Source of the DNA: a virus
DNA length: 45,593 nucleotides
Reading direction: 5' to 3' (one strand)
IMG/VR virus record: IMGVR_UViG_3300045988_022876
Below the pieces are notes generated by a model. That model was given only the letters and a program-made list of their open reading frames with translations. It made no database searches and was not told where the DNA came from. A program made the translations under genes and the position numbers. This document shows, in pieces, positions 1 to 45,593 of the stretch (position 1 is its first letter; each line of letters opens with the position of its first letter).

Positions 1-119
1 GCTATATTGATGCACAAAACAAATCATCCGGACACACTACATCTGACAGAGGATATTTTTAAGGTTAATTTGAAGAAATATGTAAAAGGACAGCATGTGG
101 CTCTTATGTGGGCGAGTCC
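1..119. repeat. Terminal direct repeat, copy 1 (assembly overlap of a circular or terminally redundant genome)
   Basis: 1-119 (gctatattgatgcacaaaac...tgtgggcgagtcc) is identical to 45475-45593. Confidence 0.95.
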
Positions 120-1260
120 AGATTGTACAAGCCATTCCAAAGCAAAGGGTGGCAAGCCGAGAGAAAAAGGACTTCGGATTCTTCCGTGGGCGGTATACAA
201 ACATGCAAAGGAGATTCTTCCAGATGTGGTGTTGATGGAAAATGTGGAGGAAATACAACAGTGGGGTCCGTTGGACGAAAAAGGTTATCCGATACCGGAG
301 AAAAAAGGCGAAGATTATAAAAAATTCATTACAGCAATGAAGAGTCTCGGGTACCGTTTCGGTAGTAGAGAATTGGTAGCTGCGGACTACGGAGCACCAA
401 CCACAAGAAAGAGATGGTATGCAGTATTCCGTAGAGATGGACGCGAAATCAGATTCCCAAAGCAGACTCACAGTGCAGGCGGCATCGGATTTGAGAAGTG
501 GAAACCTTGTGGAGATTACATTGACTGGTCAGATCTTGGCAGTTCGATATTTGACCGTAAGAAGCCACTTGCAGAAGCTACACAGAAGAGAATTGCGAAC
601 GGCATTAAGAAATATATTATCGATGCAGAATCTCCTTATATCGTGAGGAGTGGAGAAGCACTGGCATATATTATTCAATATCACGGAGAGACGAGAGCCG
701 GTGATTCAAGAGGACAGCTTTTGACAGAACCGATCAAGACGATTGATACATCGAATAGATACGGACTTGTGACAGCTTTCATCACGAAATATTACAAGAC
801 CGGCATAGGTCAAGGTTGTGACGAACCACTTCACACAATCACAACATCTCCAGGACACTTCGGATTGGTATCTGCATTCCTTATCAAATATTACGGTGCC
901 GGATGCGGTCAGCAACTTGATAAGCCACTGGGAACGATTACCACAAAGGACAGGTTCGGACTTGTAAATGTGATATTAGACATTGACGGAGAGCAATATA
1001 TCATATCAGACATTTTTCTTCGGATGCTGAAGCCGGAAGAATTAAAGCTGATGCAAGGATTCCCAAAGGATTACATTATCGATAGGGATTATAACTGGAA
1101 GAAATATCCGATTGCAAAGCAAGTTGCAAGAATTGGGAACAGTGTTGTGCCGATCATGGCAGAAAAGCTTGTAGAAGCAAACTGTCCGTATCTTAAGGTT
1201 GGCGAGAGAGTACCGAACTTGATTATAGACGATACACAAGAACAATTAAGATTTGCGTAG
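1..1260 (+). CDS. DNA (cytosine-5)-methyltransferase, 3' part; same frame as 45358.. across the junction
   Basis: Motifs WASPDCTSHS (catalytic Cys, motif IV-like), LMENVEE (ENV, motif VI), TTRKRWY (motif VIII), IGNSVVP (motif X). Codon phase is continuous with 45475-45593. Confidence 0.85.
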   Translation, partial: AILMHKTNHPDTLHLTEDIFKVNLKKYVKGQHVALMWASPDCTSHSKAKGGKPREKGLRILPWAVYKHAKEILPDVVLMENVEEIQQWGPLDEKGYPIPEKKGEDYKKFITAMKSLGYRFGSRELVAADYGAPTTRKRWYAVFRRDGREIRFPKQTHSAGGIGFEKWKPCGDYIDWSDLGSSIFDRKKPLAEATQKRIANGIKKYIIDAESPYIVRSGEALAYIIQYHGETRAGDSRGQLLTEPIKTIDTSNRYGLVTAFITKYYKTGIGQGCDEPLHTITTSPGHFGLVSAFLIKYYGAGCGQQLDKPLGTITTKDRFGLVNVILDIDGEQYIISDIFLRMLKPEELKLMQGFPKDYIIDRDYNWKKYPIAKQVARIGNSVVPIMAEKLVEANCPYLKVGERVPNLIIDDTQEQLRFA

Positions 1261-1268
1261 GTGAAGTA

Positions 1269-2177
1269 ATGAGAATAGCACTGATTGATGTAGACGGGCA
1301 TAACTTCCCGAATCTTCCGCTAATGAAGCTGTCGACATGGCATAAACAGAACGGAGATCAAGTTGAGTGGTACGATCCGCTGACTGCATGGCTGAATCCA
1401 CCAGACAGGGTATATATGAGCAAGGTATTTACCTTTACACCGGATTATCCTCATCCAGTGTGTGCTGGAGAAATAATCAAAGGTGGTACGGGTTATGAAT
1501 ATCCGTCTGGTGGCAAGCCATTGCCGGAAGAAATCGAACATATCTATCCAGATTACAGCCTGTATCCAGAACTATGTAGAGATACCGCCTACGGATTCTT
1601 GACAAGGGGATGTCCGAGAGGGTGTGATTTCTGCATTGTGAAAGAAAAAGAGGGACAGAAAAGCCACAAGGTAGCTGATTTGTCTGAATTTTGGAATGGA
1701 CAGAAAAATATCATCTTGCTCGACCCGAATATGTTTGCATGCCGGGAATGGCGAGATTTAAGCCAACAGCTTATTGATAGTAAGGCTTGGATAGACTTCT
1801 CACAAGGCTGTGATATTCGGATTATGACCGAAGAAAAAGCGGAATATATCAAGCAGATGAAGATTAAGCAGATACATTTCGCGTGGGATAGATATCAGGA
1901 CAAAGACAATATAGTGCCAAAATTTAAGATGTTTCAAAAGTTAACTGGATGGAACAGAGGGAAGATGACGGTGTATGTCTTATGCGGATTTGACACAACA
2001 TTGGAACAAGACCTTGACCGGATATACACACTTAGAAATTTGGGATATGCACCTTATGTGATGATTTATGACAAATACAAATTAAAGAAGTGTGATCAGC
2101 TGAAAAGAATGCAGCGATGGGTAAATTCCAGATACGCATTCATGGCTTGTGAACGGTTTGAAGATTATACAGCTTAA
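1269..2177 (+). CDS. Radical SAM protein with N-terminal flavodoxin/B12-binding-like segment
   Basis: 302 aa. GCPRGCDFC is a CX3CX2C cluster motif. Starts 8 nt after the MTase stop. Confidence 0.75.
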   Translation: MRIALIDVDGHNFPNLPLMKLSTWHKQNGDQVEWYDPLTAWLNPPDRVYMSKVFTFTPDYPHPVCAGEIIKGGTGYEYPSGGKPLPEEIEHIYPDYSLYPELCRDTAYGFLTRGCPRGCDFCIVKEKEGQKSHKVADLSEFWNGQKNIILLDPNMFACREWRDLSQQLIDSKAWIDFSQGCDIRIMTEEKAEYIKQMKIKQIHFAWDRYQDKDNIVPKFKMFQKLTGWNRGKMTVYVLCGFDTTLEQDLDRIYTLRNLGYAPYVMIYDKYKLKKCDQLKRMQRWVNSRYAFMACERFEDYTA

Positions 2178-2201
2178 AAACAAATAACAGTACTTTGACA
2201 A

Positions 2202-2230
2202 TTGAATATTGATGGTTGGAGTGGTATAAT
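2202..2230 (+). promoter_or_regulatory. SigA-type promoter TTGAAT-17-TATAAT
   Basis: -35 at 2202-2207, -10 at 2225-2230, preceded by TG-rich gtgg. About 30 nt upstream of the 2262 CDS. Confidence 0.55.
2204..2219. repeat. Left arm of a 16-bp perfect inverted repeat (gaatattgatggttgg)
   Basis: Reverse complement of 2523-2538. Overlaps the promoter -35/spacer. Confidence 0.9.
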
Positions 2231-2261
2231 TCCTGTATAAAAATAGGCGGGAGGAAATGGC

Positions 2262-2513
2262 ATGAGCGAAAAGAAACTGGATTATGAAATCACGGATGAA
2301 TATTCACATGAGATATTAGATATCCGAAATAAACTTAATCAGCTTGAAAACGGAAGGATTTACGAGCTGAGCGGTGCAAAAATGGATGGGTATTTGGCAA
2401 CAAATATTTCAGAACTTAGAGAGTTGATAATCGATTTGCTGTATAAAATTCAATCCGGCGAAGAAGGAACAGCTACTAGACTTGGAAACATTATGAGAGG
2501 ATTAAATGAATAA
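2262..2513 (+). CDS. Hypothetical protein (83 aa, helical)
   Basis: ORF with SD GGGAGGA 7 nt upstream of the ATG. Confidence 0.7.
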   Translation: MSEKKLDYEITDEYSHEILDIRNKLNQLENGRIYELSGAKMDGYLATNISELRELIIDLLYKIQSGEEGTATRLGNIMRGLNE

Positions 2514-2520
2514 CTACTTC

Positions 2521-2556
2521 TACCAACCATCAATATTCGGTGGTTGGTATTTTTTT
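2521..2556 (+). terminator. Rho-independent terminator
   Basis: 8-bp stem taccaacc/ggttggta (2521-2528 / 2542-2549), 13-nt loop, then T7 run 2550-2556. Confidence 0.7.
2523..2538. repeat. Right arm of the 16-bp inverted repeat (ccaaccatcaatattc)
   Basis: Reverse complement of 2204-2219. Lies in the 5' arm and loop of the terminator. Confidence 0.9.
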
Positions 2557-2588
2557 ACGCTTTTTTAAGGAGAAAGGAACGAATTATA

Positions 2589-3332
2589 ATGGCAAAATTT
2601 AATATTGAGGTAGAACTTGATTGGGTAGACGAGGAAGCCGGATACACAATTGATGAAGAAATTAAAGAACAGGTTGTAAGTGGTGTTAAGGATGCGCTTC
2701 TTAGAAAAGCAACAGATGAAGCAGTACAGAGAGTAGATAAAGCAATAGCGGATAAAATTCTTGAAGCAGAAGAAACAATTCAAGATACTGTAGACAAATT
2801 TGTTAAGACTGTATCGGAAGAAAAGATTGCAGAGATTATGATTCCTGTAAAAGAAGATTCTTGGAGTAGCAAAGTAACATATATACCGTTGTCTGAATAT
2901 GTCGGAAAGAGATTTGAATTGTTTCTTACAGACAAGAGATACGACAAAGATGGGCACACTGCAAGTTTTTCTAGTGACAGAAAATTATCGGCGTCCGATC
3001 TCATTACGAGACAATATTTGGAAAAAGAACTTGGTACAAAAGTAGAAAATATGATTGCTACTGCAAAAAGAGAAGTGGAAGAAAGTCTTGTGAAGTCATT
3101 GGAACAGAAATTAAAAGAAAATCTTGCGAAAGAAACGATCGAGAGAATGAATATTCCTGATGTTTTGAAGAGGTTCAGTGAGATGGCACTGGAAATTATT
3201 AAAGACATTGAGGATGATAGGGAATTTAAAATGGAGATGTGCAAAAGAGCAATAAAGGCAAATGTATGCCCGGAGGATTGCGACATTTGCGCATGGGATA
3301 CGAAAGGTGGAGTTGGTTATGAGAATCATTAG
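2589..3332 (+). CDS. Hypothetical protein (coiled-coil, Cys-rich C-terminus)
   Basis: ATG at 2589 (MAKFNIEV..) within ORF 2544-3332, with AAGGAG upstream. Confidence 0.7.
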   Translation: MAKFNIEVELDWVDEEAGYTIDEEIKEQVVSGVKDALLRKATDEAVQRVDKAIADKILEAEETIQDTVDKFVKTVSEEKIAEIMIPVKEDSWSSKVTYIPLSEYVGKRFELFLTDKRYDKDGHTASFSSDRKLSASDLITRQYLEKELGTKVENMIATAKREVEESLVKSLEQKLKENLAKETIERMNIPDVLKRFSEMALEIIKDIEDDREFKMEMCKRAIKANVCPEDCDICAWDTKGGVGYENH

Positions 3333-3660
3333 TCAGAGCGGATTACTGGATGTGCCTTATGAATTGATTGCAATTTCCCCGTATTCAGGGAATATGGCAA
3401 CAATCGTTGGAACGTTTCCGGGGAATGAGCTCGGAAAAGGAGATAGAGTTTATATTTTAGCTGAATATTCCACCGAAGAAAAAGCGATCAAGGCTATGGA
3501 GATGTGCAGAGAACGGTATACACAATACATATTAAACAGGCACATGATTCAAGAAACGGCAAATGTTCTTACAAGAATACCGTTAGAAGAAGCGGAAAAA
3601 GTAAAAGATCAAATTACCGAAACTTTTATTTTTCAGTTTCCAAAAGAAGAGGAGGTGTAA
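3319..3660 (+). CDS. Hypothetical protein
   Basis: Internal ATG (MRIISQSG..) with GGTGGAG SD. Overlaps the previous stop by 14 nt. Confidence 0.65.
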   Translation: MRIISQSGLLDVPYELIAISPYSGNMATIVGTFPGNELGKGDRVYILAEYSTEEKAIKAMEMCRERYTQYILNRHMIQETANVLTRIPLEEAEKVKDQITETFIFQFPKEEEV

Positions 3661-3662
3661 GT

Positions 3663-4049
3663 ATGAGTAGAAACAGATCATTAGAAAAGATACAAGAAGA
3701 CATTAGAACGCTGACAAGAGTACCATCGGAATTTATTCACGCAAAACTGGATGAGCTGGCAGAAGAGATTGGAGAGTTAGCGGAACCAAAGTGGATTCCA
3801 TGCAGTGAGAAGATGCCGGAAGAACGTGACAGCATATTTGCAAGATGGAAAGGCACTGATAAATGGGATAAAGGAATGTTTGAGAAGATATCAGCTACTG
3901 TGATTGCAATGGTAGAGTATAGCAACGGTGAAAGGACGGCTGCACCGGCTCGTACAAGAGACGGTAAATGGAGATGCGATTGTATTATAGGTGGCAACGG
4001 GAAAGTGATTGCATGGATGCCGTTGCCGGAACCTTACAAGGGAGAGTGA
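3663..4049 (+). CDS. DUF551-like phage protein
   Basis: ATG 3663 after GAGGAGGTG. KWIPCSEKMPEE ... VIAWMPLPEPY pattern is typical of DUF551. TGA stop. Confidence 0.6.
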   Translation: MSRNRSLEKIQEDIRTLTRVPSEFIHAKLDELAEEIGELAEPKWIPCSEKMPEERDSIFARWKGTDKWDKGMFEKISATVIAMVEYSNGERTAAPARTRDGKWRCDCIIGGNGKVIAWMPLPEPYKGE

Positions 4050-4055
4050 AAATAG

Positions 4056-4517
4056 ATGCTAAAACCAAAAGTAAAAGCCAGAGAATTTGAGAGGTTCGGA
4101 TTCAAAAGATGTAAAGGGATTCCAAAAGAATCAGAGTGCTATTATCTCTGTATTGCAAGAGGATGCAAGATGCTGTTTGCCAGTGATGTATGTTTTGCCG
4201 TAAATGATTGGGATAAAAACGATCCACGGATACACAAAAAAGCGAACTGCCGATACAGGGACAATAGAACAGCATTGGATATAATCTATGAACTGATTAA
4301 AACAGATATGTTGAAAAGTGAATGGGAGATTGAAGAACAGTCAATAGCGTTTGATACGCAGAAAGTAGTGAAAGAACTTGAAGATTTGAAGATGAGATAC
4401 TTTCTCACGCTGGCAAACACTGGTGATGCGGATAAAGATTGTGCTTATCTTAATACTGCAAATGCTATTGACAGAGCGATTGAAATTGTTAAGCGAGGTG
4501 GGAGAGATGAAGAATAA
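4056..4517 (+). CDS. Hypothetical protein
   Basis: 153-aa ORF with GGGAGAG SD. Confidence 0.7.
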   Translation: MLKPKVKAREFERFGFKRCKGIPKESECYYLCIARGCKMLFASDVCFAVNDWDKNDPRIHKKANCRYRDNRTALDIIYELIKTDMLKSEWEIEEQSIAFDTQKVVKELEDLKMRYFLTLANTGDADKDCAYLNTANAIDRAIEIVKRGGRDEE

Positions 4518-4782
4518 AGAAAAATTTGCAAAAGAGATTATTGAGCTTGCTTGCGATGGCGATGGTGTTGCTGTTGATAAGCGTACAGGCAAAGTAGATT
4601 CATGTAATTGCGTTTGGTGTAGGAATTGCATGTTTGATGACAGCCGTGATTGCGATAAAGCAAAAAGAGAGTGGGCAGAATCCGAATGCATCGAAAAATT
4701 TGATGTAAAGAAGATAGAACTTACTAGGAAAGAATCGGATAGTGTAATTTATCATGATTTCATGAAGAAAGGAACGATGTAG
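4507..4782 (+). CDS. Hypothetical Cys-rich protein
   Basis: ATG 4507 (MKNKEKFAKE..) after GGTGGGAG, within ORF 4423-4782. Confidence 0.65.
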   Translation: MKNKEKFAKEIIELACDGDGVAVDKRTGKVDSCNCVWCRNCMFDDSRDCDKAKREWAESECIEKFDVKKIELTRKESDSVIYHDFMKKGTM

Positions 4783-5133
4783 ATGAAACCATATAAAGAA
4801 ATCATGGAAAGCGGTAAAGTTTGGGACACGGTAATGTTTGGAAAATTAGTGGGCGGTTTGATAAAACTGCCCGATTGCGGTACGTGTTCCGTGATGTTCG
4901 GAGAAAATGAGGACGGATGGGAACACGTGAGCGTATCACCGAAGCACAAATACAAGATACCTACATGGGATGATATGTGTGCGCTGAAAGATATATTCTT
5001 CGATGATGAAGAAGAGGTATACCAGATACATCCAAAAAAGTCCGAATATGTGAATCAGCAGGAAAACTGCTTGCATCTGTGGAAACCAATCGGGCACGAA
5101 TTAGGAGAGCTTGTGGAGAAGAGATATGAATAA
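4783..5133 (+). CDS. Conserved phage protein, function unknown
   Basis: 116-aa ORF abutting the previous stop. Confidence 0.7.
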   Translation: MKPYKEIMESGKVWDTVMFGKLVGGLIKLPDCGTCSVMFGENEDGWEHVSVSPKHKYKIPTWDDMCALKDIFFDDEEEVYQIHPKKSEYVNQQENCLHLWKPIGHELGELVEKRYE

Positions 5134-5341
5134 ACGCACCAGAAAAGAAATGAAGCACGACCAGGAACAGCACTACGGTGGACTGATCGCACATTGCGAC
5201 AGCGACACGGCAAAAGAAAGCTTTTCCAGACCGGTATACGGATCCAGACAGGAATTGGAAGATACAGAACAGGAACGATATCTTGCGGAGTGGAACAGGC
5301 GACTGAAAGAGAGGCGTAGAAATGACAAGGACGAGATATAA
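5126..5341 (+). CDS. Hypothetical basic/acidic protein
   Basis: ATG 5126 (MNKRTRKE..) overlaps the previous stop. Confidence 0.55.
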   Translation: MNKRTRKEMKHDQEQHYGGLIAHCDSDTAKESFSRPVYGSRQELEDTEQERYLAEWNRRLKERRRNDKDEI

Positions 5342-5627
5342 ATACATGAGAGACTATAAGATAGATAGCGATACAGAGAGAAAGATCCTTGATTTTTGCA
5401 GAACGGCAAAAGGAGAAGAACAAGAGGACGTTCTAGCCGCGTGCGTAGAAGCCAACAAATATATAGCACATTATATTTTTTTGAATCTGATAACGGGTGT
5501 AGGCTATGACAGAATGAGCCGAATATACTTTATCCCAGTTCAAAAGGTAGATTTCCAGGGTTATAGAAGATTGGCAATGAAAAAGTTACGTGATCTTAGA
5601 TTAAAAAAGGAGGAAGAAAGTGGTTAG
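5322..5627 (+). CDS. Hypothetical protein
   Basis: 101-aa ORF that overlaps the upstream gene end. Confidence 0.6.
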   Translation: MTRTRYKYMRDYKIDSDTERKILDFCRTAKGEEQEDVLAACVEANKYIAHYIFLNLITGVGYDRMSRIYFIPVQKVDFQGYRRLAMKKLRDLRLKKEEESG

Positions 5628-5736
5628 GATATACATAAATGGGATCCTTACAAAAAGAGAAGATTTGGAAAAAATTGAAATAAAAAATGAAAATATAAAA
5701 AAGATTCTTGCCAGTAAATTGACGGAAAAGAAGTGA
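5620..5736 (+). CDS. Small hypothetical protein (38 aa) directly upstream of the recombinase
   Basis: GTG 5620 sits 6 nt after AAGGAGG. Not in the ORF track because it is under 60 aa. Confidence 0.35.
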   Translation: MVRIYINGILTKREDLEKIEIKNENIKKILASKLTEKK

Positions 5737-5747
5737 TGATATAGAAT
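5719..5747 (+). promoter_or_regulatory. Candidate recombinase promoter TTGACG-17-TAGAAT
   Basis: -35 at 5719-5724, -10 at 5742-5747. The predicted start falls inside the 31-bp palindrome. Confidence 0.5.
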
Positions 5748-5774
5748 TGACCTTGATAGAATCTCGGTCAATTC
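5744..5774. promoter_or_regulatory. 31-bp imperfect palindrome GAATTGACCttGATaGaATCtcGGTCAATTC (candidate recombinase binding or attP-like site)
   Basis: 12 of 15 symmetric pairs. Its right 22 nt are repeated in inverted orientation at 7198-7219. Confidence 0.6.
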
Positions 5775-5800
5775 TTTTTAAATGGAAAGGAAGAGTTGAC

Positions 5801-7147
5801 ATGAAGAAAATGAATGTAGGTTATCTTAGGGTATCGACCGAGAACCAGACGGAAAAATATGGACTGGATCTGCAAAAAAACAAGATCATAGAAAGGGCAG
5901 AAAAAGAGGGAGACAAGATAGACAAGTGGTATATAGATGGCGGTTATTCTGGCAGCACGCTCGACCGACCGGATATACAACGGTTATTAGAGGATTCTAA
6001 GAATGGATACATAGAAAAGGTATATATCTATAAACTCGACAGAGTGAGCCGTGATACCATTGATACGCTTGTGATTCTGTATCGTACATTACCGGAATAT
6101 AATGTTAAGATTGTATCCGCTACCGAAGAATTAAGTCTGGATACGCCAATGGATAAAATGAAAATCGGCATTGATGCGCTTATGGGACAGTATGAGCGAG
6201 AGATTATATCCATGCGAACAAAAGCCGGGATGCTTGAACGTGTTAAAAGTGGCTTGTGGATGGGTGGAGGGCGTGTCCCGTTCGGCTATTACTATGACAG
6301 AAATGACGGGATATTACACCCAAAAGAAGACGAAGCAGAAAAGGTTCGGACTATGTATCGGTTGTATAACGATGGATATTCGTGCCAGAAAATATCGGAT
6401 ATGTTAGGGATGAAAGGAGAAAGAATTGTTATCCAGGTATTAAAAAGAAAGTCGAATATAGGATACATAGAATACAAAGGAAACATTTACAAGGGGAAAC
6501 ATGAAGCAATCGTAGATGAAGAAACATTTTACAAAACACAGAGATTTATGGAAAAACGAGCGAATAATTCTTATATATGCAACAAATTTCTACTTTCTGG
6601 ATTGTGCTTTTGCGGAAAATGTGGCGCACGAATGCGATATAAAAAATGGGCGAATAGACATGTATTAGAGTGTTATTCTAGGGACGGGTACAAAGAATAC
6701 ATGGTAAAAAACCCAAATTGCGACAACAAAAGACCGGACGCAAAGGATGTGGAAAAAGAAGTGTCAGATTGCTTTAAACGATTTGCTGTGAATATAACAG
6801 GGAGACATGAAAAGCAACTTAGTAAAAAAGAGCTTATTGAAAAAGAAATGAAAAGCACGGTAGACAAGCTTAAAAAGCTCTATGAATTATATGCCACAAA
6901 TGAAAGTGAAACTCTATTGGAAGTGATCGGAAAGTCGGAAAAACGGGTAAAAGAACTTAGAAGAGAGCTAAACAAGGAAACGCGGGAAAAAATTCTGACC
7001 ACTCAGGAGAGAATCGAAAAAATAAAAAAGATTTCTGATGTATGGGATAAATTAGATGTAAAAGAACAAAACAAAGTTCTGAAAGAATGCATAGACAAGA
7101 TCGTGATTACTGACGGAAATATAGACATCTATTTTAATTTGCTGTAA
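5801..7147 (+). CDS. Large serine recombinase (integrase-type)
   Basis: MKKMNVGYLRVSTENQ (catalytic Ser motif), resolvase and recombinase domains, Cys-rich zinc ribbon (CFCGKCG...C), C-terminal coiled coil. SD GGAAAGGAAG. Confidence 0.9.
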   Translation: MKKMNVGYLRVSTENQTEKYGLDLQKNKIIERAEKEGDKIDKWYIDGGYSGSTLDRPDIQRLLEDSKNGYIEKVYIYKLDRVSRDTIDTLVILYRTLPEYNVKIVSATEELSLDTPMDKMKIGIDALMGQYEREIISMRTKAGMLERVKSGLWMGGGRVPFGYYYDRNDGILHPKEDEAEKVRTMYRLYNDGYSCQKISDMLGMKGERIVIQVLKRKSNIGYIEYKGNIYKGKHEAIVDEETFYKTQRFMEKRANNSYICNKFLLSGLCFCGKCGARMRYKKWANRHVLECYSRDGYKEYMVKNPNCDNKRPDAKDVEKEVSDCFKRFAVNITGRHEKQLSKKELIEKEMKSTVDKLKKLYELYATNESETLLEVIGKSEKRVKELRRELNKETREKILTTQERIEKIKKISDVWDKLDVKEQNKVLKECIDKIVITDGNIDIYFNLL

Positions 7148-7197
7148 TCTCCCTTTGCTATAATCGTTCCGATGATTATAGGAAGAGGAAATAATCG

Positions 7198-7219
7198 GAA
7201 TTGACCGAGAATCTATCAA
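7198..7219. repeat. Inverted copy (21/22) of 5753-5774
   Basis: gaattgaccgagaatctatcaa compared with the reverse complement of 5753-5774, gaattgaccgagattctatcaa. Confidence 0.9.
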
Positions 7220-7267
7220 AAAAACAGTGGAAAATGAGAAAAAAATGCACTTTCCTTTATTTTCTAC

Positions 7268-7296
7268 TTGACTATTGGTAACCAATATATTATAAT
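7268..7296 (+). promoter_or_regulatory. Near-consensus promoter TTGACT-17-TATAAT with palindromic operator ATTGGTAACCAAT in the spacer
   Basis: -35 at 7268-7273, -10 at 7291-7296, palindrome at 7274-7286. Confidence 0.65.
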
Positions 7297-7325
7297 AAAG
7301 ACAGTTAAGAAAGGAGCGAAATAAA

Positions 7326-7475
7326 ATGACAAGAGCAGAAGCAATAAAAAAGGTTTGGGATTTGGTAACAGAGGACAAAATAAGAGAAGCAGAAGAAGTT
7401 GCACGTAAATATAACGTGTGTATGAACTTCGGTGAAAACTATATAGCTGTCGAAGACGATGTGTTTTATTTTTAG
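7326..7475 (+). CDS. Small hypothetical protein (49 aa)
   Basis: ATG sits 9 nt after AAGGAG. MTRAEAIKKVWDLV... TAG stop. Not in the ORF track. Confidence 0.5.
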   Translation: MTRAEAIKKVWDLVTEDKIREAEEVARKYNVCMNFGENYIAVEDDVFYF

Positions 7476-7488
7476 GGAGGAAAATGAC

Positions 7489-7734
7489 ATGAAGAAAATC
7501 GAGGAAATCAGGGGAAATCTTGTAGAAGCAGGATTCTACAAAAAAGAAGACATTGAAAAGATATGCGAGATCGAAAGAGCGTATCTTGAAGAGTGCCGGG
7601 ATATTGCAGAACAGTGTGAAGCGGAAGGATATCCGGCGCACGGTAGTAACTACGACCTTAGATGCGCCGAAGCTCGTAAATACTATAACGAGCAATTGGA
7701 AGCCATTGACAGCAAATACGAAGAGGAGGAATAG
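7489..7734 (+). CDS. Small acidic hypothetical protein (81 aa)
   Basis: ATG 7489 sits 8 nt after AGGGAGG. Glu-rich. Confidence 0.7.
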   Translation: MKKIEEIRGNLVEAGFYKKEDIEKICEIERAYLEECRDIAEQCEAEGYPAHGSNYDLRCAEARKYYNEQLEAIDSKYEEEE

Positions 7735-7739
7735 AAGAC

Positions 7740-8009
7740 ATGGCAGTAACAAGAACATGGAAATTATACGGAGCAGAGGGACACAGACAAAGAGAAAGCT
7801 TTTGCGATTCTCAGAAATATGATTTTTCAGAAAATGGAAAGGTCAGGATTTTGGAAATTCTCAATTCTGATCAGACCGGAACAAACGACTATTCGATTGT
7901 ACGGATCACAAGACAAACAGCAGAAGAGTGCCAGGAAGAGCTTGACGGTCAGTTATCAGACGGAATTTTTGAAAATTCAAGATTCGGTAAAATTGAAGAA
8001 ATCATTTAA
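7740..8009 (+). CDS. Small acidic hypothetical protein (89 aa)
   Basis: GAGGAGGA SD. Confidence 0.7.
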   Translation: MAVTRTWKLYGAEGHRQRESFCDSQKYDFSENGKVRILEILNSDQTGTNDYSIVRITRQTAEECQEELDGQLSDGIFENSRFGKIEEII

Positions 8010-8020
8010 GGAGTTGCTAA

Positions 8021-8200
8021 ATGTTAGAAGTAGAAAGAAACATCATATTCAATAAAGCTGGTGGAAATGCCGGAAAAACTTCATATAGTTACAAATTATC
8101 GCTCCCGGCTGATGCTATCGAAGCATTAGGAGCCACACCGGAAGACAGGGGCGTGATAATGAGGATAGAAGAGGGGAAAATAATTATAGAAAAAGCATAA
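8021..8200 (+). CDS. AbrB/SpoVT/MazE-type DNA-binding protein (59 aa)
   Basis: AAGGAG SD. YKLSLPADAIEALGATPEDRGVIMRIEEGKIIIEK fits the looped-hinge-helix pattern. Not in the ORF track. Confidence 0.55.
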   Translation: MLEVERNIIFNKAGGNAGKTSYSYKLSLPADAIEALGATPEDRGVIMRIEEGKIIIEKA

Positions 8201-8203
8201 AAA

Positions 8204-8229
8204 CGGTCATTATTGACTGCTTTTTATTT
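8204..8229 (+). terminator. Weak rho-independent terminator
   Basis: cggtca/tgactg 6-bp stem (one G-U), 4-nt loop, then cTTTTTaTTT. Confidence 0.45.
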
Positions 8230-8259
8230 ACAAAAAAATATGTGAGTCCTACTTTTATA

Positions 8260-8309
8260 CACCTTTCACGGTAAAATATATAAAAAGACCGTGGGAGGTG
8301 TATTTTTTT
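8260..8309 (+). terminator. Strong hairpin plus T-tract whose 3' arm is the SD of the next gene (attenuator-like)
   Basis: 13-bp stem 8260-8272 / 8288-8300 (two G-U pairs), 15-nt AU loop, then tatttttttg. GGGAGGTG at 8293-8300 lies in the stem. Confidence 0.55.
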
Positions 8310-8934
8310 GTACCGTGAAATGAAGAATTACGAGAACCAACAGAAGTATATTTTTGATGGCGTTGGTCAGTATGGCATACCAAAGATAGAACCTACATCA
8401 TACAAAGAGTGCGAATTTATAGGTTTTAACTATGCGAATACTTGCAAGAAGCCGGATGGCAAAGGGATACACTTCTTCCTGGATGATTACCAATTTCTAA
8501 GACTGTGGACACATCCAGATAAATACATTCCAATGTTGAGTAAATTTTCTTGCGTCATGTCGCCGGATTTCAGCACTTACACGGATTTTCCGAAAGCTTT
8601 GCAGATTTACAACCACTTCCGCAAACATTGGTTAGGTGCTTATATGCAGCTATACGGTATAGATGTGATACCTACAATCAGTTGGAGTGACAGAGAATCG
8701 TTTGATTGGTGTTTTGACGGTGAGCCGGTAGGAAGTGTAGTAGCGGTATCCAGTGTTGGAGTAATGAACAGCAAGGAGCGGAAAGCACTGTTCATGGACG
8801 GATATAATGAGATGTTGAAAATATTGGAACCTAAGACAGTGCTGTTTTACGGACAGGTTCCTGAAGAATGTGCAGGGAACATTGTAAAGATTAAGTCGTT
8901 CGGAGAAGAACTGACAGAAAGGAAAAAGCGGTGA
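8308..8934 (+). CDS. DUF4417-like phage protein
   Basis: TTG 8308 sits 7 nt after GGGAGGTG (ATG 8320 is an alternative). IHFFLDDYQF ... SPDFS motifs recalled from DUF4417. Confidence 0.6.
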   Translation: MYREMKNYENQQKYIFDGVGQYGIPKIEPTSYKECEFIGFNYANTCKKPDGKGIHFFLDDYQFLRLWTHPDKYIPMLSKFSCVMSPDFSTYTDFPKALQIYNHFRKHWLGAYMQLYGIDVIPTISWSDRESFDWCFDGEPVGSVVAVSSVGVMNSKERKALFMDGYNEMLKILEPKTVLFYGQVPEECAGNIVKIKSFGEELTERKKR

Positions 8935-8938
8935 TTGA

Positions 8939-9430
8939 ATGGGCGGTAGAGGTGGAACAAGTTCGATACAAATAGGCGGTTCTGATGTATCCAAGATGGC
9001 TGCTAAATTTATGTATAATGCCGCGAAGAAAAGTGATGCGCTACGAGGTGACGGAACAGTAAAAAAAGATGCCAAATTAGAAAGAGCCGCACAGAACAAC
9101 AATCTTGATTTTATAAAGTCCATAAAAGACAAAAAAGAAGCTTTTCGAGTTAGGAATTATTACATAGATAGAGCGGGTGAGTTACAGAGAAAAATAGCAA
9201 AGCTCGGAAGCGCAGAAGCTTTATATAATAATCAGAGACTTGCAAAAGAATACAGGAACATAAGAGATGCGCATGTTGCTATCCGAGACAAGATACATGA
9301 TTTTTCCGAAAGACCGGAAAAGGGTGATACAAGCGCATTGCATGATCTGAACAGAGTAACAGAAACATATAAAAGATCGTATAATCGAAGGTTGAAAAAC
9401 TATCTCGCATGGCGAGGTGTGAAGTTGTAA
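8939..9430 (+). CDS. Hypothetical protein, MGGRGG N-terminus (paralogue 1)
   Basis: 163-aa ORF, basic and helical. Confidence 0.7.
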   Translation: MGGRGGTSSIQIGGSDVSKMAAKFMYNAAKKSDALRGDGTVKKDAKLERAAQNNNLDFIKSIKDKKEAFRVRNYYIDRAGELQRKIAKLGSAEALYNNQRLAKEYRNIRDAHVAIRDKIHDFSERPEKGDTSALHDLNRVTETYKRSYNRRLKNYLAWRGVKL

Positions 9431-9445
9431 GAAGAGGGTGACTAA

Positions 9446-9823
9446 ATGGGTGGCAGAGGTGGATCAAGTAAACTGGGGAGGGGGCAAAGTAATGCCAGAA
9501 CACTAGAAAAAACGATAAGCAAGTACAGAGATGATGTGGAAAAGCTAAAAGGAAGAATGGCAGCGATTACAAAAAAATACAGACCGTGGGAACTCCCAAA
9601 AGAATATTACGATGTCCAAAGAGAAATGAACACCAAAAGAAACGCGTTGAATAAAGCGCTTGACGAAATGGCAAGCAGAGTAAAACGCCAGACAAGCAAA
9701 GAGCGAAAGACATTCGTCAATGGATTTGGAGAAGCTACACGGAGAGAAATCACATCGCAATCTTATAAAAGAGCGCAGAACCGATTACAAAAAGAAATAG
9801 ATAGGAGATTTGAGAAGAGGTGA
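9446..9823 (+). CDS. Hypothetical protein, MGGRGG N-terminus (paralogue 2)
   Basis: 125-aa ORF. Shares MGGRGG[TS]S with the upstream gene. Confidence 0.7.
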   Translation: MGGRGGSSKLGRGQSNARTLEKTISKYRDDVEKLKGRMAAITKKYRPWELPKEYYDVQREMNTKRNALNKALDEMASRVKRQTSKERKTFVNGFGEATRREITSQSYKRAQNRLQKEIDRRFEKR

Positions 9824-9834
9824 TTTTGTAATGT

Positions 9835-10101
9835 ATGGCTAAATTAAACGGCATAGCAAGAAAGCTACAGAAAGCAATATTACAAAAAGGTCTGGTTATC
9901 CGCATGGGAACAAGCCAGTTCTATTCCGTAGAACAGAAAAGACTCATTACCGTGTACATACTATCCACAAGGATAATGGAGCGGAAGAAGAATGGGAAAT
10001 GGAAAGATACGGATCTGGAAATCTTACGGACTGCATCGTTATTAGAGATTGTAAATTGTTTGAACGATATATGGAAAGAAATGAAAGGAAGAAAAATATG
10101 A
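9835..10101 (+). CDS. Hypothetical protein
   Basis: 88-aa ORF with a weak SD. Confidence 0.5.
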   Translation: MAKLNGIARKLQKAILQKGLVIRMGTSQFYSVEQKRLITVYILSTRIMERKKNGKWKDTDLEILRTASLLEIVNCLNDIWKEMKGRKI

Positions 10102-10406
10102 AGAAATTATTTATTAGTCAGCCGATGAGAGACAAAACAGACGAGGAAATTCTTGCGGTTAGAGAAAAAGCAATCAAAAGTGCAGAAAAACATCTCGGAG
10201 AACCAGTAGAAGTTATTGATTCATTCTTTCGATCTGCACCAGTAGGAGCAAAACCTCTATGGTTTATTGGAAAATCTATTGAACTGTTAGCTGATGCAGA
10301 TGTGGCGTATTTCGCAAAAGATTGGGAGAAATACAGAGGGTGTAAGATTGAGAATGTTTGCGCTGTTGAATATGGGATTCCAGTAATTGAAGATTATACG
10401 GCGTAA
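10098..10406 (+). CDS. Conserved phage protein (possibly DUF4406 / nucleoside 2-deoxyribosyltransferase-like)
   Basis: ATGA overlap with the upstream stop. MKKLFISQPMRDKTDEEI N-terminus. The family call is from memory only. Confidence 0.4.
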   Translation: MKKLFISQPMRDKTDEEILAVREKAIKSAEKHLGEPVEVIDSFFRSAPVGAKPLWFIGKSIELLADADVAYFAKDWEKYRGCKIENVCAVEYGIPVIEDYTA

Positions 10407-10476
10407 GAGAGGAGAAAAGCCATGAAAGCAGAAAAGAGAAAATTATTTACGAGGAATAAAATAGGACGGTGGATAA

Positions 10477-10938
10477 GTGGAAAATGATAAGCTTACACCG
10501 AAGCAGAAAACGTTCTGTGATAAGTATTTGGTATGCGGAAATGCAACACAAGCGGCAAAAGAAGCTGGATACAGTGAAAGAACGGCATATAGGACAGGAG
10601 CTGATAACCTCAAGAAACCTCAAATTTTGGAGTATATACAAAAACGGCAGAAACAAATCGAGGATGCAAGAATCGCAGACGTTGCAGAAGTTATGCGTTT
10701 CCTAACATCTGTAATGCGCGGAGAGGTAAAAGACCAGTTCGATCTGGATGCACCACTATCTGAACGTACCAATGCAGCGAAAGAGATCTTGAAGCGCAAC
10801 ATGGACAACCGCCGGATGGATATTGAGCTTACAAAGCTAGAAGCAACATACAAGGATAATGCAGTGGAAGAGGTGCATGATAACTTCATGGATGCCCTGA
10901 ACGCTACAGCTTGCGAGGTGTGGACGGATGACGAATAG
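10477..10938 (+). CDS. terS: Terminase small subunit
   Basis: LTPKQKTFCDKYLVCGNATQAAKEAGYSERTAY HTH typical of Terminase_2. GTG start. Overlaps terL. Confidence 0.85.
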   Translation: MENDKLTPKQKTFCDKYLVCGNATQAAKEAGYSERTAYRTGADNLKKPQILEYIQKRQKQIEDARIADVAEVMRFLTSVMRGEVKDQFDLDAPLSERTNAAKEILKRNMDNRRMDIELTKLEATYKDNAVEEVHDNFMDALNATACEVWTDDE

Positions 10939-12253
10939 CATAGATCAGCGCATAGAGAATGTGCGCAAGGGCATTATGAAACGCGCATCTGCCATGAAAG
11001 AAAAGGTTAAGAAGCAAGGGTTCATTTTCAAGCCGTTCTCTGTTAAGCAAAAGCAAGTACTGACCTGGTGGTGTCCGAACAGTCCAGTCAAGGACAAGGA
11101 CGGCATTATAGCAGATGGGGCGATCAGAAGCGGAAAGACATTGTGCATGTCATTGTCTTACGTCCTGTGGGCAATGGAATCATTCAATCAACAGAATTTC
11201 GGCATGGCTGGAAAGACGATCGGCTCATTCCGGCGAAATGTATTATTCTGGCTGAAAATGATGCTTGTGAGCCGTGGATATTCGGTAGTAGACCACAGAT
11301 CGGACAATTTGATCGTGGTAAGCAAGGGAACGACAACCAATTACTTTTATATATTTGGTGGCAAGGATGAACGATCACAGGACTTGATACAGGGAATCAC
11401 ACTTGCTGGCATGTTCTTCGATGAAGTTGCGTTGATGCCTGAATCGTTCGTGAATCAGGCAACAGGACGATGCTCCGTGACGGGTTCTAAATTTTTCTTC
11501 AATTGCAACCCGGATAACCCACGACACTGGTTCAAGGTTAATTGGGTGGACAAATGCAAAGAAAAGAACATCATCTATCTGCATTTCACTATGGACGACA
11601 ATTTGTCACTTTCCGAGAAGATTAAAGAAAGATACCGCAGTATGTATGTAGGTGTGTTCTTCAAACGCTATATCTTAGGACTGTGGTGCGTTGCCGAGGG
11701 ACTTGTCTATTCTATGTTCTCTGAAGAACGGCACGTGAAAAAGGAACACATGACAGGCGCGCTGACTTATGTTGTATCTGTCGACTACGGAACAGTAAAT
11801 CCGTTTTCAGCTGGTCTGTGGGCGTTTGATGGATGGCACTCGCAGAGAGAAGCGGAAGTCTATTACAACAGCAGAGAAGTTGGAAAGCGTGTGGATGATG
11901 AAGAATATTACAAGATGCTGAAAAAGCTAATCGGGAACAGGCGTGTCGAATGTATTATTGTCGATCCGTCTGCCGCTTCATTTATTGAGGTAATCAAGAA
12001 ATACAATGAATACAGTGTAATGGGCGCGAACAATGATGTCCTAGACGGTATCAGGGTGGTAACTACGATGCTGAACAAGGACATGATAAGCGTACACGAG
12101 GACTGCGAGGACAACATAAAAGAGTATGGTCTGTACGTGTGGGATGAAGAAAAGGGCGATGATGTCGTTATCAAAGAAAATGACCACAGTATGGATGACA
12201 CAAGATATTACTGCTACACATTTTTAAGACGTAGATTAAGGTGGAGATATTAA
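10928..12253 (+). CDS. terL: Terminase large subunit
   Basis: Walker A GAIRSGKT, Walker B MFFDEV, C-terminal nuclease motif DHSMDDTRY. Confidence 0.92.
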   Translation: MTNSIDQRIENVRKGIMKRASAMKEKVKKQGFIFKPFSVKQKQVLTWWCPNSPVKDKDGIIADGAIRSGKTLCMSLSYVLWAMESFNQQNFGMAGKTIGSFRRNVLFWLKMMLVSRGYSVVDHRSDNLIVVSKGTTTNYFYIFGGKDERSQDLIQGITLAGMFFDEVALMPESFVNQATGRCSVTGSKFFFNCNPDNPRHWFKVNWVDKCKEKNIIYLHFTMDDNLSLSEKIKERYRSMYVGVFFKRYILGLWCVAEGLVYSMFSEERHVKKEHMTGALTYVVSVDYGTVNPFSAGLWAFDGWHSQREAEVYYNSREVGKRVDDEEYYKMLKKLIGNRRVECIIVDPSAASFIEVIKKYNEYSVMGANNDVLDGIRVVTTMLNKDMISVHEDCEDNIKEYGLYVWDEEKGDDVVIKENDHSMDDTRYYCYTFLRRRLRWRY

Positions 12254-12255
12254 GC

Positions 12256-13674
12256 ATGGGATTTATAGCATGGGCGAGGACGGTGATTGACAGATTGCTT
12301 AGAAAAGATGCGAAGGACATTTTTAAAACGGACGTGTCGCTATCATCCGCAATGGAAACAGCAATAGCGACGTTTTACAACATTACAAGCGGAAACCCTC
12401 CGTGGAAAGACAAGGAAGATGAAGTGGACACGATCAACTTTGCCGGATACATTGATGATGTGACCGCCGGACTTGTGACGCTTGATTTGGACATCCAGAT
12501 TGACGGACAGGGCAGAGCGGAATTACTAAAAAAACAAGCTGACTACGTACTGAAAGTAATCAGTGACAAGGTATCCGAGGGATTAGGCAATGCCGGTATC
12601 ATGTTCAAACCAAACGGTGAGAATATTGATTATGTAGAAGCTGGCAACTTCGCACCGACAGCAGCAGATAGCAACGGTGATATAAAAGGCTGTGTGTTCC
12701 GTACAATCTTAGACCGAAACGGATATAGATACACGCGCTATGAGTGGCAGAGGTACGAGGGTGAATTGTACCGGATCACGAACGTAGCATACAAAAAAAG
12801 AATCGGAAGCACTGGCGTAGCAACTGGAATCGGCAGACCGTGTGAACTTGCAGAAGTAGAGGAATGGGCAGCGATTGATCCGGATGTATATATTGCCAAT
12901 GTAGAAAAACCGCTGTTTGCATTATTCAAGAACCCGGCACCGAACAGAATTGACCGTGATAGTGCATTGGGCGTTCCGATCTGGGGCAACTGTATCAAGG
13001 AGCTGAAAGATTTGGATATTGCCTGGAGCAGAAAAGGGACAGAGACAGAGGATAGCAAGCACGTTACTTATCTTCCTTACAGTGCTATACGGTATGCAAA
13101 AGACAACAAGGTTAAGCTCCCACGAACACTAAAAGGCGTTGAGATGGGCGTAGGTGTTAACGATGAAAACATGATTCATGAACACGTTGCCACCTTATTA
13201 ACTGAACAGAGAATCAAAGATATCAATTCGATTCTTGCCATGATTTCAACAAAATGTGGATTCTCTCAGGGATTTTTCCAGTTGGATGAAAAAACCGGCA
13301 TGATTACCGCCACACAGGTAGAAGCGGACGACCAGGAGACGATACGAACAATTAAGAACATCCGTGATGTTCTCGAAGAATGTATCAAGCAGCTGTTATA
13401 CGGATGCAATGTAATGGCAGATCTGTACAGTGATACACCGGCGGAACTGTGGAAAAATCTGGAAGAATCAATGGTGTTTAACTTTGGAGACATCACATAT
13501 AACTACCAAGAGGATGCGGCTAACTGGTGGAAATACAGAATCCAAGGAGATGTCCCGGCATGGATGTATTATGTGAAATTCGAGGGCATGAGCGAGGATG
13601 AAGCAAGACAAATGATCGAAGAAGCGAAGAAAGAGAACGAGCCGGAAGAACCGGATCTGTTCAAAAACGAATAG
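12256..13674 (+). CDS. Portal protein (SPP1 gp6-like)
   Basis: 472 aa directly after terL. ATG sits 9 nt after AAGGTGGAG. Confidence 0.85.
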   Translation: MGFIAWARTVIDRLLRKDAKDIFKTDVSLSSAMETAIATFYNITSGNPPWKDKEDEVDTINFAGYIDDVTAGLVTLDLDIQIDGQGRAELLKKQADYVLKVISDKVSEGLGNAGIMFKPNGENIDYVEAGNFAPTAADSNGDIKGCVFRTILDRNGYRYTRYEWQRYEGELYRITNVAYKKRIGSTGVATGIGRPCELAEVEEWAAIDPDVYIANVEKPLFALFKNPAPNRIDRDSALGVPIWGNCIKELKDLDIAWSRKGTETEDSKHVTYLPYSAIRYAKDNKVKLPRTLKGVEMGVGVNDENMIHEHVATLLTEQRIKDINSILAMISTKCGFSQGFFQLDEKTGMITATQVEADDQETIRTIKNIRDVLEECIKQLLYGCNVMADLYSDTPAELWKNLEESMVFNFGDITYNYQEDAANWWKYRIQGDVPAWMYYVKFEGMSEDEARQMIEEAKKENEPEEPDLFKNE

Positions 13675-13763
13675 GTGTGATCTTATGGCAGTATCGACAA
13701 TGAACATTTTCGTTGTTTGCGCAACGATTATTATTATGTGCCTTATGAGCCGGAGGAAGTAAT

Positions 13764-14996
13764 ATGCTAACACCTGAGTATTTGCAAGATGCTACGGACG
13801 GAGCGGAGAAAATCGCGTCACAGATGCACCGGAACATTATGGACAAGATTATAGCCAGAATGATGTCACGCATTGGAAGAGGAGAAGATTATCTTCTTAC
13901 TGCTACGGATAAGTGGCAAATCATGGTTTTGCAAGATGCCGGAGAGTTGTTAAAGGACATTCAGAAAGAGATTACAGACAAGACGAAAAAGCAGCTGCCG
14001 GAAATCAAAGCAGCTTTTCAAGATGCCGGTATCGAAGCTCTAAAGTGGGATCATGCGATATATGAAGCGGTCGGTCTAAACCCTCCGCCACTTGCACAGT
14101 CACCGGCGCTGATCCGGATTCTTGAAAGAGATTATGCAGCAACCGAGAAAATGTGGCGTAACTTTACAAGGACAACGGCAGAGGAATCGCAGCGCATTTT
14201 CATAAACGAAATGGACAACGCATATAGAAATGTGGTATCCGGTGCAGTATCGTATACAGAAGCGGTAAAAGAGGTACTTGATAAAGTTACAGAGAATGGC
14301 GTTAAGGTAACATATCCGACCCAAAGAAAGTTGAGCATAGAAGCAGCCACAATGATGATCGTCCGCACAGGAATTGGACAGGCGGCGGCAGACATTTCTA
14401 TCAAGAGAATGGAAGAAATGGAATGGGATACAATCCTTGTGTCTGCTCATTTGGGAGCCAGAACCGGAGATGGTGGAATGAATCCGACCAACCATTTGTG
14501 GTGGCAAGGTCGTTTTTATTCCAGAACCGGGAAAGACAAAAGATACCCGGACTTCCGGGAAACGACAGGATACGGAACGGGCGAGGGATTGTGTGGATGG
14601 AATTGCCGACACTCTTTCGGGACTGGTGACGGAATAAACAATCCGTTCGATATAGACAGCATAAAGAAAGCCGACAACTACAAAGCGGAATCCTTGCAGA
14701 AGAGACAACGGACACTGGAACGCCGGATCAGGAATAGTAAAGGAGATCTGCAAAATATACAGACAGCTATAGACAGTTGCCGAGATGAAAAACTCAAATT
14801 CGAGTTGCACCAGATGTATGACCGCAAGTCAGCGGTACTCAGACGGCAGAATAAGCAGTATCGTGATTACTGCAAAGAAAATGACCTCAAAGAATATTCG
14901 GAACGTCTACGGGTAGCACAGTGGGATAGGTCACAGGCTGTGAAATCAGCAAAAGCAGCACAGAGATATCTTAATGCGAAAGGTGATGAAAAATGA
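13764..14996 (+). CDS. Head morphogenesis / minor head protein (SPP1 gp7 / Mu F-like)
   Basis: Lies after the portal gene. CGWNCRHSF motif and coiled-coil C-terminus. Confidence 0.8.
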   Translation: MLTPEYLQDATDGAEKIASQMHRNIMDKIIARMMSRIGRGEDYLLTATDKWQIMVLQDAGELLKDIQKEITDKTKKQLPEIKAAFQDAGIEALKWDHAIYEAVGLNPPPLAQSPALIRILERDYAATEKMWRNFTRTTAEESQRIFINEMDNAYRNVVSGAVSYTEAVKEVLDKVTENGVKVTYPTQRKLSIEAATMMIVRTGIGQAAADISIKRMEEMEWDTILVSAHLGARTGDGGMNPTNHLWWQGRFYSRTGKDKRYPDFRETTGYGTGEGLCGWNCRHSFGTGDGINNPFDIDSIKKADNYKAESLQKRQRTLERRIRNSKGDLQNIQTAIDSCRDEKLKFELHQMYDRKSAVLRRQNKQYRDYCKENDLKEYSERLRVAQWDRSQAVKSAKAAQRYLNAKGDEK

Positions 14997-15265
14997 GTGG
15001 ATTGACAAGAATGGCAAAAATGTGCAGAGATTGTCCGTTTAAGGACAAGTGCAAGAATAAGCGATTGGAGAAAGAAGCGTATCTTGCACCTTTTACCTCA
15101 CCTATTATTGAAGATATGGCATCACCTGTATTAAAGGATCATGATTACAGAAATGTAAAGGTTGCAGAAAACACTACAATCACTATTGATGTAGAGGAAC
15201 TGAAAGAGAGAATACGAAAAGAGATATACAGGCAAGCCGGAATCGGATTGAATTATGGAGCGTAA
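14993..15265 (+). CDS. Hypothetical protein with CxxC
   Basis: ATGA overlap. MCRDCPFKDKC. Confidence 0.6.
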   Translation: MSGLTRMAKMCRDCPFKDKCKNKRLEKEAYLAPFTSPIIEDMASPVLKDHDYRNVKVAENTTITIDVEELKERIRKEIYRQAGIGLNYGA

Positions 15266-15268
15266 CAC

Positions 15269-15619
15269 ATGGAACTAATAACACAGATACTTGCTATATG
15301 CGGTGCTATATCGGTTGTCGGTGGTGCTGTTGCTGTGCTTTCCGGGTGGTATAAATCATGGAAAGCACCAAAAGAAAAGCAAGACAGCCGTATAGATCAG
15401 ATTGAAAAGCGAATAACGAACATTGAAACATCTATCACAGGGATTAATCAGAAACTTGATAACGATTACAATAACATAAGGAATACGAGGAATGATATGA
15501 ATCTATTGATGAGAAGTATGTTCAATCTGATCGAAAGTAAGATAACCGGGAACAACATTGAGGGTTTAAAAAAAACACGGGAAGAATTGGTAAATGCAAT
15601 GACAGACAAGAAAGCGTGA
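15269..15619 (+). CDS. Membrane-anchored coiled-coil protein
   Basis: N-terminal TM segment ILAICGAISVVGGAVAVLSGW followed by a heptad-rich region. Confidence 0.65.
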   Translation: MELITQILAICGAISVVGGAVAVLSGWYKSWKAPKEKQDSRIDQIEKRITNIETSITGINQKLDNDYNNIRNTRNDMNLLMRSMFNLIESKITGNNIEGLKKTREELVNAMTDKKA

Positions 15620-15831
15620 TTTATGGTATCATGAAAATATGTTCTTTTACACGTATAGAACTCGAATACCTAAGAAAAGAATGTAATTTTACGCCAACAG
15701 AAATGGAACTCTTTGATCTACGGAGCAAGGATGTACCTCTGGAATTGTGCGCGGAGAAGATGAACGTGAGCTTATCCACGGCAAAGAGAATAAGCAGACG
15801 AATAAATGCAAAGATAATAAAAGTGTGCTGA
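15616..15831 (+). CDS. Small HTH protein resembling sigma-70 region 4
   Basis: TEMELFDLRSKDVPLELCAEKMNVSLSTAKRISRRINAKI. GTG start is uncertain. Confidence 0.5.
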   Translation: MIYGIMKICSFTRIELEYLRKECNFTPTEMELFDLRSKDVPLELCAEKMNVSLSTAKRISRRINAKIIKVC

Positions 15832-15862
15832 TACTTTTGTGATTCTTTCTAAGGACTTTAAC

Positions 15863-15884
15863 GAACTGTTAGAGTTCTTTTTTT
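15863..15884 (+). terminator. Weak terminator
   Basis: gaact/agttc stem, gttag loop, T7 run. Confidence 0.4.
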
Positions 15885-15925
15885 ATGTGTAAAATTAAGG
15901 TATAGAAAACAAGGAGGTGTTTTTG

Positions 15926-16360
15926 ATGAACGGATACGGTCCATATTATATGCCGCAAATGCAAAGTCCATACATGCAAGACCAACAGGCATTACAACAG
16001 AGAATAGACCAGTTGTCTCAGATGCAGAACCAGTACAAGCAGCCGATGCAGACACAGCAACCAAACGTAAATTGGATACAGGTGAACGGTGTGGACGGTG
16101 CTAGAAACCAGATTGTACAGCCGGGTGGAACATCATGGATGATGGATAACAATGCTCCTAGATTCTATGTTAAGTCTGTTGACAATATGGGTGGAGTGAA
16201 CTTTAAGGCGTTTGAATTTAAGGAAATTCAGCCGAATGAAGCACCACAGCCGGTAACTACCGACATGGATAACCGGTATGTGACAAGAGAAGAGTTCGAG
16301 CGTTTTCTGTCAAACATAAAAGCACAGACGGAAGAGAAAGGGGAAATGAAGCATGAGTAA
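15926..16360 (+). CDS. Gln/Met/Pro-rich protein with a globular C-terminal half
   Basis: ATG sits 8 nt after AAGGAGG. YYMPQMQSPYMQDQQALQQ... Confidence 0.7.
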   Translation: MNGYGPYYMPQMQSPYMQDQQALQQRIDQLSQMQNQYKQPMQTQQPNVNWIQVNGVDGARNQIVQPGGTSWMMDNNAPRFYVKSVDNMGGVNFKAFEFKEIQPNEAPQPVTTDMDNRYVTREEFERFLSNIKAQTEEKGEMKHE

Positions 16361-16607
16361 TCCGTTACTGGGAATGATGGGCGGTATGCCGGGTGGCAAT
16401 GGTCCATTTGGAATGATTCAAAGAATGATGGGGATGATGCAAAATACACAGAATCCCGGAGCAATGCTACAGAACATGGCGCAGAATAACCCGAACATTA
16501 AAAAGGCTATTGATATGTGCCAAGGAAGAAACCCGAAAGATGTATTTATGGAGATGTGCCAGAAGAACGGAATGAACCCGAATGATATTGTAAACAAATT
16601 AAAATGA
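16353..16607 (+). CDS. Met/Gly/Asn/Gln-rich small protein
   Basis: 84 aa, overlaps the upstream stop. GMMGGMPGGNGPFGMIQRMMGMMQN. Confidence 0.65.
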   Translation: MSNPLLGMMGGMPGGNGPFGMIQRMMGMMQNTQNPGAMLQNMAQNNPNIKKAIDMCQGRNPKDVFMEMCQKNGMNPNDIVNKLK

Positions 16608-16659
16608 TATCCAGGCGGAGTGCACACGCCTTGATAAATAAATGTAAAGGAGAACCAAC

Positions 16660-17328
16660 ATGAACGATGGTATGAGTACATTAAGTGCTGCCGATGTAGC
16701 AGCGGTAACAAGGAATAACGACAACGGAATGTGGGGCGATGGTGGGTGGTTCTGGATCATCATTCTTGCTTTCCTTTTCTGTGGTAACGGATGGGGAAAC
16801 AACAACGGAGCACAGGACGCTTTTATTTCTGATGAATTTGTGAAAAGGGATATCTTTAACACAAATCAGAACGTATCTAACACAGCTTGCGAGACACAGC
16901 GTGACGTATTAGAGAACCGCTATACAACACAGCTTGGCTTACAGAATTTACAGGCTCAGCAGGCGCAGTGTTGCTGCAACACACAGAAAGAAATCTTACA
17001 GAGCAGATATGATGCTGCATTACAGGCGCAGAACATGCAGGCGCAGATGGCACAATGCTGCTGTGATATTAAGGAGAGCATCTTGGCAGATGGACAGGCG
17101 ACACGCCAGATGTTACAGGATAATGCAATCCAGAATCTCAGAGATAAGCTCGCAGATCGTGACCGTGATCTCCAGACTGCTTACTGGCAGATTTCACAGG
17201 TTAATCAGACGAAAAATATCGTCGATGCAGTACGCCCGACACCTATTCCGGCATACCTCACAACCAGTCCGTATTTTTCCTACAATACAGTAAATGGTTG
17301 CGTTGGATGCGGCGGTAATGTCCTGTAA
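16660..17328 (+). CDS. Membrane protein with duplicated QAQxAQCCC motif
   Basis: AAAGGAG SD. TM segment GGWFWIIILAFLFCG flanked by G/W/N-rich sequence. Two CCC triplets. GCVGCGG C-terminus. Confidence 0.7.
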   Translation: MNDGMSTLSAADVAAVTRNNDNGMWGDGGWFWIIILAFLFCGNGWGNNNGAQDAFISDEFVKRDIFNTNQNVSNTACETQRDVLENRYTTQLGLQNLQAQQAQCCCNTQKEILQSRYDAALQAQNMQAQMAQCCCDIKESILADGQATRQMLQDNAIQNLRDKLADRDRDLQTAYWQISQVNQTKNIVDAVRPTPIPAYLTTSPYFSYNTVNGCVGCGGNVL

Positions 17329-17534
17329 TGAATCAATTATCATTACTAGATTTTTTGACGGTGTATGGTGTTGCATTGCAGACGGAGAACTTCCGAAGCG
17401 ATCTTACGCAAGCAAGCAACTCAGATATCGCCAAACATCTGCAAGAACAGGATCGCAAATATCTGGATAAGATTATCGAAAACCAAAACAAAATAATGAG
17501 CATGTTGGAACAATCCATGTCTACGAAAAAGTAG
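17328..17534 (+). CDS. Hypothetical protein
   Basis: 68-aa ORF. The ATG overlaps the upstream stop. Confidence 0.5.
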   Translation: MNQLSLLDFLTVYGVALQTENFRSDLTQASNSDIAKHLQEQDRKYLDKIIENQNKIMSMLEQSMSTKK

Positions 17535-17547
17535 TCTTGCAAATCAA

Positions 17548-17576
17548 AGGGGTAGGCAGTAGTCTATCCCTTTTTT
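17548..17576 (+). terminator. Rho-independent terminator
   Basis: aggggtag/ctatccct 8-bp stem (one G-U), 8-nt loop, T-run. Confidence 0.6.
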
Positions 17577-17591
17577 GAAAGGAGAATTTAT

Positions 17592-25097: not shown

Positions 25098-27833
25098 ATG
25101 GCTTATGCCGATGGTACTGTTATTATTGATACAGAACTAGATACTGACGGTATACAAGCCGGAAGTAAGGAAGTAGAAGCAAGACTTAGAAATCTTGCAA
25201 GAGAAGTAAATAATATCGGAGCAACCGCAAAAGCAGCACTGAATAAACAGATAGACGCTTTCGCAAAACTTAACAACGAATATGCCGCACAGGAACAGAA
25301 AGTTGAGAGTTTGCGGAAAAAGGTTGCAGAATATGGCAACCAGAAGATTCCAACAGACGAATACAAGGAAATACAGGCGCAGATTGCAGAAGCCACAGCA
25401 AAGCAAAACCGCTTAATAGAAGCAAGGGACCGATACCTTGCAAATGGTGGAAAAACAAGCTCTGACACTTACAAAAAACAGACCTACGATATCGAAGAAC
25501 TTGCCAACACTATCAAATACGCAGAAGGCGAATTAAAAGACCTGGAAGAAAGAGGAAAAGCGTTCACGACCGGAATCGAAACAAAAGAAGCAAAAAAAGA
25601 CATAGAAAAGCTCGCACAGGCAGAGCGAAAGCTTGCCGATATGAATAATCGGTTAAAAACGTCTTATGACGACATAACCAGCAAAGCAGAAGAGTACGGG
25701 GAAAAAGCAGAAAAAGCAAACAATAGGTCAAAAGTTTCCGCAAAGAAAGCATCTGGAGAATTAGACAAAGTTTCCAAGTCATCCGGCCGAGCAAGAATTG
25801 GACTCGGGCGAATGCTTGCCATGTCTCTCATGATGAGCGTTGCGTTCCGGGCGTTTTCTGCAATCTTCGGTGGAATCAAGAGCGGATTTGACAATCTTGC
25901 ACAGTATTCCGGCACGACAAACCAGAGTATCTCGATGCTGTGGTCAAGCCTTGTCAGGCTTCAGAACGCATTGGCTACTGCATTTGCTCCTATTCTTACA
26001 GTAATAGCACCTATCTTAACGAAATTTATAGATATGTTGTCTACCGCGGCAAGCTATGTAAGTATGTTCTTTTCTTTCCTATCTGGAAAGAGTACATACA
26101 CAAGGGCGATAGCGGTACAAAAGAATTATGCTGCAAGTCTAGGAGATACGGCATCGGCAGCGAAAGACGCAGCTGACGCTACAGAAGATGCAGCAAAAGC
26201 TGCAGAGGACTATCTTTCGCCGTTGGACGATATCAACAGGTTTACCGCTGAAGATTCTTCCTCTAAATCGCCGTCTATTGGCAGTAATGGATCCGGTGGT
26301 GGCGTTGGTGCAACGGGACCGATGTTCGAGGACGTAGCGATCACAGATATTCCTATCCTTGAAAAGCTAAAAGACATTCTTTCGCAGATTTTCAAACCTT
26401 TTAAGCAAGCATGGGCGCAAGAGGGAAAAGCTACTATAGATGCAGCAGAATTAGCTTTTACCAACTTAAAAAGCCTTGCGAAGGACGTTGGTAAAAGTAT
26501 GTTGGAAGTCTGGACAAACGGAACTGGCACACAGCTGTTATCCACTACATTACAGATTGTACAAGCGATTCTGACCACGATTGGGCGGATAGCCGGAAAG
26601 CTCGATGAAGCTTGGAACAAAAACAGTGTAGGTACCGCAATTATACAGGCGATTGCAGACATCTTACAAAAGATACTGGATTTCGTGAACCGTATCGCAT
26701 GGGCGACAGCAGACTGGGCGGCAAAGCTTGACTTTTATCCGCTTCTGGATTCCATCCGGCAGTTATTGGAGTCGGTCAGTCCGCTTGTGGAGAAGATTGG
26801 AAATTTCCTCGGCAACGTATATGAAAAAATCATACTTCCATTTTTGACATGGCTTATTGAAACAGGATTGCCGACAGTTATAGAATGGCTCGGAAAATTC
26901 TTTGACTTCCTTTCAGAACATCAATGGATTATTGATTTGTTGGGTGCAACTCTGATTGGAGCATTTGCAGCGTCAAAAATAGTACCACTCATTCTTTCCA
27001 TTAAAAACGCTGTAGAAGTTTTGATGGCTATTATTGGAGAAAAAGGATTTATCGGCTTACTCGGTGGACCATTGGCAGTTGCGATAGCTGCAACTATAGC
27101 TATTCTGATACTTCTTGTAACGCATTGGGATACCGTGAAAAATACAATGAACGCCATAAAAGACTGGATTGCAAATGCGTTTGTTCGTGACTGGAAAAAA
27201 GAGTTCGGATATCTCGGGGAATACTTAAATGCGTGGTTCAAAAATATCAAAAATTTATGGGATGGCATAAAGCAGATATTTAACGGAATCATTACATTTG
27301 TAAAGGGGGTATTTACTGGGAATTGGCGGCAAGCTTGGGAGGGAGTACGGCAGATATTCGCCGGAGTTTGGAACTCATTTGATGCAATTGTAAAAGCTCC
27401 GATCAACGCGGTTATAGCTTTTATAAATAGTTTCTTGTATGCGATACAGGTTATGCAAAACTCTTTCGCAAACGCGCTAAACTCCATGAGTATCAGCTTA
27501 CCACACTGGCTCGAAAAACTGACCGGTTTTAGTTCGGTCGGATTCAATGTTGGATATTGGAGTGCGCCGATGGTTCCATATCTTGCACAGGGAGCTGTTA
27601 TCCCACCGAATAAAGAATTTATGGCAGTCCTCGGAGATCAGAAGAACGGTAATAATATCGAAGCACCGGAAAGCCTGATCCGCCGGATTGTAAGGGAAGA
27701 AAGCGGAAATGGTAAGGGCAGCACGTACAATGTAACCGCACAAGTAAACAGAAGAACATTGTTCGATCTCGTCCTGGAAGAGGGAAAAGTGAGAAGAACG
27801 GTAACTGGAAGAAACCCGTTTGAAACGGTTTAG
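25098..27833 (+). CDS. Tape measure protein
   Basis: 911 aa. Coiled-coil N-terminus and multiple hydrophobic segments. Confidence 0.9.
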   Translation: MAYADGTVIIDTELDTDGIQAGSKEVEARLRNLAREVNNIGATAKAALNKQIDAFAKLNNEYAAQEQKVESLRKKVAEYGNQKIPTDEYKEIQAQIAEATAKQNRLIEARDRYLANGGKTSSDTYKKQTYDIEELANTIKYAEGELKDLEERGKAFTTGIETKEAKKDIEKLAQAERKLADMNNRLKTSYDDITSKAEEYGEKAEKANNRSKVSAKKASGELDKVSKSSGRARIGLGRMLAMSLMMSVAFRAFSAIFGGIKSGFDNLAQYSGTTNQSISMLWSSLVRLQNALATAFAPILTVIAPILTKFIDMLSTAASYVSMFFSFLSGKSTYTRAIAVQKNYAASLGDTASAAKDAADATEDAAKAAEDYLSPLDDINRFTAEDSSSKSPSIGSNGSGGGVGATGPMFEDVAITDIPILEKLKDILSQIFKPFKQAWAQEGKATIDAAELAFTNLKSLAKDVGKSMLEVWTNGTGTQLLSTTLQIVQAILTTIGRIAGKLDEAWNKNSVGTAIIQAIADILQKILDFVNRIAWATADWAAKLDFYPLLDSIRQLLESVSPLVEKIGNFLGNVYEKIILPFLTWLIETGLPTVIEWLGKFFDFLSEHQWIIDLLGATLIGAFAASKIVPLILSIKNAVEVLMAIIGEKGFIGLLGGPLAVAIAATIAILILLVTHWDTVKNTMNAIKDWIANAFVRDWKKEFGYLGEYLNAWFKNIKNLWDGIKQIFNGIITFVKGVFTGNWRQAWEGVRQIFAGVWNSFDAIVKAPINAVIAFINSFLYAIQVMQNSFANALNSMSISLPHWLEKLTGFSSVGFNVGYWSAPMVPYLAQGAVIPPNKEFMAVLGDQKNGNNIEAPESLIRRIVREESGNGKGSTYNVTAQVNRRTLFDLVLEEGKVRRTVTGRNPFETV

Positions 27834-27843
27834 GAGGTATTAG

Positions 27844-28227
27844 ATGGCACAAAATCATTTGAAATTTGGAACATACACGCCAACAGATCCAGACTCGGAC
27901 GGATACCAGGTATCATTTGCCACAACCTCTTCTGATAAATCCGGGCGAACAATGCGAGGAAACATGAAGAATGCGGTGCTGTTCACGGTTGAAGCGTACA
28001 ATCTTAAATGGACGGACATCGATGCAACGGTAGCAAGCCGCATTTTGAAAGAAGTAATGGGAAAAGACGAATTTGACTTTTACCATTTCAACGTTTACAC
28101 GGCAATGTGGGAAACTGGAAAATTCTATGCTGCAAATTTCAACGCACCGGTGATTAGCATAGAAGATGGAAAAGAAAAATTAAGTGAATTGAGCTTTCAG
28201 GTTACTGGAATGAATCCGGTATTGTAA
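27844..28227 (+). CDS. Distal tail protein (small)
   Basis: Position directly after the tape measure gene. Confidence 0.5.
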   Translation: MAQNHLKFGTYTPTDPDSDGYQVSFATTSSDKSGRTMRGNMKNAVLFTVEAYNLKWTDIDATVASRILKEVMGKDEFDFYHFNVYTAMWETGKFYAANFNAPVISIEDGKEKLSELSFQVTGMNPVL

Positions 28228-28237
28228 GGAGAATGGG

Positions 28238-30730
28238 ATGAAAAACGCAAGTTCATTACTTAAAAAGTACATAAAAACAGGCGGCGCGTTCTATGCCTAC
28301 GCTGTGGTTACTCTGGCAACCGGAGAAAAGCTCACACTTACATCAGACAGGGATTTCATGATAAGTCCGAACAGTTACACGGAACAGGGCGGAAGTGATG
28401 GCTTTCCGCTCGGTGCAGCTGTCTCTAAGACAATCACACTGACGATAGATAATATCGATGAAAGATATTCTAAATATGATTTTTACTATGCAAGGATCGC
28501 ACTATATACAGAAACACAATATACAGAAGCATACAATGATTACCAAACACTTAGAGACATCAATAACGACGTAATAAAAGACGTTGAAAATGATCCGATT
28601 CTTACATTTGAGCCACACATAGAAAAAATGCAAGAGGGTGTATTTACCGTTCTGAATCCGGTTGCAATCGGTGACGTGATCGAGCTGACCGCCTACGATG
28701 ATATGTGGAAATCGGACAGGACATTCTCCACGCAACTGACTTATCCGACAACCGCGTTGCAACTTTTGCAGGAAGTTTGTACATCTTGCGGAATGGTTCT
28801 CGGAAGTCCGACCTTCAGAAACTCGGACTTTTCTATCAGTTCTGCGCCGGGAAAGACAACCGGACGGAAGATCATCGGCTATATCGCACAGTTAGCTTGT
28901 GGGAATGCAGTAATCCAAAACGGTATGCTTACCATCAAAACGCATGATTTTAGCGCATTTTCCGGCATTACAGATAGTACAAAACCAGAAAGCTTGAAAG
29001 AGGATTCTGGATATCACATTTTTGAAGATTTTGCATCTGATCCAGACATCGACACAGACAACGTGGTAATCACTGGAATCTCCACAGAAGTCGAAAGCAA
29101 AACGGGTGGAGATGCCGAAACAGTAATCAGCGGAACGGACGATTACTGCATCAAGATTACAAATCCGCTAATCAAAGGGAAAGAGCAGACAGTAGTCAAT
29201 TCCATAGCTGAAATTCTTGTAGGTGTGACGCTTCGGAAGTTTAGCGGCGACTTTTTCCCGAATCCGACAGTAGAATTTATGGATTTGGCTTGTGTAGTAG
29301 ACCGGAAAGACAAGGTGTACCGTACAATCGTAACAACACACGAATTTTCGTATCTCGGTGGATCATCTTTTAAATGCGATATCAATTCTCCAGAAAGACA
29401 GGCTGGCGAGTATTACAGCGAAGCAGCGGAAATCTACAATGGCATCAAAAAAGACGTTGCAAGCAATAAGAACAATATATCCAATATGCAGAATGCGATT
29501 GAGCTGCTAAACACAACACTCGAAAATGCTGCCGGGATGTATGAAAGCAACGCGAAGCAGCCAGACGGAAGTGTGGTGTCATTCATTCACGATAAGCCAA
29601 CACTTGCAGAATCAAAGGTGGTTATAAAGGTGACAGCCGAAGCAATCGGCTTGTCGAATGACGGTGGCAAGACTTATCCTTATGGAATCATACTGACAGG
29701 TGATTTGATTGCAAGAATCCTTTACACGGTAGGAATCAATGCGGATTATATTATATCCGGTAGAATTTCGTCAAAAACCGGAAAAGTTTTTTTCGACTTA
29801 GACAATAACGTTCTTTCGTGCAACAAAATAGTGAGTAGTGAGGATGGAACATCGTCTGATATTACATCGGTTATAGGTGCAAGCTATGTTGGCGGTAGCA
29901 CTGATACAAGTGGTTATAAAGTACACGGATTGAATACATTCCATCCCGGAATGTCGAGATATGGCATAGTAATACAACCCGGAAACAATGATGAAATTCC
30001 AACTATCATAACCGGTGGAGATTCATTTTCTGTAAAAGCAGAAAGAGACAAAGATTTGGAGATCCGTAGTGGTGGAATACAACTGACAAAAAATGGATAT
30101 ATGTTTTTGGCTGGTGGTTGCAGCGAAAACCTTTTTAGCGATTCGTGGATTGAAAGTAATGCATACAATAGCCAATACGGGAATATAATTATTCAACCTA
30201 GCTACACAATAAGCGGTTCTACATTTAGATCTAACGGTATGGTGAACATCAATGGATCCGTTACTATGCACGGTGCATACATGGACATTTCCGGAAACCT
30301 TACTGTTAGTGGCTCGAAAAACAGAGCAGTCGACACTGAAAGCTACGGGAAAAGACTTTTAAATTGTTACGAAACACCATCACCAATGTTCGGAGACGTT
30401 GGTGATGGAATACTGGATAATAGTGGAAAATGCTATATAAATATAGACCCCATATTTTTAGAAACAATTGCAAGCGGTTGCAAATATCAAGTTTTCCTAC
30501 AGAAAAACGGAGAAGGTGATATATGGGTTGAGGAACGATGTCAAACATACTTTATTGTCAAAGGCACTGCAAATTTAAAGTTTTCGTGGGAAATCAAGGC
30601 GTTACAGAAAGAATATGAGTACGAAAGGATAAATCAGTATAGCGTAGAAGAGGACAATATAATTGATTATGGAGATATCGGAGCAATGATGTATCAAAAG
30701 TATTTGGAAGAAATGCAAGTGGAGGTATAG
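28238..30730 (+). CDS. Tail tip / tail-associated (endopeptidase-tail family-like) protein
   Basis: 830 aa, and position. Confidence 0.7.
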   Translation: MKNASSLLKKYIKTGGAFYAYAVVTLATGEKLTLTSDRDFMISPNSYTEQGGSDGFPLGAAVSKTITLTIDNIDERYSKYDFYYARIALYTETQYTEAYNDYQTLRDINNDVIKDVENDPILTFEPHIEKMQEGVFTVLNPVAIGDVIELTAYDDMWKSDRTFSTQLTYPTTALQLLQEVCTSCGMVLGSPTFRNSDFSISSAPGKTTGRKIIGYIAQLACGNAVIQNGMLTIKTHDFSAFSGITDSTKPESLKEDSGYHIFEDFASDPDIDTDNVVITGISTEVESKTGGDAETVISGTDDYCIKITNPLIKGKEQTVVNSIAEILVGVTLRKFSGDFFPNPTVEFMDLACVVDRKDKVYRTIVTTHEFSYLGGSSFKCDINSPERQAGEYYSEAAEIYNGIKKDVASNKNNISNMQNAIELLNTTLENAAGMYESNAKQPDGSVVSFIHDKPTLAESKVVIKVTAEAIGLSNDGGKTYPYGIILTGDLIARILYTVGINADYIISGRISSKTGKVFFDLDNNVLSCNKIVSSEDGTSSDITSVIGASYVGGSTDTSGYKVHGLNTFHPGMSRYGIVIQPGNNDEIPTIITGGDSFSVKAERDKDLEIRSGGIQLTKNGYMFLAGGCSENLFSDSWIESNAYNSQYGNIIIQPSYTISGSTFRSNGMVNINGSVTMHGAYMDISGNLTVSGSKNRAVDTESYGKRLLNCYETPSPMFGDVGDGILDNSGKCYINIDPIFLETIASGCKYQVFLQKNGEGDIWVEERCQTYFIVKGTANLKFSWEIKALQKEYEYERINQYSVEEDNIIDYGDIGAMMYQKYLEEMQVEV

Positions 30731-30732
30731 AA

Positions 30733-30933
30733 ATGAAGATACTGACGAGTTATACAAAGTTCACGACAGGCGAGGGAGAAAGAGTTACGTTTACATATTC
30801 AGAAGTGTCTGATAAAGGAGAACTCATAAGCCAAAACAATAGAGGAAACTTTATTGCTATTGATAGCGAACTTTTGAAACACATAGAAGCTGTTGACAAA
30901 TATATCAGCAACAACTATCTCAAGGAGGACTAA
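30733..30933 (+). CDS. Hypothetical protein
   Basis: 66-aa ORF with GGAGG SD. Confidence 0.6.
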   Translation: MKILTSYTKFTTGEGERVTFTYSEVSDKGELISQNNRGNFIAIDSELLKHIEAVDKYISNNYLKED

Positions 30934-30935
30934 TC

Positions 30936-31700
30936 ATGGCGAAATGGGATGAATACGGCTTAAAAGCTGGCACGTCTGCTAGAGATGAAGTCTTGATAAA
31001 GGATTCCGACACAAACACAAACAAGCGCATCACCGTTGGGGATATCCAGGAATTTGCAAACGACAAGATGCTCGAAAAAGAAAACGCCACGCTGAACACC
31101 GAAGCAAAAACCTTGATCGGCGCGATTAACGAAGTGGATGCCAAAAATGATGCCCTCGAAAAGGATAAAAAAGCCATAGAAGCTGCTCTGGAAAATGAAA
31201 AAAATGAACGGACTGCGGCTGATACAAAGGAAAAATCAGAGAGACAGGCTGAAATTGACGTTGAGCGAAAGAGAATCAATAATGTCTATGCAAATAAGCT
31301 TGTGACTTTGGATGAAATCGACCTTGTAACAGAAGAAGGATTTTTCGTGGATGCACTGGCAGTTAAAGAGTTAGATAATAAATTAAAAAATGCAGAGACA
31401 ACGATGAACAATAATTTAAAAAGTTTATTGTCTGAAAAGCAGGTAACGGTAAAGAGTAATATAAACGTTGGCGCAGGAAAGGATTTTGAATATTACATTA
31501 AAGCACCAACAGTGAGTGGATATACTCCAGTCGGCATTATTGGTTACGATTTGGTTGGAAATTGGGATGTATGGATTAATATTTCCTCATGCTATTACAA
31601 TAGTGAAACTAATTTGATTTACACAAAAGGACATAATTTTGGAACTGGTGCAAGTAACGCATTGTTAAATACATTCGTTTTATACAAAAAGAACTTGTGA
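30936..31700 (+). CDS. Tail fibre / receptor-binding protein candidate
   Basis: Coiled-coil middle region, globular C-terminus, and position. Confidence 0.55.
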   Translation: MAKWDEYGLKAGTSARDEVLIKDSDTNTNKRITVGDIQEFANDKMLEKENATLNTEAKTLIGAINEVDAKNDALEKDKKAIEAALENEKNERTAADTKEKSERQAEIDVERKRINNVYANKLVTLDEIDLVTEEGFFVDALAVKELDNKLKNAETTMNNNLKSLLSEKQVTVKSNINVGAGKDFEYYIKAPTVSGYTPVGIIGYDLVGNWDVWINISSCYYNSETNLIYTKGHNFGTGASNALLNTFVLYKKNL

Positions 31701-31833
31701 AAAACTAGAGCTGTAAGCATTATATGAGTATGAGGAATGTAATTTAGGAAAGCAGAAAAGACATTGGTCGGGTGTTTTTGCTATGCGCTTTTATATATGT
31801 AACTTTATCAACCAGTCAAAGGAGGAAATAACG

Positions 31834-32526
31834 ATGAATATACTTTTTTTAGACAAGAAAGAACCAGTTGAAGGAAAAGTGGTCAAACAAGATGATTCAC
31901 ATATTCTAATTGAAGGGGTAGAGAAAAACACTTCTGGGTTTCGAATACTTACAGAGAAAGGATGTGTTTTTGGTAAGTATGAAGAGTTTACTACGCTTTA
32001 TAAAGAAGAAGAAAACGGATTTATTCTGTCTAGTGACGGAAGTGTATATGTAGAACCAGAACCAGAGCCAGAACCAGAACCAGAGCCAGAACCATATGAG
32101 CCAACTTTGGAGGACTTGCAAGAATCTAAAGTAGCTGAAATGAACATGGCACAACAGGAAACTATTGCTACAGGTGTGGATGTCGTTCTTACGGATGGAA
32201 TTACAGAACATTTCTCATTGACCGAGCGTGACCAGACTAGCCTTGTTGGATTACAGGCTCAGGTCGCAATTGGAGCTGATAATATTCCCTGGCATACTTC
32301 CGATGAAGATGAACACTGCAAATTTTATAGCAATGCAGATATGGCAAAAATCACTTCGTCTGCACTATCCTATGTAACATGGCACGTAACATATTTCCGT
32401 GACTTACGCATTTACATCCGTTCGCTGAAAAGCAAGGAAGATGTAGAAAAAGTCACTTACGGAATGAATATTCCAGAAGCGTACCAGTCCGAGCCATTAA
32501 AAGCAATGTTGGCTCAAAAATCATGA
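31834..32526 (+). CDS. Tail-fibre-associated protein with (EP)7 linker (DUF4376-like C-terminus)
   Basis: ATG sits 8 nt after AAAGGAGG. The gaacca/gagcca x7 repeat at 32054-32095 encodes EPEPEPEPEPEPEP. Confidence 0.6.
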   Translation: MNILFLDKKEPVEGKVVKQDDSHILIEGVEKNTSGFRILTEKGCVFGKYEEFTTLYKEEENGFILSSDGSVYVEPEPEPEPEPEPEPYEPTLEDLQESKVAEMNMAQQETIATGVDVVLTDGITEHFSLTERDQTSLVGLQAQVAIGADNIPWHTSDEDEHCKFYSNADMAKITSSALSYVTWHVTYFRDLRIYIRSLKSKEDVEKVTYGMNIPEAYQSEPLKAMLAQKS

Positions 32527-32933
32527 AGAAGTTAAGACCGCTGATTCTGTTTCTGATTGGTGGTCTAATCTATGTATTTATCGAACTTACTGCAAGAGGA
32601 CGCAGCCACTGGACGATGTTTGTAGTCGGAGGATTAGCGTTCTTCTTGGTTGGATGCATAAACGAGAAATACCGAAAGATGCCACTGGTTAAACAGATGG
32701 CTATAGGAGCGATTGTGATTACAACGTTAGAGTTTTTGTGTGGATACATCGTAAATCTATGGCTAGGTTGGAATGTATGGGACTACAGCAATATGCCACT
32801 AAATCTATTTGGCCAGATATGTTTGCCGTTTACAGTGCTATGGTTCTTTCTATCTGCTGTAGCCGTGATATTAGACGATTGGATAAGACATATATTGTGG
32901 AAAGAAAAAATGCCACATTATAAATTATTTTAA
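32523..32933 (+). CDS. Polytopic membrane protein (DUF1113-like)
   Basis: Four hydrophobic segments, located upstream of the holin. Confidence 0.6.
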   Translation: MKKLRPLILFLIGGLIYVFIELTARGRSHWTMFVVGGLAFFLVGCINEKYRKMPLVKQMAIGAIVITTLEFLCGYIVNLWLGWNVWDYSNMPLNLFGQICLPFTVLWFFLSAVAVILDDWIRHILWKEKMPHYKLF

Positions 32934-33021
32934 ATTCAATCTCGAAAAACATAAATAAGAACAATACTCAACTAAAGGAATCCTTAACGGATTAATCAAT
33001 TACAGAAAGGAAATTGATATT

Positions 33022-33315
33022 ATGGAACAGATTATGAATTATGTAAAACCAGAGCTTGTTGTTGTAGCGATCGCACTGTATTTTATCGGAGTCTGCTTAA
33101 AAGAAGTGCAGACCGTAGCGGACAAATACATACCGGCAATCCTTGGAGTGATCGGGATTGTGATCTGCGGTATCTACGTGGTAGCAACTTGCGACCTTAA
33201 AGGTACACAAAATATTGCAATGGCTATTTTCACAGCAATTGTACAAGGAATTTTAGTGGCTGGACTAAGCAACTATGCCAACCAGTTAATCAAGCAGATG
33301 AATAAGGACGAATAG
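33022..33315 (+). CDS. Holin
   Basis: 97 aa, three hydrophobic segments, charged C-terminus, immediately upstream of the endolysin. Confidence 0.8.
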   Translation: MEQIMNYVKPELVVVAIALYFIGVCLKEVQTVADKYIPAILGVIGIVICGIYVVATCDLKGTQNIAMAIFTAIVQGILVAGLSNYANQLIKQMNKDE

Positions 33316-33335
33316 ACAGACGAAGCTATTTGTTT

Positions 33336-33369
33336 GACCGCCAAAAGTTAGCGGTAGAAAGGAAATGTT
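33336..33369 (+). promoter_or_regulatory. Late-gene leader element, copy 4
   Basis: ccgc-N9-gcgg hairpin, then TAGAAAGGAA, then ATGGC. Confidence 0.6.
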
Positions 33370-34413
33370 ATGGCATTAAACGGAATTGATATTGCAAGTT
33401 ATCAGACAGGAATTGACCTCAGTGTAGTACCGTGCGATTTCGTAATTGTAAAGGCAACAGAGGGAACAGGCTACGTGAACCCGGATTTCACAAGAGCTTA
33501 CGCACAGGCTAAGAACGCCGGAAAGTGTCTCGGCATCTACCATTATGCGACTGGTGGAGATTACCAGAAAGAAGCAGATTACTTCCTTGATATGATCGGA
33601 AAACGTGTAGGTGAAGCAATTCTCTGCCTTGACTGGGAGGGGCAGAACAACCCGGCGTTCGGTAACTCCGATTTTGCTTGGTGTAAATCGTGGCTTGACT
33701 ATGTATACCAGAAAACAGGCGTAAGACCTCTCTTGTACTGTTCGCAGTCTGTAGCCTATAAATTCGCTAATATCGGCAATTACGGACTCTGGATTGCACA
33801 GTACGCAGATATGAACGCCACAGGCTATCAGGACAAGCCTTGGAACGAGGGAGCTTATAATTGTGCTATCCGGCAGTACAGCTCATGCGGTAGATTGAAT
33901 GGATGGGGCGGTAATATCGACCTGGATAAATTCTATGGCGACAAGGACGCATGGAACAAATACGCCGGAAAAGGAAACACAACCAAACCGGCAGAAACAC
34001 CGAAACCGACAGTGAATACTCCGAGCGGATCCACGCTCGATCTGGTTGTTGGAGTCATGCAAGGAAAGTACGGTAACGGCAACAACCGCAAGAACGCCCT
34101 CGGAACACGGTATAACGAAGTGCAGAGCTTCATCGACCATATCTATTCTGCACCGGTAGATACACTGGTGAGCGAAACAAAATCCGGAAAATACGGAAAC
34201 GGGGACGTAAGAAAGGTTGCTCTCGGCAGCCGATATACGGAAGTGCAGAACAAGATCAACGCCGGATCAGCGCAGTATTACACGGTACAGTCCGGTGATA
34301 CGCTCTCTGGAATTGCATCCAGGTACGGAACAAGCTACCAGAAAATCGCACAGCTGAACGGAATCAGCAATCCAAATCTGATCTATGCCGGACAGAGATT
34401 AAGGGTAAAATAG
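33370..34413 (+). CDS. Endolysin: GH25 muramidase + 2x Cpl-7 repeats + LysM
   Basis: NGIDIASYQ...[10 protein letters not shown]. Two GKYGNG..R..ALG.RY.EVQ repeats. [18 protein letters not shown]...LIYAGQRL. Confidence 0.9.
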
Positions 34414-34422
34414 GCATAAAGA

Positions 34423-34454
34423 AAGACGGGTGGAATGATCTGCCCGTCTTTTAA
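34423..34454. terminator. Bidirectional terminator between convergent genes
   Basis: aagacggg/cccgtctt stem, 12-nt loop, T-rich on both strands. Confidence 0.7.
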
Positions 34455-34457
34455 ACT

Positions 34458-35024
34458 TTATTTATTTATCGCAAATTCGATATCCTTTAAGCTCCAGAAT
34501 CCCGGAGAAACTTTGATTTCAAATTTCTTAAAATCTGTAGGTACTTGATAAACAATAACACCATTCATTTTCTTTCCAGCTGCTACACTTCCGTCGAGCT
34601 GACCCTGATCTTTGGCTTCTGGTGCTTGCAATCCAATAATGTCTTGATTTAATGAATAATCGTCACAGTATGCTTCAAAGCAAGTCACAGAGCTGATGTT
34701 GATGTCACTTTTTGAATTGTTCTGGATGTCAAAATTTAAAATCAAAAACTCTTTTCCGTCATCTGGTTTGATGATGTCGGTTCCGGCTGATTCTGTTGCA
34801 GACACAAGTGTGATTGTAATGTCTTTAGATTCAACTGAATCACCGACTGCAAATACTTTCTGCTCCTCTTCTTTTTCCTCTGTGTCGTCTTTTTTTGCTT
34901 CTGTGCTTACGGCTGTTTCAACTTTCTTTGGTTTATCGTCACTTCCTCCGCCTATTGCTGATCCAATTGCTCCGATTGCTAAAACAGCAACTACGGCAAC
35001 AAGACAACCTGATTTTTTTGCCAT
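34458..35024 (-). CDS. Secreted/lipoprotein-like DUF4352 protein (moron)
   Basis: MAKKSGCLVAVVAVLAIGAIGS signal-like N-terminus after GGGAGG. Immunoglobulin-like DUF4352 pattern. Confidence 0.7.
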   Translation of the reverse strand: MAKKSGCLVAVVAVLAIGAIGSAIGGGSDDKPKKVETAVSTEAKKDDTEEKEEEQKVFAVGDSVESKDITITLVSATESAGTDIIKPDDGKEFLILNFDIQNNSKSDINISSVTCFEAYCDDYSLNQDIIGLQAPEAKDQGQLDGSVAAGKKMNGVIVYQVPTDFKKFEIKVSPGFWSLKDIEFAINK

Positions 35025-35073
35025 ATTCTTTTCCTCCCTCTGGCGTTCCTCTTCGCCATTTAGTATATCTTTC

Positions 35074-35101
35074 ATTATAATCTTGGTGGAAAATAAGTCA
35101 A
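35074..35101 (-). promoter_or_regulatory. Promoter TTGACT-16-TATAAT for the moron
   Basis: Minus strand: -35 at 35096-35101, -10 at 35074-35079. Confidence 0.6.
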
Positions 35102-35149
35102 TAGGGTAAAAGATGAATATTATCTACTTTTTGTGAATATATTAAAACA

Positions 35150-35169
35150 GACGGGCAATTATGCCCGTC
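35150..35169 (-). terminator. Terminator of repressor A transcript
   Basis: gacgggca/tgcccgtc 8-bp stem, 4-nt loop, followed by TGTTTTAAT on the minus strand. Confidence 0.6.
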
Positions 35170-35172
35170 CTG

Positions 35173-35550
35173 TTATCCGGCGAAAACACTTTTTAAGTAT
35201 TCTTTCAAGACCTTTCTTTGGTCTGGCGAAAGTTCAAGGTATTTCGCAATGATATTTTTGTCAACCTCATCAAGATTGAACTCTTCGGCAATTTCATCAA
35301 CAACGCTTGTAGGTGTGTTGCTAAACATATCGCCGTTTCCGTTGGCAAGCCATTCGTAATTTGCATTATAGGTTCTGCATATAGCATTTAACACTGTATT
35401 CGATGGATTACGTCTGCCTAATTCGTAATTTGCAATCGTGTTTCTGGCAGAACCAATACGTTTGCCAAATTCCTCTTGGCTAAGCCCTAATGACTCACGT
35501 AGCGATTTGATTCTTTCTTTCGTTTTGATCACCTCCTGTTCAATTATCAT
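35173..35550 (-). CDS. XRE-family repressor A
   Basis: HTH LRESLGLSQEEFGKRIGSARNTIANYELGRRNPS. Start is uncertain: ATG 35550 overlaps a -10 box, and the 88-aa upstream extension was rejected. Confidence 0.75.
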   Translation of the reverse strand: MIIEQEVIKTKERIKSLRESLGLSQEEFGKRIGSARNTIANYELGRRNPSNTVLNAICRTYNANYEWLANGNGDMFSNTPTSVVDEIAEEFNLDEVDKNIIAKYLELSPDQRKVLKEYLKSVFAG

Positions 35551-35576
35551 TATACCATGATTGTGTTCGGTGTCAA
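35549..35576 (-). promoter_or_regulatory. Leftward promoter TTGACA-16-TATAAT
   Basis: Minus strand: -35 at 35571-35576, -10 at 35549-35554. Confidence 0.5.
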
Positions 35577-35596
35577 CAATTAAATGACATAAAGTG

Positions 35597-35626
35597 TTGA
35601 CAATTATACACAATGCAGTATATAAT
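35597..35626 (+). promoter_or_regulatory. Rightward promoter TTGACA-18-TATAAT
   Basis: -35 at 35597-35602, -10 at 35621-35626. The two -35 boxes form the inverted repeat TGTCAACA / TGTTGACA. Confidence 0.6.
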
Positions 35627-35663
35627 GTTCTCAAAGAACACAAAGCAAGAGAGAGGTGAGAAC

Positions 35664-35801
35664 ATGACGGACACATTAGAAGAGAAGAAAGACGATGCAA
35701 AAGAGTTGGTTGACATCTTGGCAAGAATCCCGGAAGAAAGAAAACGTGAAGCAATCGGGATAATAAAAGGATTTGCGCTTTGCGCAGAAAAAGAACAATA
35801 G
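35664..35801 (+). CDS. Small hypothetical protein (45 aa)
   Basis: ATG follows AGAGGTGAG. First gene of the rightward operon. Confidence 0.5.
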   Translation: MTDTLEEKKDDAKELVDILARIPEERKREAIGIIKGFALCAEKEQ

Positions 35802-35812
35802 GAGGATACCAC

Positions 35813-36547
35813 ATGAATGAGATTTTAACAATTAACTATGAATCGGAGAATCCGACAGTATCAGCTAGGGAGTTACATGAAGCTCTCGGTGTTGCATCGA
35901 GATTCAGCCGATGGTTTGATTCAAACAAGGACTTGTTTATCGAGGGCGAAGATTATAACAAGTGTACATCGAGTACGGTTGTAAATAACGGTGCCATAAG
36001 AGAGCTTGAAGATTATTCTATGTCCGTGTTGATGGCAAAACACATTTGCTTAATGAGCCGGACTGAAAAAGGAAAAAGATGCAGAGATTATCTTATTGAC
36101 TTGGAGAAAGCATGGAACACGCCGGAACAGATCTTTGCAAGGGCGTTGAAAATGGCAGACAAGACCATAGAATCACTTAAAAAGGATAATGCTGTTCTGA
36201 TCGAGGATAATGAGCGCATGAAGCCGAAAGAAATCTTTGCAGACGCAGTATCAGCAAGCAACACGTCTATCCTTATTGGAGATCTGGCGAAGATTCTAAA
36301 ACAGAACGGTGTGAACACGGGGCAGAAACGTCTTTTTGAATGGCTCAGAGATAACGGGTACTTGATTAAGAGTGGCAACAGTAGGAATATGCCTACACAG
36401 AGGTCAATGGAGTTGAAGTTGTTTGAAGTAAAGGAAACAACGGTTGCGAATCCAGACGGAAGTGTCAGGGTAACAAAGACAACAAAAGTGACTGGAAAAG
36501 GACAGATGTACTTTATAAATAAATTAGTTCCGCACGAAGCAGCGTAA
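35813..36547 (+). CDS. Antirepressor (AntA/ORF6N-like N-terminus + KilAC C-terminus)
   Basis: VSARELHEALGV.SRFSRWF, and LIGDLAKILKQNGVNTGQKRLFEWLRDNGYL. Confidence 0.8.
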   Translation: MNEILTINYESENPTVSARELHEALGVASRFSRWFDSNKDLFIEGEDYNKCTSSTVVNNGAIRELEDYSMSVLMAKHICLMSRTEKGKRCRDYLIDLEKAWNTPEQIFARALKMADKTIESLKKDNAVLIEDNERMKPKEIFADAVSASNTSILIGDLAKILKQNGVNTGQKRLFEWLRDNGYLIKSGNSRNMPTQRSMELKLFEVKETTVANPDGSVRVTKTTKVTGKGQMYFINKLVPHEAA

Positions 36548-36651
36548 ATGTCGATAAAAAAAGCATTTTCCGTACTTTTTTAGCCTTTTTTCGCATATAA
36601 ATAATAATATGATAGAAAGAGAGGAAAAATAAGGAGGGAAGATTGCACTAA

Positions 36652-36680
36652 TTGACAAAATAGAACATATGTTCTATAAT
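36652..36680 (+). promoter_or_regulatory. Consensus promoter TTGACA-17-TATAAT
   Basis: -35 at 36652-36657, -10 at 36675-36680. Confidence 0.7.
36661..36676. promoter_or_regulatory. LexA (Cheo/SOS) box TAGAACATATGTTCTA
   Basis: Perfect 16-bp palindrome containing GAAC-N4-GTTC. Fills the promoter spacer. Confidence 0.7.
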
Positions 36681-36724
36681 TTTTATATCGCTACTGTATC
36701 GTGTGGGTTCCGGGAGGTATTGCT

Positions 36725-36841
36725 ATGGAAGAAGAAAAGAAAAAAGAAGAACTGATAAAGATGATTGAAAGCATAGAAAATGCAGATACAATCAAGTATC
36801 TGCATACATTCATAAAAACTTTTTTGGAAGAGTGGGGTTAA
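36725..36841 (+). CDS. Small acidic helical protein (38 aa) under the LexA-box promoter
   Basis: ATG sits 9 nt after GGGAGG. MEEEKKKEELIKMIESIENADTIKYLHTFIKTFLEEWG. Overlaps the convergent repressor stop by 4 nt. Confidence 0.45.
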   Translation: MEEEKKKEELIKMIESIENADTIKYLHTFIKTFLEEWG

Positions 36842-37191
36842 TCCTCACTCTTTCTTTTTAGCATCGAATCAACCATATCAATAATGATCTTACGATCTCT
36901 TTCGTTTAGCAAGCTAATCTTTTTCAGAAGTTTTACATCCTGTTCTGCAAGATTTTCAGATGGTGAGTTTAACTTTTCCATCGGAACATCAAATCCCATA
37001 AGCCACATTGGTTCAACATTTAATATTTTTCCCATTTTTCCGCTGCTTATGTTTGACGGTGCGTGCATCCCACTTAGATACTGGCTGATAGAAGCTTTTG
37101 CGACTCCGCTTTTGTCAGCTAATTCTTGTGGCTTCATATTATTAGTATCTAAAGCTCTTCTTAGCCGTTTGGCGGTGAGTTCATTCTTCAT
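36838..37191 (-). CDS. XRE-family repressor B (CI-like, no peptidase domain)
   Basis: HTH MKPQELADKSGVAKASISQYLSG. The second ATG (37191) is 7 nt from AGGAGG, while the first (37197) is only 1 nt away. Confidence 0.8.
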   Translation of the reverse strand: MKNELTAKRLRRALDTNNMKPQELADKSGVAKASISQYLSGMHAPSNISSGKMGKILNVEPMWLMGFDVPMEKLNSPSENLAEQDVKLLKKISLLNERDRKIIIDMVDSMLKRKSED

Positions 37192-37227
37192 TTGCATACC
37201 TCCTTTCGATTATATAGTAGCATAACG

Positions 37228-37257
37228 AAGTTAAACTTTCAAGTCGAAAAGTTTAAT
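37228..37257. promoter_or_regulatory. Operator palindrome AGTTAAACTTT-N7-AAAGTTTAATT
   Basis: 10/11 inverted repeat. Same motif as at 37284-37304 and 37543-37565. Confidence 0.6.
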
Positions 37258-37273
37258 TATTTTAAACTAAAGG

Positions 37274-37302
37274 GTTGACAAAATAGTTAAACGGTGTTAA
37301 AC
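37274..37302 (+). promoter_or_regulatory. Promoter TTGACA-17-TAAACT overlapped by GTTAAAC operator half-sites
   Basis: -35 at 37274-37279, -10 at 37297-37302. AGTTAAAC at 37284 and GTTAAACTTT at 37295. Confidence 0.55.
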
Positions 37303-37335
37303 TTTAGTCAGAAGCAAACGAAAGGAGGAATTTAA

Positions 37336-37542
37336 ATGCCTTACACTTATAACAAGCTTAGAGGTAGAATCGTTGAGAAGTACGGATCACAGTCCGCTTT
37401 TGCTGATAAACTCGGAAGAAGTCAGGTGAGCGTATCGAGGAAATTGCAGTGCAAGACTGAGTTCTCACAGGAAGATATGAATGTGTGGGCTGGATTGCTT
37501 GACATTGATCTGAGCGAATACGGTGCATATTTTTTTACCTAA
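37336..37542 (+). CDS. Cro-like HTH regulator (DUF739-like)
   Basis: AAGGAGG SD. SQSAFADKLGRSQVSVSRKL. Confidence 0.75.
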   Translation: MPYTYNKLRGRIVEKYGSQSAFADKLGRSQVSVSRKLQCKTEFSQEDMNVWAGLLDIDLSEYGAYFFT

Positions 37543-37565
37543 AAAGTTTAACATCGTTAAACTTC
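37543..37565. promoter_or_regulatory. Distal operator palindrome AAAGTTTAAC-atc-GTTAAACTT
   Basis: Same motif, directly after the cro-like stop codon. Confidence 0.55.
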
Positions 37566-37590
37566 CACAACAAGGAGGTGACAACATAAA

Positions 37591-37782
37591 GTGGTAACAG
37601 CATCAGTCATTTGCGCAGTATGCGGAATAGCTGCACTTGCGATAGCAGCTATCGCAACAGAAATCGAAAAACCGTTATGGCTATTTAAGAAAGTGCCATA
37701 TTTGACTTGCAGCTCTCAGGTTTTGATAAATTTGGCGGTAGCATTACTTCTGATTTATTACATCGGACAAGCTAATGCATAA
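37591..37782 (+). CDS. Small membrane protein (63 aa)
   Basis: GTG start follows AAGGAGGTG (long spacing). Two hydrophobic segments. The 3' end overlaps the convergent gene by 39 nt. Confidence 0.4.
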   Translation: MVTASVICAVCGIAALAIAAIATEIEKPLWLFKKVPYLTCSSQVLINLAVALLLIYYIGQANA

Positions 37783-38115
37783 ATCGTCAAAAAGTTTTTT
37801 TGCTTCGTCAATCCTATTGCTTTTGATGCAGGCATCAAGTTCGCTTATTTGTTTACTTAATTTTTTCGGAACATACAAATAAAGCATTCCTTTTGCTTTA
37901 TTGTACCTGGAAACATTTGCGAGTGAATTTAATTCGATGCAACATCCGACCGCTTCAATGTAAGCTTCGATGGTGACGAATTTTTTATCGAAGTTAAAAT
38001 CCATTTTTCGTATTTTTATTTGGTGCCGGTTGTTTAGAATTGTCGTTATTGTTGGCAAAACAATAGAGCAAAGAGTTAATAAGAGTGCAAAGTTTACTGT
38101 AGAGTCAAATTTCAT
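37744..38115 (-). CDS. Minus-strand membrane-anchored protein (moron / exclusion candidate)
   Basis: ATG 38115 (MKFDSTVNFALLLTLCSIVLPTITTIL) follows AAAGGAGGG. Confidence 0.65.
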   Translation of the reverse strand: MKFDSTVNFALLLTLCSIVLPTITTILNNRHQIKIRKMDFNFDKKFVTIEAYIEAVGCCIELNSLANVSRYNKAKGMLYLYVPKKLSKQISELDACIKSNRIDEAKKLFDDLCISLSDVINQK

Positions 38116-38195
38116 TTTATCCCTCCTTTCAAGGAGAGTATACCACAGAAAGGAAGTGGTTTGGCAATAACAAAAAAAATTACAAAGGAGAAAAG

Positions 38196-38288
38196 ATGGC
38201 ACTGGAAATTATTAAAGACCTGAAAGTAAAGAACAGTATGCTGACAGCAATCAATATCCTGTTGCTGGTATTACTGATCTTAAAGTAA
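38196..38288 (+). CDS. Tiny TM peptide (30 aa)
   Basis: AAAGGAG SD. ...MLTAINILLLVLLILK. Confidence 0.35.
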   Translation: MALEIIKDLKVKNSMLTAINILLLVLLILK

Positions 38289-38300
38289 GGAGGTAGAGAG

Positions 38301-38426
38301 ATGAAGAAAAAGAGGAAACAGCTCAACAGGGAGCTTGATGAAACTCTAGGAGCTGTAGTATCCGCATTATTCCCGATCCTATTCACCATCTTTTTAGTTG
38401 GGTGGTGGGTAGCTTTTGGATACTAA
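38301..38426 (+). CDS. Tiny TM peptide (41 aa)
   Basis: AAGGAGG SD. ...VVSALFPILFTIFLVGWWVAFGY. Confidence 0.35.
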   Translation: MKKKRKQLNRELDETLGAVVSALFPILFTIFLVGWWVAFGY

Positions 38427-38516
38427 GAGCATAAAAAACGCACTTGCCGGACGAATCCGGTCAAGGACACAACAAAAAACACAGCTAAATTATAACACGG
38501 AAAGGGGAGAAAGACA

Positions 38517-38699
38517 ATGACAATCAACAATGACTACATGACGATATCTATTGCTAAGTATGAAAGATTGATCGAAAGTCAGACTAAGCTTCAGATATTT
38601 GAAAGACTGGCAAAGAGAGAACAGACAGCCTACCTTGATGTAGCAGCGGTTCTTGGGATCTTGGAAGTTGGAAGAGAGGAAAAGGGTGATTCCGAGTGA
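38517..38699 (+). CDS. Hypothetical protein (60 aa)
   Basis: AAAGGGGAG SD. Confidence 0.6.
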   Translation: MTINNDYMTISIAKYERLIESQTKLQIFERLAKREQTAYLDVAAVLGILEVGREEKGDSE

Positions 38700-38866
38700 T
38701 CGAGGGATACGATGAATGGAAAACCGCACTTCCAGACGAACCGAAGCCGGTAGCATATTGCGATATCTGCGGTGAGCCATTATACGAGGGAGATTACATC
38801 ACAGATATTTGCGGAGAAAACTGGTGTGACGAATGTCTGAATGGAGATTTAAGGAGGATGTTATGA
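38696..38866 (+). CDS. Small zinc-ribbon protein (56 aa)
   Basis: GTGA overlap. CDICGE...CGENWCDEC. Confidence 0.45.
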   Translation: MIEGYDEWKTALPDEPKPVAYCDICGEPLYEGDYITDICGENWCDECLNGDLRRML

Positions 38867-39471
38867 GCGAAATCCCATTAAAGAAAAAATTGAGCGAGAT
38901 TCAGCAAAAAATAAAAGCTCCGAAGAATTTGTATAATTCTTTCGGCAAATACAATTATCGGAACGCTGAAAGCATTCTGGAAGCGTTTAAGCCGTTTGAA
39001 AAAGAGTACAACGTATTTCTTGTTATTGCAGACGATATCGTTTCTGTAGGAGACAGAATCTATGTAAAAGCTACGGCGTGTTTACATGATTGCGACACGG
39101 AAGAGAATGTATCCGTTACTGCATTTGCAAGAGAATCATCCGAGAAAAAAGGCATGGACGAATCGCAGATCACAGGAACGGCATCCAGCTATGCGAGAAA
39201 GTATGCGCTTAACGGACTTTTTCTTCTTGACGATACAAAGGATGCCGATACAGATGAATACGCAAACCAGAAGAAAGCCGGAGAAAAAGAAACGGCAGAA
39301 CAGAAGAAACGGATTGCACTGAAGAAGAAAGTGATTGACGATATCTGTTCTAAGCATAAGTTAGATGCAAAGATGATCTGCGCTGGAAACGGGTATGATT
39401 ACGACAAAATGACAGAAATGCAGCTCGAAAATATGATCGCAAGCTTAAAGAAGAAATTTGGTGACGAATGA
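38863..39471 (+). CDS. erf: Erf-family single-strand annealing protein
   Basis: ATG follows AAGGAGG. GTASSYARKYALNGLFLLDD motif. Confidence 0.8.
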   Translation: MSEIPLKKKLSEIQQKIKAPKNLYNSFGKYNYRNAESILEAFKPFEKEYNVFLVIADDIVSVGDRIYVKATACLHDCDTEENVSVTAFARESSEKKGMDESQITGTASSYARKYALNGLFLLDDTKDADTDEYANQKKAGEKETAEQKKRIALKKKVIDDICSKHKLDAKMICAGNGYDYDKMTEMQLENMIASLKKKFGDE

Positions 39472-40043
39472 TGGAGTTCACCGGGAAATTTTCAGATCTG
39501 ATGATAGACCTGTTCAGCAAAAAGCAAAAGATAGTCCTAACAGTCAATGAGGACGCAAAACAGGCATTTGAAGAGCTTCGCAACTGCGATCTGATCGATA
39601 TCGTGATTAAGAAGCACCGGAAGAAGAGAAGCCTTGACGCAAACGCTTATTATTGGGTACTGGTCACAAAGCTCGCTAAAGTGCTTAATAGCTCAAATCC
39701 GGAGATTCACAACCATCTGCTAAGAATGTATGGCGAACCGGAATTATTTGACGGAAAAGCCGTATATACAACGATTCCAGACACGGAAGAAGCAGAGAAG
39801 AAAGTTAATGCATCTATGGACTACCACTTAGCACCTACTACACAAGTGCGACAGGGAAATGACGGCGTGATGTATAGAACATACAGAATGATTCGAGGAA
39901 GTCACACGTACAACACGGAAGAAATGTCCAGACTGATTAACGGACTTGTGGAAAGCTGCAAAGAAGCCGGAATGCCGGACAGAGAGATTGCATCCACGGA
40001 GGAACGCCGGATATTGAAAGAGAGGTACGGGATAGATGTCTAA
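39468..40043 (+). CDS. Putative HNHc-type nuclease / NinB-like recombination protein
   Basis: KKRSLDANAYYWVL motif, and position after erf. Confidence 0.55.
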   Translation: MMEFTGKFSDLMIDLFSKKQKIVLTVNEDAKQAFEELRNCDLIDIVIKKHRKKRSLDANAYYWVLVTKLAKVLNSSNPEIHNHLLRMYGEPELFDGKAVYTTIPDTEEAEKKVNASMDYHLAPTTQVRQGNDGVMYRTYRMIRGSHTYNTEEMSRLINGLVESCKEAGMPDREIASTEERRILKERYGIDV

Positions 40044-40329
40044 GAGGTTATGGAGCATATTCACGGACGACATGGATCACTGTATGTATACCGGATATTA
40101 CGGAGTAGAGAGACATCATATATTCTCCCACACCCATACAGAACGGATGCTGTGCGAGAAATACGGATTTATAGCACCGTTAAGACCAGACTTGCATCCG
40201 AACGGCGTACACGCCGGAAAAGAAGCGTCCAAGATAGACAAGGATCTGCGGAAGAGATGCAGAGAGTACTATCTGGAGCATTATGGAACGATAGAGGACT
40301 TCCGACGGGAGTTTTTCTATACATCGTAA
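40036..40329 (+). CDS. Hypothetical His/Cys-rich (HNH-like) protein
   Basis: CMYTG..VERHHIF...LHPNGVH. Confidence 0.45.
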   Translation: MSKRLWSIFTDDMDHCMYTGYYGVERHHIFSHTHTERMLCEKYGFIAPLRPDLHPNGVHAGKEASKIDKDLRKRCREYYLEHYGTIEDFRREFFYTS

Positions 40330-40419
40330 CTTATTAACCGCTCATGCGAAAATAATATATCACGCGGAAATTGCATGAATGGATTCATCCTCCGGGAAAC
40401 CGGAGGGGAAAGGAGAACG

Positions 40420-40737
40420 ATGAACGCAGAAGAGTATTTCGCGAAAATACCGGACGGACATGAAAAAGCTATGGCGCGTCCTTGCAACCAAACGACAGAC
40501 CGCAGATTAAGAGAGATGATCGCAAATGCAAATAAGAATGGTGACTGCATCATAAATGTTGGGAATGGTATTTTCCGTCCGGTTCCGGGCGATCCAGAAG
40601 ACGAAAGACAATTTGCACAGTATCTAAGAAAAGAGCTTGCAAGATCGAGAGCGATACTGTACAAACGGATGAAAATGAAAGAAGCGTTTAAAGGTTGGAA
40701 GAATGGAATATTTTTTAAAGATCAGCGGCAAGCTTGA
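40420..40737 (+). CDS. Hypothetical protein
   Basis: ATG 40420 follows GGGGAAAGGAG. Confidence 0.6.
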   Translation: MNAEEYFAKIPDGHEKAMARPCNQTTDRRLREMIANANKNGDCIINVGNGIFRPVPGDPEDERQFAQYLRKELARSRAILYKRMKMKEAFKGWKNGIFFKDQRQA

Positions 40738-41080
40738 CAATCTGAATGATTATACATCCGCTTGCCGGACAAACCCGTATAAAGGCGCACAGATGAAAAG
40801 AAAGAATGAAGCAAAAGTTATAGCAGCCATTCTGGAACAGCTGAAACGCCTTAGAATCAAGAAACCAGTGTACATGGTGTATGACTGGTACGAACCGAAT
40901 AAAAGGAGGGATTTGGACAATATAAGCTCTTTCGGACGCAAGGTGATACAAGATGCGCTAGTAGAAACGAAAGTGCTTGCAAATGACAGCTGGCGTGACA
41001 TTGTAGGGTTCCAGGACAATTTCTATATTGACACCAAAAACCCACGAATAGAGGTAACTATAAAGGAGATAGAGAAATGA
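40703..41080 (+). CDS. rusA: RusA-family Holliday junction resolvase
   Basis: KRRDLDNISSFGRKVIQDALVETKVLANDSW. Confidence 0.8.
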   Translation: MEYFLKISGKLDNLNDYTSACRTNPYKGAQMKRKNEAKVIAAILEQLKRLRIKKPVYMVYDWYEPNKRRDLDNISSFGRKVIQDALVETKVLANDSWRDIVGFQDNFYIDTKNPRIEVTIKEIEK

Positions 41081-41829
41081 GAGATAGTTTCGTATTTTAC
41101 CGATCTTTTGCAGAATCGGTGAAGAATCTCCCTCCTGAAGAATACAAAAAGGTAATGCAATCCATATTAGATTATGCGTTGGACGGTAAGGAGCCGGAAC
41201 AGTCCGGTATTGAATACACGGTGTTTTGCCTGGTAAAACCTCAGATCGATGCGAATAATAAGCGGTATGAGAACGGTAGAAAAGGTGGCAGACCAAAACC
41301 AAGCGATAACCAAGAGTTAACCAAGGTAGAACCAAACAATAACCAAACAATAACCAAACCAAAACCAAACAATAACCAAACCGTAACCACCCCCGAACCT
41401 AATGTATATGTAAATGATAATGTAAATGTAAATGTTAATGATAAAAAAGATATAGTGGCGCAGACCGAGTACCCGTACAAGGCTGTGATCGATTATTTAA
41501 ACAAAAAAACCGGAAGAGAGTTCAAAGACAAGTCCAAGGATTCTCGCAACCACATAAAAGCCAGATGTGACGAGGGTTACACACTGGAGGATTTTAAAAA
41601 AGTCATTGACAATAAAGTTTCTGAATGGGGAGTGGAGCCGAGGAACGGAGAAAAGGATATGAGACCGTTTCTTAGACCTTGCACACTTTTTGGATCTTCC
41701 CGCAATTTTGAAAATTACCTGAACCAAGGGTTAAGTAAACTAGGGAATGGTGGAAATAGCAAGTTCCGCAACTTTGAAGAACGCAGCTACGACATGGACA
41801 AGCTTACCAGAGAACTACTCGGAGGATAA
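41077..41829 (+). CDS. Replisome organizer / DnaD-like protein with phage conserved C-terminus
   Basis: N-terminus FYRSF..S...L, central N/Q/P/T-rich linker, C-terminus YLNKKTGREFK...IKARCDEGYTLEDFKKVID. Confidence 0.75.
   Translation: MRDSFVFYRSFAESVKNLPPEEYKKVMQSILDYALDGKEPEQSGIEYTVFCLVKPQIDANNKRYENGRKGGRPKPSDNQELTKVEPNNNQTITKPKPNNNQTVTTPEPNVYVNDNVNVNVNDKKDIVAQTEYPYKAVIDYLNKKTGREFKDKSKDSRNHIKARCDEGYTLEDFKKVIDNKVSEWGVEPRNGEKDMRPFLRPCTLFGSSRNFENYLNQGLSKLGNGGNSKFRNFEERSYDMDKLTRELLGG
41299..41386. repeat. Eight CCAA(A/G)-type repeats at exact 11-bp phasing (iteron-like, candidate origin)
   Basis: CCAA at 41299, 41310, 41321, 41332, 41343, 41354, 41365 and 41376. Confidence 0.6.
41401..41444. 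repeat. AT-rich TGTAAATG-type repeats next to the iterons
   Basis: aatgtatatgtaaatgataatgtaaatgtaaatgttaatgataa. Confidence 0.5.
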
Positions 41830-41833
41830 AAGC

Positions 41834-42322
41834 ATGAACAGGTACGAAAGAACGATCAAGTTGCTAAATGACGGATATAGCGTGGCAGAAGTATCCAGGG
41901 AATTGAAGCAGAGTGAATCGACAACATACAGGTACATAAGCATTTGCCGAAACGAAAAAGAGTCGAGCTTCACAGTGCAACGGCATAATCCAAAAGAACT
42001 GGAAAATTTCGTAAAACGAGGAATGCAGACAAGCCAGATTGCAAAGATCTACGGTGTATCAAAATGCACGGTGTCTAACTGGTGCAGAAGAGACGGGATC
42101 CCGACACCGACAGAGTGGAAACAGCAACGGCTACAAGGATTTAATGCAGATAGGCATCTGTGCAAGACGTGCAAATACCGCATGAGAGATAACCTCATGA
42201 AAGGACACGGAGCGAATTGCAATTACATCGGCATAACCGGAGAAAGCCGTAAATGTGACGCTTGCATCTGCGACAAATACGTTTTGGGAAAATCAAAAAA
42301 GAGAAAAATTAAGGAGGGATAG
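41834..42322 (+). CDS. Double-HTH, Cys-rich regulator
   Basis: GYSVAEVSRELKQSESTTYRY and TSQIAKIYGVSKCTVSNWCRR. C-terminal CKTCKY...C..C. Confidence 0.6.
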   Translation: MNRYERTIKLLNDGYSVAEVSRELKQSESTTYRYISICRNEKESSFTVQRHNPKELENFVKRGMQTSQIAKIYGVSKCTVSNWCRRDGIPTPTEWKQQRLQGFNADRHLCKTCKYRMRDNLMKGHGANCNYIGITGESRKCDACICDKYVLGKSKKRKIKEG

Positions 42323-42324
42323 CC

Positions 42325-42912
42325 ATGAAATATAAGGTTGGCGATAAAGTAAGAATCAGGAAAGATTTAGTGATGGGAGGGAATTACGGAGACTCCGTTG
42401 CTGTAGACGATATGGTAGATATGGGCGGAAACGTTGTAACGATCGAAAGAGTTGGTAACTTAGGTTATTACATCGAAGAAGATCCAGACGGCTACTGTTG
42501 GACAGACGAAATGTTTGAACCGGTAGAAGAAATGAGTGCGATAGAAGCACTTGAGATTCTTGCGGAGATATGCATGAAGCAATATACATGCTCTAAATGC
42601 CCGATTCAGTGTATAGATAGACAAAAAACATGCGTTAGCATTAGAAAAGAAAATCCAACAGATGTGGTTAAGGTTCTTGAACAGTGGAAAGCAGATCATG
42701 AGAAAAAGCCGATCGAGACGGAATTTGCTTGCGTTGTTCGAGTGATTGAAGATACGGGCAAAGTGAAAAGATGTGTATACGAGGAAGATGTCACGGAAGA
42801 AAAAGGTGAAAAAATTGGGATTGTAATGAAAAGGGTTTTGGAAGAATACTGCAAAGAGCATGAGGGGAAATTCTTTACAGTGTACGAAGAAATATGCCGG
42901 GTAAAGGAGTAA
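42325..42912 (+). CDS. Hypothetical protein
   Basis: AAGGAGGG SD, 195 aa. Confidence 0.7.
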   Translation: MKYKVGDKVRIRKDLVMGGNYGDSVAVDDMVDMGGNVVTIERVGNLGYYIEEDPDGYCWTDEMFEPVEEMSAIEALEILAEICMKQYTCSKCPIQCIDRQKTCVSIRKENPTDVVKVLEQWKADHEKKPIETEFACVVRVIEDTGKVKRCVYEEDVTEEKGEKIGIVMKRVLEEYCKEHEGKFFTVYEEICRVKE

Positions 42913-42916
42913 GAAA

Positions 42917-43750
42917 ATGGGAGAAATCGTAAAAGGATATAAGGTTTTTAATCCAGATTGGACATGCAGTCCAAATGGAAATACAAAGAAGTACACATGT
43001 CCAGGTAAATTCGAGGAAGATATAACACCGGTAAGATGTGGATACGGGATGCACTTTTGTAGAAAAGCATCAGACTGTTTTAATTACTATAATTTTGATT
43101 TGAAAAATAAAGTAGCAGAAGTTATAGCATACGGAGATATTGTAGAAGAGGGCGATAAGTGTTGCACGAATAAGTTAGAGATCGTAAGAGAGATTCCGTG
43201 GCAGGAGCTTTTGACTATAGTAAACACTGGAAAAGGTTGCACAGGACTTAAGAACACCGGGAACAGGAACACCGGGAACAGGAACACCGGGAACTGGAAC
43301 ACCGGGAACTGTAACACCGGGAACTGTAACACCGGGAACAGGAACACCGGGAACAGGAACACCGGGAACTGTAACACCGGGGACTGGAACAAATCTTCTT
43401 TCAATACTGGTTGTTTTAATACAGAAGAACAGAAGATCATGCTGTTCAATAAACCGTCAGATATGACTTATAACGATTGGTTGAGATCAGATGCAAGATA
43501 TTTACTGAATCAGATACCAAAAGACGTTGTTGAATGGGTGGACGAAGAAGATATAACCGATGAAGAAAAGGAAACATATCCAACCTATAAGACAACAGGT
43601 GGTTATCTCAAAGTGCTTGATGAATCTGAATGTGGTCAGATATGGTGGGACAGCCTGTCAGAATATCAGAAAAATATCATCAAATCAATACCAAACTTTG
43701 ATGCTGAAATTTTTGAACAGTGTACAGGGATTAAGGTAGTAAAGGAGTAG
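42917..43750 (+). CDS. NTGNx pentapeptide-repeat phage protein
   Basis: Nine consecutive NTGN[RWC] units in the middle of a 277-aa ORF. Confidence 0.75.
   Translation: MGEIVKGYKVFNPDWTCSPNGNTKKYTCPGKFEEDITPVRCGYGMHFCRKASDCFNYYNFDLKNKVAEVIAYGDIVEEGDKCCTNKLEIVREIPWQELLTIVNTGKGCTGLKNTGNRNTGNRNTGNWNTGNCNTGNCNTGNRNTGNRNTGNCNTGDWNKSSFNTGCFNTEEQKIMLFNKPSDMTYNDWLRSDARYLLNQIPKDVVEWVDEEDITDEEKETYPTYKTTGGYLKVLDESECGQIWWDSLSEYQKNIIKSIPNFDAEIFEQCTGIKVVKE
43253..43387. repeat. 9 x 15-bp in-frame tandem repeat aacaccgggaacNNN
   Basis: Units start at 43253 and recur every 15 bp. Only the last 3-4 nt of each unit vary. Confidence 0.95.
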
Positions 43751-43778
43751 CCATGAATACAGGAGAAAATGAGGTGAA

Positions 43779-44117
43779 ATGATGGAATCAGAATGCCTTA
43801 CGTGTAAAAAACATTATTCGCAAGGTGGTGATTGTTTGGAACATAAACGGAATTGCCTTTATTACGAAAAAGAGCCAAGAGGAAAAATGATGCGGACTAC
43901 ATTTTCGTTCGAGATGAAATCTGATGCCGAGAATACTCTCATTAAACAGGGTGAGAAGTTGATTATTGATGATCGTTATAAAGAAATCGAAATAACTATT
44001 ATCAAAATTAACTGGGTAGATATGGAGAATATGGTTTGCAATGTGACTGGGAAATATCACGAAAATGAAGAACCAATGCATGAAAGAAAAAAGAAATTTA
44101 GGGTTGTAAGAAAATAA
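43779..44117 (+). CDS. Hypothetical protein
   Basis: GAGGTG SD, 112 aa. Confidence 0.65.
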   Translation: MMESECLTCKKHYSQGGDCLEHKRNCLYYEKEPRGKMMRTTFSFEMKSDAENTLIKQGEKLIIDDRYKEIEITIIKINWVDMENMVCNVTGKYHENEEPMHERKKKFRVVRK

Positions 44118-44176
44118 AAACAGAAAGGAGCAGGAGATTTGTGCGCACAGAAAAGATATCTTTGCTCTGAGTAAGA

Positions 44177-45321
44177 ATGGATTTAGAACAAAAAGCAATA
44201 AAAAGGATTCAGGCTGCATCAGAAATGAGCTTATACCACTACGGTAAGCCACTTGTATGTACTTATTCCGGCGGGAAAGACTCGGATGCGATGCTTGAAT
44301 TATTCAGAAGGGGGGCATACCGTTTGAAGTTCACAACAGCCATACGACAGCGGATGCCCCACAGACAATAAGACACATTAGAGATGTGTTTAAAAAACTG
44401 GAAATGGATGGCATTAAATGCACGATTGAGATGCCGGCATATAAGGGAGAAAGAACGAGTATGTGGAAATTGATTCCACAGAAGCTAATGCCACCAACAC
44501 GAATAGTACGATTTTGTTGTGCGGTTCTGAAGGAAACAGGTTGTGCGAATAGATTTATCGCTACTGGTGTGAGATGGGATGAAAGTAGACAAAGGAAAGA
44601 TAGAGAAGAATTTGAAAAATTAGGAGCTACGAAAGCCACAAAAGAAAAATTCACATCGGTAATGCTAATGAATGATAACGATTCACGCCGGAGAATGAAT
44701 GAACACTGTATGCAGAAAAAGAAAATGGTTGTCAATCCAATTATTGACTGGAAAGATTCGGATGTGTGGGAATATATAAATTCGGAAAACATTTCGACTT
44801 GCGAACTGTATCAGTGCGGATATGATCGTGTTGGTTGCATTGGTTGTCCGATGGCTGGAAAGAAAAGATACAAAGAATTTGCTGATTTCCCAAAATATAA
44901 AAATTTGTATATCCATGCATTTGACCGGATGGTTAAAGAAAGAAAATCAAGAGGTTTACCGTGCCGATGGAAAAACGGTAACGATGTTTTTTATGGTGGA
45001 TGGATGATGAAAATATTGAGGGACAAATGGATATATTTGATTTCATCGGAGGTAATACGCATGACTAAAGAAGAATTTATAAGAACTGTACAGATATGCG
45101 GATACGGCACGAAAAACGGAGCAAAGAAGTATGTAGAACTGAATCCGAAAGAGCAATACGGAACAGAAGATTTGATTGCCTTGCATGAAGGGAATATGCA
45201 CTGGCAAGGAATCAGCGGAGACAAAGGACTTGGATATGCTTATGGAGTGAATGGCAAGACCACAGCTTACAGCAATGGGATTTTCGGAAATTCTGGAAGT
45301 AGGCAAGATTGGGGGATGTGA
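44177..45321 (+). pseudogene. PAPS-reductase-family PP-loop protein, split by a frameshift at a G6 run
   Basis: VCTYSGGKDSDAM in the frame of 44177. The family-typical continuation GIPFEVHNSHTTADAPQT... lies in the -1 frame, open from 44299. G6 is at 44310-44315. Confidence 0.75.
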
Positions 45322-45357
45322 TGAAAGATTTAATTTTGAAAAGCGAGGTGATGCCTT

Positions 45358-45593
45358 ATGCAGAAACAGTTAATCATTGATTGTTTCGCTGGTTGAGGTG
45401 GCGGAGGGGCATCCGTAGGAATTGAAATGGCACTCGGCAGGCCGGTAGACATAGCCATTAACCACGATCCAGATGCTATATTGATGCACAAAACAAATCA
45501 TCCGGACACACTACATCTGACAGAGGATATTTTTAAGGTTAATTTGAAGAAATATGTAAAAGGACAGCATGTGGCTCTTATGTGGGCGAGTCC
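45358..45593 (+). CDS. 5' part of the C5-MTase gene with an in-frame TGA (45394-45396) in motif I
   Basis: GAGGTG SD then ATG 45358. MQKQLIIDCFAG-TGA-GGGGASVGIEMALGRPVDIAINHD, in phase with 1-1260. Confidence 0.7.
45475..45593. repeat. Terminal direct repeat, copy 2
   Basis: Identical to 1-119. Confidence 0.95.

What the first reader, a model, noticed from the sequence alone, without database searches (positions are those of the whole stretch)
36652..36841. Perfect LexA (Cheo) box inside a consensus promoter that fires into the 3' end of repressor B
TTGACA-17-TATAAT (36652-36680) has its whole spacer occupied by the 16-bp palindrome TAGAACATATGTTCTA, which contains the Gram-positive SOS box GAAC-N4-GTTC. 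The transcript encodes a 38-aa acidic helical protein with a good GGGAGG SD. Its stop overlaps the stop of the convergent repressor B gene by 4 nt, and I see no terminator in between. SOS derepression would therefore give a possible small antirepressor, comparable to the LexA-controlled Tum of coliphage 186. It would also give antisense or colliding transcription into the repressor B gene. This is a compact and, as far as I know, uncharacterised induction circuit for this phage type.
Basis: partly seen in the sequence, partly recalled or inferred. Interest (0 to 1): 0.65.

Follow-up and report, generated by a model that had tools for sequence, protein, structure and literature searches.

The report
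SOS-controlled mini antirepressor beside phage repressor
A gut-bacterium (Lachnospiraceae) phage carries a promoter that looks built to be shut off by the host DNA-damage repressor LexA; it drives a conserved 38-residue two-helix protein placed tail-to-tail with a repressor that cannot cleave itself, so the protein is most likely a damage-triggered antirepressor, a design recently proven in Bacillus phages but not described for this phage group.

Summary
The sequence observation is correct: TTGACA-17-TATAAT (36652-36680) has its spacer filled by TAGAACATATGTTCTA. A GGGAGG SD and a 38-aa ORF (36725-36841) follow, and the ORF's stop overlaps the stop of the convergent repressor gene by 4 nt. One claim is wrong. 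A strong, conserved intrinsic terminator (36826-36854 plus T-run) sits on the stop codons, and the repressor gene's own terminator (36805-36780, minus strand) lies inside the small ORF. In 94 related loci the box keeps its GAAC/GTTC arms while its central 4 bases vary, and it is fused to TATAAT (15-20 of 33 variants against about 0.3 expected). The small ORF is under purifying selection (pN/pS 0.36). It abuts a convergent XRE repressor in 92 of 94 informative cases. Repressor B is a short TP901-1-type CI (HTH, linker, two-helix hook, no peptidase), and its "Cro" is a MOR homologue. The best reading is a LexA-controlled small antirepressor. The antisense idea is largely refuted. The closest known system is AimX-AimC-AimL of Bacillus phage phi106 (2025 preprint), but there is no arbitrium system here and the host class is different. 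This is a new member of a known kind. No binding, induction or interaction has been tested.

The parts
36652..36657 (+). -35 hexamer TTGACA of the small-ORF promoter
   Evidence: TTGAC(A/T) is found at the same distance from the box in most of the 44 distinct related box promoters.
36661..36676 (.). SOS (Cheo-type LexA) box: palindrome TAGAACATATGTTCTA, core GAACATATGTTC at 36663-36674, filling the -35/-10 spacer and overlapping the -10 by 2 nt
   Evidence: The arms are conserved and the central N4 varies across 44 distinct promoters. A box is present in 15-20 of 33 variants against about 0.3 expected. Both forms seen in the family (GTTC and GTTT arm) are the operator motifs used for, and found upstream of SOS genes in, Clostridioides difficile (PMC4234289).
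36675..36680 (+). -10 hexamer TATAAT, fused directly to the 3' arm of the box (GTTCTATAAT)
   Evidence: TATAAT lies immediately 3' of the box in 33 of 40 distinct box promoters.
36687..36694 (+). Conserved ATCGCTAC motif at or near the predicted transcription start; function unknown
   Evidence: 57 of 95 loci. No consensus RNA structure in the leader. The 8-mer occurs 8 times in the window against 0.78 expected.
36712..36717 (+). Shine-Dalgarno GGGAGG, 7 nt before the ATG
   Evidence: G-rich SD-like runs precede the start codon in the related loci.
36725..36841 (+). 38-aa ORF (stop included): predicted two-helix hairpin protein, the proposed SOS-induced antirepressor
   Evidence: Conserved in the viral and genome loci. 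90 representative clusters in the profile search. pN/pS 0.36. AF2 model: helices 2-16 and 20-37, mean pLDDT 82. No Pfam, PHROG, NCBIfam or PADLOC family.
36780..36805 (-). Hairpin inside the small ORF (codons NADTIKYLH), followed by a U-rich run on the minus strand: probable intrinsic terminator of the repressor B mRNA
   Evidence: 5 of 10 pairs show compensatory changes. Pairing is 96% on the minus strand against 88% on the plus strand. U-rich tail 6.8 of 10 on the minus strand against 3.6 of 10 on the plus strand.
36826..36863 (+). Intrinsic terminator of the small-ORF transcript: stem-loop 36826-36854 straddling both stop codons, then a T-run
   Evidence: -18.6 kcal/mol, z = -4.0. A hairpin is present in nearly all of 39 distinct relatives, built from different sequences. 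Pairing is 92% on the plus strand against 75% on the minus strand. T-run 7.8 of 12 on the plus strand against 2.3 of 12 on the minus strand.
36838..37197 (-). Repressor B: 119-aa short TP901-1-type CI (HTH 2-66, linker, two-helix hook 81-118); no peptidase domain
   Evidence: Pfam finds HTH_3 only. Sequence hits to the TP901-1 CI N-terminal domain, 6tri and 5a7l. AF2 mean pLDDT 89.5. Foldseek full-length hits to RghR, AimC (9iaq) and SinR/SinI (1b0n). tblastn to TP901-1 cI over residues 8-118.
37224..37305 (.). Probable operators of the repressor B / MOR switch: direct and inverted repeats of (A)GTTAAAC(TTT), unrelated to the SOS box
   Evidence: Promoter-like sites on both strands in this region (+ 37275-37303; - 37242-37214).
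37336..37542 (+). DUF739 protein, homologue of MOR (the modulator of repression/antirepressor of TP901-1), in the 'Cro' position
   Evidence: Pfam DUF739, E = 1.3e-14. PDB MOR 6to6/6tri, E = 5e-6 over residues 1-67. TP901-1 mor is itself annotated as a DUF739 family protein.

Best explanation
The element is a DNA-damage input module for a TP901-1-type (CI/MOR) lysis-lysogeny switch in a temperate Lachnospiraceae phage.

In the lysogen, host LexA binds the Cheo-type box that fills the spacer of an otherwise consensus sigma-A promoter and keeps it silent (inferred). After DNA damage, RecA-stimulated LexA self-cleavage frees the promoter. A short mRNA of about 175 nt is made and ends at the conserved terminator on the stop codons (the terminator is shown by sequence and covariation; the transcript is inferred). 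The mRNA is translated into a 38-residue two-helix hairpin protein (coding status is shown by conservation and pN/pS).

The protein acts as an antirepressor of the adjacent repressor B. Repressor B has no peptidase domain and so cannot respond to RecA directly. The most likely target is its C-terminal two-helix dimerisation hook, in the manner of SinI/SinR and AimX/AimC: dimer or oligomer formation is blocked and operator binding is lost (inferred from synteny, co-variation and precedent). Derepression of the lytic promoter then produces the MOR homologue, which is known in TP901-1 to bind the CI N-terminal domain and lock the lytic state (by homology).
For: 1. Anatomy is confirmed.

2. Box footprint. 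In 94 loci oriented on the small ORF there are 44 distinct promoters (window included) of the form TTGAC(A/T)-N6-7-GAAC-N4-GTTC-TATAAT. The arms are invariant and the N4 varies (ATAT, GTAT, ACAC, ACGC, TTAT, AAAT, AAAC and others). A box falls in the 80-nt upstream zone in 15 of 33 variants (strict) and 20 of 33 (relaxed), against 0.25 and 0.34 expected.

3. The variant AAAC-N4-GTTC is the reverse complement of GAAC-N4-GTTT. That is the form listed upstream of C. difficile lexA, recA and ruvC, while GAAC-N4-GTTC is listed upstream of uvrB (PMC4234289).

4. The box is kept with three or more different repressor DNA-binding domain types. The window's own operators are GTTAAAC repeats. A host factor therefore fits better than the phage repressor.

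5. The small ORF is a real gene. pN/pS is 0.36 overall and 0.21 in the C-terminal 9 codons. It has an SD. The profile search finds 90 representative clusters, nearly all 35-90 aa.

6. There is a convergent XRE repressor, with its stop within -3 to +10 nt of the small ORF's stop, in 92 of 94 informative cases.

7. The small protein's C-terminal half tracks the repressor's C-terminal domain, not its HTH. Two HTH types share one C-terminal domain and one small-protein type. L041-48 and L021 have different C-terminal domains and different small-protein C-halves.

8. Repressor B is HTH + linker + two-helix hook, with no S24 domain. Its best full-length structural matches include SinR in complex with SinI and AimC. 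The small protein is a hairpin of almost the same dimensions.

9. Precedent. phi106 AimX is a 29-aa ORF just downstream of a LexA site and overlapping aimC. It was shown to be a protein antirepressor that blocks AimC oligomerisation. SPbeta and phi3T Sar are LexA-controlled antirepressors.

10. For TP901-1 CI, induction is reported as 'RecA dependent through unknown mechanisms' (PMC11149083).
Against: Nothing has been tested physically: no LexA binding, no damage-inducibility, no protein-protein interaction.

The LexA specificity of Lachnospiraceae was not examined here. It is extrapolated from Bacillus and Clostridium/Clostridioides.

The box is absent or degenerate in about 40% of the small-protein variants, so SOS control is not universal in the family.

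The small protein has no detectable sequence homology to the repressor's C-terminal domain (hhalign probability 1%), nor to SinI, gp7 or any other solved protein. The SinI-like mimicry rests on topology alone.

The co-variation of the small protein's C-half with the repressor's C-terminal domain could be simple physical linkage. The two 3' ends abut, and the repressor's terminator lies inside the small ORF.

The window also carries a classical Ant antirepressor under a second repressor, so another induction route exists.
Confidence: 0.6

Rival explanations
1. RNA-level mechanism. The SOS-induced transcript acts mainly as an antisense or colliding transcript against the repressor B gene, and the peptide is secondary.
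For: The convergent, stop-overlapping arrangement is conserved in 92 of 94 informative cases. The repressor gene's terminator lies inside the small ORF, so the two mRNAs share roughly 90 nt of complementary 3' end in the main group. That could allow mutual RNase III-type degradation.
Against: A strong terminator with plus-strand-specific pairing and a T-run ends the small transcript about 20 nt into the repressor gene, and it is conserved through compensatory changes. The ORF is under purifying selection at the protein level and has an SD. The L041-48 group uses one bidirectional terminator with only a short overlap, yet keeps the box and the ORF. In the analogous phi106 system, an aimX start-to-stop mutant that expressed the whole antisense RNA was inactive, and the authors reject the antisense model.
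Confidence: 0.1
2. The promoter is LexA-controlled and the peptide is real, but its target is not repressor B. It might instead modulate LexA or RecA (as GIL01 gp7 does), act on MOR or the CI:MOR complex, or act on a host function during the SOS response.
For: No interaction evidence exists. The N-terminal helix (..KEEIIKMI..) is conserved across groups with different repressors, which could point to a common, non-repressor partner. Some relatives carry two paralogues in tandem.
Against: Synteny with the 3' end of a repressor gene is near-absolute, whereas the upstream neighbours vary freely. The C-terminal half changes together with the repressor's C-terminal domain. There is no similarity to gp7 or any solved protein. 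gp7-type co-repressors serve phages that lack their own repressor, which is not the case here.
Confidence: 0.2
3. The palindrome is an operator for a phage regulator (CI or MOR), not for LexA, so the promoter belongs to the phage's own immunity circuit.
For: In type-A2 relatives and in TP901-1 itself, the cI-mor intergenic region holds TTGAAC-AAAA-GTTCAA, which also matches GAAC-N4-GTTC. TP901-1-type CI half-sites contain GTTCA.
Against: Those intergenic sites are the OM1/OM2 (TGAACAAAA) sites of TP901-1 (PMC7250872). They form a distinct class with an A-rich spacer and TT/AA flanks. The promoter boxes mostly have RNRY-type spacers, variable flanks and a fused TATAAT. The promoter box is kept with three or more unrelated repressor DNA-binding domains. 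The window's own operators are GTTAAAC repeats.
Confidence: 0.07

Closest known systems
AimX-AimC-AimL 'extended arbitrium' module of Bacillus phages such as phi106 (Kabel et al., bioRxiv 10.1101/2025.11.23.689978; AimC structure PDB 9iaq)
   Same: A tiny ORF (29-80 aa) lies just downstream of a LexA site, runs towards the repressor gene and sometimes overlaps it. The repressor is a short (80-140 aa) HTH protein without an autocleavage domain and does not respond to mitomycin C on its own. A cro-like gene lies divergent from it. The small protein binds the repressor's C-terminal oligomerisation domain (SinI/SinR-like). An earlier antisense-RNA model was rejected. AimC is among the top structural matches of repressor B and is a weak sequence hit.
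   Different: No AimR/AimP signalling genes are upstream, either in the window or in 14 representative relatives, so control would be by LexA alone. The host is Lachnospiraceae (class Clostridia), not Bacillus. The repressor's DNA-binding domain is of TP901-1 CI type and the 'cro' is a MOR homologue. The small protein is a two-helix hairpin family with no named relatives. The Bacillus authors found very few AimC/AimL homologues outside arbitrium systems.
TP901-1 CI/MOR genetic switch (Lactococcus phage TP901-1; also S. aureus phi13)
   Same: Repressor B's N-terminal domain is homologous to the CI N-terminal domain. Type-A2 relatives are 58% identical to it. The partner is DUF739/MOR. CI lacks a peptidase domain and dimerises through a two-helix hook (PMC4941734, PMC11149083). 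Type-A2 loci even keep the OM-like site TTGAACAAAAGTTCAA.
   Different: TP901-1 CI is 180 aa and has an extra hexamerisation region. A co-directional gene annotated 'metallo-protease' follows cI, not a convergent small ORF. The SOS trigger of TP901-1 is reported as unknown. Here a LexA-box promoter and a small ORF occupy the position downstream of cI.
SinR/SinI of Bacillus subtilis (PDB 1b0n)
   Same: An HTH repressor with a C-terminal helical hook, antagonised by a small helical protein that forms a heterodimer through that hook. SinR is a top full-length structural match of repressor B. The small protein has the same helix-turn-helix-hairpin dimensions as the repressor's hook.
   Different: SinI is a recognisable homologue of the SinR hook. 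Here there is no detectable homology between the small protein and the repressor. SinI is not LexA-controlled and is chromosomal.
LexA-controlled antirepressors: coliphage 186 Tum, Gifsy-phage antirepressors (PMC3121763), SPbeta/phi3T Sar (bioRxiv 10.1101/2025.11.27.690993)
   Same: The logic is the same: a non-cleavable phage repressor is inactivated by a small protein whose gene is directly repressed by host LexA.
   Different: The proteins, repressor folds (SroF is integrase-like) and gene arrangements are unrelated. No library search returned any of these families for the small protein.
GIL01 gp7 (small LexA co-repressor, PMC4551915)
   Same: A small phage protein tied to LexA-dependent control in a Gram-positive phage.
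   Different: gp7 strengthens LexA binding in a phage reported to lack a typical repressor of its own (my own knowledge of GIL01). There is no sequence similarity here, and this module sits next to a dedicated repressor.

Membership tests
Firmicute (Cheo-box) LexA-repressed promoter | Match to GAAC-N4-GTT(C/T) (B. subtilis consensus CGAACRNRYGTTYC) | tested here: met
   AGAACATATGTTCT at 36662-36675, with a perfect 12-nt core and an RNRY spacer.
Firmicute (Cheo-box) LexA-repressed promoter | Operator overlaps core promoter elements, so that a bound repressor excludes RNA polymerase | tested here: met
   The box fills the 17-nt spacer and overlaps the -10 by 2 nt. The same geometry is found in 33 of 40 distinct related promoters.
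Firmicute (Cheo-box) LexA-repressed promoter | Site conserved in orthologous promoters, with arms constrained and spacer free | tested here: met
   15-20 of 33 variants against about 0.3 expected.
Firmicute (Cheo-box) LexA-repressed promoter | The host's LexA recognises this motif (boxes upstream of host lexA, recA and uvr genes) | not tested
The motif is extrapolated from C. difficile, C. perfringens and C. acetobutylicum (PMC4234289).
Firmicute (Cheo-box) LexA-repressed promoter | LexA binding and DNA-damage inducibility | not testable with these tools
   Needs EMSA or SPR, and a reporter or RNA-seq with mitomycin C.
AimX-AimC-AimL extended arbitrium module | Small ORF downstream of a LexA site, directed towards and overlapping the repressor gene | tested here: met
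AimX-AimC-AimL extended arbitrium module | Short single-HTH repressor without an autocleavage domain, plus a divergent cro-like HTH gene | tested here: met
AimX-AimC-AimL extended arbitrium module | AimR receptor and AimP peptide genes immediately upstream, co-directional with the small ORF | tested here: not met
   In the window the upstream genes are Ant (AntA + KilAC), a 62-aa ORF and a second XRE repressor. In 14 representative relatives the upstream genes are structural genes or HTH proteins, judged from ORF listings and their translations without a domain scan. None is an AimR-sized gene followed by a small co-directional ORF.
AimX-AimC-AimL extended arbitrium module | Sequence homology of the repressor to AimC and of the small protein to AimX | tested here: inconclusive
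   AimC (9iaq): sequence E = 0.0026 over the HTH only; Foldseek full-length E = 7.5e-4.
TP901-1-type CI/MOR switch | CI N-terminal domain homology and a divergent MOR (DUF739) gene | tested here: met
TP901-1-type CI/MOR switch | CI without a peptidase domain, with a helical-hook dimerisation region (CTD1) | tested here: met
   Pfam finds HTH_3 only. AF2 helices 81-95 and 99-118. The tblastn alignment to TP901-1 CI runs to residue 118.
TP901-1-type CI/MOR switch | C-terminal hexamerisation region (CTD2) and three operators OR/OL/OD with AGTTCAYG half-sites | tested here: not met
   Repressor B is only 119 aa, comparable to the dimeric CI-delta-58. The window's intergenic repeats are GTTAAAC-type.
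SinR/SinI pair | The small antagonist is homologous to the repressor's C-terminal hook | tested here: not met
   hhalign probability 1%. SinI is not among the PDB profile hits. Only the topology is alike.
186 Tum / Gifsy / Sar antirepressor families | Sequence or family membership | tested here: not met
   No Pfam, PHROG or NCBIfam family for the small protein. No tblastn match in 50,697 deposited phage genomes.

The most novel reading that the evidence does not exclude
The 38-aa hairpin family is the missing SOS sensor of peptidase-less TP901-1-type CI/MOR switches in LexA-bearing Firmicutes. It would work as a two-tier antirepressor cascade. A LexA-controlled mini-protein first breaks the CI dimer at its helical hook, and MOR then locks the lytic state by binding the CI DNA-binding domain. 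The two genes' terminators are embedded in each other's coding sequence, which would add mutual 3'-end RNA antagonism and sharpen the threshold.
Probability: 0.3. Interest if true: 0.65.

Novelty: new member of a known kind. Interest (0 to 1): 0.5.

Why it matters
Lachnospiraceae are among the dominant human-gut bacteria, and their prophages respond to DNA-damaging drugs and metabolites. How those prophages sense damage is essentially unstudied.

This module gives a concrete, testable trigger: one promoter, one 38-aa protein and one repressor. It belongs to a family that recurs in well over a hundred viral contigs.

It extends the newly described AimX/AimC design beyond Bacillus and beyond arbitrium signalling.

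It also offers a candidate answer, at least for LexA-bearing hosts, to a question open since the 1990s: how TP901-1-type CI repressors that lack a protease domain are inactivated in a RecA-dependent way.

There is a practical point as well. The gene is unannotated or mis-called, with ORFs extended back to the ATG inside the SOS box, so current annotation pipelines miss it.

Tried and rejected
1. SinI-like sequence mimicry. I thought the small protein resembled the repressor's C-terminal helices. Profile-profile comparison gives probability 1%, so only the shared hairpin topology remains.

2. The window's 62-aa ORF (35613-35801) as a paralogue of the small protein: rejected (probability 0.5%). 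The 71-84-aa ORF upstream in L029/L041 is a paralogue (82%, E = 1e-5).

3. Conserved RNA structure in the 5' leader around ATCGCTAC: RNAalifold finds none.

4. Known RNA families in 36300-37500: nothing near the gathering scores.

6. Fold search with the 38-aa model: no meaningful hit.

7. PDB profile search for the small family: only chance-level hits such as centrin; no SinI or gp7.

8. Protein search of 50,697 deposited phage genomes for the small protein: no match.

The narrower one returned only 6 genome loci.

10. The palindrome as a phage CI/MOR operator: considered seriously after finding TTGAACAAAAGTTCAA in type-A2 loci and in TP901-1. Rejected, because these are OM-type sites of a different class.

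Full report

Mostly yes. Reading 36300-37500 shows:
- TTGACA at 36652-36657, a 17-nt spacer, and TATAAT at 36675-36680
- the 16-bp palindrome TAGAACATATGTTCTA at 36661-36676 (core GAACATATGTTC, 36663-36674), which fills the spacer and overlaps the -10 by two bases
- GGGAGG at 36712-36717, 7 nt before the ATG at 36725
- a 38-codon ORF, MEEEKKKEELIKMIESIENADTIKYLHTFIKTFLEEWG, ending at 36841
- a convergent 119-aa gene at 36838-37197 (minus strand), whose stop shares the tetranucleotide TTAA with the small ORF's stop

The promoter is one of three 12/12 consensus matches in the 5-kb neighbourhood. The box is the only GAAC-N4-GTTC in the window. Chance alone predicts 0.66 such sites, so the box is not significant by count. 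Its weight comes from its position and from comparative data (section 3).

A terminator does lie between the two genes (section 2).

**2. Two terminators face each other**

The scan finds a 12-bp stem at 36826-36854 followed by TTTCTTTTT on the + strand. It folds at -18.6 kcal/mol, with z = -4.0 against shuffles. Its 5' arm encodes the last residues (E-E-W-G) of the small protein. Its 3' arm and T-run lie in the last codons of the repressor gene.

A second hairpin (36805-36780 on the minus strand) is followed by UUUUCUAUGCUUUC. It lies inside the small ORF, in the codons for NADTIKYLH.

Both hairpins recur across 39 distinct related sequences, often built from different bases. On an alignment of 32 sequences, 8 of 18 pairs show double (compensatory) changes, against 1-4 in the slid controls.

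The wobble pattern is strand-specific:

| Hairpin | Paired on + strand | Paired on - strand | U/T-rich tail |
|---|---|---|---|
| Over the stop codons | 92% | 75% | only on + (7.8 of 12, against 2.3 of 12) |
| Internal | 88% | 96% | only on - (6.8 of 10, against 3.6 of 10) |

The stop-codon hairpin is therefore the small ORF's terminator, and the internal hairpin is the repressor gene's terminator. The two mRNAs should overlap by only about 90 nt at their 3' ends. In the L041-L048 group a single hairpin (GGGGCATTTAATGCCCC) with U-runs on both strands serves both genes.

This removes the basis for unterminated transcription into the repressor gene.

**3. The box is a conserved regulatory site**

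I collected relatives in four scans:
- a scan with repressor B (26 viral loci)
- a scan with the small protein (22 viral loci)
- a scan of the genome collection (6 loci)
- a wider viral scan (156 confirmed, the best 80 kept)

This gave 94 loci oriented on the small ORF, holding 33 distinct small-protein variants.

An exact GAAC-N4-GTTC, or the one-arm variant AAAC-N4-GTTC, lies 60-110 nt upstream of the start codon in 20 of the 33 variants. There are 44 distinct promoter sequences (window included), and they share one architecture: TTGAC(A/T), 6-7 nt, the box, then TATAAT directly abutting it. TATAAT follows the box in 33 of 40 distinct cases.

The arms are invariant, whereas the central four bases vary (ATAT, GTAT, ACAC, ACGC, TTAT, TGAT, CTAT, AAAT, AAAC, ACAT, ATAC). 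This is what one expects of a protein-binding palindrome whose spacer is not read.

Measured against the rate of the same pattern elsewhere in the same loci, the expected number of variants with a box in the 80-nt zone is 0.25 (strict) or 0.34 (relaxed). The observed numbers are 15 and 20.

Both forms correspond to clostridial LexA operator motifs. In C. difficile, GAAC-N4-GTTT is listed upstream of lexA, recA and ruvC, and GAAC-N4-GTTC upstream of uvrB (PMC4234289).

The hosts are Lachnospiraceae. Five of the six genome loci are from that family, and the sixth is in a MAG binned as Bacteroidaceae. One source names a repressor B homologue as coming from a Lachnospiraceae bacterium. I could not retrieve host lexA or recA promoters, so the host's LexA specificity is inferred, not shown.

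**4. Could the palindrome be a phage operator instead?**

I took this seriously. Relatives whose repressor has a TP901-1-like DNA-binding domain carry TTGAAC-[AGT]AA[AG]-GTTCAA in the repressor-mor intergenic region. TP901-1 has exactly TTGAACAAAAGTTCAA there.

The TP901-1 literature assigns that sequence to the OM1/OM2 sites (TGAACAAAA), which are putative MOR sites. The CI half-site is AGTTCACG (PMC7250872).

These intergenic sites form a separate class. They have an A-rich spacer and fixed TT/AA flanks. The promoter boxes mostly have RNRY-type spacers, variable flanks and a fused -10.

Two further points count against the rival:
- The promoter box is retained with at least three unrelated repressor DNA-binding domains.
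- The window's own operators are repeats of (A)GTTAAAC(TTT).

A host factor is the economical explanation.

**5. The small ORF is a gene, and a family**

- **Selection.** Over 30 distinct 31-codon segments, pN/pS is 0.36, and 0.21 in the last nine codons.
- **Extent.** A profile search of 1.84 billion representative proteins returns 90 clusters at E <= 1e-3. Almost all are 35-90 aa, with consensus ..Y+.EII.MI..I.NaGTLEYLHTFIKLFLEKWG.
- **No annotation.** No Pfam, PHROG, NCBIfam or PADLOC family matches. None of 50,697 deposited phage genomes encodes it. No paper in the library contains its signature motif.
- **Structure.** AlphaFold2 predicts a hairpin of two helices, 2-16 and 20-37, with mean pLDDT 82.
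- **Mis-calling.** Gene callers often extend the ORF upstream to the ATG inside the box. The resulting 'MFYN...' N-termini are the translated box plus -10.

**6. The partner**

In 92 of 94 informative cases, a convergent XRE-type repressor gene ends within -3 to +10 nt of the small ORF's stop. L044 is cut by its contig end, L050 and L054 lack the repressor, and L088 looks frameshifted. Upstream neighbours, by contrast, vary freely: Ant, HTH proteins that appear to have S24-like C-termini, or tail genes.

Repressor B has only an HTH_3 domain. Its N-terminal domain is homologous to the CI repressor of lactococcal phage TP901-1 (6tri and 5a7l, E about 1e-6; tblastn over residues 8-118). The divergent 68-aa 'Cro' is DUF739 and a homologue of MOR (6to6, E = 5e-6).

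AlphaFold2 (mean pLDDT 89.5) gives an HTH domain (2-66), a flexible linker and a two-helix hairpin (81-95, 99-118). This is the layout of the dimeric CI-delta-58, whose dimerisation region was modelled as a 'two-helical hook' (PMC4941734). The best full-length structural matches are RghR, AimC (9iaq) and SinR in complex with SinI.

Two different HTH types occur among the relatives. One of them is 58% identical to the TP901-1 CI N-terminal domain. Both types share the same C-terminal segment (..SLLxxRDKxxIxxMIDxMLSxK) and the same small-protein type.

Two groups differ:
- The L041-48 group has a different small-protein C-half and a different repressor C-terminus.
- The L021 group has a third pairing, again with a 4-nt stop overlap.

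The small protein thus tracks the repressor's C-terminal domain rather than its DNA-binding domain. This fits a hook-directed antirepressor. It could also reflect plain linkage, since the two 3' ends abut.

**7. Mechanism proposed**

The steps are:
1. LexA occupies the spacer of a consensus promoter.
2. DNA damage removes LexA.
3. A short, terminated mRNA yields the 38-aa hairpin protein.
4. The hairpin protein binds the repressor's helical hook and prevents dimerisation and operator binding.
5. The lytic promoter then fires and produces MOR. In TP901-1, MOR binds the CI N-terminal domain and stabilises the lytic state (PMC11149083).

Shown by sequence analysis: the promoter and box architecture and its conservation, the coding status of the ORF, the terminators, the synteny, and the domain make-up. 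Inferred: LexA binding, inducibility, and the protein-protein interaction and its site.

I put 0.6 on the whole chain. The LexA-controlled, translated small gene is more certain (about 0.85). The hook as the contact site is less certain.

**8. Comparison with what is known**

The principle is established. LexA-controlled antirepressors are known for non-cleavable repressors: 186 Tum, the Gifsy phages (PMC3121763) and SPbeta/phi3T Sar.

The anatomy is nearly identical to the 'extended arbitrium' module of Bacillus phages:
- AimX of phi106 is a 29-aa ORF just downstream of a LexA site and overlapping aimC.
- AimC is a short SinR-like repressor that does not respond to mitomycin C on its own.
- AimL is cro-like.
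- AimX binds AimC and blocks its oligomerisation.
- The earlier antisense model was tested with a start-to-stop mutant and rejected.

The differences here are:
- There is no AimR/AimP upstream.
- The host is in the class Clostridia.
- The DNA-binding domain is of TP901-1 CI type, with a MOR partner.
- The small-protein family is distinct and unannotated.

The Bacillus authors reported very few AimC/AimL homologues outside arbitrium systems. This is therefore an arbitrium-free counterpart, not a listed member.

The module works like SinI/SinR but fails the homology criterion for it.

TP901-1 itself has a co-directional gene annotated 'metallo-protease' downstream of cI, and no convergent small ORF.

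**9. Novelty and score**

This is a new member of a known kind. The circuit logic, and even the gene geometry, are already published for Bacillus phages. The protein family, the host group and the coupling to a CI/MOR switch are new.

The link to TP901-1-type repressors is the most interesting angle. The literature states that their induction is 'RecA dependent through unknown mechanisms', and this module makes one answer directly testable in LexA-bearing hosts.

Interest: 0.5.

Noticed in passing
window 23919, 24131, 24355, 36687, 44557 (+); 26334, 33064, 35499 (-): The 8-mer ATCGCTAC, conserved at the start of the small-ORF leader in 57 of 95 loci, occurs 8 times in the window against 0.78 expected (0 of 100 shuffles reach 8). 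Most copies lie in coding sequence with unrelated flanks. The copy at 44557 shares a longer match (ATCGCTACTGG..GTG..GGG) with the leaders. No RNA structure was found and the function is unknown.
   Followed up: partly
window 35173-36547: A second regulatory module. An XRE repressor (35173-35568, minus strand) lies divergent from a 62-aa ORF plus an Ant antirepressor (AntA + KilAC, 35813-36547). Two back-to-back 12/12 consensus promoters sit at 35549-35576 (-) and 35597-35626 (+). The scan found no terminator between ant and the SOS promoter, so read-through into the small ORF is possible.
   Followed up: partly
L029 2718-2933 and L041 2678-2932; L029 1859-2593 and L041 1858-2592: Some relatives carry a second, longer paralogue of the small protein (…YENEIKRMIKGIRDPRLMRYIYLVVKDAI…). 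Its stop lies in the -35 of the SOS promoter. It is divergent from a 244-aa HTH protein whose C-terminus looks like an S24 (LexA/CI-type) peptidase by eye; no domain scan was run. These phages may therefore have two repressor systems.
   Followed up: partly
L041-L048, about 3001-3120: A mosaic breakpoint in the middle of the small ORF. The promoter, box and first 16 or so codons are nearly identical to those of L004-L013. The C-terminal half, the terminator, the convergent repressor (121 aa) and the Cro-like gene are all replaced together.
   Followed up: yes
L049, L053, L056, L060, L063, L070, L072, L093, L094, L096, L102, L110 at about 3513-3549; L121 (TP901-1) 3232-3247: TTGAAC-NAAA-GTTCAA in the cI-mor intergenic region is shared between Lachnospiraceae phages and lactococcal phage TP901-1, where it corresponds to the OM1/OM2 sites. 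This is deep conservation of a switch element across host orders.
   Followed up: partly
L060 1495-1560: A complete second copy of the promoter cassette (TTGAC-N6-GAACATACGTTC-TATAAT-N5-ATCGCTA) lies 1.5 kb upstream of a small ORF whose own proximal promoter lacks a box. In some phages the SOS promoter may therefore drive a longer operon.
   Followed up: no
L021 3381-3925 (also L023, L025, L026): A third repressor type (XRE, about 115-143 aa) lies convergent with a 38-aa member of the small family (MDYGKEIIKMIKQVKNKGELQYIYTILNTYLNRKSKAD), again with a 4-nt stop overlap. It sits directly upstream of a repB-like gene. No SOS box was seen in its promoter.
   Followed up: partly
window 36669-36755 and proteins P0003, P0006, P0009, P0012, P0014, P0024: Automatic gene calls often start at the ATG in the centre of the SOS box (CATATG). 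The resulting N-termini, '...MFYN...', are the translated box plus -10. The true small ORF is thereby mis-annotated or fused.
   Followed up: yes
window 7-1260, 5747-7147, 44386-45321: The window also encodes a C-5 cytosine DNA methylase, a large serine recombinase (the probable integrase) and a protein with a PAPS-reductase domain.
   Followed up: no
L049 (CAVKBM010000179.1): One genome locus carrying the module is binned as 'Bacteroidaceae bacterium', while all the others are Lachnospiraceae. This is probably a mis-binned phage contig rather than a true host.
   Followed up: no
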